A DNA stretch of 64,000 bases from Candidatus Tectimicrobiota bacterium (GTDB lineage: Bacteria; JACPUC01), in assembly GCA_016192455.1 (NCBI GenBank), contig JACPUC010000009.1, positions 1-64,000 on the forward strand. Reading direction: 5' to 3'. Positions within the stretch are counted from its first letter, which is position 1, and every line of letters begins with the position of its first letter. The notes beneath the pieces were generated by a model. That model was given only the letters and a program-made list of their open reading frames with translations. It was not told the DNA's origin and did no database searches. Position numbers and translations under genes: made by a program. Of this stretch, positions 1 to 64,000 are shown piece by piece.

Positions 1-360
1 CACAGCGTCGGGGCAAGGTGCCGCCGCTGCTTGAGCCAGGGGCGGGGCAGCCATCTGCCTGGGCGTTGACGCAGACAGGCGCCTGCGGGCAGGCAGGCGT
101 CGTCCAGCTTCCTGAACCCGACGCACCAGGACGACGACCCCCGCACCCTGACCTATCACCCCTGCCGGTAACCATTACCCCGACAGGCTCCTAGGCGTGG
201 AAGCATCGACGCCGCGTCCTGGTAGGCTTGGCCTCAGGGTTCGTGCTCGCAGTCACCTCATCTGTGACGGCTGCCAGACGGCGCTGTGCCGACCTTGCTT
301 GAAGGACCTTGCGCAACCACCGCGGGCAAAGCAGCAAAGGGGTGTTGGCTTCATCCAACC

Positions 361-3300
361 ATGAAACTGATTAAGAACACAGGCAGCGACCGCGTGATCG
401 ACGAACTTCGCCGGACCCTTGTGCCTATGTCGTCGCTCGATGTGGCCTCTCCGTCGTTTTCGCTCTTCGCCTTCGCGGAGCTGCGTGATCTGTTGGAAAA
501 ACTTGACGGCTGCCGCGTGGTGCTCCCGGCAATCAACGACAGCGGACTCGGACTGACCGGCTCGGATATGGACCGTGCCTTTCGGAATCGCCTTCAACTC
601 CGTTGGCTCGCGCGCGAGTGCGCTACATGGATCAAGAAGAAGGTGGAGCTGCGGGGTGCGCCGGCCTTGCTGCCGCAATCCATCATCATCGCGGGGAAGC
701 CGGAATCAGGTGTTCATCGGGTCATTACCGGCAATTGCGCTTTCACAACGGAAGGTTTGGGCATCACTCCCGGCAATCAGTTCAGTCTGATCCAGTGTTC
801 CGAGAATCCCGAGGAATCCACTATCCTTAGTTCTTGGTTCACGGGCCTTTGGAATACACTGCCAGCTTCCGATCAACAGAAAGCCCGATTCCTCTCGCGT
901 CTTCAGGAACTCGCCGATCCGAACCCCCCATCACTCATCTACTACCTGACCCTCTTCCACATTTTTAAAGAACACGGTGACGAACTGGACGAAGAGCGCA
1001 TCGTCAAGTCCGCCACCGGTATCCGCAACACAACCGTCTGGAAGAAGCTGTTTAAGTTCCAGCGGGACGGCGTCATCGGAGCCATCGATAAACTCGAGCG
1101 TTTGGGCGGCTGCATCATCGCGGACAGTGTGGGCCTCGGCAAGACCTTCGAGGCGCTCGCCATCATAAAATACTACGAGTTGCGCAATGACCGCGTTCTG
1201 GTGCTGGTGCCTAAGCGTCTGCGCGACAACTGGACACTTTACAAGGCCAACGACCGTCGTAACTTCCTCGCCTCTGACCGCTTCAATTACGACGTGCTCA
1301 ACCACACCGATCTCTCCCGCGATGGTGGCTCTTCAGGCGACATCGACCTCGCCCACGTCAATTGGGGCAACTACGACCTCGTGGTCATCGACGAGTCCCA
1401 CAACTTCCGCAACAAGGCCACCCACAATGACCGCGAGACCCGTTACGACCGCCTCATGCGGCGTATCATCAAGGAGGGCGTCAAGACCCGTGTGCTCATG
1501 CTCTCCGCCACGCCGGTTAACAACCGCCTCGCCGATCTCAAGAACCAGATCGCCTTCGTCACCGAGGCTGACGACATGGCTCTGGACGCTTATGGCATTT
1601 CCAGCGTCGAGGCGACGGTTCGCCAAGCGCAGCTTCAGTTCAATCGCTGGCTCGCCCTGGAAGACGCCGACCGCCGCCCCACCCGGCTCCTGGACATGCT
1701 CGGGTTCGACTACTTCAAGCTGCTCGACCTTCTGACCATCGCCCGCTCCCGCAAGCACATCGAGAAGTACTACGGCACCCGCGAGATGGGCCGGTTCCCG
1801 GAACGACTCAAGCCCATCAACATCAAGCCTGACGTGGACCTTGCCGGTGAGTTCCGCTCCATCCGCGACATCAACAACGAAATCCGCCGCCTCACTCTCG
1901 CGGCTTACGCGCCCCTCCGCTACGTCCTGCCGCATAAGCAGGGAACCTACGACGCCAAATACAGCACTCAGGTTCGCGGCGGCGAGAGCTTCTTTCGGCA
2001 GGTGGATCGGGAGGAGAGCCTAGTCCACTTGCTGCGGGTGAACGTCTTGAAACGGATGGAGAGTTCGGTCACCTCCTTTGCTCTCACGCTCCAGCGCCAA
2101 CTCGCCGACGTGGAAGCCACCCTGGCCAAGATCGAGGCCCACGCGGAGGGGGTGGAGGAGATCGACATCGAGGACGTGGACACGGACGACCCGGCTTTCG
2201 AGAGCCTCCTGGTCGGGCGCAAGGTCAAGGTGCTTCTCCAGGATGTGGACCGCGTTCGCTGGCAGCAGGACCTCATCGAGGATCGCAACCGCCTAGCCAC
2301 GCTCCTCTCCGCAGCGAAACAGGTGAGCGCGGCTCGTGACGCCAAGCTCAGCGCTCTCCGCAAGGTCATCGAGCGCAAGTGCCACCAACCGCTCAATGCC
2401 GGCAACCGAAAACTGCTCGTCTTCACTGCGTTCGCCGATACCGCCCACTATCTCTACCGCGAGCTTTCGGACTGGGCACGGAGTGACCTTGGCCTGCACT
2501 CGGCCCTTGTCACCGGCGCCGGTTACAACAAGACCACGCTGCCCCACCTCCGCAAGGACTTCGTCAGCATCATCACGTCGTTCTCGCCGCGTTCCACGGA
2601 GCGTCCCGAGGACCTCGCCGGCGAAGGCGAACTCGACCTACTCATCGCAACGGATTGCATCAGCGAAGGTCAGAACCTTCAGGACTGCGACACCGTCATC
2701 AACTACGACATCCATTGGAACCCGGTGCGCATCATCCAGCGTTTTGGCCGTATTGACCGGATCGGCTCGCCCAACGAGCGCATCCAGCTCATCAACTTCT
2801 GGCCCAATATGGAGCTGGATGAATACATCAACCTTGAACAGCGCGTTAGCGGCCGCATGATGCTCCTCGATATTTCCGCCACCGGTGAAGAAAACATCAT
2901 CGAGCACCAGTCCGGCAACCAGATGAACGATCTCGAATACCGCCGCAAGCAACTCCTTAAGCTCCAGGATGCCGTCATCGACCTCGAAGACCTCAGCAGC
3001 GGCGTCTCCATCGCCGACCTCACTCTCACTGACTTCCGCATTGATCTGGCAGGGTTCCTCAAGGAAAACGCCGGGAAGTTGGAGGGCCTGCCGTTTGGCA
3101 CGTTGGCCGTCACCACCGCGCTGGGCAGCGGCGAATCCGCCATCCCGCCGGGCATCATCTTCTGCCTGCGGGCCGTAGGCGCGGCGGCGTTGAAAGCCAT
3201 CGAGCCGGATTACCCTCTCGCCCCGCATTACATCGTGCAGGTGGGCGACGACGGGGTGATCCTACTGCCGTTCACTCAGGCCAAGCAGGCGCTCGACCGC

Positions 3301-3570
3301 CTCAAGCGGCTCTGCATCGGGCGCGACCTGCCCGACGCCGGAGCCTGCGCCAGCTTCGACAAGGTGACCAAGGACGGTAAGGACATGAGCACCGCCCGAG
3401 AGCTGCTCGCCAAGGCCGTTGCCTCCATCGAGGGCAAAAAGGAGGAGCGTGCCGTCGCCAGTCTTTTCACTCCCGGCGGCACCCATGCCATGAGGGGCGA
3501 GTTCCAGGGCTTGAACGACTTCGAGGTGGTGGCGTTCCTTGTGGTGTTACCGGAGGCGGCGAGCGCATGA
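361..3570 (+). CDS. SNF2-family (SF2) helicase with degenerate PLD-like N-terminal domain
   Basis: Motifs IIADSVGLGKT, VVIDESHNFRN, LSATPVNN, ATDCISEGQNLQ, QRFGRIDRIG. Start placed at ATG 361 (MKLIKN) rather than 286. Confidence 0.9.
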   Translation: MKLIKNTGSDRVIDELRRTLVPMSSLDVASPSFSLFAFAELRDLLEKLDGCRVVLPAINDSGLGLTGSDMDRAFRNRLQLRWLARECATWIKKKVELRGAPALLPQSIIIAGKPESGVHRVITGNCAFTTEGLGITPGNQFSLIQCSENPEESTILSSWFTGLWNTLPASDQQKARFLSRLQELADPNPPSLIYYLTLFHIFKEHGDELDEERIVKSATGIRNTTVWKKLFKFQRDGVIGAIDKLERLGGCIIADSVGLGKTFEALAIIKYYELRNDRVLVLVPKRLRDNWTLYKANDRRNFLASDRFNYDVLNHTDLSRDGGSSGDIDLAHVNWGNYDLVVIDESHNFRNKATHNDRETRYDRLMRRIIKEGVKTRVLMLSATPVNNRLADLKNQIAFVTEADDMALDAYGISSVEATVRQAQLQFNRWLALEDADRRPTRLLDMLGFDYFKLLDLLTIARSRKHIEKYYGTREMGRFPERLKPINIKPDVDLAGEFRSIRDINNEIRRLTLAAYAPLRYVLPHKQGTYDAKYSTQVRGGESFFRQVDREESLVHLLRVNVLKRMESSVTSFALTLQRQLADVEATLAKIEAHAEGVEEIDIEDVDTDDPAFESLLVGRKVKVLLQDVDRVRWQQDLIEDRNRLATLLSAAKQVSAARDAKLSALRKVIERKCHQPLNAGNRKLLVFTAFADTAHYLYRELSDWARSDLGLHSALVTGAGYNKTTLPHLRKDFVSIITSFSPRSTERPEDLAGEGELDLLIATDCISEGQNLQDCDTVINYDIHWNPVRIIQRFGRIDRIGSPNERIQLINFWPNMELDEYINLEQRVSGRMMLLDISATGEENIIEHQSGNQMNDLEYRRKQLLKLQDAVIDLEDLSSGVSIADLTLTDFRIDLAGFLKENAGKLEGLPFGTLAVTTALGSGESAIPPGIIFCLRAVGAAALKAIEPDYPLAPHYIVQVGDDGVILLPFTQAKQALDRLKRLCIGRDLPDAGACASFDKVTKDGKDMSTARELLAKAVASIEGKKEERAVASLFTPGGTHAMRGEFQGLNDFEVVAFLVVLPEAASA

Positions 3571-4340
3571 ATTTTGCCTTGGTCATCAACGCCTTGGCCA
3601 TGCCGCCCGACGCCCGCGTGGATCAGCGGGTGCCAAAGAGGTTGCTGCTGGAACATGGTGCTCCCACCGCCGCCGACAAGCGGCAGATTCAGGACGGCAT
3701 CGAGGAAACGCTCTGGGTGGCCGCACTCAAGCCCACCACTATCGGCGTGCCGATCTTCAGAGACGGGGTCCGCGAGTATCTGGAGATCGCCGTGCTCACC
3801 GTCACGCTTCGCGCGGCCGCGAAGCCGAGCCGCCTTGTCGAACTGCTTCATCGCGCCATACCCTATCCCCTCGTGCTCGTGGTGGCGCACGGCAGTACTG
3901 TCAGCCTTTCGCTGGCCCACAAACGTTGGTCGCAGAGTGAGACTGGCAAGGTGGTCATCGAGGACGTGCGCTGCACGGCTCCGTTTCGACCGGATGCGCC
4001 GACGGCGGAACAGGCTTCGTTTCTCGCCAGCCTAGCGCTCTCTGGGCTGCCGCGCCGTGATCTCTACGCGCTCTATCAGGGCTGGCTCGACCGCGTGGCC
4101 GCGCTGGAGGCAGCGCAGATCACCGGCGCGTTCGCCCCGCCGGATTCCCCAGAGCGCGCGGTGGCCTTGCGCGATGGTCTTGATACCCACGCGCGGCTCC
4201 AGCGTGATATTACTGTCCTGCGCGCCCAGGCGACGAAGGAGAAGCAGCTCAACCGCCGCGTGGAGCTGAACCTGGAGATCAAGCGGCTGGAAGCCGAACT
4301 GGACGCGGTCGGCCAATTATTGCGAGAGGAAACCCCGTGA
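3567..4340 (+). CDS. DUF4391 domain protein
   Basis: VPKRLL..., LHRAIPYP and C-terminal KEKQLNRRVELNLEIK pattern; ATGA overlap with the helicase stop. Confidence 0.8.
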   Translation: MNFALVINALAMPPDARVDQRVPKRLLLEHGAPTAADKRQIQDGIEETLWVAALKPTTIGVPIFRDGVREYLEIAVLTVTLRAAAKPSRLVELLHRAIPYPLVLVVAHGSTVSLSLAHKRWSQSETGKVVIEDVRCTAPFRPDAPTAEQASFLASLALSGLPRRDLYALYQGWLDRVAALEAAQITGAFAPPDSPERAVALRDGLDTHARLQRDITVLRAQATKEKQLNRRVELNLEIKRLEAELDAVGQLLREETP

Positions 4341-4936
4341 AGGTTTCAACCATCCTTGATCACATCGACAATGGGCACATCGCGTTGCCCGAATTTCAGC
4401 GCGGCTATGTCTGGAACCGTGATCAGGTGCGCGCGCTGTTCAGTTCGCTCTACCGCAGGCATCCTGTCGGCGGGTTGCTGGTGTGGGTTACGGAGTCGAA
4501 GACGGCGACCCATCGCTGCGACGGCCCGCTGTCGGCGGGGGTGGTGAAGCTGCTGCTCGACGGCCAGCAGCGCATGACCTCGCTCTATGGTGTCGCGCGC
4601 GGCAAGCCGCCGAAGTTTTTCGATGGCAACGCGGCGGCCTTCACCGGGCTACGATTCCACCTCGAAACGGAGACATTCGCCTACTACCAGCCGCTAAAGA
4701 TGCAGGGCGATTCGCTGTGGATCGATGTCACTGATCTCATGAGCAATGGACAAGCCGGCCATGAAGCACTGGTTGAAGGCCTGTCCGAGAACCCGGCGAT
4801 TGGAATAAAGGCGGTCAAGTATTCGGGACGAATCGCGCGTAAGAACTACGTGCAGAAAAAGATTCTGGCCAACGAGGATGGCCAGAATGCCCCGACCGCG
4901 GTGATCGAAAGCGTTCAAGGCTGGTTTGCGAGGTAG
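4337..4936 (+). pseudogene. DUF262 (GmrSD-type N-terminal domain) protein, apparently truncated
   Basis: LPEFQRGYVW and LLLDGQQRMTSL motifs; only 199 aa, and the C-terminal ~35 aa look unrelated. Confidence 0.7.
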
Positions 4937-4953
4937 CATGAGGAATGAGAAAC

Positions 4954-6867
4954 ATGAAGAAACTTACCCACGCGGACCCCGAAATCAAGTCCCCCGACCT
5001 CGTGGCGGAGAACATCGAGCAGCTCCAGGCGCTGTTCCCAGAAGCCATTACCGAGGGCAAGGTGGATTTCGAGGTGCTGAAACAGCTCCTCGGCGGCGCG
5101 GTGGAGGAGCGCGAGGAGAAGTACGGACTCAATTGGAACGGCAAGCGCCGCGCCCGCCAGCTCGCTCTCACCCCCTCCACTGGCACCCTGCGCCCCTGCC
5201 CGGAGGAGAGCGTGGATTGGGACACCACCCAGAACCTGATGATCGAGGGCGACAACCTTGAAGTCCTCAAGCTGCTCCAAAAATCCTACGCTGGGAAAGT
5301 GAAGCTCATCTACATCGACCCGCCCTATAACACCGGCAAGGACTTCGTCTATCCCGACAACTTCCGGGACAACATCCGCAACTACCTCGAACTCACCGGC
5401 CAAGTGGATGGCGAAGGCCGCAAGCTCTCCTCCAACACTGAAGCCTCCGGCCGCTTCCACACCGACTGGCTTAACATGATGTATCCGCGGCTGAAGCTGG
5501 CGAGGAATCTGTTGCAGGAGGACGGGGTACTTTTTATTTCGATTGATGACGGTGAAGTTAGCCATCTACGAAGCATTTGTGATGAGGTGTTCGGCCCGGA
5601 AAACTTCATAGCATTATTCGTCTGGGAGAAAAGGACAACGCGTGAGAACCGACGTGTTTTTTCATTCAACCACGAGTATGTGATGTGCGTCGCAAAGAAC
5701 AAACCAGAGTTTGAACAAACTCGCAATCTTCTGCCGACTACCGATGAAGTGCGCGAGCGCTACTCAAATCCGGACAATGATCCGCGAGGACCGTGGCAGT
5801 CTGTTTCTCTTAATGCTCAAGCCGGTCATGCCACGAAAGAACAGTTCTATTCCTTAACGACTCCAGGAGGCCGTGTTCTGCAACCACCGTCAGGCCGTTG
5901 CTGGGCGGTTACGAAACCCAAATTGGAAGAGCTTATTGCGGCCAACCGCGTTTGGTTCGGTGAAACGGGTCACAACGTTCCGCGCCGCAAACTTTTCCTT
6001 TCAGAGGCAAAGGACGGACTAACCCCCCACACTCTTTGGACTGCATCTGAGGTTGGAACAAATGATACGGCGAAGAAAGAACTCATCGAATTATTCGATG
6101 GCATAGAAGTGTTCGATACTCCTAAGCCGCTCGGTTTGATCGAGAGGATGATTGAACTCACTACAGACAAGTCGGACTTGGTTCTAGATTTTTTTGCTGG
6201 TGCAGGGCCAGCTGGCGAAGCAGTGTTCCGCAAAAATAGAGCAGACAGCAGCAACCGCCGCTACATCCTCGTCCAACTTCCCGAACCGCTTGATCCTGAC
6301 AACAAAGACCAGAAAACAGCCGCCGATTTCTGCGACAAACTTGGCAAGCCCCGCACCATCGCTGAACTGACCAAAGAGCGGCTGCGTCGGGCCGGAAAGA
6401 AGATTCGAGAGAAATATCCGCTGTTCGCGGGCGATCTTGGTTTCCGCGTCTTCAAGCTCGCCTCCAGTAACATCCACGCCTGGGAGCCGGACCGGGACAA
6501 CCTGCCGAAGACCCTTCAGGAGTCCATCGAGCACCTGAAGGCCGACCGCACCGAGGCGGACATCCTTTTCGAGGTGCTGCTCAAGCTCGGCCTCGATCTG
6601 ACGGTGCCGATTGAAGAGAAGGCCATCTCGGGCAAGACCGTCCATGGCATCGGCGCGGGAACGCTTCTGGTATGCCTCGCCGAACACATTGCCACCGCCG
6701 AAGTGGAGCCGCTTGCGCTGGGTATTGTGGGCTGGCGCAAGGCAATGGCCCCGGCGGGCGAAAGCACCGTGGTTTTCCGTGACAGCGCCTTTGCCGACGA
6801 CGTGGCGAAAACGAACCTCACCGCCATTCTCCAGCAGCACGGCCTGGAAAACGTGAGGAGCCTGTGA
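4954..6867 (+). CDS. mod: Type III R-M methyltransferase (Mod), beta-class
   Basis: IEGDNLEVLK, IYIDPPYNTG, HTDWLNMMYPRL, PKP and VLDFFAGAG motifs. Alternative ATG at 4945. Confidence 0.93.
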   Translation: MKKLTHADPEIKSPDLVAENIEQLQALFPEAITEGKVDFEVLKQLLGGAVEEREEKYGLNWNGKRRARQLALTPSTGTLRPCPEESVDWDTTQNLMIEGDNLEVLKLLQKSYAGKVKLIYIDPPYNTGKDFVYPDNFRDNIRNYLELTGQVDGEGRKLSSNTEASGRFHTDWLNMMYPRLKLARNLLQEDGVLFISIDDGEVSHLRSICDEVFGPENFIALFVWEKRTTRENRRVFSFNHEYVMCVAKNKPEFEQTRNLLPTTDEVRERYSNPDNDPRGPWQSVSLNAQAGHATKEQFYSLTTPGGRVLQPPSGRCWAVTKPKLEELIAANRVWFGETGHNVPRRKLFLSEAKDGLTPHTLWTASEVGTNDTAKKELIELFDGIEVFDTPKPLGLIERMIELTTDKSDLVLDFFAGAGPAGEAVFRKNRADSSNRRYILVQLPEPLDPDNKDQKTAADFCDKLGKPRTIAELTKERLRRAGKKIREKYPLFAGDLGFRVFKLASSNIHAWEPDRDNLPKTLQESIEHLKADRTEADILFEVLLKLGLDLTVPIEEKAISGKTVHGIGAGTLLVCLAEHIATAEVEPLALGIVGWRKAMAPAGESTVVFRDSAFADDVAKTNLTAILQQHGLENVRSL

Positions 6868-7961
6868 TGGCCCGGCGGACGCGCAATGGCGAACGCGGCG
6901 TGGGCGGGTCGGCTGGAGAGATTCTGCTCTACGAGACCGAAGATGGGCGCACGCGGGTGGAGTGCCGCTTCGCGGCAGAGAGCCTCTGGATGACGCAGGC
7001 GCTCATGGCGGAGTTGTTCCAGACAACCCCGCAGAACATCACCCTGCACCTGAAGGCGCTGTACCAGGAAGGTGAAATCAGCGAGGCGGCAACTTGTAAG
7101 GATTACTTACAAGTTCGCACCGAAGGCGGGCGCGAGGTGCGCCGCGCCGTGAAGCACTACAACCTGGACGCGATTCTGGCCGTGGGCTACCGGGTGCGCT
7201 CGCCGCGCGGCGCCCAGTTCCGCCAGTGGGCCACGGAGCGGTTGCGGGAGTATCTCGTCAAGGGCTTCACGCTGGATGACGAGCGGCTGAAGCACCCGCC
7301 GGTCGAGGGTTCGGGCGTACCGGACTACTTCGATGAGTTGCTGGAGCGCATCCGTGACATTCGCGCTAGTGAGGCGCGGATGTACCTGCGGGTACGCGAA
7401 ATCTTCGCCCTGGCCGCCGACTATGACCCGTCGCGGAAGGACACCACGACCTTCTTCCAGATCATGCAGAACAAGCTGCACTTCGCCGTGACAGGTCAGA
7501 CGGCCGCCGAGCTGATCGCCGCCCGCGCGGACCACGCGCAACCGAATATGGGTTTGACCAACTGGAAGGGCGGCCGGGTGAGCAAGGCCGATGTGACGGT
7601 GGCCAAGAACTACCTTGCGGGCGAGGAAATCAGCGAGCTTAACCGCATCGTGACCATGTGGCTGGACTTCGCCGAAGACCAGGCGCGGCGCCGGAAGCAA
7701 ATCTTCCTGAAGGCCTGGGAAACCAAGCTCAACGAGTTTCTCCGCTTCAGCGACCGCGTGGTGCTCGACGCCGCCGGCACCGTCAGCCACCAGCAGGCCG
7801 CGAGCAAGGCCGAAGCGGAATACGAGCAGTTCGCTGCACGGCGGCGCGGATTGCTGGAAGCGCAGGGCGAACAGGACAACATCGAGGCGCTGGAAGCAGC
7901 GGCAAAACAACTGGAGGCACCCAAGAAGCCGTCGACAGGGAAGCGGGGGAAGCACGAATGA
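6864..7961 (+). CDS. RhuM/virulence-family DNA-binding protein
   Basis: WMTQALMAELFQ, YNLDAILAVGYRVRS, FRQWAT, YFDELLERIRDIRASE, QNKLHFA motifs. Confidence 0.88.
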   Translation: MMARRTRNGERGVGGSAGEILLYETEDGRTRVECRFAAESLWMTQALMAELFQTTPQNITLHLKALYQEGEISEAATCKDYLQVRTEGGREVRRAVKHYNLDAILAVGYRVRSPRGAQFRQWATERLREYLVKGFTLDDERLKHPPVEGSGVPDYFDELLERIRDIRASEARMYLRVREIFALAADYDPSRKDTTTFFQIMQNKLHFAVTGQTAAELIAARADHAQPNMGLTNWKGGRVSKADVTVAKNYLAGEEISELNRIVTMWLDFAEDQARRRKQIFLKAWETKLNEFLRFSDRVVLDAAGTVSHQQAASKAEAEYEQFAARRRGLLEAQGEQDNIEALEAAAKQLEAPKKPSTGKRGKHE

Positions 7962-10927
7962 AGCTCCATTTTGAACCCAACCTGGACTATCAGCACGCCG
8001 CCATTGAGTCCGTCTGCGGCCTGTTCCGCGGGCAGGAAACCTGCCGCACCGAGTTCACGGTCACCCGTGGTGCGCTCGCGGCACAGCAACCCCTGCCCTT
8101 TGCCCAGAACGACCTCGGCATCGGCAACCGCCTGCACCTGCTGGATGATGAACTGCTGACCAACCTGAACGACATCCAGCTCCGCAACGGGCTGCGGCCT
8201 TCGGCCTCGCTGGCCTCGGGCGATTTCACGGTGGAGATGGAGACCGGCACGGGGAAGACCTACGTCTATCTGCGCACCATCGTCGAGTTGAACCGGCGTT
8301 ACGGCTTCACCAAGTTCGTCATCGTGGTCCCGTCCGTGGCGATCAAGGAGGGGGTATATAAGACCCTCCAGATCACCAAAGAGCACTTCCAGGCCCTCTA
8401 CGCCAATATCCCCTACGAGTTCTTCCTGTACGATTCGTCCAAGCTCGGCCAGGTGCGCAACTTTGCCACCAGCCCTCACATCCAGATCATGGTGGTGACG
8501 GTTGGGGCGATCAACAAGAAGGATGTGAACAACCTCTACAAGGACAGCGAGAAGACCGGCGGCGAGAAGCCCATTGACCTCATCAAGGCCACCCGCCCCA
8601 TCCTCATCGTAGACGAGCCGCAGAGCGTGGACGGCGGACTGGAAGGACGGGGCAAGGAAGCGCTCGGTGCAATGAACCCGCTGTGCACGCTGCGCTACTC
8701 CGCCACCCATGCCGACAAGCATCATATGGTCTCTCGCCTTGACGCGGTGGACGCGTATGAGCGCAAGCTGGTGAAGCAGATCGAGGTGGCCTCCCTGGAA
8801 GTGGAAGGCGGGCACAACAAGGCTTACGTCAAGCTGCTCTCCACGAGTAACAGGAAGGGCGTGTTCGGCGCCAGGGTCGAACTCGACGTGCAGCGCGGCA
8901 CGAGCGTGAGCCGGGAGCCGGTCACCGTGAAGCCGGGCGATGACCTCCAGCAGGTCACGAACGGACGCGCCGTCTATGCCGATTGCATGGTGCAAAGCAT
9001 CGGCTGCAAGGCCGGCGAGGAGTATCTCGAACTGAGCAATTTGGAACAACCGCTACGCGTCGGCGAAACGGTCGGGGACATTGACAACGATGCTCTTAAG
9101 CGGCTCATGATCCGGCGCACCATCGAAGAGCATCTGGACAAGGAGCTGCGCCTTGCCCCGCAGGGCATCAAGGTCCTGAGCCTGTTTTTCATCGACGCCG
9201 TCGAACACTACCGTGGCTACACCGCGGACGGCGCCCAGGTGAAGGGAAAGTATGCGGTGATGTTCGAGGAAGAGTACCGCAAGGCTGCCGCCAAGCCGAA
9301 GTACCAGAGCTTGTTCAAGGAGGTTGACTTGGAATCCGAGGCCACGGACGTGCACGACGGATATTTCTCCATCGACAGGAAGGGGACGTGGACGGACACT
9401 GCCGAGAACACCCAAGGCAACCGCGACAACGCCGAACGCGCCTACAACCTCATCATGCGAGACAAGGAGAAGCTGCTGAGCTTTGAGACGAAGCTGAAGT
9501 TCATCTTCTCCCACTCCGCCTTGCGCGAGGGCTGGGACAACCCGAATGTACTCCAGATTTGTGCCATCAGGGAAATCGGCACCGAGATCGAGCGCCGCCA
9601 GACCATTGGTCGCGGGCTGCGGCTCTGCGTGAATCAGCGGGGCCAACGCCTGCGGGGTTTCGACATCAACACGCTGACGGTTATTGCCAACGAGAGCTAC
9701 GAGCAGTTCGCCGAAAACTTGCAGAAGGAGATCGAGGCCGATACTGGCCTCCGTTTTGGCATCGTCGAGAAGCACCAGTTTGCCGCCATCCCGGTGACAG
9801 ACGCAGCGGGGCGGACCACAGCCCTGGGCGTGCCGCAGTCGGAAGCTATCTGGATGCACCTCAAGGAGGCGGGTTACATTGACGCCAAGGGGAAGGTACA
9901 TGACCACCTGCGAAAGGCGCTTAAGGATGACACGCTACAACTCCCGGAGCCGTTCCAGGCTCAGCTCCCGCAGGTGAAGGAAGTCCTCCGCAAGCTCGCG
10001 GGGAAATTAGACATCAAGAACGCCGATGAGCGCAGGTCGATCAAGACCCGGCAGGCGGTGCTGCACAGCGAGGAGTTTCAGGCGCTCTGGAACCGCATCA
10101 AGCACAAGACCACGTACCGCGTGCAGTTTGATAACGAGAAGCTGATGACGGAGTGCGCCAAGGCTATTGGGGAATGCCCTCCCATCAGCATGACCCGCGT
10201 GCAGATTCGGAAAGCCGATCTGGCCATCGGTCGAGGCGGCGTCTCTTCGGAGGAAACCGCCGCAGCCGCTCCGACCACGATTGAAGAAACCGATATCGAA
10301 TTGCCCGATTTACTGACCGACCTCCAGGACAAGACCCAGCTCACCCGCCGCAGCCTGGTGCGCATTCTGATTGATAGCGGCCGCCTCGATGACTTCAAGC
10401 TGAACCCGCAACAATTCATCGAGCGGACGACCGAATCCATAAACCGCACCAAGCGCCTTGCCCTGGTGGACGGCATCAAATACCAGCGCATCGGCGACGA
10501 GTACTATTACGCCCAGGAACTCTTTGAGCATGAGGAACTGACAGGTTACCTTAAGAACATGCTGGCCGCGAATAAGTCCGTCCACGAGCATATTGTGTAT
10601 GACTCTGGAGTAGAAGCAACATTTGCCGAGCAACTGGAAAAGAACGAAGCCGTGAAGGTCTATGCCAAGCTCCCCGGCTGGTTCAAAGTCCCGACGCCGC
10701 TTGGCGCCTACAACCCAGACTGGGCCGTGCTGGTTGAGAAAGACGGTGCGGAACGCCTCTACTTTGTGGTCGAAACCAAGGGCGGCCTCTTCCCTGACGA
10801 GCTGCGCGACAAGGAGAGAGCCAAGATCGAGTGTGGCAAAGAGCACTTCAAGGCACTGGCCGCCGGTGAAAGACCCGTAGAGTTCATCCAGGCCAGGAAC
10901 ATCGACGACCTGATGGCACACTGCTAG
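7958..10927 (+). CDS. res: Type III R-M restriction subunit (Res)
   Basis: FTVEMETGTGKT, IVDEPQ, RYSATH, HSALREGWDNPNV, QTIGRGLR and C-terminal YNPDWA...VETKG nuclease. Start at ATG 7958 overlaps the RhuM stop. Confidence 0.93.
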   Translation: MKLHFEPNLDYQHAAIESVCGLFRGQETCRTEFTVTRGALAAQQPLPFAQNDLGIGNRLHLLDDELLTNLNDIQLRNGLRPSASLASGDFTVEMETGTGKTYVYLRTIVELNRRYGFTKFVIVVPSVAIKEGVYKTLQITKEHFQALYANIPYEFFLYDSSKLGQVRNFATSPHIQIMVVTVGAINKKDVNNLYKDSEKTGGEKPIDLIKATRPILIVDEPQSVDGGLEGRGKEALGAMNPLCTLRYSATHADKHHMVSRLDAVDAYERKLVKQIEVASLEVEGGHNKAYVKLLSTSNRKGVFGARVELDVQRGTSVSREPVTVKPGDDLQQVTNGRAVYADCMVQSIGCKAGEEYLELSNLEQPLRVGETVGDIDNDALKRLMIRRTIEEHLDKELRLAPQGIKVLSLFFIDAVEHYRGYTADGAQVKGKYAVMFEEEYRKAAAKPKYQSLFKEVDLESEATDVHDGYFSIDRKGTWTDTAENTQGNRDNAERAYNLIMRDKEKLLSFETKLKFIFSHSALREGWDNPNVLQICAIREIGTEIERRQTIGRGLRLCVNQRGQRLRGFDINTLTVIANESYEQFAENLQKEIEADTGLRFGIVEKHQFAAIPVTDAAGRTTALGVPQSEAIWMHLKEAGYIDAKGKVHDHLRKALKDDTLQLPEPFQAQLPQVKEVLRKLAGKLDIKNADERRSIKTRQAVLHSEEFQALWNRIKHKTTYRVQFDNEKLMTECAKAIGECPPISMTRVQIRKADLAIGRGGVSSEETAAAAPTTIEETDIELPDLLTDLQDKTQLTRRSLVRILIDSGRLDDFKLNPQQFIERTTESINRTKRLALVDGIKYQRIGDEYYYAQELFEHEELTGYLKNMLAANKSVHEHIVYDSGVEATFAEQLEKNEAVKVYAKLPGWFKVPTPLGAYNPDWAVLVEKDGAERLYFVVETKGGLFPDELRDKERAKIECGKEHFKALAAGERPVEFIQARNIDDLMAHC

Positions 10928-11097
10928 AGCAGGTATACCGCTCCTCATCGACTGGATACTGGAGTAGAGGAAGAAGAGGTAACAGGTAGAAGAGGAGGTG
11001 TCCGGCAGGCAAGGGGATGTGATACAACCTTGAGGTCTATCAGATGGGCAGGAAGGGCGCGCGGCAGGAAGCTCTTGTGTGAGTGAGGCGTGGGGCT

Positions 11098-11387
11098 ATG
11101 AACGTCGGTGAACTGTTGCAAGGAAAACGAGAGGAAATCCTCCGCATTGCCGCCAGGCACGGCGCGCGCAATGTGCGCGTCTTCGCTCCGCCGCTCGGGG
11201 CGAGGCGGACGACGAAAGCGATATCGACCTGCTCGTGGATATCGAGGAGACCACCTCCCCCTGGTTTCCCGCCGGGCTGGCTCAGGAACTTGAGGAGTTG
11301 CTCGGACGACGTGTGGATGTGGTTACCGAAGGGGGGATTTACTGGCTGTTGCGCCGGCGCATCCTGAATGAGGCCAGGCCGCGATGA
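11098..11387 (+). pseudogene. Minimal nucleotidyltransferase (MNT) antitoxin with a 1-bp frameshift
   Basis: REEILRIAARHGARNVRVF, then after a missing base at ~11185 the frame continues SAARGEADDESDIDLLVD...LEELLGRRVDVVTE...ILNEARPR*. Confidence 0.85.
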
Positions 11388-11470
11388 AGAAGGATGCGCG
11401 CGTGTACCTGGCCCATATCCTGGAGTGCGCCGAACGAATCGAGCGGTACGTCTCCAGCGGCGAGGAGGCG
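11384..11470 (+). pseudogene. N-terminal remnant of a DUF86/HepT-like HEPN toxin
   Basis: MKKDARVYLAHILECAERIERY starts with an ATGA overlap on the MNT stop; similarity is lost after ~28 aa. Confidence 0.7.
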
Positions 11471-11534
11471 CCGGGCATGAGAGCAGGCGCATGGCGTTCA
11501 GGGGCACGCCGGGAACGTTGTTTGAGGAAGGCCG

Positions 11535-11864
11535 ATGAACATGGACCAAGCGAAGATCGTGGCAGTGATTCGGGCATATCGGGAAGGACTTGAGAGGCTG
11601 TTTGGAAACCAGCTTGTCAGCGTGACCCTCTACGGTTCCTTCGCCCGGGGAGAGGGACGCGAGGATTCAGACATCGACATCTTGTGTGTGCTACGCTCAC
11701 CCTTCGACTACGGCGATGCGATCCGGAAATCATCCGAGCTGACCGCGGAGCTGAGTCTTGCGCATGATGTGGTTCTCTCGCGTGTCTTCGTTTCCGAGGA
11801 GGATATGAAAACCAGCAATCTCCCATTCTTCAGGAACATCCGCCGCGAGGGCGTTCCCACATGA
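11535..11864 (+). CDS. Nucleotidyltransferase (MNT) antitoxin
   Basis: LYGSFARGEGREDSDIDIL motif and PFFRNIRREG terminus. Confidence 0.88.
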   Translation: MNMDQAKIVAVIRAYREGLERLFGNQLVSVTLYGSFARGEGREDSDIDILCVLRSPFDYGDAIRKSSELTAELSLAHDVVLSRVFVSEEDMKTSNLPFFRNIRREGVPT

Positions 11865-12259
11865 AGGAGGAAATCGACGCCCTGTTCGAGAAAGCCGAAT
11901 CGAGTCTTTCCGCCGCAAGGCTGCTCGTTGAGGAAGGCTACCCCGGCTTCGCCGCCTCGCGGGCTTATTACGCGATGTTCTATGTCGCCGAGGCGCTCCT
12001 GTCTTCTCTCGGGCATTCCTACAGCACCCATGGAGGGGTAATCGGAGCCTTCGGGCGGGAATTTGCCAAGAAAGCAAAACTGGACGCCAAGTTCCATCGT
12101 TGGTTGATCGACAGCCAGGACATACGGAATGCCGGTGATTACGGGGTTGGCACGGCGGTGTCCAAGGAGCAGGCGGTTGACCTGATCGCCCAGGCCGGAG
12201 CGTTTATTGAGGCCGGCAGAGATTATCTGCAATCGGAGGGAGGAACCAAGGATAGTTGA
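11861..12259 (+). CDS. HEPN domain protein
   Basis: AASRAYYAMFY, STHGGVIGAF and RNAGDY motifs; ATGA overlap with the MNT. Confidence 0.88.
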   Translation: MKEEIDALFEKAESSLSAARLLVEEGYPGFAASRAYYAMFYVAEALLSSLGHSYSTHGGVIGAFGREFAKKAKLDAKFHRWLIDSQDIRNAGDYGVGTAVSKEQAVDLIAQAGAFIEAGRDYLQSEGGTKDS

Positions 12260-12318
12260 TCGTAAGCCCTGGTGTGCTATGGTCGCACCTCGCAGGTTTG
12301 GACCTCTGCCGCTCATAT

Positions 12319-12948
12319 TCACCCACCCTGCCCATTCCTATTGCCCTCATGGCGCGCAAGGATGCTGTACACCGTCTTGCGCGAGATGCCGACGGCGCGG
12401 GCGATATGGGCCTTGGGGGCGCCCTTGGCGAGGAGGTCGAGGATGACGGGTATCTTCGCTTGGGTGCTTCGGTAGCGCCAGCCGTTGCGGCTGCCGCCCC
12501 AGGTCTTGCCCTTGGCCTTGGCGGCGGCCTGGCTGGCGCGCACGCGCTCGGCGCGCACCTCGGTCTCGAACTCGGCCATGGAAGCGAGGATGTTGGCGGT
12601 GAGGCGGCCGGCTGCGGTGGAGAGGGTGAAGCCGTCGCGCAGGCTGACGAGGTCGATCTTGCGCTGGCGCAGCTCGGCGAAGAGCTGGGTGAGCCCCTTG
12701 GCGGTGCGGCCCAGGCGGTCAAGGCGCCAGATGACGACCTTCGAGACGCCGCCGGCACGGACCGCTTCCATGAGCTTCTCGAAGCCGGGGCGGTCCATGG
12801 TGCGCCCGGTGAAGGTGTCGCGGAAGCAGGTGACCGGCTCGTCCGCCTTCTCCACCCAGCGCTTCAGCTCCGGCTCCTGGCTGGCGTGCTTTTGGCCGGC
12901 GCTGGAGACGCGCACGTAGATGGCCGCGTGTTTCTCCCCCTGTGGCAT
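12319..12948 (-). CDS. Serine recombinase (resolvase/invertase) with C-terminal HTH
   Basis: YVRVSS catalytic motif, DRPGF, WRLDRLGR, AEFE and IARAVGISRKTVY HTH. Confidence 0.92.
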   Translation of the reverse strand: MPQGEKHAAIYVRVSSAGQKHASQEPELKRWVEKADEPVTCFRDTFTGRTMDRPGFEKLMEAVRAGGVSKVVIWRLDRLGRTAKGLTQLFAELRQRKIDLVSLRDGFTLSTAAGRLTANILASMAEFETEVRAERVRASQAAAKAKGKTWGGSRNGWRYRSTQAKIPVILDLLAKGAPKAHIARAVGISRKTVYSILARHEGNRNGQGG

Positions 12949-13471
12949 GCTCTGCCATGAATGCTCAGTCAATCTAAAAGTGAGGCTCAGGTGAAAAATT
13001 GGTGCGGAGTTCTTTGCGCATGGGCAAGGTGAGCAGGGGAGAGCAGGTGGCGCAGGTGCGGAACCTCGCTGGGCAGGAGGGGGGGAGCGCTGCCATCAGA
13101 ATGATGCTGCGGAGCAGCGGAAGCGTGGTAGAATAAGGTGGCGAGGTGCTCCGGCGAGGGATGCTGCTATCAGTTTGATGTGATGAGGCGGTGCGTGCGA
13201 GGGAAGGAAGGATGAGAAAAAGCACCCGAAGTAGGTAGCCCCCAGGGCGGTAGGAGGGGCCACCCCCTTGCGCCGGTAAGGAGTTGAAATTGGTTGGTGC
13301 GCGCAATTTTGTTTTTCTTGGTCCCGCAGACAGCTTAGGTCGCTTCGTCCAGCCAGCAAGATACCGCACCTTCCTCAGTTCAGCCGTATACCAGTTTCGA
13401 GTATAGCTCATCATAAAGGCTCAGTTCTGGTCAAAGAATTAGAGGTATGCTGATCGCTCAGGGGGGATGTC

Positions 13472-14890
13472 ATGGCACAGGTCAAAGAAGTTTCATTTCT
13501 GGAAAGCGTCAACCTGATGTTCGATCGCGCTGCGGCCCACGTCGATTTACCTCCAGGGCTGACGGATCAGATCAAGGCCTGCAACTCTGTTTACCAGGTG
13601 CGCTTTCCGGTGAAGTTTCGCGACAGCTTCCGCATCTTTACAGGTTGGCGCGCCGTGCATAGTGAGCACCGGTTGCCTGCGAAGGGTGGCATTCGCTACG
13701 CAAGCATTGTTGATCAGGAGGAGATCGAAGCCCTCGCCGCGTTGATGTCGTACAAGTGTGCCGTCGTGAATGTGCCGTTCGGTGGCTCCAAGGGCGGATT
13801 GCGGATAGAGCCGCGCGAGTACGACGAGTACGAACTTGAACGCATCACGCGGCGTTTTACCCGAGAACTCATCAGCAAAGGCTTCATTAGTCCCAGCTTG
13901 AATGTGCCGGCTCCTGACGTGGGGACTGGACCTCGCGAAATGACCTGGATCGCCGATACGTACCGCTCGATGTTCCCCGGAGATATCAACGCGATAGCCT
14001 GTGTCACCGGCAAGCCCGTGACCCAGGGCGGTATCGCCGGCCGCGTCGAGGCCACGGGACGCGGCGTCCAATACGTCCTGCGGGAGATGTTCCGCACTCC
14101 AGAGGATGTGAATCGCGCCAATTTGGAGGGCGACCTCGCAGGCAAACGCATCATCATCCAGGGTTTAGGGAATGTGGGCTATCATACGGCCAAATTTCTC
14201 TCCGAGGAGGATGGGGCAATCATCATCGGCATCATCGAGCGGGATGGCGCGCTGCTCTCGGACAAAGGCCTCAACGTCGAAGAAGTGGCAATGTATAACC
14301 GAGCCCACGGCGGCATCAAGGGATACGCGGACGCGCGCTACATCGAGGATGGCCACTCCGTGCTGGAGGCAGAATGCGACATCTTGATCCCCGCGGCCCT
14401 CGAACGTCAGATTACCGCGGAGAATGCGCCGAGAATCCGGGCGCCCCTCATTGCCGAGGCGGCCAACGGCCCGGTCACCTTCGCCGCGGACGAATACCTC
14501 CGCACGCACGGCAAGGTGCTTATCCCCGACGTCTTTCTCAATGCCGGCGGGGTTACCGTCTCCTATTTCGAGTGGATCAAGAACCTTTCCCACATCCGCT
14601 TCGGACGAATGGACCGCCGCTTCGACGAGACGCGCGGCCACCACCTGATCGAGACCATCGAGACGATGCTGGGTCGTCCCGTCCCTGCAACTCAGCGTGC
14701 TCGGCTCATGCACGGCGCGGAGGAGCTGGACCTGGTGCGCTCCGGCCTTGACGACACCATGCGCCAAGCCTACCACGACGTCCGCGAAGTCTTCCTTTCC
14801 CGCAACAACATCCCGGACCTGCGGACCGCCGCCTTCATCGTGGCGATTGAGAAAATTGCCCTCACGTACCTTGAAATGGGTTCCTACTAA
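13472..14890 (+). CDS. gdhA: Glu/Leu/Phe/Val dehydrogenase, likely glutamate dehydrogenase
   Basis: PAKGGIRY, VPFGGSKGG, VPAPDVGT, VTGKP, ATGRGV, GLGNVG, NAGGVTVSYFEW. Confidence 0.92.
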   Translation: MAQVKEVSFLESVNLMFDRAAAHVDLPPGLTDQIKACNSVYQVRFPVKFRDSFRIFTGWRAVHSEHRLPAKGGIRYASIVDQEEIEALAALMSYKCAVVNVPFGGSKGGLRIEPREYDEYELERITRRFTRELISKGFISPSLNVPAPDVGTGPREMTWIADTYRSMFPGDINAIACVTGKPVTQGGIAGRVEATGRGVQYVLREMFRTPEDVNRANLEGDLAGKRIIIQGLGNVGYHTAKFLSEEDGAIIIGIIERDGALLSDKGLNVEEVAMYNRAHGGIKGYADARYIEDGHSVLEAECDILIPAALERQITAENAPRIRAPLIAEAANGPVTFAADEYLRTHGKVLIPDVFLNAGGVTVSYFEWIKNLSHIRFGRMDRRFDETRGHHLIETIETMLGRPVPATQRARLMHGAEELDLVRSGLDDTMRQAYHDVREVFLSRNNIPDLRTAAFIVAIEKIALTYLEMGSY

Positions 14891-14908
14891 GGACGAGTGA
14901 TGTTACAC

Positions 14909-15191
14909 CTAGTGGTGCGTCCCACAAGTTCGCTTACCTATTTGCGGCGTTGCTGGCTGGATTGGCAAGGAGCTTATGAGGGACGCATGCTCCCCCATAC
15001 CCCCATCCCGTAGGGGCGGTTCGCGAACCGCCCCTACAAGGCGGGGTGCGCGAGGGGACAAGGTTCCCTCGCAGACGTAGGCGCCGGGCGGGGCAAGCCC
15101 CGCCCCCTACGATCCGCTCCTACGGAGTGCGCGGAGGAGACAAGGTCCCCTATCAGAATTAGGTGTTGGAACTTATGGGACACGATACTAG
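14909..15191. mobile_element. MITE-like element, copy 1 (283 bp), with CTAG ends and internal REPs
   Basis: 14909-14931 ctagtggtgcgtcccacaagttc matches the reverse complement of 15169-15191 (ctagtatcgtgtcccataagttc) at 18/23; no coding capacity; related copy at ~25197-25361. Confidence 0.7.
15010..15037. repeat. GTAG-type REP palindrome
   Basis: Perfect 28-bp palindrome GTAGGGGCGGTTCGCGAACCGCCCCTAC; near-identical copy at 19871-19897, degenerate copy at 20075-20102, related gtag...ctac hairpin at 15077-15110. Confidence 0.85.
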
Positions 15192-15296
15192 TCTGCAATG
15201 ACTGCCTACTCATAGGTCGGACAATTAAAGCAAAACACAAGCTGGGTTAAGCAGATGAAATTTTGCCCCTATTCTGGCAACCCCGTGAATTCAAGC

Positions 15297-15393
15297 TGGC
15301 GGAAACGCGTGGGAGTCGAACCCACCGCGGACGTGGTTAGCGCCCGCCATTGGATTTGAAGTCCAAGAGGGACACCCGCCCCTATGCGCTTCC
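15297..15393 (-). tRNA. selC: tRNA-Sec (anticodon TCA)
   Basis: Minus strand GGAAGCGC...TTGGA-CTTCAAA-TCCAA, long variable arm, GGTTCGACTCC, ...GCGTTTCCGCCA; 97 nt with extended acceptor stem. Confidence 0.95.
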
Positions 15394-15690
15394 GCTGCTC
15401 ACTCTGTGTTGCGCAGGCCCTGCCACGCGTCGTGCGAGAGGCGATCCGCGGCGGGCAGATGGAGGGAGGTGAGGTGCTTCTGCTGACTTTACTATAAGCC
15501 CCTCATCACGTGAATCGCAACTCCTTCCGCCGGCGAAGGCGCCCGGGCAGGAGAGGCCCGGGGCGGCGGCGGGAGTGTGGGGCAGGCATCCCCTCGCCCA
15601 ACCCTGGGAGAGACCCTGGGGGAGGGGGCCGAGCCGCCGGGGAGCGGCAACGCGTTCCCGCCACCGCGCCCTGGCTGTCGGCGGCACGCC

Positions 15691-17160
15691 TCAACTCGCC
15701 GGCTTGCTGCGCAGGTCTTTCACGCGCACCGCTTTGGCGTCGAGGTCGCCGCGCTGGAAACGCGGCAGGACGCCGGCCTCGCAGAGCTCCACGTCAACCC
15801 CGAGGCCGAGGACGAAGCGGAACTCTGTCGACAGGCGCTTCTGCAGCTCCGGCCAGGCGGCGCGGGCGATCTCGGGCCGCGGCTCGACGCGGATGGTGAC
15901 GCGCTCCCGATCGCCGACGCTGTCGGCGACGATCTGGAACTCGTCGTCCAGCTCGTTGAAGCCGCGCACCACCTCCTCGACGGCGCCGGGGATGATCCAG
16001 ACGCCGCGCACCCGCAGGGTGTGATCGGCGCGCCCCTGCAGGCCCCCATCGGCCTGGGCGAAGGTGCGCCCGCAGGAGCAGGGCTCGCTGCTGTAGACCA
16101 TGTAGTCGCCCATCAGGTAGCGCAGCGCCGGGATGCCTTCGCTCCAGAGGTTGGTGACCACCAGGACGCCGCGCGTGCCCGGCGGCACCGGCTCGAAGGT
16201 CTCCGGGTCGACGATCTCGACGATGCCGATGTCTTCGGAGAGGTGGTCGCGCATGGGCCGGCCGCGCGCCGCGTTCTCCTCGGCGCAGGACCAGCCGAGG
16301 GGGATGGGGAAGCACTCGGTGTGGCCGACGATGTCGTGCAGGCGCGCCCCTCCCCAAGCCGCCTCGATGCGCTGCTTGCTCGACGGCACGCACGGCCCCG
16401 GCTCGGCCATGGTGACGAGGTCGGTCACCTTGGTGTCCTTGGCCGGATCGATGCCGTGCTCGCTCTTCGCCACTTGGCCGAGGTGGAGCACGTAGGAGGG
16501 CACGCCGATGACGCAGGTGACGTTCGTCTCTTTGATGAAGAAGAGGCGGCGACGGGAATCCATGCCGCCGCCGGGGATGATCGGGCAGCGCATCAGGTGG
16601 GCGCCGTACTGCGAGCCCCACATGCCGGGGAAGGGGCCGTAGACGGAGGTGTTGAAGAACACCGTGCCGGGCCGCAGGCCGAAGGACCAGAAGGCGCGCG
16701 CCCAGGCCCAGGCCCAAATGTCGCGGTCGTGCAGGGTGAAGGTGAAGAAGCGCGGCTTGGCGGTGGTGCCGCCGGTGGAGTAGAGCATCCAGCCGTCCTC
16801 GGCCCACTCCTGCGGCGAGACGCAGTGGAAATCGCCGAACGGCGGCTTCTCCATCTGGTTCTGTGACCAGTCCTCCTTCGTCGTCAGGGGGAGCTTGGGG
16901 AGGTCCTGCAACCCCTTCAGGTCGCCAGGCTGGAAGCCCGCCTTCTTGAAGTGCCGCTGGTACCAGGGAGAGTTGTCGTTGAGGTAGCGCACCAGGGCCT
17001 TCAGCTTCGTCTCCTGGATGTGGCGCAGCTCGTCGCGGGAGACGGTCTCGATCTTCTCGTCCCAGTACTTGCTCGAGGGGTCGGGACGGGTCTTTTGGTA
17101 GCGGAAGGAATCGACCAGGGTTTTCCAGTCCTCGCGGGTGAACTTCTTCTTCTCAGCCAC
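15691..17160 (-). CDS. Phenylacetate-CoA ligase / F390-synthetase family adenylating enzyme
   Basis: STGGTTAKP P-loop, LPLTTKED, ALRYLMGD, GRADHTLRVRGV; GTG start preceded by GGAGGTGG. Confidence 0.85.
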   Translation of the reverse strand: MAEKKKFTREDWKTLVDSFRYQKTRPDPSSKYWDEKIETVSRDELRHIQETKLKALVRYLNDNSPWYQRHFKKAGFQPGDLKGLQDLPKLPLTTKEDWSQNQMEKPPFGDFHCVSPQEWAEDGWMLYSTGGTTAKPRFFTFTLHDRDIWAWAWARAFWSFGLRPGTVFFNTSVYGPFPGMWGSQYGAHLMRCPIIPGGGMDSRRRLFFIKETNVTCVIGVPSYVLHLGQVAKSEHGIDPAKDTKVTDLVTMAEPGPCVPSSKQRIEAAWGGARLHDIVGHTECFPIPLGWSCAEENAARGRPMRDHLSEDIGIVEIVDPETFEPVPPGTRGVLVVTNLWSEGIPALRYLMGDYMVYSSEPCSCGRTFAQADGGLQGRADHTLRVRGVWIIPGAVEEVVRGFNELDDEFQIVADSVGDRERVTIRVEPRPEIARAAWPELQKRLSTEFRFVLGLGVDVELCEAGVLPRFQRGDLDAKAVRVKDLRSKPAS

Positions 17161-17282
17161 GCTCCACCTCCTCTGTCTCAACGCCGGGACCGTTGGGCCG
17201 CTCGGCAGCCCGCCTGCGCGCGCCCCGGCCGGCCGGCGCGTCGGTGTACGCCGCCGCACGGACCGACCTTGAACGCCGCTGC

Positions 17283-18284
17283 TCACCCCTTGGCGCACTC
17301 GGCCGCCAGCTCGAGGCAGGAGAGGTGATCCTGGAAGCACATGCCGTGGCGCTCCTGGGGGTAGATGAGCGGCTCGATGCCGGCCTTCATGTATCCCTTC
17401 AGCTTGTCGCGCATGTGATCCTTGCTGAGGCCCAGGGTGAAGGTGTTCACCATCTCGTCGGTGACTTCCTGCAGCGCCGCTTCATGCTTGTTCTGATCCC
17501 ACAGTCCTTTCACCTTCTGCGCCTTGTCCAGGAAGCCCTCGCTCTTGGCGATGAAGTGGTAGTGCTCGGTAGCGCAGTAGAAGGCCACCTTCTTCTTGGT
17601 GGTCTTCACCGCCTCGGGTTCGCCGAGCTCGGGACAGGTCATCGACAGGGTGCTGATCTTCACCGCGTCGGGGTCGCGTCCGGCCCGCTTGGCGCCGATG
17701 GCGAGGTTCTCCTTGATGGTGGCGACGTGGCGGTGATTGAGGAAGTTGACCACGATGCCGTCGGCGACCTCGCCGGCAAGCTGGGTCATCTTCGGCCCCA
17801 GGGCGGAGAGGTAGATCGGCATCGGCTCCTTCAGGGGGCGCTCGCGCAGGTAGAACTTGGTGATCTTGAAGAACTCGCCGTCGTGGCTGACGCGCTCGCC
17901 GGTGAGGAGCTTGCGCATGATGACCACCGTCTCGCGCACGCGCGCCAGGGGCCGCTCGATGGGGATGCCGTGGCCGCGCACCATGAAGCCCTCGCCGCCG
18001 GTGCCCAGCCCGATGCGCACCCGCCCGCCGGTCCAGACGTTGAGGCCGTTAAAGGCCATGGCGAGGAGGGTGGGGGTGCGGGAGTAGACGTTGACGATGC
18101 TCGTCCCCAGGGTCAGCGCGCGGGTGAGCGGCGCCACCGCGGCCAGCACCGCGAAGCTGTCCTTGCCGGAGTTCTCGGCCGGGGTGAAGGCGTCGTAGCC
18201 GAGCTCCTCGCAGCGCTTCGCCATGGTGATGATCTCGTCCATGGTGATGTCGCCGGTGTAGAAGACCGTTCCCAGTTTGACCAT
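17283..18284 (-). CDS. LLM-class (luciferase-like) flavin/F420-dependent oxidoreductase
   Basis: LGTSIVNVYSRTP, GGRVRIGLGTG, PIYLSALGPKMTQLAGEVADG. Confidence 0.88.
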   Translation of the reverse strand: MVKLGTVFYTGDITMDEIITMAKRCEELGYDAFTPAENSGKDSFAVLAAVAPLTRALTLGTSIVNVYSRTPTLLAMAFNGLNVWTGGRVRIGLGTGGEGFMVRGHGIPIERPLARVRETVVIMRKLLTGERVSHDGEFFKITKFYLRERPLKEPMPIYLSALGPKMTQLAGEVADGIVVNFLNHRHVATIKENLAIGAKRAGRDPDAVKISTLSMTCPELGEPEAVKTTKKKVAFYCATEHYHFIAKSEGFLDKAQKVKGLWDQNKHEAALQEVTDEMVNTFTLGLSKDHMRDKLKGYMKAGIEPLIYPQERHGMCFQDHLSCLELAAECAKG

Positions 18285-18472
18285 GCCGTTGCTCCCCTCT
18301 GATGGGCCCGCGCGACGGCATTCCGTGCCGACTCCCGGCGCCCGCCGCTCCACCCCCCGACCTTACCACTCCGCAGACCGCCCCGTCCCACCCTCCATCA
18401 TGACCCCGGCACGACGACCCCGGCACACCATCCAGGGCGCCGCGCGGCACCCTCGTCCCCACAGGGGCCGTC

Positions 18473-19270
18473 TCAGCGCTTCCCGCGATCCTCGATCGAC
18501 TCGACGGTATACCCCAGCTTCTCCAAGGGCTTGTCGCCGAAGCCGAGGGTGCTCGGCGTCTCGCCCGAGATCTCGCGGTCGAGGCGGCGCACACCGCGCG
18601 TCGCGGTGACGCGGGCGCTGGCCGCCGCCTCGCTGCGGGCGCGGGATGGGTCGAAACTCTCGTAGTGCACAATCTCGGCGAGAGGCCGGCGCTCCCGCAC
18701 CTCGCGCCGCAGATCGGGCCAGCCGATGGCGAGGATGGTCTCGATCCGGTAGCCGGGCGGAATCTCGAACAGCGCCAGAAGCTCCTGCTCGAAGTGCCGG
18801 CCCATCGACAACCACGTGGCGCCCAGGCCTTGCGCCGCCGCCGCCAGGAACATGTTCTGGATGCAGGCCGCCATGGACTGCTGGTAGATGTCGTAGCGGT
18901 AGTAGAGCATCGGGTAGGTGCGGTTCAGGCGGCGATCCCCCGCCACGACGATGAACACCGGCACGTTGAAGAGGTACGACAGGTCGGGCCAGGGAAAGCC
19001 CTCCGGCCCCGCATCGCGCTCCTCGGAGAACTTGCGCTGCTGCGAGTAGATTTCGGAGAAGCGCCGGCGGCGCTCGGCATCGCGCACGACGATGAACTCC
19101 CACGGCTCCGAGCTGCAGCCGGAGGGCGCCCAGCGACCGGCCTCGAGGATATTCGTGATCATCTCCTCGGGCACCGGGTCCGGCTCGAAGAGGCGGCAGC
19201 TCCGGCGTTTCCGCATGATCTCCAGGAGATCGTCAATGGTCGCGGACGTATCGAGCACGATGCGGCCCAT
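18473..19270 (-). CDS. Nitroreductase family protein
   Basis: RRSCRLF, WAPSGCSSEPWEFIVV, QNMFLAAAAQGLGATW. Confidence 0.88.
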   Translation of the reverse strand: MGRIVLDTSATIDDLLEIMRKRRSCRLFEPDPVPEEMITNILEAGRWAPSGCSSEPWEFIVVRDAERRRRFSEIYSQQRKFSEERDAGPEGFPWPDLSYLFNVPVFIVVAGDRRLNRTYPMLYYRYDIYQQSMAACIQNMFLAAAAQGLGATWLSMGRHFEQELLALFEIPPGYRIETILAIGWPDLRREVRERRPLAEIVHYESFDPSRARSEAAASARVTATRGVRRLDREISGETPSTLGFGDKPLEKLGYTVESIEDRGKR

Positions 19271-19448
19271 GGTTGCCCTCCTCTCTGCGGAACCCTGCCC
19301 GCCTGGCGCGATTCGGCACGGCGCTGCCGAGCGCTGGTTTCCGCCTTGCGTTACGCCGGCCTCCGGCGCTTTCCGCCGTGGCGACCGCGCAGGCCGTTGC
19401 CCGTGGGGTGGACCGGGCGCGGCGGCGAAGCAAAGGCGTGCGGCGCGC

Positions 19449-19775
19449 TCAGCACTCCGCCAGGCGGCGCAGGAAGACCTCCATCTCCTTCACGGTCTGC
19501 AGGTCGCCGTTCTTTTTGGCGACCTCGATGCCCTTGATGAAGGTCTCGCGCGCCTTGTCGATCTGCTGCGTGTCGCGGTAGGCGCAGCCCAGGCCGCGGT
19601 AGGCCACGGAGTAGTCCGGCTTCAGCTCCAGCACCCGCGCGAAGGCGGCCGCCGCTTCGGCGTGGCGCCCTGCCTTCTGCAGCTCGGTCGCCAGGCCGAA
19701 GAAGACCAGCTCGTCATTGGGGTCGAGCTCCGCGAGCTGCTTGAACTGCTCAATGCGCTCGTCGTTCGCTGCCAT
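19449..19775 (-). CDS. Tetratricopeptide repeat protein
   Basis: ELDPNDELVFFGLA and LELKPDYSVAYRGLG TPR patterns. Confidence 0.82.
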   Translation of the reverse strand: MAANDERIEQFKQLAELDPNDELVFFGLATELQKAGRHAEAAAAFARVLELKPDYSVAYRGLGCAYRDTQQIDKARETFIKGIEVAKKNGDLQTVKEMEVFLRRLAEC

Positions 19776-19870
19776 GGGGATGGACCGTCCTGCGCGGGTC
19801 TGCGAGACGTTGGCAGACGCCGCAGCCCTGCACGGTTTCACGTCGGCTGCCCCGGAAGCCGACGAGGTGC

Positions 19871-20102
19871 TAGGGGCGGTTCGCGAACCGCCCCTACGGT
19901 CGATGGGCTGGATGCCAGTCCCACCATCTCTGCGCTCTCAGCGTCTCCGCGGTTAAATGGATGGCGCCGCCGAGACGCAGAGGACGCGGAGGAAGGATGA
20001 ACCACGGATAGACACGGATGCACACAAATATCAGTGTCCATCGGTGTTCATCCGTGGTTCCTTGCATACCGATGGCAGGTGCGCTTCGCGAACCACCCCT
20101 AC
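19871..20102. repeat. Composite intergenic repeat cluster: REP, CAGAG-arm hairpin, CAGAT-arm hairpin, degenerate REP
   Basis: REP 19871-19897; inverted arms 19928-19952 and 19967-19991; inverted arms 20000-20029 and 20030-20059; REP-like 20075-20102. Confidence 0.85.
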
Positions 20103-20146
20103 GGTCGTCCGCCATTGCCTGCCCCGTGCCGCCTGGGGAGCGTGGC

Positions 20147-20851
20147 TCACGGCGCCGCCAGGCGACGGCTGCCGTCACCCTGGTAAACGTACTCGATGGT
20201 CACGCAGCCGCCATCCTTGCGGTTGCAGTAGTAGTTCAGGATGCGGAACTTGGCGTAGCGCCCGTCCGCCGTGCGCACCGCATAGGTGTGGTTCTTCGAC
20301 TTCAGGGTGAAGCCGAGGGGGTTGTAATCGTACCACTTCTGCGGCAGAGGGTTCTCCGTGCCCATGCGGTCGCTGCTCTTCACGTCCAGCGCGTAGCCGC
20401 CGGCCGGCGCTTCGGTGACGCGTGCGAAGTCCACCGGCCCCAGGTCGATGAGGCCGGCCTGAGCGCGCGGGTTCGTGGCGCCCCCATTCGTCTTGATCTT
20501 GTTCCTGCGGAAGGCGATATCCCAGTCGAGGCCCTCCTCATCGCCGGCGACGACGCTGCCGCGCGAGAAGTCGAAGTGCGTCCACAGGGTCTTCGAGCGC
20601 GCATCAACGGTGTAGACGAGCGGCCCGACGAGCTGCGCGCCGGCCTCCCGCGGCGGCCGCGAGGTGGGCTGGTAATCGCCGCGGTCCTCGCTGCTGATGG
20701 TGGGTCCGCAGCCCGCCGCCAGGAGCAGCACGCCGCACAGCAGCACGCCGAGCAGGCGCCGCGCCCCGGCGCGCCCGCGCTGGAAACCTCGCCCCGCAGC
20801 CACGCGCCGCGCTCCGCCCCCCGCCGCGTCAGCCAACCAGTTCTTGGGCAT
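20147..20851 (-). CDS. HmuY-family lipoprotein
   Basis: Lipobox LLAAGC; WDIAFRR..IKTNGG, WYDYN, YAVRTADGRYAKFRILNYY. Start uncertain. Confidence 0.8.
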   Translation of the reverse strand: MPKNWLADAAGGGARRVAAGRGFQRGRAGARRLLGVLLCGVLLLAAGCGPTISSEDRGDYQPTSRPPREAGAQLVGPLVYTVDARSKTLWTHFDFSRGSVVAGDEEGLDWDIAFRRNKIKTNGGATNPRAQAGLIDLGPVDFARVTEAPAGGYALDVKSSDRMGTENPLPQKWYDYNPLGFTLKSKNHTYAVRTADGRYAKFRILNYYCNRKDGGCVTIEYVYQGDGSRRLAAP

Positions 20852-21941
20852 AGGAAAAGGATGTCGCCACCGCCTCGACCATGGCCGCCAGGTAGTCCTG
20901 GGGACTGCGGCGCGCGGCTTGCTGGGCGCCCTTCGAGAGGCCGCAGATGCGCAGGAAGACCTCGAGGTACGCGCGCAGTCCCGCGAGGTAGAGCGCGGCG
21001 GCGTGGGCGCCATCATCCGCCGCCCGCAGGATGCTCTCCGCGGCGACACGCCCCGTGTACAGCGAGCCGCCGATCCCCTCGCCGATGATCGGCAGCATGA
21101 GGCCGCCGGCATCGCCGATGAGCAGGGCATTCCCCTTCGCCGGCTGGAAGCTCCCCTTCAGGTAGGCGAAGTAGAGGAGCGCCGTGCCGCACCCGAGGCG
21201 ATGCGTGCTCTCCTTCGGCAGCGACAGACCAAAGACCTCCTCGACGAACTGCATCGTCCAACGATCGACCTCTTCCTGCTGGCCGCGGCGGAAGCCGATC
21301 TCATAGACGAGCGTGCCATCCTTGATGATGACGTCGCTGTAGAGCGGCGCCATGCCGGGGTGGGTGAGGCAGTGGAACCAGCGCGGCGCCACCCGTCCGA
21401 CTTCGGGGTACCATTTCTCCAGGCCGTGGCTGTACCGCACCTGGAGGTCGGGCCAGAGACACTTGCGCACGTGCGAGGAGGCGCCGTCCGCGCCGACGAC
21501 GTAGCGGCAGCGCAAGGTCTCCTCGGCGCGCGGCGTCTTCACCCGCACCGCATATCCATCGCCGTCCTGCTCCACGTGGCGCAGCGTCGTCTCGTCGCGC
21601 ACCGTGGCGCCGGCCTCAACGGCGCGCTGCGCGCACCAGGCATCGAGGTCGCGCCGCCAGGATTGGTAGGTCTCGTGCTCGACCGGCGCGCTGCCCGCGC
21701 CGGGGACGTGCACCATCCAGCCGCGCACCTCGGCCGGCTCCGCCAGGACCTCCCGCGGGAAGCGGCCGAAGATGCGCCGCAGCTCGCTGATCCCCACGCA
21801 CATGAGCATGCCGGTGCAGGTTTTGTCCCGCGGCAGTTTCTCCCGCTCCAGGAGTAGCACGCGCAGCCCCGCCTTGGCGCAGAGATAGGCAGCCGCCGCG
21901 CCGCCCGGGCCTGCCCCGGCAACGATCACGTCGTAGCTCAT
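20829..21941 (-). CDS. FAD-dependent oxidoreductase, geranylgeranyl-reductase family
   Basis: YDVIVAGAGPGG, PRDKTC, VVGADG, LIGDAGG...GEGI. Confidence 0.87.
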   Translation of the reverse strand: MSYDVIVAGAGPGGAAAAYLCAKAGLRVLLLEREKLPRDKTCTGMLMCVGISELRRIFGRFPREVLAEPAEVRGWMVHVPGAGSAPVEHETYQSWRRDLDAWCAQRAVEAGATVRDETTLRHVEQDGDGYAVRVKTPRAEETLRCRYVVGADGASSHVRKCLWPDLQVRYSHGLEKWYPEVGRVAPRWFHCLTHPGMAPLYSDVIIKDGTLVYEIGFRRGQQEEVDRWTMQFVEEVFGLSLPKESTHRLGCGTALLYFAYLKGSFQPAKGNALLIGDAGGLMLPIIGEGIGGSLYTGRVAAESILRAADDGAHAAALYLAGLRAYLEVFLRICGLSKGAQQAARRSPQDYLAAMVEAVATSFSYAQELVG

Positions 21942-22061
21942 CGGGATCACAGAGCTTCCTCTTCCCCCCGGCAACGAAGATGTCCTGACGCTCCTCTTTC
22001 ACCACGCTGAAGCGCCGCGCCGCATCTCGCGGCAGAGGGGTCGAGCGAGCGGCGTACCACC

Positions 22062-22961
22062 TCAACGAAAGTATTCGGCGCGCGTCGTGGGGCAAACCTG
22101 GATGCTCCGCAACTCCTTTTCGCGCAGGACGAGCAGCTCAAAGGGCTCCCCTGGGTTGCGGCGCCAGAGGTGCTCGTAGTAGGCCGAGCGGCTGCTGATC
22201 TCCTGGTGATCGAGCTCCATCACCACATCCCCCGCCTCGAGGCCGGCGGTCTCAGCAGGGCTGGCCGGGGCCACCCCAAAGATGACGATGCCGTTGGCGT
22301 GCGGCTGGACATAGGTGCCGAGCCAGGGACGCAGGCGCTTGCGGCGAGTGGCCCCATACTTCTGCATTTCCTCGCTGATGGCGCGGTAGCAGTTGATGGG
22401 GATGGCCAGGGTGCTGCCGCGCACTTCGTTGAGGTTCAGCGACACGACGCCGATCATCTCCCCGTGATAGTTCACCAAGGCCCCACCCCCGAGACCTGGA
22501 TTGACGGCCGTGGTGCGGATCGCCTTCTCGAGCTTGTACTCCCAGTACGCCTCGAAGCCGCCAAGGTCGGTGATGAAGCCGGTGTTGATCTTGCGCTGGG
22601 CCTCGCCCGCGCTGGCCACGGCAAGGGTCTCCTGGCCGATCGCCGTGGCATCCGAATCACCTAGGGGCAGCGCGGGGAGGCCGCGCTCGCCGACGCGCAC
22701 CACCGAGATGCCGCTGTCGAAGTCATGGTCCACAAGCTCAGCGCTGAGCTGCTGCTTCTTCGCCAGCGTCACGCTGATGCGGCTGGCGCCCAGGACGATA
22801 TAGCCGGCGGTGAGGATATAGCCCTCGGGATGCACGATAGTGCCGGTGCCCATGCGCTCGTTGCCGAGAATCTGGCTCGAGGGGTTGCTGGCCGGGATGC
22901 TCGTATGGAGCGTCACGATGGTTGGCAGGACGTTCTCGACGAAGCGCAGATAGCCGTTCAC
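22062..22961 (-). CDS. S1C/HtrA-like trypsin-fold plus PDZ protein with non-canonical active site
   Basis: GTGTIV..GYILTAGYIV, LPLGDS, AVNPGLGGGAL, PWLG, SPAETAGLEAGDVV. Confidence 0.85.
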   Translation of the reverse strand: MNGYLRFVENVLPTIVTLHTSIPASNPSSQILGNERMGTGTIVHPEGYILTAGYIVLGASRISVTLAKKQQLSAELVDHDFDSGISVVRVGERGLPALPLGDSDATAIGQETLAVASAGEAQRKINTGFITDLGGFEAYWEYKLEKAIRTTAVNPGLGGGALVNYHGEMIGVVSLNLNEVRGSTLAIPINCYRAISEEMQKYGATRRKRLRPWLGTYVQPHANGIVIFGVAPASPAETAGLEAGDVVMELDHQEISSRSAYYEHLWRRNPGEPFELLVLREKELRSIQVCPTTRAEYFR

Positions 22962-23493
22962 CGGGGGCTCCAAGTTTCATGCTCGCCGGCTCGTCCGCCG
23001 AGCCGGGCTGCCCATGGCGCAGCTTTCCTTCTCGGACCCTCTCTCCACGCGCTGCCGGCGCGCCGTCCCCAGCGTTCAGGCCGCAGGCGCGCCCCTGCGG
23101 TTCGGCCGCCGGCGTGGAGCAGTAGCGGAGTTCTGAATGTAACAAACCACCGCCGGCGATTCAAGGAGCCCCCCGTTCGGCGTCCTCGTCAGGCTGTGCC
23201 GCGGAAACGCCCCAAGCCGGATTCTCCCACGCGCTGGCGCCGGGCGTGATGCGGACAACCACCGCTAGAGCCCGCCAGCGGGCTATGGTAGTGTTCCTGA
23301 TCCAGGCGCCCCTTGGTGCGCCCGCTTCGTTGCCGCCTGCCGCAGCCGGGATGGAGCGGAGGGACCCCTCCCTCGCGCCGCCGTCGCCGCCGGCTCGCTC
23401 CCTGGAACAAGGCGCGGAGGGTGGGGGAGGCGGAGGGATCACCGTTCCCCTGCGAAATGCGCCCCAGCACGACTGCGGCGCGGGAGATCGACC

Positions 23494-25092
23494 ATGAGCG
23501 CCGGCCTTCCTCAAACAGTGCGGGCTCGGCACGGGATGGCCGCATCGATTCATCCCCTGGCCTCGGAGACGGGGGTCGCCATCCTGCGCCGCGGCGGCAA
23601 CGCCTTCGACGCGGCGGTTGCGATGGCGGCGCTGCTCAACGTCGTCGATCCGCACATGACCGGCATCGGCGGCGACGCCTTCATGCTGACCTACCACGCC
23701 GCCGGCGGCAAGGTGGAAGCCCTCAACGCTTCCGGCCGGTCCCCCTACGACTGCTCCCTGGAGTACTACGCCGGCCTTGGCTGGCAGCAGATTCCCGTCA
23801 CCGGCATCCACGCCGTCAGCACGCCGGGCGCCCTCGACGGCTGGCTGCGGCTCCTTGAGCGCCACGGCAGCATGGCGCTCGCCGACCTCCTGGAGCCGGC
23901 GATCCGGGCCGCCTTCGACGGCTTCGTGGTGAACCGCTACCTGGCGGGGTGGTACCGCCATCCTCTGTTCGGCATGAGCCGCTGGGCGCGGTTCCCCGCC
24001 ACGGCGGCGACGTACCTGACCGACGGCCAGCCTCCCGAGGCGGGGCAGCGCCTGCGCCAGCCAGCCCTTGCCGGGACCTTGCAACGCCTCGCCAGGCACG
24101 GCGCCCGCGACTTCTACGAAGGTGAGCTGGCGGAGCGCATCGAGCGCTTCTGCCGGCAGCAAGGGGGGTTCTTGACCCGCCGCGACTTGCGCGATCACCA
24201 GAGCGACTGGGTGGAGCCGATCAGCACGATCTACCGCGGCTACACCATCTACGAGTTCCCGCCCAACACCCAGGGGATCGCCCTGCTCGAGCAGCTCAAC
24301 ATTCTCGAGGGCTTCGATCTGGCGGCGCTCGGCCCCAACAGCGCCGAGGCGATCCACCTGCAGATCGAAGCCAAGAAGCTGGCCTTCGCGGACCTCGAGC
24401 GCTACATCACCGATCCGGACGCCGCCGCCATTCCCGTCGCCGGCCTCCTTGCGAAGGCCTACGCGGCGCGCCAGCGCGAGACGATCCGGCGCGACCAGGC
24501 CGCCGCCAGCACGCCTCGCCTCGATCCCGCGCTGAGCACGCTGGAGAACACCACCTACTTCTGCGTCGTGGACGCGCAGCGCAACGCCGTCTCCTTCATC
24601 AACAGCCTGCGCTCGCCCTGGGGCTGCGGCCTGGTCGCGGCCGACACCGGCATCCTGCTGCAGAACCGGGGCAAGGATTTCTCCCTCAACCCGCGACATG
24701 TCAATCGCCTGGCGCCGCACAAGCGCACCTTCCATACCCTCAACCCGGCCATGGTCTTGCGCGATGGTCAGCTCGTCCTCGTGCTCGGCTGCGCCGGCGC
24801 CGAGCAGCAGACCCAAGCCTTGCAGCAGCTCCTCGTCAACGTCATCGACTTCGGCATGGAGCCGCAGGAGGCCATCGCCGCGCCCCGCTGGTCGAGCGCC
24901 AGCGGTCTGGAGATCGGGCTGGAGGCGGGGATTGAGGCGCAGGCGCGCGGGCGGCTCGCAGCCAAGGGGCACCGCCTGGTGGAGACCATCTCCACCTTCG
25001 GGCAGGCCCAGATGATTGCCGTGGAGGCGCAGGGCGGGGGCTTGCGAGGCGGCACCGAATCGCGCGCGGAGGGTCTCGTCGCGGGGTACTGA
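23494..25092 (+). CDS. ggt: Gamma-glutamyltransferase family protein
   Basis: GGNAFDAAVA, TGIGGDAF, PPNTQG, NTTYF nucleophile region, QNRG, KRTFHTLNP. Confidence 0.92.
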   Translation: MSAGLPQTVRARHGMAASIHPLASETGVAILRRGGNAFDAAVAMAALLNVVDPHMTGIGGDAFMLTYHAAGGKVEALNASGRSPYDCSLEYYAGLGWQQIPVTGIHAVSTPGALDGWLRLLERHGSMALADLLEPAIRAAFDGFVVNRYLAGWYRHPLFGMSRWARFPATAATYLTDGQPPEAGQRLRQPALAGTLQRLARHGARDFYEGELAERIERFCRQQGGFLTRRDLRDHQSDWVEPISTIYRGYTIYEFPPNTQGIALLEQLNILEGFDLAALGPNSAEAIHLQIEAKKLAFADLERYITDPDAAAIPVAGLLAKAYAARQRETIRRDQAAASTPRLDPALSTLENTTYFCVVDAQRNAVSFINSLRSPWGCGLVAADTGILLQNRGKDFSLNPRHVNRLAPHKRTFHTLNPAMVLRDGQLVLVLGCAGAEQQTQALQQLLVNVIDFGMEPQEAIAAPRWSSASGLEIGLEAGIEAQARGRLAAKGHRLVETISTFGQAQMIAVEAQGGGLRGGTESRAEGLVAGY

Positions 25093-25196
25093 TCTCGTCT
25101 GCTGGAAAAGCCGTGCGGGAGGGGGGGGCAGCGCGGCGACCTCGGCGCGGAGACTGCCGTGGGGGACCCTCGATCCCCCACCCGCCGCCGTCACGC

Positions 25197-25361
25197 CCGT
25201 GTCGTCTCCCCTAAATTCCATCAGGTAATTTTGCGAGGGGACCTTGTCCCCTCGCGCAGCTCGCGGGGAATGAGGGTATGGGGGAGCATGGTCCCCCGCG
25301 TCTCCTTCCAATGCAGCGTGCGACGTCGCGCCTTGGTTAGCGAACTTGTGAGCAACACGAG
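25197..25361. mobile_element. MITE-like element, copy 2 (~165 bp), opposite orientation
   Basis: Its reverse complement shares, in order, cacaagttcgct, catgctcccccatacc, gcgcgaggggacaaggt.ccctcgca and tggaa.tta.ggga.acga with 14909-15191. It lies between convergent ggt and MBL genes. Confidence 0.7.
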
Positions 25362-25378
25362 GCGCCGCCGCGGGGCGA

Positions 25379-26761
25379 TCAGCCCGGCAGGGGCAGCGCC
25401 TGTTCGTTCCAGGCGTTCATGCCGTTCATGACGTTGGTGACGTTGTCATAGCCGCGCTGGAGGAGGATGCTCGAGGCCAGGCTGGAACGGTAGCCGGCGG
25501 CGCAGATGACGGCGACGGGGCCGTCGTTCGGCACCTCGCGGTAGCGCTGCGGCAGGGAGCCGACCGGGATGTGCAGGGCAGCCTCGATGTGGCCCGCGTT
25601 CCATTCGCTGTCGTTGCGCACATCTACCACGTGCGCGATCTCACGCCGCCGCAACCGCTGGCGCAGCTCGTCGGCGCTGATCTGGGGGAGGTGACGGAGC
25701 GGCAGGCCGGCGCCGGCCCAGGCGTCAATGCCCCCGGCCAGGTAGCCCTCCAGCCGGTCGCACCCCACCCGCACGAGCTGCCGCACCAGGATCGGGATTT
25801 GGTCGTCCTGCTCCGCCAGGAGGAGGACCGCGGTCTCCTCGCCAAGCACCGACCCCGCCCACGTCGAGAAGCCGCCCCCGGCGCCGATGCTGTAAGCTCC
25901 CGGCACATGGGCGGCGGCGAAGCGCGCCTGCGGGCGCGTATCCACCAGCACGGCGCCGGCCGCCAGCCGCGCCTGCACCTGCCGCGCCGACAGCGCCGGC
26001 GGCTGGGGAATGCCCCCCAGCACCCTCGGCCCTTGCCGGTTCTGGCGCACCATGCGGATGAAATACGCCGGCGTCTCGGGAACGTTCTCCACCATGGATC
26101 GTATGAAGGCGTCTTGGCTCGGGAAGTTCAGAGCGTAGTTCTCGCGCCGCTGGCGGCCGAGGGTCGAGGAACGCTCATCGCAGATGACGCGGGCGCAGAG
26201 CGAGCCGGCGCCGTGGCCAGGGTAGACCTCGACCTCGTCGGGGAGCTTCAGGAGCTTGTTGAAGAGGCTGTCGTGGAGCTGCCGGGCAAGGTTTTCGGCA
26301 TGCTGGGGACCAAGGAGGTCGACGCGCCCCACATCGCCGATGAAGAGGGTATCGCCGGTGAGGAGGCGGGTGGGGACGGTGGCGCTGGCGGAATCGTAGA
26401 CGGCCAGGGTCATGCTCTCCGGGGTGTGCCCCGGCGTGGCGAGGGCCTGGATCACCACGCTCCCGATGGCGATGCGCCTGGCGTCGTCGAGGGGCAGGTG
26501 CTCGAACTGGGCGTTCGCCGCGCGCGCGATGCAGATGGCCGCGCCGGTCCGGGCAGCCAGTTCGCAGTGGCCGGCGACGTAGTCGGCGTGCAGGTGGGTG
26601 AGAAAGGTATGGGTGATGGTGAGTCCGAGACGCTGGGCTTCGTCGAGGTAGAGGTCGATGTCGCGCTGCGGGTCAACCACCGCGCAACATCGCGCCGTCT
26701 CGCAGCCGACCAGGTACGAGGCATGCGCCAACCCTTCCAAAAAGAACTGGTGAAACAGCAT
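25379..26761 (-). CDS. MBL-fold hydrolase fused to two rhodanese domains (persulfide dioxygenase/sulfurtransferase-like)
   Basis: THLHADY, TPGHTPE, TGDTLFIGDVGRVDL, PGHGAGSLC and C-terminal ICAAGYRS. Confidence 0.9.
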   Translation of the reverse strand: MLFHQFFLEGLAHASYLVGCETARCCAVVDPQRDIDLYLDEAQRLGLTITHTFLTHLHADYVAGHCELAARTGAAICIARAANAQFEHLPLDDARRIAIGSVVIQALATPGHTPESMTLAVYDSASATVPTRLLTGDTLFIGDVGRVDLLGPQHAENLARQLHDSLFNKLLKLPDEVEVYPGHGAGSLCARVICDERSSTLGRQRRENYALNFPSQDAFIRSMVENVPETPAYFIRMVRQNRQGPRVLGGIPQPPALSARQVQARLAAGAVLVDTRPQARFAAAHVPGAYSIGAGGGFSTWAGSVLGEETAVLLLAEQDDQIPILVRQLVRVGCDRLEGYLAGGIDAWAGAGLPLRHLPQISADELRQRLRRREIAHVVDVRNDSEWNAGHIEAALHIPVGSLPQRYREVPNDGPVAVICAAGYRSSLASSILLQRGYDNVTNVMNGMNAWNEQALPLPG

Positions 26762-27071
26762 CCGGTGCCTCCTCAAGGCCAGCGCGCGCCGCCAGGTGGC
26801 CGACCGTTGCGCACCCGCCGAGAGGCGATGCGCGGCGCGGGCCGGGCGCAGGAATTGCCGCGGAGGCCGCACCGCTCGCCGCTCTCCCAGCCACGGCGCC
26901 ACCTCCTGTTGGGAGGTTCTTTGGCAGGCGGGCGAGGGAATACGCCGGCGGCGTCATGCAAATTGTCACTGGAACAATTGTACCCGGCTGGCTCACCTCT
27001 TTTCAAGGGATTCCCCGCCGCGTGTCTCCGCACGCGCGGGACGCCCCGGGAGCAATGCGGAAGAGGCGCCC

Positions 27072-28103
27072 TCACACCGCCAGGCGGCGCAGTTTCTCAA
27101 CGCCCGCGCGCTCGCCCAGGACGACGAGGACCTGCCCGTCCCGGAGCTGCAACGTTGACGGTGGGTTGTAGGTGAAGTGCGGCTCGCCGGGATCGCGCAC
27201 GGCCAGCACCTGGAGGCCGGTCTTCGTGGGGATGTCCGCATCGTTGAGGCTCTGCCCAAGGAGGGACGAGGAGGCGGTGAGCTGCACCTCCTCGATGCGG
27301 TAGGTGCCGGTTGGTCGGCGCAACATCGTATCGAGGAAGGTCACCACCGCGGGGCGCACCATCTCGCTGGCCATGCGCAGGCCGGCAATCATGTAGGGAG
27401 AGACAGTGGCGTCGGCGCCGGCGCTGAGGAGCTTGCGCCGCGAGTGCGCGTCGACGCACTTCGCCACGATGCGCAGCTTCGGGTTCAGGCCGCGCGCCGT
27501 GATGGTGATGAAGAGGTTATCCTTATCCTCCGGCAGCGCGGCGACGAGCCCCGCGGCCCGCTGCACCCCCGCCTCCAGGAGCGCCTCGTCGTCGGTGGCG
27601 TCGCCAACGACAATGAGCGCCTCCGGCAGGGCCTCGCGCACGTGCTCGATGATGCCAGGATCGCGCTCGATGACCACGGTATCGTGGCCGGTCTGCAACA
27701 ACTCCTCGATGACCGCGCGCCCATTCTTGCCGCCGCCGCAAACGAGGTAGTGGCCGTGCAGCCGTTCGATCTCCTTGCGCATCTTGTTTCTCCACAGGAC
27801 GTTCGACAGCTCACCCTCGACGATGAAGGCGGTGGTTGAGCTGAGGACAACGAGGAGCACCCCGGCGCCGAAGAAGATGAGGAAGATCGTGAAGATGCGG
27901 GCGGGGACGTTCTTCTCTAGGCTGTGGACCTCTCCGTAGCCGACCGAGGAGAGGGTGATGACCGTCATGTAGGCGGCGTCGAGGAGCGTCCACGAGGCGC
28001 CGCCGATGAGCTTGTACCCCGCCGTCCCCACAATGAGAATGCAGAGGAGCATGATGAGGGCGTAGCGAATCTGCCGCGGCAGGTTGGTTGCTCGTTTAGG
28101 CAC
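27072..28103 (-). CDS. Potassium channel protein with RCK (TrkA-N/TrkA-C) domains
   Basis: SSVGYGE selectivity filter, two TM helices, [14 protein letters not shown]. Start uncertain. Confidence 0.9.
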
Positions 28104-28392
28104 GATGATGCTCGCACAGCCTGAGCTAGGTGGATGCCTGGCGCCGCGGCGGACACGGCGCGCCCCCCCCCACCCCGCTTCCCCGGCCCGGCGCCGGCGC
28201 GGGAGAACCAGCACTCCGTCCCCGGCGAAGCGGGACGCGGTTGCCCTTGCCCGCCCAGGTGCTAGAATAGCGCACCGGTGCTGGAGGGACCGATGCGAAC
28301 CACCCTGTCGCTCCAGCCGCTTACGCGCCGCCGCCGGTGTCGGAGAGACTCACGAGAGAACGGCTCTCAGCGCGCCACCCGAGGGATCGATC

Positions 28393-29703
28393 ATGCCCAA
28401 CCCAGAGCAGGCGCCGCGCGCCTGGGTGCACACCATCGGCCGGCAGGTGGGCGAGGAGGTCACCATGCACGGCTGGCTCTACAACAAGCGCTCCAGCGGC
28501 AAGGTTCAGTTCCTGCAACTGCGCGATGGAACCGGCATCGTGCAGTGCGTCGTCGTCAAGAACGAGGTGACGCCGGAGGTCTTCGCGCTCTGCGACTCGC
28601 TGCAACAGGAGAGCGCCATCTCGGTGACGGGCGAGGTGCGCGTGGACAGCCGCTCGCCCCTCGGCTACGAGCTTGGCGCGCGCAACGTCGTGCTGCACCA
28701 CGCCGCCGACGACTACCCCATCTCGCCGAAGGAGCACGGCGTCGCCTTCCTCATGGACCACCGCCACCTCTGGCTGCGCTCCAGCCGCCAGCACGCCATC
28801 CTGCGCATCCGCGCCGGGCTGGCGCGCGCCTGCCGCGACTTCTTTGACAGCCGCAACTTCACCCTGCTTGACGCCCCCATCTTCACCCCCGCGGCCTGCG
28901 AGGGCACCACGACGCTCTTCGAGACCGACTACTTCGGCGGCAAAGCCTTCCTGAGTCAGAGCGGCCAGCTCTACATGGAAGCCGGCGCCATGGCGTTCGG
29001 CAAAGTCTACTGCTTCGGGCCGACCTTCCGCGCCGAGAAGTCGAAGACGCGCCGGCACCTCACGGAATTCTGGATGATCGAGCCGGAGGTGGCGTACTTC
29101 GACCTCGAGGCCGACATGGACCTTGCCGAGGAGTTTGTTGTGGAGATCGCGCAGCGGATGCGGCGCGAGTTCGAGCCGGAGCTGACCCTCATCGGCCGCG
29201 ACCTCGCGGTGCTCGACCGGGTGCGGAAGCCCCTGCCGCGCATCCGCTACGACGAGGCGATCGAGCTGCTGCGCGCCAAGGGGTGCGCGGTGGCGTGGGG
29301 CGACGATTTCGGCGGCGACGAGGAGACCCTCATCTCGCAGGAGTTCGACCGCCCCGTCATCATCCATCGCTACCCCATCCACCGCAAGGCGTTCTACATG
29401 AAGCAGGACCCGGCTGATGCGCGCCTGGCCCTGTGCATGGACATGCTGGCCTCAGACGGCTACGGCGAGATCGTCGGCGGCGGCCAACGCGAGGATAACC
29501 TCGCGGCGCTGGAGCGGAAGATCGCCGCCCATGGCCTGCCGAAAGAGGCCTTCTCCTGGTACTTCGATCTGCGCCGCTACGGCTCCGTTCCCCATGCCGG
29601 CTTTGGCCTCGGCCTCGAGCGCACCTTGGCGTGGATTTGCGGCCTGCACCACGTCCGCGAAACGATCCCCTTCCCGCGCCTGATGGACCGTCTCTCCCCG
29701 TAA
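28393..29703 (+). CDS. asnS: Asparagine-tRNA ligase
   Basis: [53 protein letters not shown]. Confidence 0.96.
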
Positions 29704-29899
29704 GCGGCCGCCACGGCGCGGCTGCCTCCTACCCCCCCCTCGCCGAGGCAAAGCGTCTGTCCACGCCGTGAACCAGCTTCAGTCCGGCTTGGCCTCCCCA
29801 GCCGCGGGCCCAGCTCCCGGGCGCAAGTTTGCCCCGGGTCGCGTGGCGAGGCGCGCGCCTTTCACAGGCGGCGAGAGAGGTTCCGCCGCAGCCGCCGGA

Positions 29900-31297
29900 T
29901 TACTGGGTGCTGGGAAGGGCGCCGGCCGGCCTATCCGCAAGGAGGAGCTGGGCGCTTAAGATGTCCTTCAGGATCACGATGTACTGGTAGGGTCTCATGT
30001 AGTTGATGTCGTCTCCCAGGAGGTTCTTCTCGAAGTTGTAGAGGTAGATTTGCTGCTCTTTCTCGAAAATCTCGCGTCCCAGCGGCGAGCTGCGCCCGTC
30101 GGGCAGGAGCTCATCGGCGTCGGCTGGCAGGGAGACGCCGATCTCGCGGTACTTCGCGGTGAGGTACGCCTGCACGATCACCCAGAGGTTCTCGTTGGGA
30201 CGCACGCGATGCACGAAGTAACGCCCGCGGTGATCAACTCCCGGCTCGGCCTCGTCGAGAATCTCCTTGATGGTGCGCGCCCGCCGCGCGGCGCCCTGGG
30301 CGCCGCTCTCCCGACGTTCCGCCAGGCCGGCTGGCGAACCTTCCCCCTGTGATCCCGCGCCCCCGGCCGGAGCAGCCATCTGCCGCGGATGCGCCAGAAC
30401 CGTCCCCTCCGCATCCACGACCTCGGAGAGCTCGCCGCGCCAGGGGAGATAGCGCGCCGTCGTGCCGGGCCGCACCGGAGGCGCCCCAGGGGCGAGCGCC
30501 CCCGGCCGCTGCGGAAGAGCCGAGACGCGGGGTTCAACCCCGCCCGCGCCGGGCGACGGCGATCGAGGAAGGGGTGGAGCAGCGCCGCCGGCCGCCGCTC
30601 TGGCCGCGGCTCCACCCGACTCCAGCTTCTCCGGCGGCACCACGGCGCGCCTCAGCAACGCCGCCGTCGCCGCGGGCCGGGGCGGAACCGGCGGCAGGGT
30701 GACGTTGGGGAGGGGCGCGCTCGCCGCCAGGGGAACCCGCGGCACGAGGCTCACCGGCTTCGGCGCGGGGGAGCGCGGCGCATCGCCGCGTGGCGACGGG
30801 GAGGTGGCCGCGCGGGGTGGGCTCGGAGGCTCCTCGGAGGCCGATCCTGGGGCGCCCGCCGCTGCCGCCGCCAGGCTCTCCCCAGACCCTTTCGCAGGTG
30901 GGGCGGTTTCTGGGCCGGCAATGATGATCGGGGTGTCGGCGGGAACGAGCCGATCGATGGGATCGAGGCGTGCCGCCCCCTCCGCTGCCGGGCCGGAGCC
31001 GGATGCCGGCGACTCCCCTGTCGGGTAGGGCCGCAGCACGATCGGGCCGCCTGACGAACCGGGCGCCTCGCTCAACGACGCGCCAGGGGCTCGCTCGCCG
31101 CAGGAGAGGCCGCCGCAACCCTCCAGGGTTGTCGCGTCGCCGGGGACTGCCTCCGGCGCTGCTTCCCCCGCGTGACGTTCGAAGCTCGGCCCCGTCCCCT
31201 TCGTGGCGCCGTCCTCGCCGCCGCCCCGGAACAGGATCGCGGCGGTGACCAGCGCTCCGGCGCCGACCAACGCGGCAACGAGCAGGAACTTCTTCAT
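29900..31297 (-). CDS. Hypothetical membrane-anchored Pro/Ala-rich protein with a globular, possibly LysM-like C-terminus
   Basis: MKKFLLVAALVG anchor, long low-complexity linker, VHRVRPNENLWVI...INYMRPYQYIVI. Confidence 0.65.
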   Translation of the reverse strand: MKKFLLVAALVGAGALVTAAILFRGGGEDGATKGTGPSFERHAGEAAPEAVPGDATTLEGCGGLSCGERAPGASLSEAPGSSGGPIVLRPYPTGESPASGSGPAAEGAARLDPIDRLVPADTPIIIAGPETAPPAKGSGESLAAAAAGAPGSASEEPPSPPRAATSPSPRGDAPRSPAPKPVSLVPRVPLAASAPLPNVTLPPVPPRPAATAALLRRAVVPPEKLESGGAAARAAAGGAAPPLPRSPSPGAGGVEPRVSALPQRPGALAPGAPPVRPGTTARYLPWRGELSEVVDAEGTVLAHPRQMAAPAGGAGSQGEGSPAGLAERRESGAQGAARRARTIKEILDEAEPGVDHRGRYFVHRVRPNENLWVIVQAYLTAKYREIGVSLPADADELLPDGRSSPLGREIFEKEQQIYLYNFEKNLLGDDINYMRPYQYIVILKDILSAQLLLADRPAGALPSTQ

Positions 31298-31464
31298 GGC
31301 GGACCCACCCTCCGCCCCCTCGCCCTTCCGGGTGGCTGAGCGGACATGCACCCAGGAGACGCGACAACTTCTGCTTGCAGCCTTGCACTGTTACTCTACA
31401 ATAAGGACGGGAGAACCCCAAGCAGAATTCACCGCAATGCACTGCGTCCTCTTCCACTCCTCCT

Positions 31465-32961
31465 ATGCAGAGCGCCTTCGGCTGCACAACCTCCGCCCCT
31501 TGCCCCTCCACCCTCCGCCGCGGCCGCGGCGCGTGGCCAACGCTGCTTGGTCTGTTGCTCGCCCTCCTCATCGCCACCCCGGCGTCCGGGGCCGCGCCGC
31601 TTGAGGAGTTCCAGGCCAACCTCCGAAGCTTCCTCAAGCAGCGCTGCCTGAAGGAGGCCGACGTCGGCTTGATGATCACCTCGCTGCAGCGCGGCGACGT
31701 GCTCTTCGAAGCCAACGCCGGGAAGCTGCTGATCCCCGCCTCGAACATCAAGATCCTGACCGCGGCGGCGGCCCTCGACCGCTTGCATAGCGACTACACC
31801 TTCAAGACCTGGCTGGCCACCGACGGCGTGAAGAACGGACGGGTGCTGCAGGGGAACCTCTACCTGGTCGGCGGCGGCGACCCGTCGCTGGTGCCGGAAC
31901 AGCTCTGGCTGCTGGCCCAGAAGGTGCGCACCCTCGGCATTGATATGATTACGGGCGGCCTCTACTACGACGACTCGTACTTCGACGACACGCCCTACGT
32001 TCGCGGCTGGGACGGCGCCAGCGCGGAGGCCTACCACGCGCCGATCAACGCCCTGTCGCTGAACTTCAACATCATCACCCTGCACGCCTATCCAGCGGAT
32101 CAGCCGCGGCGCCTGGCTCGGGTCATCCTGGAGCCGGAATCGCGCTACGTGGAGATTCTCAACTCCGTCACCACGGGGCCTGCCGGCGGCACGCCGAACA
32201 TCGTGGTGTCGAGCCGACGCAACGGCGACCAGGAGATCCTGGAGGTGAGCGGCAGCCTCCCCTTGGGCAGCCCATCCTACCAGCTCCGCAGGGCGATCAT
32301 CGACCCGGCCCGCTTTACCGCCGCGACGTTCCGCGAGTACCTGCTGCTGCAAGGCACGCGCATCTTCGGGGAGACCAGCCGCAGGACGCTGCCGAAGCAC
32401 GTCGCCGTCCTCGTCCGTCACGACTCGAAGCCGCTCTCCACCATCATCGCCGACCTCAACAAGTTCAGTAACAACTTCGTCGCCGAGCAGCTCCTCAAGA
32501 ACCTCGGGGCTGAGCAGTTCGGCCCCCCCGGCAGCACGGCGAAGGGGGTGCGCGCCGTCGCCGCGTTCCTGGCGCGGCTGGGCTTGGCGGAAACGGAGTT
32601 CAGGATCGCCGACGGCTCCGGCCTGTCCACCTTCAATCGCCTCTCCGCCCGCGTCCTGGTGCGCGTCCTGCGAACTATGTTCAACGATTTCGAGGTGCTG
32701 CCGGAGTTCATGGGCTCCCTGGGCATCGTGGGAGCCGATGGTCTCGTCCAGCGTCGCCTGCAGGGGACGGAGGCGGAGCGCAACCTGCGCGTCAAGACTG
32801 GCACGCTGGCGGGCGCTTCCAGTTTGTCGGGTTACGCGCGCGCCGCGAACAAGGAGCTGCTGGCTTTCGCCTACATCGTCAATGGGGGACCCTGCGGCCA
32901 CGCGCAGCTCCGCCAGCTCCAGAACCGTCTTAGCCTCATGCTCGTGAAGTTCAGCCGTTGA
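31465..32961 (+). CDS. dacB: D-Ala-D-Ala carboxypeptidase/endopeptidase (PBP4, S13)
   Basis: PASNIK (SxxK), GGGDP, SNNFVAE (SxN), DGSGLS, KTGTL. Start uncertain. Confidence 0.93.
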   Translation: MQSAFGCTTSAPCPSTLRRGRGAWPTLLGLLLALLIATPASGAAPLEEFQANLRSFLKQRCLKEADVGLMITSLQRGDVLFEANAGKLLIPASNIKILTAAAALDRLHSDYTFKTWLATDGVKNGRVLQGNLYLVGGGDPSLVPEQLWLLAQKVRTLGIDMITGGLYYDDSYFDDTPYVRGWDGASAEAYHAPINALSLNFNIITLHAYPADQPRRLARVILEPESRYVEILNSVTTGPAGGTPNIVVSSRRNGDQEILEVSGSLPLGSPSYQLRRAIIDPARFTAATFREYLLLQGTRIFGETSRRTLPKHVAVLVRHDSKPLSTIIADLNKFSNNFVAEQLLKNLGAEQFGPPGSTAKGVRAVAAFLARLGLAETEFRIADGSGLSTFNRLSARVLVRVLRTMFNDFEVLPEFMGSLGIVGADGLVQRRLQGTEAERNLRVKTGTLAGASSLSGYARAANKELLAFAYIVNGGPCGHAQLRQLQNRLSLMLVKFSR

Positions 32962-33325
32962 GGGCCAACGCGCCCGGCACCCCCGCGCCCAGGACCGCAG
33001 ACCGGGGGGAGCGGCGTGCGGGACCGCCAGCCGGTGCGGGCATTTGACCGCCTGGAGCGGAACCATTACCATACCGCCAGCCTCGGCGTGACCTGCTCGG
33101 CGCGGGGAGGGCACAAGGGGGAAGCTGGGGATTTGCTTGAAGGCAGCCCCGTGACCGTGCCGGCCCGCTCGAGTGCCGAGGGAGCGGGCCCGGGCGCTCG
33201 TCCCAGGCATGCTCCAGCGGAGAGGCCGGTGCCCTGCGAGGCGCGCGTCAAGGCACCCGCCGCGGGTGCGAGCCTCGCCTCGACGGATCGTCCCTGACCA
33301 TCGTGTGAACGAGAGGGAGAGGGGT

Positions 33326-34465
33326 ATGAAAAGCAGTCTCTGCGTGCGCGCTGGAACCGTGGTGCTGGTGGCGATGCTGCTCCTCATCGGGCGCGGCCAT
33401 CCCGCCGCCGCCCAGAACGAGATTCGCATCGGCTTGATCGGTCCCCTGACGGGCCTGCTGGCGGTGGCGGGGAGCGGCATGAAGCAGGGGGCGGAGCTGG
33501 CCGTCGAGGAGATCAACGCCGCCGGGGGCATCAACGGACGCAAGGTGGTGCTGTATCCCGAGGACGACCAGGCCAACCCCGCCGAGTCCGTGAGCGCGCT
33601 CAAGCGCCTCATTGAAGAGAAAGGGGTGCTCGCCGTGATCGGCCCCATCACGGCCACGGCGATGCTCGCCATGTCGAAGATCAACAAGGAGGCCGGCGTG
33701 GTGCTCCTGTCGCCGACCGCCTCGGCCCCCATCATCACGAAGCAGGGGAATCCCTACATGTTCCGCAATTGCCCCACCGCGCCGGTGCTCTCCGGCAACG
33801 TGGCGAAGTACGCGGTGCAGACCCTGGGGTTGAAGCGCTTCGCCATTGTGACCCAGAACGACGATTTCGGGCGCACGAATGGCGACGCTTTCGCCGCCGC
33901 GGCCAAGGAGCTTGGCGCCACGGTGGTGGCGAACGAGTCGCACCTGCCGGATGACAAGGATTTCAAGGGGCAGCTCATCAAGATCAAGGCGCAGCGTCCC
34001 GATGCGCTGTTCCTCACCGGTTTCTACGCCCCCGGCGCCCTGGTGGCCAAGCAGGCGCGGGAGATCGGCCTGAACGTGCAGCTTTTGGCCACGAATCCCA
34101 TGGCCGCCCCGCCCTACCGCACCATCGGCGGCAAGGCGGTGGAGGGGACGATCTTCAGCGCCTTCTACTTCCCCGGCGCCTTCACGAACAAGGAAGCGGC
34201 GGACTTCGTGACGAAGTGGAAGAAGCGCTTCGGGGCGGAGCCGAACGTCTACCACGGCCCGGCCTACGACGACATGCTGCTCATCGCCGAGGCCATCCGG
34301 CGCAAGGGAGCCACTCGCCAGGGCATCCGTGACGGCCTGGCCTCGATCAAGGACTTTCCCGGCGTCTCCGGCTATACCTCCTTCGACGAGTACGGCGACG
34401 TGATCAAGAAGATCATCATCCTCAAGGTGGAAGGGAACGAGGTCAAGCCGATCACGACGATGTAG
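33326..34465 (+). CDS. HAAT (Liv) ABC transporter substrate-binding protein
   Basis: Signal peptide, IGPLTG, AVEEINAAGGINGRK, FPGVSG. Confidence 0.9.
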   Translation: MKSSLCVRAGTVVLVAMLLLIGRGHPAAAQNEIRIGLIGPLTGLLAVAGSGMKQGAELAVEEINAAGGINGRKVVLYPEDDQANPAESVSALKRLIEEKGVLAVIGPITATAMLAMSKINKEAGVVLLSPTASAPIITKQGNPYMFRNCPTAPVLSGNVAKYAVQTLGLKRFAIVTQNDDFGRTNGDAFAAAAKELGATVVANESHLPDDKDFKGQLIKIKAQRPDALFLTGFYAPGALVAKQAREIGLNVQLLATNPMAAPPYRTIGGKAVEGTIFSAFYFPGAFTNKEAADFVTKWKKRFGAEPNVYHGPAYDDMLLIAEAIRRKGATRQGIRDGLASIKDFPGVSGYTSFDEYGDVIKKIIILKVEGNEVKPITTM

Positions 34466-34579
34466 CGGCGTCCCCATGTCGTGCGGCACGCGAGTGGGCC
34501 GGTTTGCCGCGGCGCGCCGGCCCGCCGTGGTCATGCCGCCGCCGAGCCGCGCGCACCCCCCGCACCGGCCACCTGCAGC

Positions 34580-36505
34580 ATGGAAGTTTTCTTCTTTCAA
34601 CTCCTCAGCGGGCTGGCGATCGGCTGCATCTACGGGCTCATCGCTCTCGGCTTCAGCATGATCTACCGGGCGATGAACCTCCTGAATTTCGCTCAGGGGG
34701 AGATCGTCACCATCGGCGGGTTAATCGGCTACACCTGCCTCGCCAGTTTGCGCCTTTCCTACAGCCTCACCTTCCTCGTCACCTTCGGCGTCTGCGCCCT
34801 GCTCGGCGTCGTCATGGAGCTCACCGCCTTCCGCCCCTTGCGCCGCCGCCAGGCGGGAAGCGCCAACCTCGTCATCGCGTCCATCGGGGTGGCGATCATC
34901 CTCAGCAACCTTGGCCTGCTCCTCTGGGGCGCGGAGCCCCTGGCCTATCCGCCGGTGCTGGGAAGCAGCGGCTTCCTGGTCGGCGCGTTTTACATCGATC
35001 TGAAGCTTCTCCTCGTGCTCTTCCTCGGTCTGGCGTTCATGGCGGCCCTGCAGCTCTTCCTGAAGCAGACCATGGTCGGCATCGCCATGCGCGCCGCGGC
35101 CCAGATTCCGCTCACCGCGCGTCTCCACGGCATCGCCCTGGATCGCATGATCATGCTGAACTTCGCCATCAGCGGCGTGCTCGGCGCCGCCGCCGGGCTG
35201 CTCTTCTCGCCGCTCTACTTCGCCAGCTCGGAGATGGGGAGCGTCGGCATCAAGGCGTTCGCCGCCGCCGTCTTCGGCGGTCTCGGCAACCTGCCGGGAG
35301 CGATCCTCGGCGGCTTGTTCCTGGGACTCATGGAGACCTTCGGCACCGTCTACGTCTCCTCGGGCTACAAGGACGCCCTTGCCTACGGGCTGATGATCGT
35401 CATCCTCCTCTTCTTTCCGTCCGGCTTGCTCGGTCGGCGGGGTCGGTCCAAGGAGCAAGGCGAGGGAGGGGCGGCGACGCTCCCGCAGGGGGGCGAAGTC
35501 GCCGGGGCGCTGCGCGGGGGCATTGCCGCCCTGGCGGTGCTGATTCTCCTCCTCCTGCCGCAGCTCACGGGGCGCACCTACTTCCTCCACATCACCAACC
35601 TCGCCATGATCTACGCCATTGTCGCCCTCGGCTTGCAGCTCATCTGCGGCTTTGCCGGGCTGGTCTCCCTGGGGCAGGCGGCCTTCCTCGGCGCCGGCGC
35701 CTACACCTCCGCCCTGGTCAGCCTGCACCTCACCTCCTCCTACCCGTTGGCCTTCCTCGCCGCCATGCTCTGCTCCGGCCTCCTGGGCGCCGTCATGAGC
35801 TTCACCGCCCGGCTGCGCGGCCACTACTTCGCCGTCGCCACCCTGGCGTTCGGCATCATCCTGCAGATCGTCTTCCGCAACTGGATGAGCCTGACGCGCG
35901 GTCCCATGGGCCTGCCCAACGTGCCCCACCCGCGTCTCTTCGGCATGGAGGTGCGCAGCGAGGCGGGGTTCTTCTACCTCATCCTCGCCGTGCTCCTCGC
36001 CACCTACATCGCCTTCGAGCTCCTCGTGCACTCGCGTTTCGGCCGCACCCTGCGGGCCATCAACGAGAACCCCCTCGCCGCCGAGGTGATGGGCGTCCAC
36101 CTGATGCGCTACAAGTGCAAGGTGATCATCGCCGGCTCGCTGGCCGCCGGCGCCGCGGGCAGCCTCTTCGGCCACTTCCACAACTACGTCAGCCCCGAGC
36201 CGTTCTCGTTCTGGCAGTCGGTGCTGTTGCTGACGATGATCGTCGTGGGCGGGCTGGGGAGCCTCCCCGGCGCCATCGCCGGCTCCTTCATCGTCGTCTA
36301 CCTCTCCGAGTTCCTGCGCGAGCTCTACGCGCTGCGCATGATCCTCTACGGCGTGGCGCTGGTGCTCCTGATGATCTACCTCCCCGGCGGCGTCTCCGGC
36401 CTGGCGAGCCGCCTGCCGCGCCTGCTCAACCCGGCAGGGCGGCGGCAGGCCCAAACGGAAGGGGCGAGGGCCGCCACGGCCAAGGCGATGATTGAACCAT
36501 CATGA
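34580..36505 (+). CDS. Fused LivH-LivM ABC permease
   Basis: First half LNFAQGE...FGGLGNLPGA; second half SLGQAAFLG, LRGHYFAVATL, LTRGPMG, GGLGSLPGA; one continuous ORF. Confidence 0.9.
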   Translation: MEVFFFQLLSGLAIGCIYGLIALGFSMIYRAMNLLNFAQGEIVTIGGLIGYTCLASLRLSYSLTFLVTFGVCALLGVVMELTAFRPLRRRQAGSANLVIASIGVAIILSNLGLLLWGAEPLAYPPVLGSSGFLVGAFYIDLKLLLVLFLGLAFMAALQLFLKQTMVGIAMRAAAQIPLTARLHGIALDRMIMLNFAISGVLGAAAGLLFSPLYFASSEMGSVGIKAFAAAVFGGLGNLPGAILGGLFLGLMETFGTVYVSSGYKDALAYGLMIVILLFFPSGLLGRRGRSKEQGEGGAATLPQGGEVAGALRGGIAALAVLILLLLPQLTGRTYFLHITNLAMIYAIVALGLQLICGFAGLVSLGQAAFLGAGAYTSALVSLHLTSSYPLAFLAAMLCSGLLGAVMSFTARLRGHYFAVATLAFGIILQIVFRNWMSLTRGPMGLPNVPHPRLFGMEVRSEAGFFYLILAVLLATYIAFELLVHSRFGRTLRAINENPLAAEVMGVHLMRYKCKVIIAGSLAAGAAGSLFGHFHNYVSPEPFSFWQSVLLLTMIVVGGLGSLPGAIAGSFIVVYLSEFLRELYALRMILYGVALVLLMIYLPGGVSGLASRLPRLLNPAGRRQAQTEGARAATAKAMIEPS

Positions 36506-37335
36506 CGGCACGTGCAGGCGACGCAAACCCCACCCCGGCGGGGCGCGGCATCCTCCTGGCGGTGGAGGGGATCAGCAAGCGCTTCGGCGGCGTCACCGCC
36601 ATCGGCGACCTCTCCTTGCAGGTGCGGGAGGGCGCCATCCACGGCCTCATCGGCCCCAACGGCGCCGGCAAGACGACGCTCTTCAACGTCCTGAGCAGCC
36701 TCGAGCGCCCCGACGCCGGCCGCATCCTCTTTCGCGGCCGCGTCATCACCGGCCTGCCGGCGCACCGCCTGGCAAGCCTCGGCATCATGCGCACCTTTCA
36801 GAACCTGCAGCTCTTTCGGGGCCTGACCGTGCTGGAGAATGTCCTCCTCGGCGGCCACGCCCATCTGCGCAGCGATATGCTCGAGGCCCTCCTGCGCCTG
36901 CCGTCGGCCGCCGCGGAGGAGCGGCGGGCCGCCGAGCGCGCCGAGGAGATCCTCGCCTTCATGGAGCTCGACCACCTCAGCCGGGCCGTCGCCGGCAGCC
37001 TGCCGTACGGCCACCAGCGGCTCCTGGAGATCGCCCGGGCGCTGGCCGGCGCACCGCGCCTGCTGCTCCTCGACGAGCCCGCGGCCGGCATGAACCCAGC
37101 CGAGAAGCGCACCCTCATCACCCTCCTGCGCCGCATCCACGCCCGCGGCACGACGCTGCTCATCGTCGAGCACAACATGCGGCTGGTGATGGAGCTGAGC
37201 ACCCACATCACCGTGCTCAATTTCGGCCGGAAGCTCTGCGACGGCCCGCCCGAGGTGGTGCGCAACGATCCGGCCGTCATCGCGGCCTACCTGGGGACCA
37301 AGGGGGAGCAGGCCAGGGGGGCCCCCCATGCTTGA
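36502..37335 (+). CDS. livG: LivG-like ABC ATP-binding protein
   Basis: GPNGAGKTT, RTFQN, LPYGHQR, LLLLDEPAAG. Confidence 0.9.
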   Translation: MTARAGDANPTPAGRGILLAVEGISKRFGGVTAIGDLSLQVREGAIHGLIGPNGAGKTTLFNVLSSLERPDAGRILFRGRVITGLPAHRLASLGIMRTFQNLQLFRGLTVLENVLLGGHAHLRSDMLEALLRLPSAAAEERRAAERAEEILAFMELDHLSRAVAGSLPYGHQRLLEIARALAGAPRLLLLDEPAAGMNPAEKRTLITLLRRIHARGTTLLIVEHNMRLVMELSTHITVLNFGRKLCDGPPEVVRNDPAVIAAYLGTKGEQARGAPHA

Positions 37336-38032
37336 GCTGCGCGACGTCCACGTGCGCTACGGGCACATCGCGGCCTTGCAGGGCATCGACCTCGAGGTGC
37401 GGCGCGGCGAGATCGTGGCGCTCATCGGCGCCAACGGCGCCGGCAAGACGACGACGCTCATGGCGATCTCCGGGGTGCGGCCCCTCAGCCGCGGCAGCAT
37501 CACCTTCGACGGCCTCGAGCTGCGCCGCCGCCCGCCGGAAGCCATGATGGGGCTGGGGATCGGCCACATCCCCGAAGGCCGCAGCATCTTCCCCGAGCTG
37601 AGCGTGCGGGAGAACCTCCTCGTCGGCGCGCGCGGCCTGCGCGGCCGCCACCTGCGTCGGCAGCGCCTGGCGGCGATGTACACCCTTTTTCCGCGCCTCG
37701 AAGAGCGCAAGCAGCAGGCGGGCGGCACCCTCAGCGGCGGCGAGCAGCAGATGCTCGCCATCGCCCGCGCCTTGATCGCCTCGCCTCGCCTCCTCCTCAT
37801 GGACGAACCCTCCATGGGCCTGTCGCCCGTCCTCGTCGAGGAGGTGGCCGACCTCATCGCGCGCATCAACGGCGACGGCGTGACCATCCTCCTCGTCGAG
37901 CAGAACGCCAACGTCGCCCTGTCCATCGCGCACCGCGTCTACCTCCTGGAGACGGGACGGGTGGTGCTCAGCGGCGCCCCAGCCGAGCTGCGCGACCTCG
38001 CCAAGGTAAAGGACGCGTACTTGGGTGGGTGA
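37328..38032 (+). CDS. livF: LivF-like ABC ATP-binding protein
   Basis: GANGAGKTT, LSGGEQQML, LMDEPSMGL, VEQN. Confidence 0.92.
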   Translation: MLELRDVHVRYGHIAALQGIDLEVRRGEIVALIGANGAGKTTTLMAISGVRPLSRGSITFDGLELRRRPPEAMMGLGIGHIPEGRSIFPELSVRENLLVGARGLRGRHLRRQRLAAMYTLFPRLEERKQQAGGTLSGGEQQMLAIARALIASPRLLLMDEPSMGLSPVLVEEVADLIARINGDGVTILLVEQNANVALSIAHRVYLLETGRVVLSGAPAELRDLAKVKDAYLGG

Positions 38033-38096
38033 GGGGCGAGGCGGGCGAGCGGCGCGTGGGCAAATCGTCTAGAACGGAGAATGGGAACCTGCAGCC

Positions 38097-41000
38097 ATGA
38101 CCACGAAAGAGGACATGTTCACCGCTCTCCAAGGTTTTGCCCAGGACGTTACGGCCAAGATGAGCCAACTGACGACCGGCGAGCCGGAAGACCAGTTGCG
38201 CGCGCCCTTCGAGAACTTCGTGGCCGACGCCGCCCGCGCCCTGGGCTGGAACGTTGTCTGCACCGGCGAAACGCCGCTCCCCGGCCGTCTTGGCCGCCCC
38301 GATTACGCCGTCCACCTCAACCGCCTCCTGGTCGGGTACGTCGAACTCAAGGCCCCCGGCGTTGGCGTGAATCCCCACCGCTTCACCGGTCACAACCGCG
38401 ACCAGTGGAAGCGCTTCCAGGCCATCCCGAATCTGCTTTACTGCGATGGCAACGCATGGGCGCTGTACCGCGCCGGGCAACTCACGGACAAGATATTCCG
38501 GCTCTCCGGCGACGTCGCCGCCGAGGGCAAGAAGGCAGTGGGCCGCGACGATGCTCACGCGGTCGAGCGCCTGCTGCGCGAATTTCTCTCCTGGCAGCCC
38601 TTCATCCCCACGGACCGCACGGGCAAGATCGACCTTAGGGGCTTCGCCGCCCTGCTCGCGCCGCTCTGCCGGATGTTGCGCGACGACGTAACCGACGCCC
38701 TTCGGGACCCGACCTCACCCCTTGCCCAACTCGCCAAGGACTGGCGGCAACTCCTCTTTCCCGACGCGTCAGATGAGCGGTTCGCCGACGCTTACGCCCA
38801 GACCGTCGCTTTCGCCCTGCTGTTGGGCCGCAGTGAAGGGGCCGACCCGCTGACGCTCGACAGCGCCGAGACCGCCCTGGCCGCGCAGCACACCCTCCTC
38901 GCGCGCGCCCTCCAGGTGCTGACCGACCCCCGCGCGCAGGTCGAGATGGAAACTTCGCTCAATCTTCTCCTGCGTGTCATTGCCGTCGTGCCGCCTGCGT
39001 CACTCAGCCAGCCGGAGGACCCCTGGCTTTACTTCTACGAGGATTTCCTTGCCGCCTATGATCCCAAGCTACGCAAGGACACGGGGGCCTACTATACCCC
39101 CGTCGAGGTGGTGCGCGCCCAGGTGCGGCTGATCGACGACCTGCTCGTGAACCGTCTCGGCAAACGGCTGGGCTTCGCCGATCCTGGCGTCGTCACGCTT
39201 GATCCCGCCGCCGGCACCGGCACCTACCTGCTCGGCGTCATTGAACACGCCCTCGGCAAGATCGAGGCCGAACAAGGCGCCGGCGCCGTGCCGGGCCAGG
39301 CGACCGCCCTGGCCGCCAATCTCTACGGGTTCGAACTCATGGTCGGCCCCTACGCCGTGGCGGAACTGCGCGCCAGCCGCGCCCTGCGCGACCGCGGGGC
39401 GACCCCGCCGCGGGACGGTACGCGCGTTTACCTGACCGACACGCTGGAAAGCCCCCACACCGTGCCGCCGCAACTTCCCCTCTTCTTCCGGCCCATCGCC
39501 GAGCAGCACGCCAGGGCGCTGAAGGTGAAGAGCAAGGTTCCGGTCATTGTCTGCCTCGGTAATCCCCCTTACGACCGCCACGAGGCGGCTGGCGGCGGCA
39601 ACCACGCCCGCACCGGCGGCTGGGTGCGCTGGGGCGACGACGGCAAGGGAGGGGGCGCGATCTTGCGTGACTTTCTCGACCCCGCCACGGCCGCCGGTCA
39701 CGGCGTCCACGTCAAGAACCTCTACAATCTCTATGTCTATTTCTGGCGCTGGGCACTCTGGAAGGTCTTCGAACACACGACGGCCTCCGGGCCGGGCGTC
39801 GTCAGCTTCATCAGCGCCGCGAGCTACCTCGACGGCGACGCCTTCTGCGGCATGCGCGAGCACCTGCGCCGCCTGTGCGACGACGTCTGGATTCTCGACC
39901 TGGGCGGCGAGAGGCGCGGCACGCGCAGGAGCGATAACGTCTTTGCGATCCAAACGCCCGTAGCCATCGCCGTCGCTGTCCGTGCGGGCAAGGCGAAGAA
40001 CGACGAGCCAGCCGCGGTCCATTACGCCCGTTTTGAAGGAACGCGCCAGGCCAAGCTCGCGGCCCTCGACGCCGTCAGCAGCTTCGCCGCTGTACCATGG
40101 GTTGACTGCCCCGACGGCTGGCAGGCCCCGTTCCGCCCTGGGGGAGACGGCCGATACTTCGGCTGGCCGCTCCTCACCGACCTCATGCCGTGGCAGCATT
40201 CGGGATGCCAAATGAAACGAACTTGGCCGATCTCTCACGATCCCGATACGTTGAAAGCCCGTTGGCGCGCGCTGCTTACCGCTCACGATCGGGCCCTCGC
40301 ATTCAAGGAAACCCGTGATAGAAAAATCACCTCGGATTGTCCGCCGCTCATCTTGGGAGGCAAGAGCGAGCCGCCCCTCACGCAACTGCGCCGCAACGCT
40401 CCCGCCCCTTCCATCGTCCGTTACGCATACCGTTCCTTTGACAGGCAATGGGTGTTCGCCGACGGCAGATTGGGTGACTACTTTCGCCCCGTTCTTTGGC
40501 GAGCCCATGGCGAACCGCAAGTATATTTGACAAGCCTTTTGAATCATCCGCTTGGCCAAGGTGTAGCGTGTACGGCTACCGCGCTGATTCCCGACCTAGA
40601 CCACTTTCGCGGCTCTTATGGGGCGAAGGCCGCGATTCCCCTCTACCGCAACGCCGAGGGAAGCGATTCCAACCTCCTGCCCGGCCTGCTCGACCTGCTG
40701 GGTAAGGCGTACCAGCGCAAGGTGACGCCGGAGGATGCCCTAGCCTACGTGTATGGCGCGCTGGCGCAGCCGGCCTTCACGGCGCGCTACGCGAAGGAGC
40801 TGGAGACGCGCGAGCTGCGTGTGCCAATCACCAAAGACGCCGCCCTCTTCGCCAAGGTGCGCGATGCCGGCGCGCGGCTGCTCTGGCTGCACACGTATGG
40901 CGAGCGCTTCATTCCGAAAGGCAGGCAGCGCGGGCATGTTCCGAGCGGCGAGGCGAAATGCGTCAAGCCCGTCCCTGGCGACCCGGACGGCTATCCCGAG

Positions 41001-41402
41001 AGGTTCAACTACAACGACGTAACGCGCGCGCTCCACGTCGGCGAAGGGGAGTTCCGTCCCGTCGCGCCGGAGGTCTTCGAGTTCGAGGTCTCGGGTCTGA
41101 AGGTGGTGCAGTCGTGGTTGAAGTATCGTAGAAAGCAGGGAGCGGGCAAGAAATCCTCGCCCCTCGACGACATCCGCCCCGAACGCTGGACCAGCCAGTT
41201 CACGACGGAGCTGCTCGAACTGCTCTGGGTGTTGGAGGCGACCATTGTGGGCTATCCCGCGCAAGCGAAGCTGCTGGAAGCCGTCCTTGCCGGGCCGTGC
41301 TTCGAGGCGGGGGAACTTCCTTCCATTCCCGAGGAGATGCGCAAGGCTCCCACACCTCGCCCCACGGACGGCGACCTGTTCGCCGGGCATGAGGACGATT
41401 AG
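38097..41402 (+). CDS. Single-chain R-M enzyme: nuclease, N6-MTase and type ISP-like C-terminal specificity domain, no helicase
   Basis: RPDY...VELK nuclease motif, GAYYTP, DPAAGTGTY, GNPPY, YAYRSFDRQW. Confidence 0.85.
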   Translation: MTTKEDMFTALQGFAQDVTAKMSQLTTGEPEDQLRAPFENFVADAARALGWNVVCTGETPLPGRLGRPDYAVHLNRLLVGYVELKAPGVGVNPHRFTGHNRDQWKRFQAIPNLLYCDGNAWALYRAGQLTDKIFRLSGDVAAEGKKAVGRDDAHAVERLLREFLSWQPFIPTDRTGKIDLRGFAALLAPLCRMLRDDVTDALRDPTSPLAQLAKDWRQLLFPDASDERFADAYAQTVAFALLLGRSEGADPLTLDSAETALAAQHTLLARALQVLTDPRAQVEMETSLNLLLRVIAVVPPASLSQPEDPWLYFYEDFLAAYDPKLRKDTGAYYTPVEVVRAQVRLIDDLLVNRLGKRLGFADPGVVTLDPAAGTGTYLLGVIEHALGKIEAEQGAGAVPGQATALAANLYGFELMVGPYAVAELRASRALRDRGATPPRDGTRVYLTDTLESPHTVPPQLPLFFRPIAEQHARALKVKSKVPVIVCLGNPPYDRHEAAGGGNHARTGGWVRWGDDGKGGGAILRDFLDPATAAGHGVHVKNLYNLYVYFWRWALWKVFEHTTASGPGVVSFISAASYLDGDAFCGMREHLRRLCDDVWILDLGGERRGTRRSDNVFAIQTPVAIAVAVRAGKAKNDEPAAVHYARFEGTRQAKLAALDAVSSFAAVPWVDCPDGWQAPFRPGGDGRYFGWPLLTDLMPWQHSGCQMKRTWPISHDPDTLKARWRALLTAHDRALAFKETRDRKITSDCPPLILGGKSEPPLTQLRRNAPAPSIVRYAYRSFDRQWVFADGRLGDYFRPVLWRAHGEPQVYLTSLLNHPLGQGVACTATALIPDLDHFRGSYGAKAAIPLYRNAEGSDSNLLPGLLDLLGKAYQRKVTPEDALAYVYGALAQPAFTARYAKELETRELRVPITKDAALFAKVRDAGARLLWLHTYGERFIPKGRQRGHVPSGEAKCVKPVPGDPDGYPERFNYNDVTRALHVGEGEFRPVAPEVFEFEVSGLKVVQSWLKYRRKQGAGKKSSPLDDIRPERWTSQFTTELLELLWVLEATIVGYPAQAKLLEAVLAGPCFEAGELPSIPEEMRKAPTPRPTDGDLFAGHEDD

Positions 41403-41448
41403 GGTGCGGTCTGCCGCGCGGAAGGGAGAACAGGGGAAGCATCCACCT

Positions 41449-42288
41449 TCAGTCTTCGGGCTGGCAGGTGGGGCAGAAGAAGGAGAGGCGGGCGCTGACG
41501 CCGTGGCGGCGGCGCTGGATGGGCGTCTGGCAACGCAGGCAGGCGGCCCCCGCCAGCCCATACACGTAGTGCCGGCGCACCTCGGTGGCGGCGGCGATCG
41601 CTCCGAGGAGGGCCAGGTCGTCGTCGGTTAGCGTACGGCCCGCCTGGCGGTAGGCGCGTTGACTGACGAGCGAGAGCGACCAGCCGAGGCGCCGCTGTTC
41701 GCCGTCATCGAGGCGGCCGGCGAGACGGAAGGGAGAGATGCCGGCCTCGAAGAGCGACTCGCTCTTCAGACAGTTGCCGATGCCCGCCACCACCTCGCGA
41801 TCAAAGAGAACATCGGCGATCTCGCGCAGGAGGTGGCGCTTGTGGGTGAGGCGCCGCGCGAAGAGCGCCGCGTCGAAGGGCAGCGCCAACACGCAGGGGC
41901 CAAGACGACTGAGAAACGCATGGCTGGCCAGGGCCCGTTCCTCGAGGACCTCGAAGATCGGTCCGTGGTAGAGCACGGCCCGGCAGCGCTCCAGGGTCAG
42001 CGACACTTTCACCCGGGGATCGCGGCGGGCTGACCACGGTCCCCGAGGCAGGAGCTCCCACCGCCCGCCACGACTGAGATGGGTGAAGAGAACAACGCCC
42101 CCCTCGAGGTGAAAGAGCAGGTTCTTGCCGATGCTGGCGACCTCGACGAGCCGCAGCCCCGCCACAACCTCCGGCCAGGACGAGCACTGGAGTCTTCTCC
42201 ACGCCGTATGGAAGCGCAGGATGCGCTGCCCCGCGAGAGCGACACGCAGGGCATCAGCCAAGCGCTTCACCGCAGGTGCGTCAAGCAT
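41449..42288 (-). CDS. Fpg/Nei-family DNA glycosylase-like protein
   Basis: GKNLL, LGP, VAGIGN (H2TH) and zinc finger CLRC...FCPTCQ; ATG preceded by GGAGGAG. Confidence 0.85.
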   Translation of the reverse strand: MLDAPAVKRLADALRVALAGQRILRFHTAWRRLQCSSWPEVVAGLRLVEVASIGKNLLFHLEGGVVLFTHLSRGGRWELLPRGPWSARRDPRVKVSLTLERCRAVLYHGPIFEVLEERALASHAFLSRLGPCVLALPFDAALFARRLTHKRHLLREIADVLFDREVVAGIGNCLKSESLFEAGISPFRLAGRLDDGEQRRLGWSLSLVSQRAYRQAGRTLTDDDLALLGAIAAATEVRRHYVYGLAGAACLRCQTPIQRRRHGVSARLSFFCPTCQPED

Positions 42289-42884
42289 GGCGCTCCTCCG
42301 TCCCCCCAACGCTTGCTTTGGCCCCGCGGGTCTCCCCTCCGCCGGCAGGCGCGCCGATGTCCCCGCGAGCGAGACGCTAGGCCTCGGGCATTGACGCGGG
42401 TTACGGCTTCCGGAAGGTTCGCATGGGACTGAAGAAGGAGAAGGTTGAGCCGAGCGCACCCCGCCCGAGGCGGCGCGGGAAGGGCGCTGGAGTGAGGCTG
42501 CAGCCGGGTCCGCGAGAGACACCTGCGGGGCGCGATCATCACACAGGGCGGGAGCGGGGTGGCGCCTCCCGCCCATCCCTGTGGAGAGAGTGTAGCGCGT
42601 CCACCATGGAATGCCAACGAAAACGGAGAGCCGCTGGTGCGGCTCGGCTTTCGCGGCAGGGGTCGCGCGGCGGGCGCGTGCTGGTTTCGGCGGGGAGCGG
42701 GGGTGACTTCGGAACGGGGATCGAAACGGAGAAGCTGTAACCCACGGTTCGGCAGGGGAGCCGGGGAAGGTCCCGCACGCGCGTGGGGACCTCCGGGGGG
42801 CTAACGGAACGCCAGCGCCATCGCGCGCAGCGTCAAGGGAGGGCCGCGCGTCGGCGGCCCTCCGCAGACAAGGGAGTCGCCGCC

Positions 42885-43130
42885 ATGGATCGCCCATCGA
42901 AGCCTGGCGCTGAAAGCAAAGCCATGGCAGAACGCCTCAGCCTCCTCTGCAAGCGGGGAGTGCCGGGCCTGCCTGAAGATCTACGCTACACGTACACCAA
43001 GGCCGGATTCGTGCTGAGCTGGGGACACCAGCAGCCGGAGCCGAAGAGCCATCTCTTCTCCTTCGAGGAGCTGCGGACTCTTGATGACGAAGGGATTCGC
43101 CGCGCCCTTCGGACAAGTGCGCAGCAGTGA
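42885..43130 (+). CDS. Small hypothetical protein
   Basis: AAGGGAG upstream of ATG; protein-like composition; 81 aa. Confidence 0.45.
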   Translation: MDRPSKPGAESKAMAERLSLLCKRGVPGLPEDLRYTYTKAGFVLSWGHQQPEPKSHLFSFEELRTLDDEGIRRALRTSAQQ

Positions 43131-43524
43131 TCCGAAGCGGAGCGCGCGCGCCGAGGCGGCTCGAGCGAGGCCGCGCCCCGGAGAGGCGCGCTGGGCCGCT
43201 GAGCATCGTTCCAGGCCATCGACCTCCTGGAGCGGCGCGTTCAGCCGCGGGCGCGCCGCCTCAGGTTGGCGTTCTCGGCCCGCGCGGTCGCCGGGGGGGC
43301 CTCCGCGACAAGGGGGTGGGAGAGACGGGATGGCACGGCAGCTCGCCGACAGGGCGGCGAAACGGCGCCTCGGTTCGGTGCGCGGGCAGCCTCGCCTGCG
43401 CCGAGAGGAGAAGTGAGCAAAAATTTTCTCTGAACCGAAAGGAAAATGGCGGAACCATCCACGGCGGGTGGTGTCGAAACAAACAGCATCCCAAGCCAAC
43501 TGTCTTCTCGCGGTTTCTCCCCCA

Positions 43525-43564
43525 AACCACCGTACCTCACCCCAGGGTACGGTGGTTGCCTTTT
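43525..43564 (+). terminator. Terminator-like hairpin in the intergenic region upstream of trxB
   Basis: Perfect 12-bp stem aaccaccgtacc/ggtacggtggtt followed by gcctttt. Confidence 0.45.
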
Positions 43565-43761
43565 GGGCCCGTGATCCTCGCCAGCGCGAGAGTGCGTCGC
43601 ACAGGGTGCTTTTCGCACCGGCGGGGCGGGTTGCAACCTCGCGGGGATGACCCTATAGTTCCTTCTGGAGAAGGCGCGGCGCTGTCGGCGGGGCGCTCTC
43701 CGCCGCGCCACCACGACGAGGTTCCGTGCGCCGCGCGACCACGGATGAATTGGAGATTGCG

Positions 43762-44685
43762 ATGCGCAACGTCATCATCATCGGTTCGGGCGCCGCCGGG
43801 CTGACCGCGGCGATCTACACCTCCCGCGCCAATCTCTCCCCCCTCCTCATTGAAGGAAAAGAGCCGGGCGGCCAGTTGACCCTCACCACCGATGTCGAGA
43901 ACTTCCCCGGCTTCCCCAACGGCATCATGGGACCGGAGCTTATGGATACGATCCGCAAGCAGGCGGAGCGCTTCGGCACCGAGTTCGTCTTCGGCGAGGT
44001 GACGAAGGTGGACCTGGGCACGCGCCCCTTCAGCGTCCATTTCGGCGAGCAGAGCGAGCAATGCGGCGCGCTCATCATCTCCACCGGCGCCTCGGCGAGG
44101 CTCCTGGGGCTGGACGCGGAGCGTCGCCTGATGGGGCACGGGGTAAGCGTCTGCGCGACGTGCGACGGGTTTTTCTTCAAGGATCAGGAGATCGCCGTCG
44201 TCGGCGGGGGAGACTCGGCGATGGAGGAGGCCCTCTTCCTCACCAAGTATGCCCGGAAAGTGAGCGTCATCCACCGCCGCGACAAGCTGCGCGCCTCGAA
44301 GATCATGCAGGACAAGGCGTTTCGGAACGAGAAGGTCGACTTCATTTGGGATTCGACGGTCGTCGACCTGCATGAGAACGGCACCAACGAGCTGGCGGGT
44401 ATCTCCATTCAAAACCTGAAGACGAAGAAGACAGAGCGCCGGGATGTCACCGGCCTGTTCGTGGCAATCGGCCACACGCCGAACACGCAGCTCTTTCAAG
44501 GTCAGTTGGAGCTGGATGTCGCCGGCTACATCGTCACCAAGGGCGGCAACACGCAGACCAGCGTACCCGGCGTCTTCGCCGCCGGCGACGTTGCCGACCA
44601 CGTCTACCGGCAGGCGATCACCGCCGCCGGCACCGGCTGCATGGCCGCTATCGACGCCGAGCGCTGGCTGGAGTCGCAGGAGTAG
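43762..44685 (+). CDS. trxB: Thioredoxin-disulfide reductase
   Basis: IIGSGAAG, GGQLTLTTDVENFPG, CATCDG, GGGDSAMEEA, FAAGDV. Confidence 0.96.
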   Translation: MRNVIIIGSGAAGLTAAIYTSRANLSPLLIEGKEPGGQLTLTTDVENFPGFPNGIMGPELMDTIRKQAERFGTEFVFGEVTKVDLGTRPFSVHFGEQSEQCGALIISTGASARLLGLDAERRLMGHGVSVCATCDGFFFKDQEIAVVGGGDSAMEEALFLTKYARKVSVIHRRDKLRASKIMQDKAFRNEKVDFIWDSTVVDLHENGTNELAGISIQNLKTKKTERRDVTGLFVAIGHTPNTQLFQGQLELDVAGYIVTKGGNTQTSVPGVFAAGDVADHVYRQAITAAGTGCMAAIDAERWLESQE

Positions 44686-44833
44686 CTCCCCGGCGAGCCA
44701 CCGCGGGCGCGTGGACGGCGTGGGATGATTCCCCCTCGTTGCCGCCGCGGTCGAAAGGAGGACCTGATCCTCCTTGCCCCGTTGTTTCAAGCAAAGTTCC
44801 CCAGCCGAACGCTCCCCTCGCAGCTTTCAGATG

Positions 44834-44868
44834 AAAAAAGGAGGCGCCACCCCGGGACGCCTCCTTTT
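44834..44868. terminator. Bidirectional intrinsic terminator
   Basis: aaaaggaggcg-loop-cgcctcctttt between convergent trxB and the OFOR beta gene. Confidence 0.8.
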
Positions 44869-44914
44869 CGTTGAGCTACCTTCTCACAGATACCCGTGGC
44901 CTACGCCACGACCG

Positions 44915-45958
44915 CTACTGCACAACCCAGGTGTCGCCCTCGTGGAGGAGCGCCTCGAGGTCTCCCTCGCCCTGCGTCTCGATGGCGACATCGATCTGGC
45001 GCTGCATGAGGTTCTCGTAGGTCGGCTTCTCAACCGCCCGGAACACGCCGATCGGCACGGGGAGCTGCGGCATATCAAAGCGGCTGAGCATGTAGGCGAG
45101 GGTCGTATCGTCCAGCTTTTCGTCGTGGCTCAGCAGGTCATCCTTCGCCACGGCGTCGAGCGCCACCACCTCGGGCCGCAGGCCGTGCAGGCGGATGCCC
45201 TTTTCGTTCTCCTTGCCGAACACCAGCGGCTTGCCATGCTCCAGCGTTAGGACATGATCGGACCGCGTCGCCTTGTCGGTGAGCGACTCCCAGGCGCCGT
45301 CATTGAAGACCGGGCAGTTCTGATAAATCTCCACGAAGGAGGTGCCTTTGTGCTGCTGCGCGCGCTCGAGCATCTGCTGCAGATGCTTGATCTCGGTGTC
45401 GATGGTGCGGGCCACAAAGGTCGCCCCCGCGGCCAGCGCAACCGCCACGGGATTGAGCGGCTGCTCGAGCGAGCCCATGGGGGTGGATTTCGTCTTCTTG
45501 CCGAGCTCCGAGGTGGGCGAGTACTGCCCCTTCGTCAGCCCATAGATGCGATTGTTGAACAGGAGAACGTTCAGATCAATGTTGCGGCGCATCAGGTGGA
45601 TGAAGTGGTTGCCGCCGATCGACAGGGCGTCGCCGTCGCCGGTGATGACCCACACCGAGAGGTCGGGACGCACGCATTTGAGGCCCGAAGCGACGGCGGG
45701 CGCCCGGCCATGAATGGTATGGAAGCCGTACGTCTTCATGTAGTAGGGGAAGCGGCTGGAGCAGCCGATGCCGGAGATGAAGACGTACTTCTCGCGCGGC
45801 AGGTGGAACGTGGGAAGCACCTTCTGCACCTGCGCCAGGATGGAGTAGTCGCCGCACCCCGGGCACCACCTCACCTCTTGATCGGAGGCGAAATCCTTCC
45901 GGGTGAGGGAGAGGACCTCGGTTTGTCCGCGTTCCTTGTCGCCGTTGCTCTCGTTCAC
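44915..45958 (-). CDS. korB: 2-oxoacid:ferredoxin oxidoreductase beta subunit
   Basis: [34 protein letters not shown]. Confidence 0.93.
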
Positions 45959-47817
45959 GCTCTCTCCCCCTTCTCAAGAAGCTCGTGGATCTTTGCCAGG
46001 ATTTCGGAGATCATGAAGGGACGCCCCTTCACCTTATTAAGCCCCACCACGTCCTTCAAGTACCGAGCCCTGATGAGCATGCGGCATTGCCCCATGTTCA
46101 TCTCGGGAAGAAGCACGCGGTCAAAGCGGCCAAGAACCTCGCCGAGGTTCCTGGGGAAGGGGCTGAGGTAGCGCAGGTGCGCCGAGGAGACCTTCAAGCC
46201 CTCGTGCTGCGCCTGCTCGACCGCCGCGGTGATGGGGCCATACGTGCTGCCCCAGCCGAGCACCAGGAGATCGCCTTCCGGCTGGCCCTTCACCTGCAGG
46301 AGTGGGATATCGTTGGCGATGCGCTCCACCTTCTCGGCCCGCAACTTCACCATGGCGGCGTGGTTGTCGGGATCATAGCTGACGTTGCCGGAGAGGTTCG
46401 CCTTCTCGATGCCGCCGATGCGGTGCTCCAGCCCAGGCGTCCCCGGCAAGGCCCACGGCCGCGCCAGCGTCTCCTCGTCTCGGCTGTAGGGCTGGAACGT
46501 CTCGCCGCCGTTCGCGGACGCATGGCGGATGGCGAAGCTGGGCAGCTCGCTCAGCGCGGGAATCTTCCACGGCTCGGCGCCGTTCGCCAGGAACCCATCG
46601 GAGAGGAAAAAGACCGGCAGCATATACTTGGTGGCGATGCGGCAAGCCTCGATGGCCATGGCGAAGCAGTCCGCCGGCGTGGCCGGCGCCACGACCGCCA
46701 CGGGGGACTCGCTGTTGCGCCCCAGCACGGCTTGGAAAAGGTCCGCTTGCTCCGTCTTCGTCGGCATGCCGGTGCTCGGCCCGGCGCGTTGCACATTGGC
46801 GATGACAATCGGCAGCTCCACCATCACCGCCAGGCCGATCGCCTCCGACTTCAAGGCCACCCCAGGGCCGCTGGTGCCGGTCACCGCCAGCGCCCCGCCA
46901 TAGGCCGCACCGATGACCGCGGTGACCGCGGCAATCTCATCCTCGGCCTGAAACGTCTTCACGCCATAGTTCTTGAACCGCGCCAGCTCGTGCAGAATGT
47001 CGCTGGCCGGCGTGATCGGGTAGCTGCCGTAGAAGAGCGGCGTCTTGGCCAACCTCGAGGCCGCCACGAACCCCAGCGCGGCCGCCTCGTTGCCGGTGAT
47101 CTTGCGGTACTTGCCGGGCTCGATGGGGGCTTTCTTCACCTGATAGTGCTTCGGGAAGAGTTCGGTGGTCTCGGCGAAGTAGTACCCAGCCTTGATGGCC
47201 GTGCTGTTCGCTTCGGCTATCTCCGGCAGCTTGCCGAAGCGCTCCTCGATCCAGCGCAGGGTCGGCTCGATCGGCCGGTCGTAGAGCCAGCACAGGAGGC
47301 CCAGCGCGAAGAAGTTCTTGCAGCGCTCCGCCGTGCTCTTGGGAAGGCCAAGCTCTTTCAACCCCTGCATGGTAAGGAAGGTGACCGGCACCTTGATGAG
47401 CTGGTAACCGTTCAGCGAACCGTCTTCCAGGGGATTGCTGGCGTACCCGGCCTTCTTCAGGTTCTGCGCCGTGAAGGCGTCCTCATTCGCGATGAGCGTG
47501 CCGCCCCGCGCCAGATCGCGCAGGTTTACCTTCAGGGCCGCCGGATTCATCGCCACCAGCACATCCGGCGAATCCCCCGGCGTGAGGATGCGCCGGCTGC
47601 CAAAGTTCAACTGAAAACCACTTACCCCCGGCAACGTCCCCGCCGGCGCGCGAATCTCGGCGGGGAAGTCGGGGAATGTACTGATATCGTTGCCCAGCAA
47701 AGCCGTCGTGTTGGTGAACTGGGTGCCGGTCAACTGCATGCCGTCGCCGGAGTCGCCAGCAAAACGGATAATCACCGATTCCAATTCCTCGATCGGTTTC
47801 TCGACGGTCTCAGACAT
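45955..47817 (-). CDS. korA: 2-oxoacid:ferredoxin oxidoreductase alpha subunit (gamma-alpha fusion)
   Basis: [36 protein letters not shown]. Confidence 0.93.
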
Positions 47818-48421
47818 GGCTGACGTCGGCTCCCCTTGTGGTAACCGCCAACACACCCGCGGCCTCGCCGGGCGAAGCCTGGCGGCACGTGCGACATCCC
47901 GGCTGCACAAGGCTCCACGCCGAAGCTTCGCATGGCGGAGCCGTGCACCCAACACGCTTTCACGCAAGAATCCGCAAGGCGCAAGGAGTGATGACATGCC
48001 GGCGCCCTCGGCGCGTCACTCCGCCCCCTGGCGCGCAGGCACACCACCACACCTAGAAAGTACGAACTTCCATGCTCCCAAGTATATTCTCACGAGCGCG
48101 GAAAATCCATACCAGCGGCAGCGGACGGGGTGCTTTTTTCGCACTTTTGCAAGGACTCGGCGCGGCGTGAGCATGCCATGGGGAGAGGATGGGGATGACG
48201 CCGCCGCTGCGCCCGTCGCGGTCAGCCTGCCTCCCTCGATCCAGGTTGTGGGCGCACACTTCCCCGGCCGGGGGCGTGTGGGATGGAGCGCCCCGGCCGC
48301 CATGCGTCACCCCGGCAGGCAGGCGCCGCCCCGCCGAGGGGAGAATATGTCCCGGCACAACTCCTGCCGCCAGGAACCGAACCGTACGCAGGCGTTGAGT
48401 TTCCTGGCCAGGAGGCGAAAT

Positions 48422-48733
48422 TCAGCTACCCTGGGACTGGCTCGAGGAGGGTCCAGGAGGCGCTGCTGGCGAGGGCGACGCCGTGCCGCTCGCCTCGCTC
48501 TGGGAGGCCCCAGCCGCCGCCCGCTGCTCCTCTGCTTGCGCCGCCTCCTCCTCCCGCTCCCACTCGCGGTTGGTCTTGATCTCATCGATCCCGGCCCAGA
48601 TGGCGATCAGCCCGCCGAGGGCCACCACCACCGGAACGAGGCCGCGCAACATGAGCAGGAAATCGCCCCACCATGCCACAATGCCGAGAATCCCAAGAAT
48701 TGCAGCCAGGACGCCGCCGATAATGATAAACAT
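48422..48733 (-). CDS. Small two-TM membrane protein (MamI-like pattern)
   Basis: GGAGGT RBS; MFIIIGGVLAAILGILGIVAWWGDFLLMLRGLVPVVVALGGLIAIWAGI followed by a charged tail. Confidence 0.7.
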   Translation of the reverse strand: MFIIIGGVLAAILGILGIVAWWGDFLLMLRGLVPVVVALGGLIAIWAGIDEIKTNREWEREEEAAQAEEQRAAAGASQSEASGTASPSPAAPPGPSSSQSQGS

Positions 48734-49299
48734 ACCCCTCACCTCCAAGCCCCTGAACCCCAGCACCCCCTCCGTCGGCTCGCTCACCCGCGCCAGGCTC
48801 GCGCCCCGGCGATTCGGCCACCAGCGCCCGTGCAGCTTATCACCAAGCCAGCCTCTTGACAAGACGCAGCCGACAGCTCCGGAACCGCCGCGTCTCCTCG
48901 CCGCGGGCTTCTCGACGCCTACGCTCCGCATGCTCCACCTGGTGCCGTCTTGCTCGCCTTGCAACGGCGCCCAAGATTGGGGATACTACTCGCCGCCGCG
49001 GTTGCCTCAAGGGTAAGGAGGGAAGGGGAGCCGTTCAGCCGGTTACGAGATCAGCCAGAGCAACGACCAGTTGACAGGAGCAGGCGAGAGTTTTGTATCT
49101 CATTCACGCGCGCCTGCGTGTACCAGGCGGTGCAAGGTGCGCCTCTCCCGCGCCATGCAGCCCAGCCGCCTCGGCGCGGTGATCATCTCCCTTGGCCTGC
49201 CGGTGCGCAGCGGGGAGGGAGGCGTCCCCCATGTTCGCCAGCACGGAGCCCTCGCCCCGAGGGGTGGCGTGGGGGAGCAGTGATCCAGCAGAACCCTAG

Positions 49300-50622
<1,323 letters not shown>

Positions 50623-50808
50623 GCGCCGGCCCGCCGCCGCCGCGGCCAAGGGCAGACCACCCCGCGGCGCGAGCGGCGTCGGGGCAGGCGAGTCCCCCCC
50701 CCGGCGTTGGGAGCGCGGGCGCCCCCTCCGCAACGGCAACGTCATCGCCCGTCGGCCGCCCCGGAGGAGGACTTCCCACCCCACCTTCAGCGCCCATGCA
50801 GACTGGCC

Positions 50809-50837
50809 TTGACCTCACGCCGCGCAGGCCGCATAAT
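50809..50837 (+). promoter_or_regulatory. Sigma70-type promoter of tRNA-Thr
   Basis: TTGACC-17 nt-CATAAT, 47 nt upstream of the tRNA. Confidence 0.6.
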
Positions 50838-50884
50838 GCCCCCCGAAGCCAGAGCGCTTCATCCCGCCATCTCGTCTCACCGTG

Positions 50885-50959
<75 letters not shown>

Positions 50960-51100
50960 GGTTTTCAATTCTTCTGAAAAACTTCGTCGACCTAGGGGTG
51001 CGGAACAGCGCGTCCGCGGAGAGCATAGAGCATAGAGAAGAGAGGAATCACATCGACACGTAGACTTCGAAAGATCGGCTCATCCCCCCCTCTCACGCCC

Positions 51101-53851
51101 TCACACCGCGTACACCTTCAATACCTCGTCGCCGTAATGGTTGATGACCTTGATGGCGATCTTGCCGGTCTCCGGGGGGTCGAAGGGGCGGCTGGTGGTG
51201 CTGTAGAGGCTGGCCCAGGCGGCCTCGTCGATCTCCGCGCGCAGGGCGCGTTTCAGCTTGTCGTACGGCTCCTCGGCGCCGGTGAAGTAGGCGTGCCGCA
51301 CGAAGAAGCTCTCCTCGTCGTAGTTGGTGTCGATGAACCAGCAGGCGATGTCGTCGGTCGAGGAGGTGCGAATCTGCCCCGTGGTCGGGTCGTAGACATC
51401 CAGGCCCTTGATCGCAACGACGAACTGATCCGCGGATTTCACAGATTCGCGCAGATTTCTCTTATCTGTGGTCATCTGCGTCATCTGTGGATGAATTCTC
51501 CGAATTTCCACGTCCGGCTCGCCGAAGACCATGAAGAGGTTGGCGGCGCCGCTCTTCTTCAGCAGCTCCTCCCCCATCATCAGGTCGGGGTTCATGCGCG
51601 TCACCAGCACCGTCAGGTCGCCGTAGCGTTTCGCCTCCTCGGAGACGTGCGGGTCGAAGGCGAAGCCGCACACCACCAGCACGTCGAATCGCACCCCCTG
51701 CAGCGCCTCCTTCGCCGCCTCGTGGATGTGCTCCGCTCCCACCGTGCCGTGCTCGGGGCCGATGGAGACGGCCACGCGCTTGCTGGCGCCGTCACTGCCG
51801 GCGTACTCCCCGGCGGCCTGCAGCCAGCGGCCGGCGAACGGCTCCAGGCGCTCGAAGCGCAGGCGCTCGGCCTTGCGGGTGTTCTGCACGCCGGCCTTCT
51901 TGAGGTTGTCCAGGATCATAACGGCGAAATCATCCACGGATTTCACAGATGAACGCCGATAATTCTTAGGGGTATCCGCAGATTGCACAGATGAACACAG
52001 ATGGGTTGAACCCTTCTTCTTCTCATCGGTGTCCTCCGTGGATAACGTTCTGTGCGGCGACAGGCTCTCGACGGTGAACGGCCCGGCGACGCGCGCCCGC
52101 GAGCTGTCTGGGTACGGCTGGTCGTAGAGGGTCTCCTGATCGGCGTGGCGGGTAATGGCGGCGTCGATCTCGGCGCGCGTCATCCCCTCGCGGATGTCGG
52201 GGTTGTTGGCGATGGATTTCAGCGTCACGTGCGGCACGCGCTTGTAGACGAACCCCTTGCGGATGTCGGGAAGGGAGCTATCCACAGAGGACACAGAAGG
52301 CACAGATTTTCGCAGATAGTTTTTGATCTCTTCATCTGTGTTCATCGGTGTAATCTGTGGATAGGCATCGGCGAGGTAATAGTAGGGATATTTAGCGGCC
52401 ATCAGGCGCGTGCGCGCCAGGGCCAGGGCCACGCGGCTGGTGTCGATGGTGATCCAGCGCCGCCCCCATTGCTCGGCGACGTAGGCCGTCGTGCCGCTGC
52501 CGCAGGTGGGGTCCAACACGAGGTCGCCGGGGTCGGTGGTCATGAGGAGGCAGCGGGAAACGACATCGGTATTTGTTTGAACTGCATAAATCTTCGCCTC
52601 TCCGAAACCGCCTGCACGCACATCATCCCAGTAATTCGATATTCTTACTACCGGATAGTCATCCGCAAACATTTTGTAACGAAGATACTTGCCAGAGACA
52701 ATAAGCCTATTTGCAGTTTCTAACTTTCGCATTCCCTCTTTAGTAGTTCGCCAGTAATATCCAGGTAACGGGCTAAACTTGTACCCTTGAAATTCGTAGA
52801 TAAAATGTGTTGTCTTTCCACCACTGTCAGAATATATACTGCTTGGCATAAATCGCTTGCCTATAAGTTGATTTGATTCGAGGTTTTCTGAACGTGTTAG
52901 CCTTCTACATGATCCATCAATTGATTCGATCATTGTGTAAGCTGCTTCTATAGTGGTTGACTTCCGAAGGATATAAAGTGAACGAACCTTAGTATGTTCT
53001 GTAGACTTAGAATACCAAATAAGGTAATCACCCGAAGAATCTATATGACCACTGCCCTTACCAGTGGTTTTAAGAAAGAAAATCAGCCCGCAGAAATTCT
53101 CACTCCCAAACACCTCATCCATCAAACACCGCACGAGGTGCACATTCTCATCCCCAATCTGCACGAAGACGCTGCCCGTCTCCGTCAGCAGCTCGCGCGC
53201 CGCCACCAGCCTATCCCGCAGGTAGGCCAGGTAGGAGTGAATCCCCAGCTTCCAGGTGTCGCGGAAGGCCCTGATCTGTTCCGGCTCGCGGCTGGCGTCC
53301 TCGGCCTTGCCGTCTTTCACGTCGCGCTTGCGGGTGCTCACCTGCCAGTTGGAGCCGAACTTGATGCCGTAGGGGGGGTCGAGGTAGATCGTCTGCACCT
53401 TCCCCTTCAGCCCCTCCTTCTCCGCCAGGCTGGTCATGACGAGGAGCGAGTCGCCGAGGATCATGCGGTTCGACCAGTTGGCGTCGTACTGGTAGAACTC
53501 CACCTTCTTGTCGAACCCGTCGATGCCGTTGAAGTCGGCGAAGAGGTCGAGCTGCTCCTGTTTCGGTTTGCCGCCGCGCCGCCGCAGGTCCTCGATGAGC
53601 GCCTGGGGGTGAATCTTCTCCTGGATGTAGACCGGCGCCACCGGCACGGCGAGGTCTTCGCGGTCCTGCTCGTCTTTCCCCTTCCAGACGAGCTGCGGGT
53701 CAAGCGACGGGTCGCGCGGGTAGAGCATGGTTCGCGGCGCCGCCTCCTCCTCGGCCACGAAGCCGCGCAGCTCCTCGGTGGGGATGTTGCGCCGCTTGTC
53801 CTTGTGGCGCAGGGACTCGACACTGGTCATCCTGGTGTTCTTTTTGGCCAT
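51101..53851 (-). CDS. Type III-like DNA methyltransferase (Mod), beta-class, containing three in-frame palindrome clusters
   Basis: NRMILGDSL, YLDPPYGIKF, VLDPTCGSGTT, KVINHYGDE; repeat-derived peptides such as HPQMTQMTTD and NLRESVKSAD. Confidence 0.9.
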   Translation of the reverse strand: MAKKNTRMTSVESLRHKDKRRNIPTEELRGFVAEEEAAPRTMLYPRDPSLDPQLVWKGKDEQDREDLAVPVAPVYIQEKIHPQALIEDLRRRGGKPKQEQLDLFADFNGIDGFDKKVEFYQYDANWSNRMILGDSLLVMTSLAEKEGLKGKVQTIYLDPPYGIKFGSNWQVSTRKRDVKDGKAEDASREPEQIRAFRDTWKLGIHSYLAYLRDRLVAARELLTETGSVFVQIGDENVHLVRCLMDEVFGSENFCGLIFFLKTTGKGSGHIDSSGDYLIWYSKSTEHTKVRSLYILRKSTTIEAAYTMIESIDGSCRRLTRSENLESNQLIGKRFMPSSIYSDSGGKTTHFIYEFQGYKFSPLPGYYWRTTKEGMRKLETANRLIVSGKYLRYKMFADDYPVVRISNYWDDVRAGGFGEAKIYAVQTNTDVVSRCLLMTTDPGDLVLDPTCGSGTTAYVAEQWGRRWITIDTSRVALALARTRLMAAKYPYYYLADAYPQITPMNTDEEIKNYLRKSVPSVSSVDSSLPDIRKGFVYKRVPHVTLKSIANNPDIREGMTRAEIDAAITRHADQETLYDQPYPDSSRARVAGPFTVESLSPHRTLSTEDTDEKKKGSTHLCSSVQSADTPKNYRRSSVKSVDDFAVMILDNLKKAGVQNTRKAERLRFERLEPFAGRWLQAAGEYAGSDGASKRVAVSIGPEHGTVGAEHIHEAAKEALQGVRFDVLVVCGFAFDPHVSEEAKRYGDLTVLVTRMNPDLMMGEELLKKSGAANLFMVFGEPDVEIRRIHPQMTQMTTDKRNLRESVKSADQFVVAIKGLDVYDPTTGQIRTSSTDDIACWFIDTNYDEESFFVRHAYFTGAEEPYDKLKRALRAEIDEAAWASLYSTTSRPFDPPETGKIAIKVINHYGDEVLKVYAV
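51428..51492. repeat. CAGAT-arm inverted pair inside the methyltransferase
   Basis: atccgcggatttcacagattcgcgcagat ... atctgtggtcatctgcgtcatctgtggat. Confidence 0.9.
51932..52043. repeat. CAGAT-arm cluster (two direct arms, one shorter inverted arm) inside the methyltransferase
   Basis: 51932-51960 atccacggatttcacagatgaacgccgat; 51974-52002 atccgcagattgcacagatgaacacagat; 52025-52043 atcggtgtcctccgtggat. Confidence 0.9.
52279..52363. repeat. CAGAT-arm inverted pair inside the methyltransferase
   Basis: tatccacagaggacacagaaggcacagattttcgcagat ... atctgtgttcatcggtgtaatctgtggata. Confidence 0.9.
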
Positions 53852-53965
53852 GATTCAATCCGCCGATTGCGCCGATTTGCGCAGATTCAGGGACTCGACT
53901 TTGGTCGTCCTGGTGTTCTTTTTGGCCATGATTCAATCCGCCGATTGCGCAGATTTGCGCAGATT
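53810..53965. repeat. 78-bp tandem duplication (mod 5' end plus one CAGAT arm)
   Basis: 53810-53887 versus 53888-53965, 4 mismatches. Confidence 0.95.
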
Positions 53966-54361
53966 GGAGAATACAAAACGCCTAAATTCAAGACTCGGGC
54001 GGCCGAAGTTCAGCAGCAACCCGCGCTCCAGGCGTGTTGCCTTGAGGTAGTTCAAGAGCTGTGCTTCCTCGACGCCAGTGATGGCGTGCAGCGCCTTCAA
54101 CTCGATGATAACGCTTTCATAGCAGACAAAATCCGCCCGGTACGAGCAGGCCAGCGGCTGCTCCTTATAATACACCGGCAACTCCACTTCGCGCGCGAAC
54201 GGAATGGCTCGGACCGCGAATTCAATCGCGAGCGCCTGCTGGTAGACAGCCTCCAGGAATCCCGGGCCAAGTTCTCGATGAACCTCCATCGCCGCGCCGA
54301 TGACGGCGTGTGTTTGTTGGTCCTTTGAATCTGCGTCAATCTGCGAAATCCGCGGATTCAT
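53933..54361 (-). CDS. GxxExxY protein (PD-(D/E)XK nuclease fold) bounded by 31-bp inverted repeats
   Basis: VIGAAMEVHRELGPGFLEAVYQ, RADFV...IIELKA, QLLNYLKAT, GLLLNFG; inverted repeats at 53935-53965 and 54328-54358. Confidence 0.93.
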   Translation of the reverse strand: MNPRISQIDADSKDQQTHAVIGAAMEVHRELGPGFLEAVYQQALAIEFAVRAIPFAREVELPVYYKEQPLACSYRADFVCYESVIIELKALHAITGVEEAQLLNYLKATRLERGLLLNFGRPSLEFRRFVFSNLRKSAQSAD

Positions 54362-57256
54362 TTTTGCTCACCGATAAAGCCGCGGATGAGAGTTTGCGCG
54401 TTCCACGGGTCGGTGATCTCGATGAACGCCCAGCGCCCGAAGCCGCCGTGGTTGTTGACCGCCGGCGCCCACAGGTTGCGCGCCGTACTCACCTTCGCCT
54501 CCTTCTCGGCCCTTCGCTCACCCGTCACCTCGATGATGAGGTTCAGCAGGTCGTCCGGCCCGCGGCCGTCGTCGACGCGGGCGATGAAATCGGGATGGTA
54601 CTGCTTCTCCTCGTTGAAGAGCGTGTAGGGGATCGTGAAGCCGAGGTTCTGGTTCTTCACGTAGGCGGCGACCTCCTCCATCTCCTCCAGGCTCTCGGCC
54701 ATCTTCTGCTCCCAGGAGCCGGTGTCGGCCACCACGTGCGACACATGGCATTTGTCGGGGCGGGTGTCGTAGGTGCTGCGCCGCGTGGTGAAATCGACGT
54801 AGCGGGTCGAGCCGAGGGTGTCGTAGGGGTGCAGGATCGGCTTCAGGCGCGGCTCGCCGCCGGAGGAGGCAACGATGGCCCGGTAGACGCGGTCGGCGGC
54901 GTCGTGCGCCCACTCGACGAGCAGGAGGAGCTGCGGGAAGGTGTTGTCATGGCAGGTGACGCATTCATCCAGCCAACGCTTGGTGATGCCGAGCACCTGC
55001 GGGAAGAGCCAGGGCTTGTCGTTGCCGTCATCGTCGCGAAAGTATTTCTCCAGCGTCAGCTTTCCCAGAAGGAAGGCGACCTCGTTCATGCGCCTGCGCT
55101 TCAGGTCGTCCAGGGTGAGGATGACGGTCTCCCCCACGATAGGGGCGTTCTCGGTCTTCGTCGGCAGGTCGTGCGTGCTCAGGGTGAGGTTCGAGTCCTC
55201 CGTGAACATGGCGCTGAGGCGCTGCGTGGGCAGATCGTAGCGGTACCCGAGCAGGCGCGGGAAGGTGATCTCGCAGGCGATGCGCTCCTCCAGGGCGCGC
55301 ACGCGGGTGGTCTGCCGCCCCGGCTGCGGTCCCTTCGTTGAGCCGGAGCAGGGGATGAAATCGAAGGGGACGCCGTAGACCTCGGCATACTCCGGCTCGA
55401 AGCAGCCGTCGTCGTTCAGGGCGTAATCCATGCGGCGCAGCGCCCGGCCCACCACCTGCTCGCAGAGGAGCTGCGTGCCGAAGGCGCGCACGCCGAGGAT
55501 GTGGGTCACGGTGTTCGCGTCCCAGCCCTCGGTGAGCATGGAGACGCTGACCACGCAGCTTCTCGGGGTCGCGCCCCGGAAAGCGCTGGCGGTACTCCGC
55601 CTTGAACTCCTCGATCTCCCTGGCGGCGATCTTCTTGAACTCGGCGCTCATGCCCTCGCCGGATTCAAGCTGCTGGCTGTCCACGAGGATGGTGTTGGGA
55701 CGGCGCAGCCAGCCGCCGCGGCCGTCGTCGTTGCGGAAGAACTTCAGGTTGCCGGCTTGCACCAACGTCGTGTCCCCGAGCGGCTTTTCCCAGCCGGCGA
55801 TGTAGTCGAACACCAACTTCGAGACGTTCGTGTTGTTGCAGACGACGATGAAGACAGGCGGGGTGAGGTTCGTAGCCGTGGCCGTCGAGCTTGCTTCCCA
55901 CAGGCGGTAGTACTGCTCATAGTTGCCGTAGAGGCTTTGCAGCGCCCCTTCCAGCTCCTTGGGAAGCTGCGGTTCGCCCACCACCGCCTCGGTCTTGCGG
56001 CCTTTGCGAGGCAGGTGTTCGCGGATCCGCGGCCAGAGGTTGCGGTAGGTGGGCTGCTCGCCAATCATGGAGTCATCCGCCACCGGCACGCGCGGCACCT
56101 TGACGATGCCTGATTCGATGGCGTCGATGAGGGAAAAGTCCGAAACCACCCAGGGAAAGAGCGTCCCCTCCTTGTAGCCGGAGCCGCGCAGGAAGAAGGG
56201 GGTGGCCGAGAGGTCGTAGATGACCTTGGCGCCGAGTTTCGCCTTCACCGCCTCAAGGCCGGAAATCCAGACGCGCGCCTCCTCGTTGCGCGTCTCCGCT
56301 TCCCTGCGTTCGTCGCTGCTCAGTTTCTCCTCATCGGTTTCGGGACGGCGCCGGTAGCAATGGTGCGCCTCATCGTTGAGAACGACGATGTTCTTTTTGC
56401 CGCCGAGCTCGCGGCAGGCGCGCCGCACCATCTGCTGAGGCGTTTCGGTGAACGCTCCATCGGCGCCCTGGGCGAGAATCGCCTTGGTGAGTTTGCCGGC
56501 GGCGACCTTCTCCCGCGGTTGGAAGGCGTGGAAGTTCGTGATGATGATCTTGGCCTGCTCCAGCCGTTCCATCTGGTGAGCCGGCAGGAGGTCCCACTGG
56601 CGGTAGTAGTTGTTGGGGTCGTTCGGCAGCAACACGCGCAGGCGGTCGCGCACGGTGATGCCGGGGGTGACGATGAGGAAGGTGTCGGAGAAGAGCTTAC
56701 CCTGGCGATCGGCCAGCTTGTTCAGCATGTGCCAGGCGATGAGCATGGCCATGACGACGGTCTTTCCGGTGCCGGTGGCCATCTTCATGGCGAGGCGCGG
56801 CAGGCCGGGGTTGGCCGCGTCGTTGGCGTCGCGCAGGTGGTTCGCAAGCCATTCGTCGCCGCACTTCGCCGCCGCCTCGGTGAGGTAGATGACCGTCTCA
56901 ACCGCCTCAATCTGGCAGAAGAAGAGCTTTGTATCGCGCTCGGGGTTGGTCCAGTACTTCAGCAGCTCGCGGGTCGTCGAGGTGATGCCGTGGTACTTCC
57001 CCCGCCGCCACAGGGCGACGCGCTCAGGGATGCGGTTGACGGTCTGGTTCTCTTCAAGACGGTCTTTCGTCCATTCGCCGTAGAGGTCGAGCTGCTTGCC
57101 GCGCTTCCTGGGCCGCGGCACCGGCACGAAGTAGGCGCTGCTGCGCCGTTCCTCGATGATCTCGTCGGTAATGCCGTCGTCGTCGAACTTGAAGTGGCGC
57201 CGCGGCTCCGCAAAGGGAGAGTTGAGGATGGGGTTTTCGATGACGACTGGAGGCAT
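54358..57256 (-). pseudogene. Type III-like restriction helicase-nuclease (Res), split by a deletion/frameshift at ~55558
   Basis: N-terminal part FFCQIEA, MATGTGKT, NDEAHHCY, DLSATP; C-terminal part CVVSVSMLTEGWD, QVVGRALRR, YHPDFI...EVTG in another frame. Confidence 0.88.
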
Positions 57257-57270
57257 GGGGTGGGCTCCGT

Positions 57271-57299
57271 CTCTCCGCGTCCTCCGCGTCTCCGCGGTG
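57271..57299. repeat. Single CAGAG-variant arm just upstream of res
   Basis: ctctccgcgtcctccgcgtctccgcggtg, similar to 19928-19953 and to the reverse complement of 19967-19991. Confidence 0.75.
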
Positions 57300-57348
57300 C
57301 GTTACTGCTCGTAGTGGGCGGGCCCGCGGCGCCTTACCGTTTCCTGTT

Positions 57349-57561
57349 TCAACGAGCTTGCGGAACCGATTCGAACAGCAGCCGCCGGATGTCGATCTCC
57401 GGCGCTCGCTTCGAGAGGTACAGCATCTCGATGCCGACGACGCGGCCGTGCTCGTCGTAATCCACGATGATGCCGGGCGAGACTTCCTCGGAATTGCTGG
57501 CGGGCGCTTCGCCCAAGGTCAAGTGCAGGGCGTCGGCCTGTTGATCCACTTTGAGCTTCAT
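57349..57561 (-). CDS. DUF2283 family small protein (putative antitoxin)
   Basis: MKLKVDQQADALHL...SEEVSPGIIVDYDEHGRVVGIEML; AAGGAGG RBS. Confidence 0.82.
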   Translation of the reverse strand: MKLKVDQQADALHLTLGEAPASNSEEVSPGIIVDYDEHGRVVGIEMLYLSKRAPEIDIRRLLFESVPQAR

Positions 57562-57881
57562 GGGATGATCCTCCTTCACGACGTACTCCATCTCACGCCC
57601 GCTCGCAAAGGTCCATCACTTTCAGGCTCTCGATGCCCGAGTGGCCCGCGCCGCCCGCGGCGTCTTACCGTTCCGTACCGTGTCGCCCCTTTCTATACCA
57701 TTTCCACGGGATGGTGAGCAAAGGAATAACCCGCACACAAAACGGTCTAGCTCGCCGGCTCAACGCTCCCCTCATCGCCCTGCTCGGGATCCAACTTCTC
57801 GCCTTGGCTCACGCTGAAAGCAGCAGGGGGGAAGCAGGAGGGGGCGGGTGGAGGGGATAGGGGGGCGCTCAAGCAGATGCG

Positions 57882-58156
57882 TTACGAGTCGATGCTCTGC
57901 TCGATGCGGACATCGAGAAGCGTCGGCCCGCCGTGCGCCAGCGCTTTTTCCAGGGCCGGCCCATCGTTTTGGCATAGCCGTCGGCCATGGAAACGGCGCA
58001 GACCTCATGCGGCGCCAGAACATAGGCCGGCTTGCCGCTCTTCATCACGGCGTCGGTAAGCCCCATGCCGCTGGCGCCGGGCACGGCGAAGAGATGCTCC
58101 ACACCCGCCGCCGTCAAGGCGGCGGCGCGGGCCTCGCCGCCAGTCATCCGAGCCAC
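57882..58156 (-). pseudogene. Thiamine-pyrophosphate-binding enzyme remnant with a large internal deletion
   Basis: N-terminus TGGEA...GVEHLFAVPG...HEVCAVSMADGYA is joined out of frame to the C-terminus ALEKALAHGGPTLLDVRIE. Confidence 0.8.
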
Positions 58157-58220
58157 GCCTCACTCCCTTGCCGGCATCGTTCCCATGCAACCTTCAGCGC
58201 CGCGGCGCAAGCCCTTTCCC

Positions 58221-59237
58221 TCAACGGATGAAGGAGAGGTCCAGATATTTTTCGATCTCGATCTTCTGATCGATGAAGCCAAGGGTCTTGAGGAGGTCCA
58301 GGTCTTTCTGCAAAGCCTTTACATCAGGAACCGCCTCGGTATTCTGGTAGAAATCGGCCTTCTGGAAGGCGTACGGCTTCAAGCTCTGTTTGGGTCTCTT
58401 GGTGAAACGCGCGGTGATATCAAGAGCCTCATCCAGGTTGGCGGGATCGCGGAACCATTTCAGCGCCGTCTTGTAATCGGCGTAGAACTCTTTTACGGCG
58501 GCGCTATTCTTTTGCAGGAATTCCGTGCGCGCCACGTGGACCAACATTTGGCTCGGGCCGATAGCGTCGAGGGAAGAGAAGAGAACCCGCAGGCCCCCCT
58601 TCGCCTTGGCGCGGTAGAAGAAGGCCGGTATCAGCACCGCCATATCAATCTTCTTCTCCCTAAGCATGGCCTCCTGGTTTGGGAAGGTGACCTCGACGAA
58701 CGAATAGTCTTTCGGATAATGGAGGCCAGACTTCAAAAGCATTGCCCTGGCGGCGAAGTCGATCCCTGTTCCAAGGGCGTTCGTGCCGAGTACTTTTCCG
58801 CGCAGGTCTTCAACCTTCTTGATGCTTGAGTCTTCAAGAACGACCCAGTAGGGCGAGCCATAGCCTGGCGCGTACCCAGCTAAGCCAGAGACCACCTTCA
58901 AATCCAATTTCGCCCGAAGGAGGGCGGAGGCCAGGGCAGGGAAGGACATGTAGCTCAAATCGAGCTCTTTCGCGGCGAGGGCAGGGATGGGAGCGGAGCC
59001 GCCACGGAACTGAACCAATTCTACGGTGTACGTCTTCCCATAGTTCTTGAGGATATCTTTTTTTTCAAACAACAGAGGCGTAGGGTCAGTGGGGAGTTCT
59101 CCGTAGCCGATCTTTATCTTGACTGGAGCCTGTGCCCCGGCCTCGGCGCCAAGCAGCGATGAGACCAGGAGCATGGCGATCAACAGCAAGCTGAAGCAGA
59201 GCGCGGCGGTCTTGGTCGTGCGTGCAGTGCGAGTCAT
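58221..59237 (-). CDS. SsuA/NMT1-type ABC substrate-binding protein
   Basis: Signal peptide, SSIKKVEDLRGK, type II periplasmic-binding pattern; no permease or ATPase adjacent. Confidence 0.82.
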   Translation of the reverse strand: MTRTARTTKTAALCFSLLLIAMLLVSSLLGAEAGAQAPVKIKIGYGELPTDPTPLLFEKKDILKNYGKTYTVELVQFRGGSAPIPALAAKELDLSYMSFPALASALLRAKLDLKVVSGLAGYAPGYGSPYWVVLEDSSIKKVEDLRGKVLGTNALGTGIDFAARAMLLKSGLHYPKDYSFVEVTFPNQEAMLREKKIDMAVLIPAFFYRAKAKGGLRVLFSSLDAIGPSQMLVHVARTEFLQKNSAAVKEFYADYKTALKWFRDPANLDEALDITARFTKRPKQSLKPYAFQKADFYQNTEAVPDVKALQKDLDLLKTLGFIDQKIEIEKYLDLSFIR

Positions 59238-59346
59238 CTGGTGCTCCCTCTCTCCATCCGAGTGATAGCGCTCCCCCAACTATCCATGAAGCCTCTAAGA
59301 GTTTCAGGACCCGCAACCTCCTTGGGCGCCCCTTTCGTAAGGCGTG

Positions 59347-60408
59347 CTACCCCTTTCTTTTCGTAGGAGTATAGATACCTCGTTGCTTCAACGCCTCGAT
59401 GCTGCGTCGGTAAATCGCGATCCTCTCCGGCCTCTTCCCTGGCGGCTCGTTCAGGTAGAGATTCTTGGGGTAGATCGGCTGGTCATACATCAGCCGATAC
59501 TGCTCCATGCGCAGGTCCTTCAACCAGTTACCGAAGAGAACCTTCTCACGATACTCGCGCAGCGCTTCGATGTCGATCAGGCCGACGACGTAGGAGGGAC
59601 CGCCGGTGGAGCGCTTCGAGCGTACATCGCCCATGTAGTCCACGACCATGGAATGACCATGCACGTCAAGCGGCTCATCGGCATCCCCCATCTGATAGCG
59701 GCCCGCGATGGAGGGGGCGATGACATAGCAGGAGTTATCCAGGGCCCGCGCTCGGTTCTGTACCTCCCACCAGCCGAAGCCTACCCAAGGTTCCGGATAG
59801 GTGGAACGGTAGATGATCTCGGCGCCGTTCAACGCCAGTCCGCGCGCCGTCTCTGGGTAACTGCCATCCATGCAAACGAGGGTGCCGATCTTGCCAATCT
59901 CGGTGTCGGCAACGGGGTAGAAGGCGTTGAGGTCCTGGCCATACAGCTCCACCCATTTGTCCCAAACGTCGTGAGGCGTCAGGGAGTGCTCGTACGGCCA
60001 CATCTGCAACTTGTGGTACTTGTGGATGATCTCCCCCTTCGGGTCGATGATGAAGGCAATGTTGAAGAACCGATCCTCGAACTCGGGCTCGCGCGCCCGC
60101 ACCTGGCCGATAATGTAGCACTGGAACTCCCTGGCCTTCTCAGCCAGGATGGCGGTCTCCTCGCCGGGGACGGTGGTGTGCAACTCGCGCGCCGCCTTGA
60201 CGTGATCCCAATCGAAGATGGAATCAGTGAAGCCTTGAATCGCGCCTTCGCCAAGGGTGATCAGCTTGACCGGGAACTCGAGCGACCCCATCATGTAGGC
60301 GCTCTTCATCACTTTGCAGATGTGGTCGAGGTTTCTTTTACAGTCAGCTCTCGTCTCGATATTTCGCGTCGTTGTCTGCAAGGCGATCGCCGAGTATTGT
60401 TCCACCAT
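59347..60408 (-). CDS. Nitrilase-related carbon-nitrogen hydrolase
   Basis: E-K-C triad in LGEG, KYHK and LVCMDG; PETARGLALNGAEI; NRARALDN. Confidence 0.88.
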   Translation of the reverse strand: MVEQYSAIALQTTTRNIETRADCKRNLDHICKVMKSAYMMGSLEFPVKLITLGEGAIQGFTDSIFDWDHVKAARELHTTVPGEETAILAEKAREFQCYIIGQVRAREPEFEDRFFNIAFIIDPKGEIIHKYHKLQMWPYEHSLTPHDVWDKWVELYGQDLNAFYPVADTEIGKIGTLVCMDGSYPETARGLALNGAEIIYRSTYPEPWVGFGWWEVQNRARALDNSCYVIAPSIAGRYQMGDADEPLDVHGHSMVVDYMGDVRSKRSTGGPSYVVGLIDIEALREYREKVLFGNWLKDLRMEQYRLMYDQPIYPKNLYLNEPPGKRPERIAIYRRSIEALKQRGIYTPTKRKG

Positions 60409-60492
60409 GTTCCACTACTCCTTCACTGTTTCCCGCGCCGGAAGGCCATCCAGCTTCGCGCCTCTGAACGGCAACGGCCGAAGCGCCAGCCT

Positions 60493-60870
60493 TCAGGAAA
60501 ACTCCTTGCCCATGGCTTCCAACTCGTCGGCCAACGCTTCAATGCCGGCCCACAATGTCGGCAGGCCGGACGGGATGGTCGCCGTCTCGATGGCTTCCAG
60601 GACCTCCTTCGGCGTGGCGCCGCAGAGCAGCGCGCGCTTGATGTGCACGCGCGTGCCGCGGGCGCTCCCTTTCGCCGTGGTGACGGCGACCATGATGAGC
60701 TCCTTGATCTTCCGCGACAACGCCGCGTCCTCGCGCGCGAATGTCGCATCAGCATAGAAGCCCTTCAAGGCCTTGAAGTATTCGGGATCAAACTTGCTGA
60801 CCAGTTCGTATCCCCGATGATTGACGCCCATAGTGTCCTTCTGAAATTCCTGCAAGAGGTCCGTCGCCAT
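60493..60870 (-). CDS. Carboxymuconolactone decarboxylase family protein (no CxxC)
   Basis: ALSRKIKELIMVAV...HIKRALLCGATPKEVLEAI. Confidence 0.82.
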   Translation of the reverse strand: MATDLLQEFQKDTMGVNHRGYELVSKFDPEYFKALKGFYADATFAREDAALSRKIKELIMVAVTTAKGSARGTRVHIKRALLCGATPKEVLEAIETATIPSGLPTLWAGIEALADELEAMGKEFS

Positions 60871-61471
60871 ACCTGATCTCCTCCTTTCGAGCCGGTGGCG
60901 CGAGAGGTGACGGGCGCGAGAACTAGCCACGTAAGGTTACACTGACCCTGATCTCGGGTTACGCTTGGGGTTCTGGGAGGGATCGATAACTCTACGACTG
61001 CCGGGGTCCACGCACCCCAGGGAAGCTTCGTGCGAAGAGACCGTCGTCTGCTCGATGCGGACCTGGGCCGGGTGCTTCCTCTCAAGAGAGAAAGCCACCC
61101 CTCGGGCGATGCTCTGGCCGGCAATAAGCCGCCCCACCGCCCGGCGCTTGCCTCGCGGAGCTTGCGGGGCGCAGCCTTCCGGCAATGACCCAGGTAGGTC
61201 TAAACATGGCACACCTTGCACGCCGGCGCAAGGGCCTCCGCCCGATCACCGACATGGGGCGGGAGGTACAAGCTTCGTGGACACAACTCAAGCTGATAGA
61301 AAGAGACAATCAATTCCTGTATGATTGCCAGGAGCAAGAGTGCGAGCGAATGCTGCCGGGAGAGTCGTCGGAGGTGGTGAGCCACGGCTCCCCGGATCGA
61401 ACCCTTGCCTGCCACGGGCAGCGCCACGCCCTGCCAGGCGCCAGGCGCGCCGCACGGCGGGAGCCAGTGTG

Positions 61472-64000
61472 ATGGCCAGTCCCAGGCTCAATCTCTTCTC
61501 CCACCAGAGCAGGTTCTGTTGGCACGCCGCGACCGCGGGGGTGGTCGCCGCGCTCCTCCCCTTCCTTTTCCTTCTGCCTGCCTCCGCGGCCGAGAGACTC
61601 ACCCGTCAAGCGCGTGGGGCGGTCCTTTTCGAGCGACCGGGCCAGGAGCAGCGGCGAGGCATGCTGACGGCCCAGGCAAGGACGGCGGGAACCAGCCGGG
61701 CGCCGATCCGGGCAGCCGAAGGAGGGGCGGACCGGCCAGAAGTCCGCGTCGCCTCGCAAGCATCGGGCAACTGGCGCGCCCAGCGCTGGCGCTTGGTGCT
61801 TGAAACTGGAGGCGGCGTTCTCGGCGCGATCGCCCTCGGCTTCTGGGTACGCGTCTGGCGGCGGCGCCGCGCCGCTCCCACCCGCCCGCGGGAGCTTGGC
61901 GACGCCACGGCCTCCGCGGCGGTCCCCCAGCAGCGTCGGGAAGAGCCGGCGCCACAGCGCGCCCACCTTGAAGACTCTGTCCGAGCACGTACGGATGAGT
62001 TGCGGGAAGCGAATGAACAGTTCCGGCACGAGGTCGTCGAACGGCAGAAGATCGAGGAAACCTGGCGTGAAACGGAGGCCCGCTACCGCGATCTTTACGA
62101 TAACGCGCCAGACATGTACACCTCGGTAGACAGCTCCCTCACCCTGTTGATGTGCAACCTGACCTTCGCTCGCGCCCTGGGGTACAGCAGAGACGAACTT
62201 CTTGGCACGAGCTACTTCAGCTTGCTCGTGCCGGAAGAACGCGAGGCAGTATGGGCGAACTTGCAGCAGTTTCGAGCTGGGGGCGGAGAGCTGATCGTTG
62301 CCCGCACCCTGGTGTGTCGCGATGGCTCCACGCTGCCGGTGGAAGTGAACCTTCGCCCTCTCTACGACGCCACGGGCGAATTTGTCCGTCTGGATAGCTT
62401 CATTCGCGACATCCGCGATCGCAAGAAATGGGAGCGCGCCCTGCTGGAGAGCGAGCGCCGCTTCCGGACGCTCATCGAGAATGCCGCCGACGCGTTCTTT
62501 CTGCGAGATTTGCAGGGCAGGTTCGTCGATGTGAACCAGCAGGCCTGCAGCAGTTTGGGCTACACACGAGAGGAGCTGCTGCGGCTCTCGGTCACCGATC
62601 TTGACCCCGCGGTTACGCCAGAAAGGCTTGACGAGATTACCCGCCTGAGTGACTCTGGCAACCCACTTACCCTCCCCGGCCGCATCCGCCGCAAGGATGG
62701 CTCGACGTTTCCCGCCGAGGTGCGCCTGAACAAGATTTGCATCGATGACAAGCCCTTCATCCTGTCGCTTGTCCGAGACGTATCGAAGCAGAAAGAAGCC
62801 GAAGAGGCATTGCGGAGAAAGACTGAGCAGTTGAGCGTGATCACCGAGGCGATGAGTGTTGTCCTCGAGCGGCGAGACTGGCGGAAGGCGCTGCGCTTGG
62901 TCCTGCAAGCGCTCCTGCGTGAGACGTCCAGCAGCTACGGATTCGTTGGCGTGCGCATGGGCGGCTCGAATCTTCGCCTCCTCTGCTTTGAAGGGTTCGC
63001 CTGGGAGGCGGCGCGCCGCCCTGAGATCTACGAACAGATGATGAAGACCTATCAGGAGCAGGGCTACGTCGAGTTGAGCAACCCGCAGACCCTCTTCGGC
63101 GCGGTGATCGCCAGCGGCATGCCGGTGATCTCGAACGATCCACAATCAGACCCGCGCGCCGCGGACCTTCCAGCGGGCCATCCTCCTCTCGAGAACTTCC
63201 TCGGCGTGCCGATTTACATGGGCGAGCGCCTGGTTGGCATGATCGGCATTGCCAACCGCCCAGGGGGGTACGGCGCCGCGGAGCAGTCGATCGTGGAGGT
63301 CATGGCCCAGGCCGCCGCGGTGCTCTATGACTCCTACTTGCAGGAGCAGCACCAAGAAGAGATCGAACGGCATCTGCGCAGAAGCGAGAAACTTGCCAGT
63401 CTCGGAACCCTCGCCGCCGGCGCGGCGCATGAGATTCTGAACCCCGCCAACATCATCGGGCTGTACGCGCAGGGGCTTCTCGGGGGTGAAATCTCCGAGC
63501 GGACACGCCGCGCCTGCGGCATCTTTGTTCAGCAAGTGGAGCGCATCAGCACGATTTGCGGAGCGCTGCGCCGCATCTCTCGGGTAGATTCAGGGGATCG
63601 TTCGACGTTCCATCTGACGGCGCTCATCGAGGAGACGCTGCAGCTCCTCGAACCCGACCTGCGCTTCCACAACATCACGGTGGCGCTGCGGCTTGATGCG
63701 GAATCTGATGTCGTCGAGGCGAACCACGACGAGCTTACTCAGGTTCTCCTCAATCTCTGCAGTAATGCGAAGGATGCCATGCCGCAAGGCGGGCTCTTGA
63801 CGATCACCACGGAGACCATCCTCCGTGATGGGGAGACGTGCCTCCGGATTACTGTTGAAGACACCGGAGAGGGCATCCCGGAGGAATATATCGACCGCAT
63901 CTTTGATCCCTTCTTCACGACGAAGCCGCAGGATAAGGGTACCGGCCTTGGGTTATCGATCGCTCATGGCATCATCGAGAGCCACGGCGGCGCCATCCAG
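61472..64000 (+). CDS. PAS-PAS-GAF sensor histidine kinase (runs off the window; absent from the ORF track)
   Basis: Frame from ATG 61472 has two hydrophobic segments, RYRDLYDNAPDM, RFRTLIENAADA, FLGVPI (GAF), EKLASLGTLAAGAAHEILNP (H-box), DTGEGI and FDPFFTTK..GTGLGL. Start uncertain. Confidence 0.9.
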   Translation, partial: MASPRLNLFSHQSRFCWHAATAGVVAALLPFLFLLPASAAERLTRQARGAVLFERPGQEQRRGMLTAQARTAGTSRAPIRAAEGGADRPEVRVASQASGNWRAQRWRLVLETGGGVLGAIALGFWVRVWRRRRAAPTRPRELGDATASAAVPQQRREEPAPQRAHLEDSVRARTDELREANEQFRHEVVERQKIEETWRETEARYRDLYDNAPDMYTSVDSSLTLLMCNLTFARALGYSRDELLGTSYFSLLVPEEREAVWANLQQFRAGGGELIVARTLVCRDGSTLPVEVNLRPLYDATGEFVRLDSFIRDIRDRKKWERALLESERRFRTLIENAADAFFLRDLQGRFVDVNQQACSSLGYTREELLRLSVTDLDPAVTPERLDEITRLSDSGNPLTLPGRIRRKDGSTFPAEVRLNKICIDDKPFILSLVRDVSKQKEAEEALRRKTEQLSVITEAMSVVLERRDWRKALRLVLQALLRETSSSYGFVGVRMGGSNLRLLCFEGFAWEAARRPEIYEQMMKTYQEQGYVELSNPQTLFGAVIASGMPVISNDPQSDPRAADLPAGHPPLENFLGVPIYMGERLVGMIGIANRPGGYGAAEQSIVEVMAQAAAVLYDSYLQEQHQEEIERHLRRSEKLASLGTLAAGAAHEILNPANIIGLYAQGLLGGEISERTRRACGIFVQQVERISTICGALRRISRVDSGDRSTFHLTALIEETLQLLEPDLRFHNITVALRLDAESDVVEANHDELTQVLLNLCSNAKDAMPQGGLLTITTETILRDGETCLRITVEDTGEGIPEEYIDRIFDPFFTTKPQDKGTGLGLSIAHGIIESHGGAIQ

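What the first reader, a model, noticed from the sequence alone, without database searches (positions are those of the whole stretch)
51428..52363. Three palindromic repeat clusters translated in frame inside one methyltransferase
Seen: arm clusters at 51428-51492, 51932-52043 and 52279-52363 all lie within the uninterrupted 916-aa Mod ORF. They contribute peptides HPQMTQMTTDKRNLRESVKSAD, STEDTD...HLCSSVQSAD...YRRSSVKSVD and YPQITPMNTD...YLRKSVPSVSSVD, which echo the GxxExxY termini. They are more AT-rich than the flanking codons and avoid the DPPY and DPTCGSG motifs. Known: Rickettsia palindromic elements insert in frame into surface loops. Inference: repeated local targeting of the gene next to GxxExxY, with selection keeping the frame, creates new protein loops. 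From recall of this family the sites are variable linkers, so native sequence may have been replaced rather than only extended.
Basis: partly seen in the sequence, partly recalled or inferred. Interest (0 to 1): 0.85.

Follow-up and report, generated by a model that had tools for sequence, protein, structure and literature searches.

The report
Hairpin repeats translated inside a methyltransferase
Three copies of a small hairpin-forming repeat are read as protein loops inside an intact DNA methyltransferase gene, and related genes from other bacterial phyla carry the same or other repeats in the same loops, so these loops are tolerant landing places rather than targets of the neighbouring gene.

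Summary
Three clusters of 30-nt repeat arms lie at 51428-51492, 51932-52043 and 52279-52363. All are in frame in an uninterrupted 916-aa Mod ORF (51101-53851, minus strand). They are AT-richer than their flanks, fold as hairpins, and sit away from the DPPY and DPTCGSG motifs. Single-run contigs span all three without a difference.

The arms are the ones that flank the neighbouring GxxExxY (PF13366/TIGR04256) gene. Each arm is three ~10-nt GCAGAT sub-repeats.

Compared with about 280 homologues, the clusters replace native linker sequence, with net gains of +10, +17 and +19 aa. In a good AlphaFold model one site is a disordered linker and one is a beta-hairpin tip.

- The same cassettes sit at the same positions in Mod homologues of other phyla, and only 1 of 80 species genomes has a GxxExxY gene nearby.
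- Site A shares its 15-nt spacer with a Planctomycetaceae copy.
- The Mod-internal arms are a different subtype from the neighbour's arms.
- Other repeat families, and once a whole Y1 transposase, occupy the same loops.

This scan has noted the same cassette family in at least 30 other genomes. I class it as an RPE-like case, a new variant of a known kind.

The parts
51101..53851 (-). Mod methyltransferase ORF, 916 aa, intact. Beta-class N6/N4 MTase with a 390-aa C-terminal region that matched no solved structure.
   Evidence: PF01555, 1.2e-27; Foldseek best hits are type III Mod subunits 6k0w and 4zcf, E 1e-19 to 1e-18. D158, P159, P160, D447, G451 and G453 are invariant in 101 aligned sequences.
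51428..51492 (-). Cluster C: arm, 6-nt spacer, inverted arm. Read as HPQMTQMTTDKRNLRESVKSAD (residues about 787-808). Net +19 aa compared with homologues.
   Evidence: (z -3.5). In the AlphaFold model it sits at the tip of the hairpin E780-786/E809-820, pLDDT 54-67.
51932..52043 (-). Cluster B: a degenerate left arm (52015-52043) plus two tandem right arms (51974-52003 and 51932-51961, a 42-nt in-frame duplication). Residues about 603-641. Net +17 aa.
   Evidence: family D1, spacing 42; z -3.3. The model has pLDDT 34-51 across 600-636, i.e. a disordered linker.
52279..52363 (-). Cluster A: left arm (52334-52363), 15-nt spacer, and a right arm with one extra 9-nt sub-repeat (52279-52318). Residues about 496-525. 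Net +10 aa. Replaces the native SPEGIKKE..KTEG linker.
   Evidence: (z -6.9). It lies directly after the last MTase helix (H473-485). The model puts a helix at 506-515, pLDDT 72-92.
53933..54361 (-). GxxExxY / PD-(D/E)XK_3 gene, 142 aa. Its first and last codons are read from its own inverted arms (54328-54357 and 53936-53965). Its ATG overlaps the Res stop (ATGA).
   Evidence: I5, 87% complementary; PF13366, 4e-41; TIGR04256, 6e-44.
53810..53965 (-). 78-nt tandem duplication (95% identical) of [arm + TGAATC + first 14 codons of Mod]. The upstream copy would end in a stop after 24 codons.
   Evidence: (D3).
54358..57256 (-). Res gene (BPTD_3080 family restriction endonuclease). In the window it reads as two frames that meet near 55556-55559.
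   Evidence: profile positions 1-543 and 578-966; contigs run on into unlike letters on both sides of 55556-55559.
52560..53130 (-). Low-GC block (0.35-0.42) inside Mod, residues about 240-430. This is the variable, presumed target-recognition region.
   Evidence: The same stretch has no consensus in the alignments.
50885..50959 (+). tRNA-Thr (CGT), 142 nt beyond the Mod stop.

Best explanation
The three clusters are gene-less hairpin copies of a dispersed repeat. Its 30-nt arms, each three ~10-nt GCAGAT sub-repeats, also frame GxxExxY nuclease genes. The copies lie in three weakly constrained linkers of a type III-like Mod methyltransferase and are translated as hydrophilic loops of the form xPQITQMNTD...NLRKSxKSAD.

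Shown:
- They replace native linker residues.
- They keep the frame and leave the catalytic motifs intact.
- The same loops in homologues from many phyla hold the same element or unrelated repeat families.

Inferred:
- The loops are permissive sites. Selection for a working Mod, which must protect the cell from its Res partner, removes every insertion except in-frame, stop-free ones in such loops.
- The copies in this gene came with the gene lineage, or with recombined patches of it, rather than from the neighbouring cassette.
- Slippage between sub-repeats then made the in-frame duplications (42 nt in B, 9 nt in A, 78 nt at the Mod start).

The enzyme that moves the element is unknown. The GxxExxY PD-(D/E)XK protein acting in trans is the obvious candidate but is untested.
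For: Family and anatomy:
- Arms are defined. The genome has 33 strict arm matches.
- Its 3 GxxExxY genes all have arm-like hits nearby.
- Free copies are 56-60-nt palindromes.

Replacement in linkers:
- Most homologues have 47, 49 and 32 residues between fixed anchors around the three sites. The query has 57, 66 and 51 (alignment blocks).

Permissive loops:
- Lengthening of 6 aa or more occurs at site A in 25 of 119 and 15 of 158 homologues, and at site C in 19 of 119 and 10 of 157.
- At least four other repeat-peptide families occupy these sites, and one whole PF01797 transposase sits in frame at site A (P0097).

Structure (mean pLDDT 86.7, pTM 0.89):
- Site B is disordered.
- Site C is a hairpin tip.
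- Site A follows the last MTase helix.

Not local:
- An arm in L013 is 28 of 29 identical to the window's cassette arm (my count of the sequences printed).

Co-occurrence with the family:
- The two species genomes with arms in or abutting Mod have 12 and 10 pattern matches.
- 44 of the 55 genomes searched have 0-1.

A second in-frame copy in this genome:
- C23:304903-304962 is 60 nt, in the interdomain linker of a GT4 glycosyltransferase.
Against: - No target-site duplication or empty-site allele was found, so insertion as such is inferred from comparison, not seen.
- At site B in P0006 the repeat peptide replaces 20 native residues with exactly 20. At site A the 'spacer' EEIKNY aligns with native EGIKKE. 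Simple insertion does not predict either; both fit patch conversion, or selection on loop length.
- Eight of the genome's 33 strict arms lie within 3 kb here. That is a local excess the 'came with the gene' reading must explain as import of the whole block.
- The A-rich arm subtype could also have arisen in place by drift. The positions counted are not independent.
- Nine genomes with 4 to 76 arm matches have native Mod loops, so carrying the family does not predict insertion.
- Mod activity was not tested.
Confidence: 0.7

Rival explanations
1. One reading: the neighbouring GxxExxY cassette, or its enzyme, repeatedly hit the adjacent Mod gene in this genome, and selection kept the in-frame products.
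For: - 8 of the genome's 33 strict arm matches lie in 51428-54357.
- All 9 window matches lie there.
- The arms are of the same family as the cassette arms (20-26 of 29 identical).
Against: - The same cassettes sit at the same positions in other phyla without a GxxExxY neighbour.
- The site-A spacer is shared with L013.
- The Mod-internal arms have 10 of 15 A at core purines, against 0 of 9 in the neighbouring cassette arms.
- Free copies in this genome have almost no spacer, while sites A and C have 15 and 6 nt.
Confidence: 0.12
2. Patch transfer or homing. The loop cassettes spread between Mod alleles at fixed positions by double-strand-break repair or plain homologous recombination after horizontal transfer, carrying a little flanking sequence with them. 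This is a sub-mechanism compatible with the best explanation.
For: - Bearers are scattered on the backbone tree. The fewest changes are 7-9 for A, 2 for B and 7 for C.
- The AU test rejects one clade of the 15 site-A bearers (delta lnL 196, p 3.6e-7, 50 rows).
- The residue next to site A (Y492) goes with the cassette: 13 of 15 bearers against 3 of 105 others. No other column is as strongly linked.
- The spacer is shared across phyla.
- The gene is visibly mosaic, with a 0.40-GC variable block in a 0.70-GC backbone.
- P0006 shows an equal-length replacement at site B.
Against: - The trees are FastTree or quick IQ-TREE with many weak forks.
- The bearer group was named after a first tree had been seen.
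- The linked tract is a single residue, which could equally be a compensating change.
- No DNA of most bearers could be fetched, so no breakpoints were mapped.
- No Mod among 270 proteins carries a GxxExxY domain in frame.
Confidence: 0.3
3. The peptides are native, conserved loops of this Mod subfamily, and the likeness to the repeat arms is secondary or coincidental.
For: Degenerate versions of the site-A cassette persist at constant length in several homologues (P0021, P0034, P0059, L020). They behave like ordinary protein sequence.
Against: - The DNA arms match the dispersed family at 20-26 of 29 positions and fold as hairpins.
- Most homologues have an unrelated linker.
- The chance expectation for the arm pattern is 0.01 per window.
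Confidence: 0.03
4. Assembly artefact: repeat-induced chimeric joins placed the arms inside the ORF.
For: - This MAG does contain an unsupported join only 3 kb away, in Res at 55556-55559.
- Some low-depth contigs join arms of different clusters (table 5c).
Against: Contigs of three separate runs cross the clusters with 0 differences (records 2, 18, 26). The ORF stays open through all three.
Confidence: 0.02

Closest known systems
Rickettsia palindromic elements (RPEs). Ogata et al. 2000 and 2002, as described in the review PMC10969869 (passages read).
   Same: - Short palindromic repeats inserted in frame in unrelated protein genes.
- Translated as extra peptide segments judged compatible with fold and function.
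- Also present between genes.
   Different: - The arm structure differs: three helically phased ~10-nt sub-repeats per arm.
- Free copies are about 59 nt; RPEs are about 150 bp.
- The family is found across many phyla, not one genus.
- Full-length relatives carry a GxxExxY nuclease gene.
- Here native loop residues are replaced, and the same loops recur in homologues.
REP/REPIN elements with their RAYT (Y1, PF01797) transposases.
   Same: A dispersed hairpin repeat plus a small gene framed by the same repeat. A REP-plus-RAYT unit sits in frame at site A of homologue P0097.
   Different: The framed gene here is a PD-(D/E)XK (PF13366) protein, not a Y1 transposase. The genome's single PF01797 match (C2:40511-40744) has no GCAGAT-arm hit near it.
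23S rRNA intervening sequences carrying an S23p ORF (Coxiella; PMC4990558, search listing and start of abstract only).
   Same: A small selfish cassette with an ORF.
   Different: The host site is protein-coding or an operon junction, not rRNA. The cargo family differs.
GxxExxY-cassette notes of this scan (e1-801008, e1-760404, e1-710594, e1-2397929, e1-1162413, e1-818345; AI notes).
   Same: The same kind of element: inverted arrays of 10-11-nt repeats, with or without a GxxExxY gene, found at gene junctions and in frame in proteins.
   Different: Here there are three gene-less copies in one defence gene. There is recurrence at fixed loops across a horizontally spread gene family, and evidence that the copies travel with the gene or its patches.

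Membership tests
Type III-like R-M Mod (beta-class N6/N4 DNA methyltransferase, PF01555) | PF01555 domain above Pfam's cut-off | tested here: met
   97.7 bits against a cut-off of 26.7, residues 152-477.
Type III-like R-M Mod (beta-class N6/N4 DNA methyltransferase, PF01555) | Catalytic DPPY and SAM-binding motif present and conserved (motif names are from my own knowledge) | tested here: met
   DPPY at 158-161 and DPTCGSG at 447-453. D158, P159, P160, D447, G451 and G453 are invariant in 101 sequences.
Type III-like R-M Mod (beta-class N6/N4 DNA methyltransferase, PF01555) | Fold resembles solved type III Mod subunits | tested here: met
   Foldseek hits 6k0w_A (E 1.3e-19) and 4zcf_A EcoP15I Mod (2.4e-18), probability 1.00. 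TM-scores are low (0.21-0.39) because the protein has several domains.
Type III-like R-M Mod (beta-class N6/N4 DNA methyltransferase, PF01555) | Partner restriction gene in the same operon | tested here: met
   NF046055 BPTD_3080 family restriction endonuclease lies upstream on the same strand. The same res-to-mod order is seen in 114 of the 126 loci where I could place a Mod start.
Type III-like R-M Mod (beta-class N6/N4 DNA methyltransferase, PF01555) | Methyltransferase activity with the three extra loops | not testable with these tools
   Needs a methylome or a cloned-gene assay.
In-frame palindromic elements (RPE-like / intragenic MITEs) | Hairpin-forming inverted repeat | tested here: met
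   z -3.5, -3.3 and -6.9.
In-frame palindromic elements (RPE-like / intragenic MITEs) | Dispersed multi-copy family in the same genome, also between genes | tested here: met
   33 strict arm matches on 9 contigs. Many 56-60-nt pairs lie in intergenic gaps of a phage-like gene row on C23.
In-frame palindromic elements (RPE-like / intragenic MITEs) | Present in some orthologues and absent in others at the same position | tested here: met
In-frame palindromic elements (RPE-like / intragenic MITEs) | Target-site duplication at the ends (MITE criterion) | tested here: inconclusive
   No flanking direct repeat is evident in the codon-level views. The native sequence before insertion is unknown, because the closest homologue is 71% identical.
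In-frame palindromic elements (RPE-like / intragenic MITEs) | Sequence membership in an RPE family | not tested
   No RPE reference sequence was on hand. Rfam gave no relevant match in 50500-57500.
GxxExxY cassette with phased-repeat arms (this scan's working family; I found no description in print) | The same arms frame a TIGR04256/PF13366 gene | tested here: met
   A second cassette at C27:144.6-145.2 kb has the same arm type.
GxxExxY cassette with phased-repeat arms (this scan's working family; I found no description in print) | Arms built of ~10-nt sub-repeats in phase | tested here: met
   Consensus ATCCGCAGATTnCGCaGATtncgcagatT from 33 arms.
GxxExxY cassette with phased-repeat arms (this scan's working family; I found no description in print) | Mobility, and dependence on the GxxExxY protein | not testable with these tools
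   Only presence/absence patterns are available. PF13366 function is listed as 'Unknown' in PMC3424549 (table row read).
REP/RAYT | A Y1 transposase (PF01797) associated with the repeat | tested here: not met
   The genome has one PF01797 match (C2:40511-40744). No GCAGAT-arm hit lies near it, and it is flanked by a different repeat peptide.

The most novel reading that the evidence does not exclude
The gene-less hairpin cassettes are copied between alleles of this horizontally travelling Mod gene at fixed positions by a homing-like process: a cut at or near the loop, perhaps by a GxxExxY nuclease acting in trans, then repair from an occupied allele. Unlike introns and inteins they are never removed, and they stay in the protein as a loop. 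This would explain the identical positions, the shared spacer across phyla, the bearers scattered on the gene tree, the linked neighbouring residue, and replacement without change of length.
Probability: 0.15. Interest if true: 0.8.

Novelty: new variant of a known kind. Interest (0 to 1): 0.5.

Why it matters
This shows outside Rickettsia, and across many phyla, that small selfish hairpin repeats become lasting parts of proteins. It also identifies a widely transferred restriction-modification gene pair whose few tolerant loops, and whose res-mod junction, collect such elements from each host.

That gives a natural map of where this enzyme family accepts insertions.

It also gives a tractable test case for two open questions:
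- How the GxxExxY-framed repeats move. I found no description of them in print. 'GxxExxY' occurs in 3 papers and 'PDDEXK_3'/'PF13366' in 2, and in the passages or listings I saw none describes a cassette.
- Whether loop cassettes spread between alleles by recombination.

Tried and rejected
- Kin comparison: the phylum search reached only the window's own genome, and 60 'relatives' were all 'same domain' only. No close relative could show an empty site.
- First AlphaFold run, with 75 close sequences: mean pLDDT 57.4, pTM 0.33. Discarded for the second run with 101 more diverse sequences.
- Arm-like core motifs in native Mod genes as possible targets (155 genes). Small peaks appear at the left edges of sites A (8), B (6) and D (21), but equal or larger peaks appear where nothing inserts (residues 104, 588, 841). 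Inconclusive.
- In-frame GxxExxY domain in Mod homologues: 0 of 270 proteins.
- Rfam: only tRNA-Thr above threshold in 50500-57500.
- One search's comparison with 'other genomic' arms was out of register (identities 8-11 of 29). I dropped it and redid the question by core purines.
- No RNA holder was listed among the sequencing runs.
- In one search a low-depth contig skips 51362-51511, with only 30 letters on its shorter side. I read it as another organism's Mod that matches the conserved flanks, not as an empty site.
- The peptide regex wrongly scored P0013 at site B as an arm. I do not count it.
- Supplementary files of the papers were not seen.
Full report
**What is there**

The minus strand of 51101-53851 is one open frame of 916 aa with a PF01555 DNA-methylase domain at residues 152-477.
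- By sequence, its nearest solved relatives are type III Mod subunits (6k0w, EcoP15I 4zcf).
- A good AlphaFold model (101-sequence alignment, mean pLDDT 86.7, pTM 0.89) gives the same answer by fold (6k0w_A E 1.3e-19, 4zcf_A 2.4e-18).

Upstream on the same strand lie two genes:
- A 142-aa GxxExxY / PD-(D/E)XK_3 gene at 53933-54361 (PF13366 4e-41, TIGR04256 6e-44).
- A BPTD_3080-family restriction endonuclease gene at 54358-57256 (NF046055).

A tRNA-Thr gene lies 142 nt beyond the Mod stop.

**The repeat**

The GxxExxY gene is framed by inverted 30-nt arms, 54328-54357 against 53936-53965, 87% complementary. Each arm is three ~10-nt sub-repeats. From 33 strict matches in the 4.46-Mb genome the consensus is ATCCGCAGATTnCGCaGATtncgcagatT.

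Free copies are 56-60-nt palindromes with almost no spacer. Many sit in the intergenic gaps of a phage-like gene row on contig C23, which includes a tail tube protein (PF18906) and a cell-wall hydrolase (PF07486).

The genome has three PF13366 genes. The one on C27 has the same arm type, and the one on C3 a related CCACGGATG type.

**Checking the observation**

- The arm pattern, with up to one mismatch, has 9 matches in the window, all between 51428 and 54357. Shuffles give 0.01 expected. Six of the nine lie in the Mod ORF at the three stated clusters.
- The clusters have GC 0.42-0.48, against 0.65-0.80 beside them.
- They fold as hairpins (z -3.5, -3.3, -6.9).
- They encode the quoted peptides.
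- Cluster B is a left arm plus two tandem right arms, a 42-nt in-frame duplication. Cluster A's right arm has one extra 9-nt sub-repeat compared with the copy in L013.
- Contigs assembled from single sequencing runs cover 51333-52468 and 51333-53368 without a difference. All four runs are from one study, which may be the MAG's own source.

**Insertion or replacement**

I compared three sets of homologues:
- 119 close homologues, typically 870-877 aa long.
- 79 Mod genes from species-representative genomes.
- 79 Mod genes from metagenome contigs.

Between fixed anchors most homologues have 47, 49 and 32 residues where the query has 57, 66 and 51. The native linkers are:
- Site A: SPEGIKKE..KTEG
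- Site B: ADENQDGTV..KQQ
- Site C: KKQKDG

These are largely gone in the query. This is replacement, with net gains of +10, +17 and +19 aa, which accounts for the extra length of 916 aa.

In the model:
- Site B lies in a stretch of pLDDT 34-51 (residues 600-636).
- Site C is the tip of the hairpin E780-786/E809-820.
- Site A follows the last methylase helix and contains a predicted helix at 506-515.

**The same loops elsewhere**

Arm peptides occur at:
- Site A in 13 of the 119 close homologues, plus degenerate forms in P0011, P0021, P0034 and P0059.
- Site C in 7 of 119.
- Site B in 1 (P0006, same length as native).
- A fourth site near residue 685 in 1 (P0019).

That set is biased, because a shared insert raises a homologue's rank. 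In the less biased 158 loci only two have fresh arms: L013 (Planctomycetaceae MAG, site A) and L100 (site C). L020 is degenerate.

Other repeat-peptide families fill the same loops: PLNPP..KGE..GRG, VGAG.VPAQ, GQDARAT and AQDDK types. In P0097 a whole Y1 transposase (PF01797) with its flanking repeats is read in frame at site A.

Lengthening by 6 aa or more is seen at site A in 15 of 158 loci and at site C in 10 of 157. These are permissive loops that collect each host's repeats.

**Local targeting?**

Several results argue against it.
- A GxxExxY gene lies near Mod in only 1 of 80 species-genome loci (L018).
- The window's site-A cassette and L013's are the same unit, including the 15-nt spacer (3 differences), and their flanking codons differ mostly at third positions.
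- The Mod-internal arms have A at 10 of 15 core purine positions. The three arms of the adjacent cassette have 0 of 9, and the 25 arms elsewhere in the genome 13 of 74 (Fisher p 1e-4; the positions are not independent).
- The family does co-occur with occupied genes. The genomes of L013 and L024 have 12 and 10 pattern matches, against 0 for the reversed control, and 44 of the 55 genomes searched have 0-1.
- But nine genomes with 4 to 76 matches have native loops.

The one point in favour is that 8 of the genome's 33 arms lie in this 3-kb block. Import of the block as a unit explains that equally well.

**How the cassettes are distributed**

- On trees built without the loop columns the bearers are scattered. 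The fewest changes are 7-9 for A, 2 for B and 7 for C.
- An AU test rejects a single clade of the 15 site-A bearers (delta lnL 196, p 3.6e-7). The group was named after a first tree had been seen.
- Only the residue next to the site (Y492) goes with the cassette, 13 of 15 against 3 of 105.
- The gene is visibly mosaic: its variable region (52560-53130) has GC about 0.40.

Together these point to recombination of patches between alleles, or to repeated insertion at one spot. I cannot separate the two without the bearers' DNA.

**Surroundings**

Res comes before Mod in 114 of the 126 loci where I could place a Mod start. In 53 of the 114 the gap is 110 nt or less, and in 61 it holds 300-3900 nt of cargo. 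This agrees with earlier notes of this scan that the junction is a cargo slot. Here the slot holds the GxxExxY cassette. Its ATG overlaps the Res stop, and the cassette ends 6 nt before the Mod start.

The apparent frameshift in Res is probably an assembly gap. No listed contig crosses 55474-55556. The contigs on either side run on into unlike letters, which I translated by eye to KDEDLLREVM and KPGRLGEHV. Those are the residues that homologous Res proteins have at that place.

**Verdict**

The clusters are in-frame, gene-less copies of the GxxExxY-cassette arms in permissive linkers. The nearest described parallel is the Rickettsia palindromic elements (review PMC10969869, passages read).

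The proposed cause, targeting by the neighbour, is not supported. The copies more likely travel with the gene or with patches of it.

This scan has already noted the same cassette family in at least 30 other genomes. I found no description of it in print (supplementary files not seen).

Noticed in passing
window 55474-55560: The Res gene reads as two frames (profile positions 1-543 and 578-966). Single-run contigs stop at 55556-55559 and continue into letters that encode the missing residues, so the 'frameshift' looks like an assembly gap of about 70 nt, not a broken gene.
   Followed up: partly
window 52560-53130: A 570-nt block of GC 0.35-0.42 lies inside a Mod backbone of GC about 0.70. It coincides with the variable (presumed target-recognition) region, residues about 240-430. 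It looks like a recent swap of specificity domain from a low-GC donor.
   Followed up: no
window 53810-53965: A 78-nt tandem duplication (95% identical) of one cassette arm plus the first 14 codons of Mod. The upstream copy would give a 24-codon mini-ORF ending in the arm's TGA.
   Followed up: partly
G000 C23:304903-304962 (L093:4904-4963): A second in-frame palindrome, 60 nt, read in another frame as SADYADATDFNRRNRRNLRIS. It sits in the interdomain linker of a GT4 'conflict-system' glycosyltransferase (PF20706, 6e-17). The same ORF also ends inside another palindrome (304270-304325).
   Followed up: partly
G000 C23:284000-305000 (L092, L093): A phage-like gene row (tail tube PF18906, cell-wall hydrolase PF07486) has one 56-60-nt palindrome of this family in nearly every intergenic gap.
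   Followed up: partly
G000 C2:38705-42901 (L176:706-4902, minus strand): A 1399-aa open frame (stop to stop) contains a Y1 transposase domain (PF01797, 9e-8) in frame at residues 721-797. It is flanked by GVPPA-type repeat peptides and preceded by a weak D12 methylase match (19.6 bits, below the cut-off). This is a second case in this genome of a mobile unit read through in frame, from a different repeat family.
   Followed up: partly
L024:5740-8823 and L013:1497-4505, 6518-9511: The Res and Mod genes of other hosts also carry in-frame repeat peptides of other families: MGFQPMNHRQDADATSHGQDARAT in L024 Res; SPSQGEGRGEGP in L013 Res; three further inserts in L013 Mod. In L024 an arm of the GCAGAT family closes a cargo ORF about 15 nt before the Mod start; from its sequence I take that ORF to be DUF1016-like (my reading, not tested).
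   Followed up: partly
window 54374-54387 and loci: The Res C-terminal codons for LIRGF read CTCATCCGCGG(A/C)TT in many homologues, which mimics the arm's terminal core. The cassette sits about 20 nt downstream of it. This may be chance or a preferred landing sequence.
   Followed up: no
genomes G097, G068, G105: The arm pattern is abundant (76, 43 and 25 matches) in genomes labelled as quite different phyla. In G097 most pairs are about 200 nt apart, which suggests another gene-less or small-cargo form of the element.
   Followed up: no

Follow-up and report, generated by a model that had tools for sequence, protein, structure and literature searches.

A 78-bp tandem duplication between a GxxExxY cassette and a mod gene: a possible scar of break repair at a palindrome arm

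In the 64,000-nucleotide stretch of DNA analyzed here (the window), a small GxxExxY gene enclosed by inverted repeats (arms) separates a broken res gene from an intact mod gene, and on the side facing mod both an arm and the start of the methyltransferase gene are present twice. The locus raises the question of whether this repeat is real, how it arose, and whether the arm took part in forming it. The initial annotation had described two 78-bp units differing at four positions, and a repeat search and TRF bear this out: the units, 78 nt each with a start-to-start spacing of 78, are identical at 74 of 78 positions (95%), with mismatches at 53822/53900, 53823/53901, 53829/53907, and 53872/53950, and TRF run on the whole genome recovers the same array with period 78, 2.0 copies, 94% matches, and a score of 284. 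Each unit, read on the minus strand, consists of a 31-nt arm followed by 47 nt of flank, namely GAATC and the first 42 nt of mod (codons 1-14), and the sequence and its open reading frames (ORFs) confirm the order first proposed: the GxxExxY ORF with arm A1 and then TGA at its end, a mini-ORF ending in arm A2, GAATC, and the real mod start (Table 1). With up to 3 mismatches allowed, the 31-nt arm has two matches in the window and none in 100 of 100 shuffles.

The breakpoint likewise falls where it had been placed, at the inner end of an arm. The left end of the repeat (53965) is where the arm ends on its inner side when its limits are taken from the inverted repeat that it forms with the left arm, and an automated measure puts the array junction 1 nt off it. 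As slipped-strand mispairing predicts, the two direct copies are adjacent and their spacing equals the unit length; the short homology that mispairing also predicts is absent from the joint (unit end ...TCCCTG versus pre-array ...TTCTCC, unit start AATCTG versus post-array CGCCAC), although 5% divergence could have erased it.

Table 1. Features of the cassette boundary and its neighbors, in window coordinates.
Feature	Coordinates	Strand	Details
mod, N6/N4 DNA methyltransferase, 916 aa, open throughout	51101..53851	-	PF01555 E 1.2e-27; starts MAKKNTRMTSVESLRH
Gene-less hairpin, both arms, in frame in mod	51431..51489	-	Residues IHPQMTQMTTDKRNLRESVKSA replace a short loop of homologues
Tandem unit 2	53810..53887	-	A2 + GAATC + true mod codons 1-14; repeat search; junction 53887/53888 bridged in 4/4 runs
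Mini-ORF, 24 codons, MAKKNTRTTKVESLNLRKSAQSAD*	53855..53929	-	Duplication by-product: mod codons 1-14 reading into A2
Right arm copy A2	53857..53887	-	One mismatch versus A1; GAATC after arm
Tandem unit 1	53888..53965	-	A1 + GAATC + copy of mod codons 1-14; repeat search, TRF
GxxExxY / PDDEXK_3 gene, 142 aa, intact	53933..54361	-	PF13366 E 4.1e-41; TIGR04256; C-terminus ...FSNLRKSAQSAD*
Right arm A1	53935..53965	-	Three units of AATCNGCGN; encodes NLRKSAQSAD, then TGA; GAATC after arm
Left arm, reverse complement of arm	54326..54358	-	Within first GxxExxY codons (MNPRISQIDADS); inverted repeat; three phased heptamers
res-like helicase/endonuclease, type III-like R-M pair, broken	54358..57256	-	Two overlapping ORFs, different frames

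The 78-nt duplication is genuine and not an artefact of the assembler. Read data were available as Logan contigs from four runs (X1 to X4), which represent four samples of one groundwater study, possibly the source of the assembly. In all four, a 95-nt contig matching 53843-53937 with no other letters covers the unit-2-specific position 53872, the junction 53887/53888, and the unit-1-specific positions 53900, 53901, and 53907. The spanning-read check called for in the initial annotation therefore finds the two units joined in every run, at depths (8.9, 5.7, 2.7, and 12.2 for X1 to X4) near those of the flanking contigs (10.6/10.6, 4.51/5.17, 4.5/5.6, and 16.3/13.4). The identical core of the two copies, 42 nt, is longer than the 31-letter words, so the contigs are also compatible with a minority single-copy form. 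Runs X5 to X20 have small shares (0.06-0.09) and do not enter the result. An assembly or strain-mixing artefact might be suspected, since the genome is a metagenome-assembled bin (31 contigs, 2.3% contamination), the more so as the four runs belong to one study that may have supplied the assembly. Yet 31-letter words link the unit-2 base at 53872 to the unit-1 bases at 53900-53907 over the junction in each run, and the four mismatches, cited from the outset against a simple assembly duplicate, are incompatible with an exact repeat that was collapsed or expanded, which makes such an artefact extremely improbable.

The gene within the cassette encodes a protein with full-length profile matches to PF13366 (140.5 bits versus a cut-off of 22; positions 2-117 of 117) and TIGR04256 (149 bits versus a cut-off of 35; positions 2-116 of 116), and its translation contains GFLEAVY and the nuclease core ...RADFVCYESVIIELKA... 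(ADFVCY...IELK). G-x-x-E-x-x-Y together with a D...E-x-K nuclease core is the motif definition of GxxExxY / PDDEXK_3. No solved structure matched the protein by sequence, and in the literature we found only passing mentions of the family and no description of cassette repeats or mobility. The protein has 378 relatives, up to 82% identical and drawn from many phyla among the 80 matches listed; the nearest of them (80-82%) lie in other gene contexts, and relatives from res-mod junctions reach 73% and 61%. Of 80 homologous R-M loci, two (L097 and L148) likewise carry a cassette that separates res from mod.

Each arm is built of three phased heptamers, ATCNGYG units (CGCAGAT type), and the arms are inverted around the gene, with 54326-54358 and 53857-53889 forming a 33-nt inverted repeat that is 85% complementary. 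RNA folding predicts pairing of the left arm with A1 and not with A2, in the minimum-energy and centroid folds alike (z = -3.1). Reading by eye, we find the arms open in all six frames. The genome to which the window belongs, G000, contains 123 three-heptamer arms, many of them in abutting inverted pairs, versus 3 GxxExxY genes, and gene-less hairpins in which the arms abut at their inner ends occur at C1:320225-320277, at C22:87629-87680, and many times in C23.

On the far side of the cassette, res is split between ORFs at 55028..57256 (742 aa, ResIII E 9e-11) and 54358..55554 (398 aa) in different frames; Res homologues from four loci (L092, L099, L114, and L140) align to the first frame down to 55541 and to the second from 55557, with ~20 residues missing. 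The res stop and the GxxExxY start overlap as ATGA. The mod product is 73-82% identical over its first 250 aa to 80 metagenome homologues, and its C-terminus is conserved up to the stop. Arms have also entered mod itself, in frame, at 51431-51489, 51935-52002, and 52301-52359. The duplication had been put forward as a plausible intermediate for arms entering coding sequence in this way, a proposal that finds no support: the duplication is absent at 75 of 75 homologous mod loci, and the internal arms are plain insertions whose flanks are not duplicated, so they need no duplication intermediate. Because of these unduplicated flanks we rejected duplication as the route by which arms enter coding sequence.

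The scan behind that comparison looked for a repeat of the mod start region upstream of homologous mod genes with at least 350 nt of upstream sequence and found it at 0 of 75 loci (threshold 18; the window itself, as control, scored 44.5). Across these sequences, the duplication is lineage specific and not a feature of the family. Its product is probably neutral, since the 36 nt ahead of the true mod start, an arm followed by GAATC, are exactly as before and the sole addition is a 24-codon ORF without sign of conservation. The mini-ORF is open, starts 5 nt past the GxxExxY stop, and stops 5 nt ahead of the mod ATG, as might be expected of a leader or coupling peptide under selection to regulate the expression of mod. 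All of these properties are, however, automatic on duplicating a 26-codon unit, the homologous loci lack the repeat, no NCBIfam match to the mini-ORF was found, and the res gene upstream is already broken; selection for such a peptide is very improbable. The earlier suggestion that the mini-ORF preserves translational coupling to mod is true only trivially, in that the unit brings its own TGAATCATG joint, and loses weight with the broken res.

Whether the arm was involved can be approached through other arms and other tandem repeats. In G000, TRF finds 47 tandem repeats with a period of at least 30, of which 6 hold arms, and 23 of the 123 three-heptamer arms lie inside tandem repeats versus 0.34 expected from coverage (~67-fold). 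For 80 GxxExxY loci from other genomes we used self-BLAST, TRF having missed known arrays there (e.g., L083); direct repeats of at least 40 nt and at least 80% identity touch the gene ± 300 nt at 19 of these loci. At 3 loci both copies fall in the far flanks, which cover twice the length of the gene zone. A single script found 22 arm-containing arrays in 237 regions. A junction lies within 3 nt of either arm end in 12 of them versus 5.0 expected (P ~0.001), comprising 6 at the inner end (2.5 expected, simulated P ~0.03) and 6 at the outer end (2.6 expected), with P values that are optimistic because the arrays come from few genomes and are not independent (five from G000, seven from G043) and because BLAST alignment ends are drawn to the conserved arms; in the remaining 10 the junction lies away from arm ends. 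The arm pattern misses variant heptamers, and at L083 the junction distance was 14 nt by the automated measure, the value counted, versus at most 5 nt by eye. Taken alone, the 78-nt array would have a junction within 3 nt of an inner end by chance with a probability of 0.09.

Four arrays (L087, L183, C23:54744-54955, and, by eye, L083) share a geometry in which the unit is a solo arm plus its outer flank and starts at the inner end. L087 has 147-nt units, an inner-end junction without microhomology, and the same joint, CTG/AATC, as the 78-nt array, and the C23 array has 86-nt units that include the final ~45 nt of a host gene and again an inner-end junction without microhomology. L183 and L082, the latter with an outer-end junction, show 4-6 nt of microhomology, as with ordinary slippage, and at L023 the junctions are not near an arm and have microhomology of 2-3 nt. 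Pieces of host genes are duplicated beside cassettes at L013, L015, and L016 (~270-290 nt of the start of the downstream gene) and at L023. At L032 a 186-nt repeat (gene 3' end plus hairpin) lies on both sides of the gene and did not resolve as a clear duplication of a host gene. Arms do not lead to duplications in every genome, because G044 has 385 arm matches and no direct pair at a distance of 33-94 nt; a pattern search for close direct arm pairs in G041, G042, G044, and G045 gave nothing beyond the known array at L057. The initial annotation had proposed looking for arm-plus-flank duplications at other GxxExxY loci and for a recurrent breakpoint, and the outcome of the survey is positive for the 12 arrays with junctions at arm ends, six of them inner, and not for the other 10.

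The origin we favor, at about even probability, is a lineage-specific 78-bp tandem duplication at the outer cassette boundary that began with a break or stall at the arm inner end and was completed by repair from the sister copy. The two arms would pair as a stem with the gene as its loop, and a break or replication stall would occur at the stem-loop junction, which is the arm inner end. Repair from the sister copy would then synthesize through the arm and 47 nt into mod, and the new end would join the broken one with no homology involved, or a template switch would connect them, to give gene-A-h47-A-h47-mod (A, arm; h47, the 47 nt of flank). The break could be made by host enzymes or by the nuclease of the cassette itself. 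A search of G000, a genome that is 88% complete, gave no Ku gene (PF02735); if Ku is truly lacking, homology-free joining would need another route. No allele that predates the duplication turned up, there being no near relative among the 41 genomes searched (all of the same domain) and no mod homologue above 82% identity in the metagenome scan. We rejected two other routes: microhomology pairing at TCC or CTGCGC (arm start versus mod codons 13-15) would produce 75-nt or 72-nt units where 78 nt are observed, and integration of a circle (Campbell type) could fit the 270-290-nt host repeats at L013, L015, and L016, but a 78-bp circle is not credible.

A simpler account is an ordinary spontaneous tandem duplication, by slippage or unequal sister exchange, that started at the arm by chance, with the arm uninvolved. 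Tandem duplications of small size are frequent in general, and in G000 41 tandem repeats with a period of at least 30 contain no arm; the chance of an inner-end junction for a 78-nt unit is not negligible, nearly half of the arm-containing arrays have their junctions elsewhere, L082 and L183 are bounded by microhomology, and G044 is rich in arms without close direct pairs. The same observations qualify the earlier reading of the array as a footprint of arm-directed copying or recombination, which is partly supported by the enrichment of arms in tandem repeats, the clustering of direct repeats at cassettes, and the excess of arm-end junctions. The enrichment of arms also counts against chance, as do the excess of arm-end junctions, the recurrence of the geometry in four other arrays, and the joint of the 78-nt array itself, which is free of microhomology, and we regard a chance origin as rather doubtful.

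The array might instead record mobility of the cassette, with the GxxExxY nuclease cutting the center of the palindrome, where the inner ends of the arms meet, the gene being copied in by homing-like break repair, and an overrun into the mod start of the donor being end-joined. Unit 1 would then derive from the donor, and the four mismatches would reflect donor-recipient divergence and not age. The nuclease gene is intact, gene-less hairpins with abutting inner ends have the layout expected of empty sites, the res-mod cassettes of L097 and L148 make a donor with a mod flank conceivable, and the occurrence of GxxExxY proteins at up to 82% identity in other phyla fits transfer. Two residues of the mini-ORF copy are, moreover, commoner in the family (T8 in 9/70 and K10 in 15/70) than those of the real mod (M8 in 1/70 and S10 in 3/70). 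On the other hand, three substitutions cannot separate donor divergence from drift, the passing mentions of GxxExxY proteins in the literature describe no activity, G000 has three such genes for at least 123 arms, the closest relatives are not those at res-mod junctions, and cassette deletion or duplication breakpoints in L017 and L023 are not at arm ends. Mobility as the source of the array is accordingly improbable in our view. A one-unit allele, or a mod allele starting MAKKNTRTTKVES, beside the same cassette would tell in situ duplication from a donor-derived unit.

The duplication is most likely a harmless repair scar and a hint of where cassettes break, rather than a new functional element. 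Small in itself, it has value as a clue to the widespread GxxExxY cassette family, with the excess of arm-end joints pointing to arm boundaries as sites of DNA breakage. If the mobility account were true, the 78-nt duplication together with L087, L183, C23:54744, and L083 would map the cleavage site of an undescribed selfish element present in multiple phyla. Cassettes can leave decaying copies of adjacent gene starts, in which gene callers may report small ORFs or alternative starts.

Several known systems resemble parts of this locus. Transposon target-site duplications likewise place a direct repeat of host DNA beside a mobile-looking element, but there the host repeat lies at both ends of the element, whereas here both copies are 3' of the cassette and each comes with an arm; 47 nt of host DNA, and the ~270-290 nt at L013, L015, and L016, are also far above the usual length. 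Rickettsia palindromic elements (RPEs) are repeats inserted in frame in genes, and the gene-less hairpins of mod similarly sit in frame without breaking the ORF. The RPEs differ in sequence family and host range, and the arms described here also have a cargo-bearing form; the likeness bears on the in-frame arms of mod and not on the duplication. Homing endonuclease genes offer an apparent parallel in layout, a small nuclease gene interrupting a palindromic site that is empty elsewhere, here with a predicted nuclease and its gene at the dyad. In homing, a break whose repair synthesis ran too far before the ends were joined would leave exactly such a duplication. The arms, taken as homology, would provide only ~30 nt, and the likeness, judged from layout only, would be one of mechanism.

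The closest comparison in form is with the REP and BIME sequences of enterobacteria and pseudomonads, which are associated with RAYT transposases. Like the arms, these sequences are small imperfect palindromes scattered among intergenic joints. The resemblance extends to mosaic tandem arrays that also contain other palindromic modules, in G000 (C7:216665, C23:74373, C26:30073, and C27:2848) and in G043, and Shyamala et al. in 1990 reportedly placed REPs at the joints of tandem duplications. The arms nevertheless consist of three phased heptamers rather than a REP stem, and the associated gene is a GxxExxY gene of the PD-(D/E)XK fold inside the palindrome, whereas that of REPs is a Y1 HUH transposase gene beside it. 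One study of Escherichia coli describes REPs at some duplication junctions, using less than full-length homology (PMC1428787). According to the same study REPs are not used preferentially (PMC1428787), whereas the arms described here are strongly enriched in tandem repeats.

The duplication lies in a type III-like restriction-modification pair on the minus strand, in which a small GxxExxY gene is wedged between res and mod, its start joined to the res stop by an ATGA overlap. Aligned with four homologous Res proteins, res matches in one frame as far as 55541 and in a different frame from 55557 onwards; between these positions some 20 residues are missing relative to all four, and the shifted reading passes from ...PGRDPEKL to (C)VVSVSMLTEGW...; with res broken in this way, the pair is probably a solitary methylase with a dead res partner. 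The first 250 residues of Mod share 73-82% identity with 80 metagenome homologues, and at two of these 80 mod-homologue loci, L097 (1860-2500) and L148 (880-1340), a GxxExxY gene (73% and 61% identical to that of the window, respectively) also sits between res and mod. GxxExxY genes may have landed repeatedly at res-mod joints. L097 carries a 19-nt partial arm repeat immediately 5' of the mod ATG.

The arms belong to a repeat family that is widespread in the 4.46-Mb, 88% complete bin holding the window (G000), for which no near relative was found among 41 genomes searched. The bin contains 123 phased three-heptamer arrays, which fall into two sequence families, and only three GxxExxY genes; many of the arms form abutting inverted pairs with no gene between them. 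In the predicted RNA fold, the left arm would pair with right arm A1 in a long stem closing off the GxxExxY gene. At the second GxxExxY gene of the bin (C27:144600-145180), two copies of an outward-facing arm pair lie beyond the right arm, each made of arm, AAACCTAG, and reverse arm; by eye they are ∼94% identical, at a distance of about 120 nt. BIME-like mosaic tandem arrays with periods of 172-240 nt occur at C7:216665-217080, C23:74373-74940, C26:30073-30758, and C27:2848-3555; in these, second-family arms, made of CACNGAT heptamers with a 10-nt phase, alternate with palindromic modules of other kinds. In the parts of the literature available to us, the protein family is mentioned only in passing and no description of a GxxExxY cassette was found.

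Features of the restriction-modification locus and arrays of similar geometry elsewhere
Feature	Position	Strand	Remarks
res-like gene	57256..54358	minus	ResIII domain; broken
GxxExxY/PDDEXK_3 gene, 142 aa	54361..53933	minus	PF13366 E 4e-41; TIGR04256 149 bits
Left arm	54326-54358		Inverted repeat framing GxxExxY gene
Right arm (A1)	53965..53935	minus	31-nt array of three AATCNGCGN units, partner of left arm in inverted repeat; then GAATC, then ATG
Unit 1	53888-53965		Arm A1, GAATC, copy of mod codons 1-14
Mini-ORF, 24 codons	53929..53855	minus	mod-start copy that continues into arm A2, ending at its TGA
Unit 2	53810-53887		Arm A2, GAATC, real mod codons 1-14
mod, 916 aa	53851..51101	minus	N6_N4_Mtase domain; open throughout
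Hairpin in mod	52301-52359	minus	In frame; insertion relative to homologues
Two direct arms in mod, 42 nt apart	51935-52002	minus	In frame; insertion relative to homologues
Full gene-less hairpin in mod	51431-51489	minus	In frame; insertion relative to homologues; IHPQMTQMTTDKRNLRESVKSA
L087 array			147-nt units; joint CTG/AATC as in window; no microhomology
L183 array			42-nt units, 100% identical; 4-5 nt microhomology
G000 array	C23:54744-54955		86-nt unit, 2.5 copies; junction 3 nt from inner end; no microhomology
L083 array			76-nt units; arm regex mis-scores junction

The initial annotation described two tandem 78-nt units with mismatches and a breakpoint at the inner end of an arm, and both descriptions hold: a repeat search recovers the units at 74/78 identity (TRF score, 284), and pairing with the left arm places the start of the array on the arm's first base (1 nt by automated measure). 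Read-derived contigs, assembled from 31-letter words, bridge the joint in all four runs of one groundwater study and so support two units and rule out an assembler artefact: a 95-nt contig on 53843-53937 matches without difference and joins the unit 2-specific base 53872 to the unit 1-specific bases 53900-53907, at depths of 8.9, 5.7, 2.7, and 12.2 against 10.6, ∼5, ∼5, and ∼15 in the flanks. The four runs are possibly the source of the bin and do not represent independent biology, and the contigs would also be compatible with a minority one-unit form. A repeat of the mod start region upstream of mod was found at none of 75 homologous mod loci at a threshold score of 18 (window control, 44.5). 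We conclude that the duplication is a real, lineage-specific scar at the cassette boundary.

The scar is probably neutral. The 36 nt immediately 5' of the real mod start are those that preceded it before the duplication, so, judged from the sequence, the event need not have altered mod expression. The mini-ORF stems from the mod-start copy in unit 1; it has no protein family match, and we read it as a by-product of the duplication. The initial annotation also saw in the duplication an intermediate by which arms enter coding sequence in frame. Arm-derived insertions explain most of the ∼40 extra residues of Mod (916 aa versus 866-884 in most homologues checked). None of the three in-frame sites within mod has a duplicated flank beside it; these are therefore plain insertions, for which no such intermediate is needed.

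The association of arms with tandem repeats extends beyond this locus. Arms are contained in 6 of the 47 tandem repeats of period at least 30 in G000, and 23 of its 123 arms lie inside tandem repeats, versus 0.34 expected from the 12.4 kb covered. Among 80 loci from other genomes, direct repeats (at least 40 nt, at least 80% identity) touch the GxxExxY gene ±300-nt zone (79.6 kb in all) in 19, while both copies lie in the far flanks (171.6 kb) in only 3, which extend the near-gene arrays. A single script applied to 237 regions (160 fetched loci, 17 around close direct arm pairs, and all G000 arm neighborhoods) found 22 arm-containing tandem arrays at lags of 30-300. If junctions were placed uniformly within the unit, 2.5 arrays would have theirs within 3 nt of the inner arm end, and 6 do (simulated P, 0.03). 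For the outer end, 2.6 are expected and 6 observed (P, 0.04); counting either end, 5.0 are expected and 12 observed (P, about 0.001). These P values are optimistic because the arrays, drawn from few genomes, are nonindependent and alignment ends tend to stop at conserved arms. Junctions of several scars, that of the window array among them, thus lie at arm ends more often than chance, and the recurrence of breakpoints at arms stands in part, the other 10 junctions being elsewhere.

By eye, four further arrays are built like that of the window: each unit opens at the inner end of a solo arm and takes in outer flank (see table). The C23 unit, which mirrors the window duplication, combines the last ∼45 nt of the upstream host gene, stop codon included, with a spacer and one solo second-family arm. 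A larger duplication is seen at L013, L015, and L016 (about 1150-2240), where the cassette is flanked on each side by a copy of ∼270-290 nt of the start of the downstream gene (89-92% identity), the upstream copy decaying (truncated or frameshifted); L023 likewise has a host-gene piece duplicated around its cassette. These four loci come from related delta-proteobacterial-type bins, between which the upstream copies are 87-91% identical and the downstream copies 92-95%; L023 also contains additional tandem units, in which the cassette carries an internal deletion.

The simplest one-step path to the window array, and the most likely, would begin with the DNA breaking, or replication stalling, where the stem of paired arms meets the loop, that is, at the arm inner end. 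The sister would then serve as template for synthesis across the arm and a further 47 nt into mod, and the new end would be rejoined without homology to the broken end, which begins with an arm; the product would be GxxExxY gene-arm-47 nt-arm-47 nt-mod. The break position and the absence of microhomology at the joint are read directly from the sequence, and the remaining steps we infer. Pairing at a nearby TCC or CTGCGC would give 75- or 72-nt units, not the observed 78. Either a host hairpin nuclease or the intact PD-(D/E)XK-fold protein of the cassette itself could have made the break; a search for Ku in the 88% complete bin gave no match. In a bolder variant, the duplication would date from the arrival of the gene, in a homing-like manner, from a donor locus of res-cassette-mod layout. 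L097 and L148 are loci of that layout, and residues of the mini-ORF are commoner in the mod family (T8 in 9/70, K10 in 15/70) than their counterparts in the true mod start (M8 in 1/70, S10 in 3/70), but three substitutions are too few to support a donor origin.

Several observations speak against a strictly arm-directed mechanism. The footprint of arm-directed copying or recombination proposed at the outset agrees with the enrichment of arms in tandem repeats, but many joints lie off the arm ends. In L082, ATGAAA bounds the three 43-44-nt units, whose joint is at the outer end; joints in L023 show 2-3 nt of microhomology and are not at arms; and the arrays of genome G043 are mosaics with the arm in mid-unit. 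The window junction alone would fall at the inner end by coincidence with a probability of 0.09. Genomes differ strongly in how readily their arms form tandem arrays: G044 (the genome of L033) has 385 arm-end pattern matches and zero direct pairs 33-94 nt apart, unlike G000 and G043. We regard break, sister copying, and homology-free rejoining as the preferred account, and the duplication as a modest clue to the break sites of GxxExxY cassettes, not a new system in itself.

Target-site duplication does not describe the array, because both copies lie on one side of the cassette and each includes an element end, and the cassette departs from RAYT-type elements in that its carried enzyme has a PD-(D/E)XK fold and lies inside the palindrome. 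Its layout resembles that of homing endonuclease genes, and the in-frame mod hairpins are reminiscent of Rickettsia palindromic elements. The closest described systems are REP and BIME repeats; REPs were reportedly found at tandem-duplication joints in Escherichia coli by Shyamala et al. in 1990. REPs sit at some E. coli tandem-duplication joints without being preferred there (PMC1428787).

Follow-up and report, generated by a model that had tools for sequence, protein, structure and literature searches.

A GxxExxY nuclease gene framed by inverted arms of iterated repeats in a Type III-like restriction-modification locus: a candidate selfish cassette

In the window (the whole 64,000-nt stretch of DNA that was analyzed), a small gene of the GxxExxY family takes up the spacer of a Type III-like res-mod pair whose res is broken. 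As the initial annotation had it, the stop codon of res overlaps the start of the GxxExxY gene as ATGA at 54358-54361, and mod lies downstream. The features of the locus are as follows.

54358-57256, minus strand: res, a BPTD_3080-family restriction subunit, in two ORFs with a break at about 55541-55560
53933-54361, minus strand: GxxExxY/PDDEXK_3 nuclease gene, 142 aa (translation and family scores)
54328-54358, minus strand: 5' arm of the inverted repeat pair, nhmmer E value 1.5e-7, three units with the core C-R-C-N-G-A-T-K
53935-53965, plus strand: 3' arm, inverted partner of the 5' arm, nhmmer E value 7e-8
53810-53887 and 53888-53965, no strand assigned: tandem duplication of 78 nt, two copies, 95% identical
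53857-53887, plus strand: second, gene-less copy of the 3' arm within the duplication, 1 mismatch, nhmmer E value 1.5e-7
53855-53929, minus strand: candidate small ORF of 24 codons made by the duplication (read from the sequence)
51101-53851, minus strand: mod, Type III DNA methyltransferase, 916 aa, intact frame (PF01555; PADLOC MTase_III, 1.3e-266)
52280-52362, minus strand: gene-less palindrome, in frame in mod (site 1; nhmmer arm search)
51932-52043, minus strand: degenerate palindrome plus one extra arm, in frame in mod (site 2; nhmmer arm search)
51427-51492, minus strand: gene-less palindrome, in frame in mod (site 3; nhmmer arm search)

The GxxExxY ORF runs from 54361 down to 53933, and its product starts with MNPRISQIDAD and ends with NLRKSAQSAD, so that, as first proposed, both termini are encoded by the arms. 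The ATG abuts the outer end of the 5' arm, which encodes residues 2 to 11, and the 3' arm encodes the 10 C-terminal residues and contributes to the stop codon. The protein matches TIGR04256 (GxxExxY; 149 bits against a cut-off of 35) and PF13366 (PDDEXK_3; 4.1e-41, 140.5 bits against a cut-off of 22), the latter being its sole Pfam match. Besides the G-x-x-E-x-x-Y motif, it possesses catalytic-type residues of the PD-(D/E)XK superfamily (E37, D77, E87, and K89); in an alignment of 20 sequences, G34, E37, Y40, D77, and K89 are invariant, and E87 is nearly so. The predicted fold (pLDDT 88.7) is that of a Cas4/RecB-like PD-(D/E)XK nuclease: in a Foldseek search with the model, the top solved fold was Cas4 SSO0001 (E value 3e-4, TMq 0.52), followed by lambda exonuclease and RecE. 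These top matches (TM of about 0.5) are end-processing exonucleases, not sequence-specific endonucleases. A PDB sequence search with the protein found no relative by sequence, and PADLOC assigned it to no defence family. In the available text of a 2012 survey of the PD-(D/E)XK superfamily, the function of GxxExxY/PDDEXK_3 is given as "Unknown" (PMC3424549). The family is nevertheless abundant: about 8,000 close relatives of the window's protein were scored in a large protein collection, among them a 76%-identical one (P0164) whose name assigns it to the cultured Desulfomonile tiedjei.

The arms form a 31-nt inverted repeat in which 27 of the 31 positions (87%) are complementary, each arm being composed of three units of 9 to 10 nt, as the initial annotation described. 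The two flanks of the gene align locally with a score of 42; none of 100 shuffles scored above 25, and none of 17 other places of equal geometry scored above 22. With up to 3 mismatches allowed, the arm sequence has 2 matches in the window, where 100 shuffles give an expectation of 0.00. With both the alignment score and the match count far above the shuffles, a chance origin of the arm pair was rejected.

Arms of the same type had also been noted at four gene-less places in the window, and all four were recovered, every one within mod or at its start rather than spread across the 64 kb. In a 16-sequence alignment of mod products, the segment at site 1 is present in 7 homologues, with a shorter, unrelated one in the other 9; site 2 is a 13-residue insert unique to the window's Mod protein; and a segment like that at site 3 is present in 8 of the 16, with a short, gap-like form that omits it in 6. 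As RNA, site 1 folds with -34.5 kcal/mol (z of -6.6) and site 3 with -26.4 kcal/mol (z of -3.5). These three in-frame sites resemble the Rickettsia palindromic elements, which are likewise inserted in frame in genes and translated as an extra peptide (PMC10969869). The Rickettsia elements are about 150 bp long, with no gene-bearing form reported in the available text of that source, whereas those described here measure 60 to 110 bp, consist of iterated units, and exist also in a full form that carries the nuclease.

Genome-wide, there are about 48 arms, 13 tight hairpins, and three GxxExxY genes, each of the genes being located beside such arms. In the gene-less copies, loops of 1 to 6 nt lie exactly where the gene sits in the full form. 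The three paralogues are 43 to 61% identical to each other, and the arms are about 84% alike, with no two identical except for one pair within a larger duplication; this divergence gives no sign of recent movement in the window's genome. No clean excision joint across the cassette was found in Logan contigs of four runs from one study; a joint from 53728 to 54619 in one run was disregarded as excision, given that one side measures only 21 nt and the joint is not precise. In contig C27, cassettes form a tandem array with short linkers, and one short cassette carries 55 nt of cargo. Comparison of this cargo with the gene revealed no significant remnant of the gene (46 and 492 of 500 shuffles scored as high). 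A search of three hairpin-rich loci against Rfam returned only chance, sub-threshold matches of the microRNA type.

The boundaries of the element were delineated by comparison with 80 close metagenomic relatives, 78 of which have flanks. Relatives in other contexts resemble the window at the nucleotide level only as far as about 43 to 44 nt before and 36 to 37 nt after the conserved core, that is, up to the outer ends of the arms (for example, in L145, L146, L151, and L155), and similarity extends more than 80 nt beyond the core in only 33 of 694 locus pairs. Grouping by flank similarity divides the 60 loci that have 300 nt or more on each side into 40 groups. Arms are enriched around GxxExxY homologues, as anticipated: at least two units are found on both sides in 44 of the 78 relatives, on one side only in 21, and on neither in 13, compared with 31 and 27 of 1,848 control windows that have at least two units. 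Of 22 near-full copies collected through nothing but the family search, 12 are flanked by inverted repeats that exceed every control, 9 of these 12 coming from the 19 copies in other genomes.

Comparison of related loci also provides signs of turnover. The spacer is 100 nt or shorter in 21 of 59 related res-mod loci, so gene-less loci, looked for as empty sites, do exist. A tblastn search for GxxExxY at 80 related res-mod loci in species genomes found none, and cassette-bearing res-mod relatives were seen only among metagenome contigs (L141, L143, L153, and probably L161). In one genus, the orthologous arrays of two species differ by two cassettes. Locus L154, from another organism, harbors an internally deleted cassette that retains 79 nt of the 3' end of the gene. 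The initial annotation had likened the layout to that of insertion sequences and their miniature derivatives (MITEs); among short copies, L154 is the one clear case of derivation from a full element by internal deletion. Target-site duplications, sought by eye within 12 nt of each end of the 13 tight hairpins, are absent. A search with a single GxxExxY protein yielded three related phage contigs in which cassettes with different units occupy one shared intergenic site. Free-standing homing genes are similarly carried by related phages at one intergenic site.

Co-occurrence of arms and gene was surveyed in a sample of 400 other genomes, with the reversed arm pattern as a control. The arm pattern was present in 23 of these genomes and the reversed pattern in none. 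The gene, found in 100 of the 400, is present in 20 of the 23 arm-bearing genomes compared with 80 of the 377 that lack the pattern (Fisher's test on genome-level counts, uncorrected for phylogeny, 1.7e-10). When the arm-bearing genomes are collapsed to 18 families, 16 of which have the gene, the value is 5e-9 against the uncollapsed, genome-level background. The correlation of arms with the gene proposed in the initial annotation thus holds as co-occurrence uncorrected for phylogeny. Three genomes have the arm pattern and no detectable gene (G268 with 1 arm, G296 with 3, and G387 with 7). On the protein tree, unit types, labeled by eye, change 10 times, compared with a shuffled mean of 17.5, and none of 200 shuffles gave a number as low. 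In addition, two unit types coexist in each of four genomes (G036, G004, G209, and G041), and each keeps to a protein clade of its own. Judging by these sequences, unit type tracks protein clade and not host genome. Simple co-inheritance of the cassette would also produce both the co-occurrence and the clustering on the tree.

Given the co-occurrence, the boundaries at the outer arm ends, and the unit types that track protein clades, the arms and the gene most likely constitute one small, selfish mobile unit. The interpretation that appears best, to which a probability of about 50% is assigned, is that of a selfish cassette of about 430 bp, with a nuclease gene between two halves of a palindrome and a nuclease that presumably acts on those halves. 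The halves are arrays of three iteron-like units of 9 to 10 bp that share the core given above. The cassette would have inserted into the res-mod spacer of the Type III-like operon and would now be inherited with it, and the gene-less palindromes would be its empty or non-autonomous form. The nuclease may recognize the repeated units of both arms and break the DNA at or between them; repair or recombination would then copy the gene into gene-less palindromes in a homing-like manner or, more rarely, give rise to arm pairs elsewhere, chiefly at gene junctions and in protein loops that tolerate them. Short derivatives could also arise by internal deletion. Of the mobile palindrome system envisaged in the initial annotation, the unit in many contexts and the gene-less copies are observed, whereas for spread driven by the protein, we infer that the nuclease itself moves the cassette. 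A literature search found no description of a GxxExxY gene linked to palindromic arms.

The same layout could, in principle, reflect an element that acts at the RNA level, similar to the intervening sequences (IVSs) of ribosomal genes: the arm stem around the ORF would be cut by RNase III or would mask the start codon, the gene would be cargo with a cellular role, and spread would occur only via host recombination and horizontal transfer of whole loci. The predicted transcript fold is compatible with this possibility, the arms pairing around the ORF in both the minimum-energy and centroid structures and the AUG lying at the base of the stem (z of -3.1; 1 of 100 shuffles as stable). The gene-less hairpins also fold stably (z from -3.5 to -9.4) and are located in spacers of co-directional genes. 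Furthermore, the layout resembles that of the IVS of Coxiella burnetii 23S rRNA, which is described as a selfish, horizontally acquired element of 428 nt that contains the S23p ORF and is excised by RNase III (PMC4990558); both elements are about 0.43 kb long and contain a small ORF within inverted ends capable of pairing into a long stem once transcribed. However, the element described here resides in a protein-coding operon and contains a GxxExxY ORF rather than the four-helix S23p protein (PF05635) of an rRNA IVS, and its arms consist of iterated units with no sign of selection for pairing. Actual membership in the 23S rRNA IVS group, whose members lie in helix 25 or 45 of that rRNA and carry an S23p ORF, was rejected on the location between res and mod and because PF05635 has no match in the genome. 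Partner arms are no more complementary to each other than to other arms (80.4% alike, against 84.0% for non-partners), and their mismatches include 77 transversions and G-U-compatible changes without a strand bias (24 versus 31). Because partners are no better matched than non-partners, the sequences favor a motif read by a protein over a maintained hairpin. An RNA-level element would also leave unexplained why arm type tracks protein clade within one genome and why, across 40 contexts, similarity goes no further than the arm ends, and it is considered unlikely.

Comparably improbable is the scenario in which another agent spreads the palindromes as a repeat family in their own right, the GxxExxY gene being a homing-type parasite of the palindrome center that does not move the palindromes. 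In 10 of the 13 tight hairpins, the loop measures exactly 1 nt, which is more in keeping with a defined empty site than with products of random deletion; the excess of arms over genes and the three genomes with arms but no gene likewise speak for this scenario. A precedent also exists in I-Ssp6803I, a PD-(D/E)XK homing endonuclease with a pseudo-palindromic target, encoded by a small gene in the middle of a pseudo-palindrome that also occurs uninterrupted (PMC3384342). By comparison with the available description of I-Ssp6803I (PMC3384342), there is no intron or intein at the present locus, and the presumed target is a dispersed, multi-copy repeat; moreover, the two proteins show no sequence relationship, the predicted GxxExxY fold being nearest to Cas4 and lambda exonuclease rather than to PvuII or Hjc. 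No other candidate enzyme that might spread the palindromes was found, and the only RAYT-like gene encountered belongs to a locus of another genome, L038. The genomes in which two arm types each keep their own protein clade point to a close tie between protein and arms, and L154 shows that a short form can be derived from a gene-bearing cassette.

Very improbable, finally, is an integron-like system in which a tyrosine recombinase acts in trans on the palindromes as attC-type sites and GxxExxY is one cargo of many: tandem cassette arrays with short linkers (C27, G209/G041, and L154), about 790 nt of other cargo at one position of the G209 array, and imperfect palindromes of about 60 nt that are attC-like in size are matched against a best integrase score of 84.7 bits (TIGR02249, cut-off 265) in a genome that is 88% complete, a gene between two arms and not beside a whole palindrome, which recombination at the stem base would not yield, and arms that are arrays of one repeated unit. 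The attC sites have R and L boxes instead of such arrays.

Returning to the selfish cassette with its own nuclease, a close parallel in layout is the REP/RAYT system, of which the initial annotation had suggested an analogue. The likeness in layout, a gene between inverted copies of a dispersed repeat, is borne out, but membership is not: the protein has no HUH Y1 transposase domain (PF01797), and the element was rejected as a member of that system. In the available accounts of REPINs and RAYTs, as in the window's genome, a small gene lies between inverted short repeats that are also dispersed as gene-less inverted doublets with short spacers, mostly in intergenic regions, and few genes accompany many repeats (PMC3337134, PMC3116915). 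Conversely, the arms here comprise three iterated units, whereas a REP is a single hairpin with a GTAG/CGTC head; the gene-less copies here also lie in frame within genes, and copies number in the tens, not hundreds. At L038, the same res-mod spacer holds a different occupant, a weak RAYT-like gene accompanied by hairpins of its own, which shows that RAYT and GxxExxY elements are distinct.

It is tentatively possible that GxxExxY proteins are the enzymes of a very large, overlooked, cross-phylum class of miniature mobile elements. Each clade would read its own iterated unit of 7 to 10 bp in two inverted arms and would need no DDE, HUH, or recombinase partner to move both itself and gene-less palindromes; the destinations would be gene junctions, protein loops, phage genomes, and defence operons. 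If GxxExxY were the engine of the cassette, thousands of small "hypothetical" genes and many unexplained intergenic and in-frame palindromes would be explained together, and a family present in a quarter of the sampled bacterial genomes would gain a function. A new enzyme class would be added to the movers of DNA, with the first transposon-like system run by a lone PD-(D/E)XK nuclease, and the family would offer a set of nucleases whose recognition sites are long, modular, and repeat-based. The arms matter for annotation as well, creating false extensions at protein N and C termini, small ORFs, and odd inserted peptides, three of the latter in the methyltransferase described here.

The 78-nt tandem duplication, the broken res, and the in-frame translation of the three sites within mod are observations beyond the initial annotation. 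The locus is not an intact Type III restriction-modification operon: mod is intact; res is split, model positions 1-550 falling on one ORF and 578-966 on another, and by comparison with three homologues, about 18 to 20 codons are missing at the break, together with a frame change. In locus L144, a match of 16 residues after the cassette (E value 0.009) was considered too weak to count as a remnant of mod. Each duplication unit contains the 3' arm, then GAATC, and then the first 14 codons of mod. The candidate 24-codon ORF that results has a mod-like start (MAKKNTR) and an arm-encoded end, and it stops 5 nt short of the true start of mod. The duplication junction is spanned, with zero differences, by a Logan contig of 95 nt (53843-53937; four runs, one study).

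On the minus strand, a small GxxExxY gene is located between the two genes of a Type III-like restriction-modification operon, in the order res, GxxExxY gene, mod:

54361→53933, minus strand: GxxExxY gene, 142 residues; PF13366 (PDDEXK_3), 4.1e-41; TIGR04256 (GxxExxY), 149 bits against a cut-off of 35
54358-57256, minus strand: res, restriction subunit of the BPTD_3080 family (NF046055), in two overlapping ORFs (model positions 1-550 and 578-966)
Downstream of the GxxExxY gene, minus strand: mod, Type III methyltransferase, 916 aa; PF01555; PADLOC MTase_III, 1.3e-266

By these profile matches, the 142-residue product is a clear member of both PF13366 and TIGR04256. As described in the initial annotation, the upstream res ORF and the gene overlap by stop and start codon (ATGA), and the 31 nt after the ATG match the last 31 nt inversely at 27/31 positions. 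Flank-to-flank alignment of the gene yields a score of 42, compared with maxima of 25 in 100 shuffles and 22 at 17 geometrically matched sites elsewhere. Relative to three homologues, res lacks ∼18 to 20 codons near 55541-55560, just ahead of the helicase “VVSVSMLTEGWD” block, and changes frame there; because of this, res is broken, and the operon may consist of a methyltransferase with a dead nuclease, barring an assembly error at that position. A feature absent from the initial annotation is a tandem duplication of 78 nt (53810-53887 and 53888-53965, 95% identical) situated between the GxxExxY gene and mod. A single unit carries the 3′ arm, then 5 nt and mod codons 1 to 14, so that the duplication yields a 24-codon ORF with a mod-like start and an arm-encoded end, which stops 5 nt ahead of the real mod start. 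The junction is spanned by a 95-nt Logan contig, with zero differences, in four runs of one study, perhaps including the window's own source sample.

The arms and the gene form a well-supported single unit that is found in many contexts and alongside gene-less palindromes, crosses phyla, and enters phages. Among 8,000 scored candidate relatives of the protein, 7,963 had E ≤ 1e-10; the 120 relatives listed are 68 to 92% identical to the window protein, most of them spanning the arm-encoded ends as well, and their source names include Planctomycetota, Deltaproteobacteria, Desulfomonile, and Anaerolineae. Flanks were usable for 78 of 80 metagenomic loci of relatives: 44 carry at least two forward units upstream and at least two reverse units downstream, 21 reach this number on a single flank, and 13 do so on neither flank, whereas at least two units were present in 31 and 27 of 1,848 control windows. 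Nucleotide similarity between the window and other contexts stops 43 to 44 nt before and 36 to 37 nt after the conserved core, that is, at the outer arm ends, and similarity more than 80 nt further out was found in only 33 of 694 locus pairs. Grouping the 60 long-flanked loci by context gave 40 groups. One of these unites the window with three metagenomic loci (L141, L143, and L153), in all of which the cassette lies immediately ahead of a mod homologue; thus, the insertion at this site is common to a small set of related operons. In L141, res also precedes the cassette with the same ATGA overlap, but an extra hairpin takes the place of the 78-nt duplication, indicating that the cassette-mod junction keeps changing. 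In another metagenomic locus (L154), a second cassette retains its arms and 79 nt of the 3′ end of the gene, whereas the middle is absent. In three related phage-like contigs (L137, L139, and L140, ∼1300-2100), the cassette sits between the same two conserved genes with three different arm units.

The association of arms and gene proposed initially also holds beyond these loci. The family was found in 11 of 40 other genomes, none closely related to that of the window, and flanking inverted repeats exceeding all controls surround 12 of 22 near-full copies, with other genomes contributing 19 of the 22 and 9 of the 12; three further near-full copies have arms in other arrangements. In a set of 400 other genomes, the gene is present in 100 and the window's arm pattern in 23, compared with 0 for the reversed control pattern. 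The gene occurs in 20 of the 23 arm-bearing genomes versus 80 of the other 377 (Fisher 1.7e-10), and in 16 of 18 when arm-bearing families are counted once, neither comparison being a phylogenetic control. In three genomes (G268, G296, and G387), the arm pattern is present and the gene was not detected.

Within the window's own genome (4.46 Mb, 31 contigs, 88% complete), 19 arms match the strict three-unit pattern, 29 match an IUPAC arm pattern, and 48 are recovered by profile search (E below 0.05). Besides the window's gene, there are two others: one on contig C27, 61% identical, has the same arm type on both sides followed by two more arm pairs with an 8-nt linker, and the other, on C3, is 43% identical and has a complete hairpin of a variant unit on either side. 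There are 13 tight hairpins, that is, arm pairs with loops of 1 to 6 nt (1 nt in 10 of them); an additional hairpin on contig C23 is not in this count. Of these 13, 7 are intergenic within a prophage-like stretch of 21 kb at one end of C23 (284-305 kb; L111 and L112), where an endolysin, a tail protein, and a glycosyltransferase are encoded. Nearly all gene spacers of this stretch contain palindromes, and one “inside-out” arm pair was also observed there. No sign of recent cassette activity was found in this genome. Two palindromes (C1:320221-320281 and C1:326029-326089) are mutual inverted copies, flanks included, and are therefore part of a larger inverted duplication, ∼6 kb apart. A second, GC-rich palindrome of ∼22 nt (GGGGCGG...CCGCCCC type) adjoins solitary arms at C1:277000-277030, C24:25125-25150, and C30:1180-1205, at two of these three places 3′ of paralogous genes.

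The function of the GxxExxY/PDDEXK_3 family is listed as unknown in the available text of a 2012 survey (PMC3424549), and a search of an article collection for GxxExxY, PDDEXK_3, and TIGR04256/PF13366/IPR026350 returned passing mentions only. No relative was found by sequence in the PDB and no matching family in PADLOC. No variation is seen across 20 sequences at G34, E37, Y40, D77, or K89, and almost none at E87. The predicted structure has high confidence (pLDDT 88.7), with disorder in the arm-encoded C-terminal residues; the arm-encoded N terminus begins the first helix with lower confidence. Among solved structures, Cas4 SSO0001 (TMq 0.52), lambda exonuclease, and RecE match the fold best. 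The most likely reading, to which we assign a probability of about 0.5, is that the nuclease reads the iterated arm units and starts breaks that would allow the unit to be copied; under this reading, gene-less palindromes would serve as its targets or non-autonomous partners.

Alternatively, the arms could have an RNA-level, IVS-like role. The hairpins are predicted to fold stably as RNA (z, −3.5 to −9.4), and in the predicted transcript fold, the cassette arms pair around the ORF. The invariant positions of the arms recur with a period of 9 to 10 nt (core C-R-C-N-G-A-T-K), with free positions between them. However, partners within one hairpin are 80.4% alike versus 84.0% for arms of different hairpins; and mismatches between partners include 77 transversions, with 24 G-U-compatible changes on the sense versus 31 on the antisense strand. 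Because partners are no more alike than non-partners, and given the transversion and G-U counts, the arm sequences argue for a motif read in each arm and against selection for base pairing, and the RNA-level role appears unlikely. Similarly improbable is that the GxxExxY gene acts purely as a homing parasite on a repeat family independent of it; that the units are integron-like cassettes is highly improbable.

On a tree of 31 proteins, with unit types assigned by eye, the unit type changes 10 times, compared with a mean of 17.5 for shuffled labels (0 of 200 shuffles as low), and four genomes each contain two unit types that are associated with separate protein clades; therefore, the arms follow the protein, not the host. 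This pattern would be equally expected from co-inheritance of whole cassettes, which does not explain, however, the likeness among the six units within a cassette when cassettes themselves diverge. Signs of turnover were also seen for another unit type: in two species of one genus (G209 and G041), orthologous cassette arrays (L128:1970-3560 versus L129:1960-2540), whose arms are of the CACAGAG type and whose 29-nt linker is conserved, differ by two cassettes, one of which carries ∼790 nt of other cargo. By eye, this cargo resembles a candidate nucleotidyltransferase/HEPN pair.

The recurrence of the arm type without the gene, noted initially, is borne out by three arm pairs in the mod reading frame, which were compared across 16 mod homologues. 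The segment at 52280-52362 is present in 7, the other 9 having a shorter unrelated segment; that at 51427-51492 is present in 8, with a short form lacking it in 6 and another kind in 2; and a 13-residue insert at 51932-52043 is confined to the window protein. In being palindromes inserted in frame, these resemble the Rickettsia RPEs, as far as the available text of PMC10969869 describes them. Those common to homologues were probably inherited with mod, rather than inserted in the window's genome.

GxxExxY is absent from all 80 related res-mod loci (L031 to L110) collected across species genomes for this widespread restriction-modification family. Loci without the cassette, anticipated in the initial annotation, do exist: where res could be placed (59 loci), 21 have a spacer of at most 100 nt, and in the other 38, it spans 220 to 2,383 nt and holds varied cargo, including DUF5131, AAA_21 ATPase, GmrSD, Bro-N, nucleotidyltransferase (MNT), DUF433/PIN, Fic, AbiEii, DUF559, and YhcG nuclease genes. 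Thus, the res-mod junction is a recurrent landing place, an in-operon hot spot, for small selfish or defense genes, and the window's cassette is one guest among them. In an uncultured member of the Planctomycetota, the spacer (L038:1700-2500) contains an ORF of 199 aa that weakly matches the IS200/Y1 transposase family (PF01797, E = 5.8e-4) and has an HUH-like “HVHMV” motif, with GC-rich hairpin repeats on both sides; judged from its sequence, this looks like a REP/RAYT-type element at the same site as the window's GxxExxY cassette.
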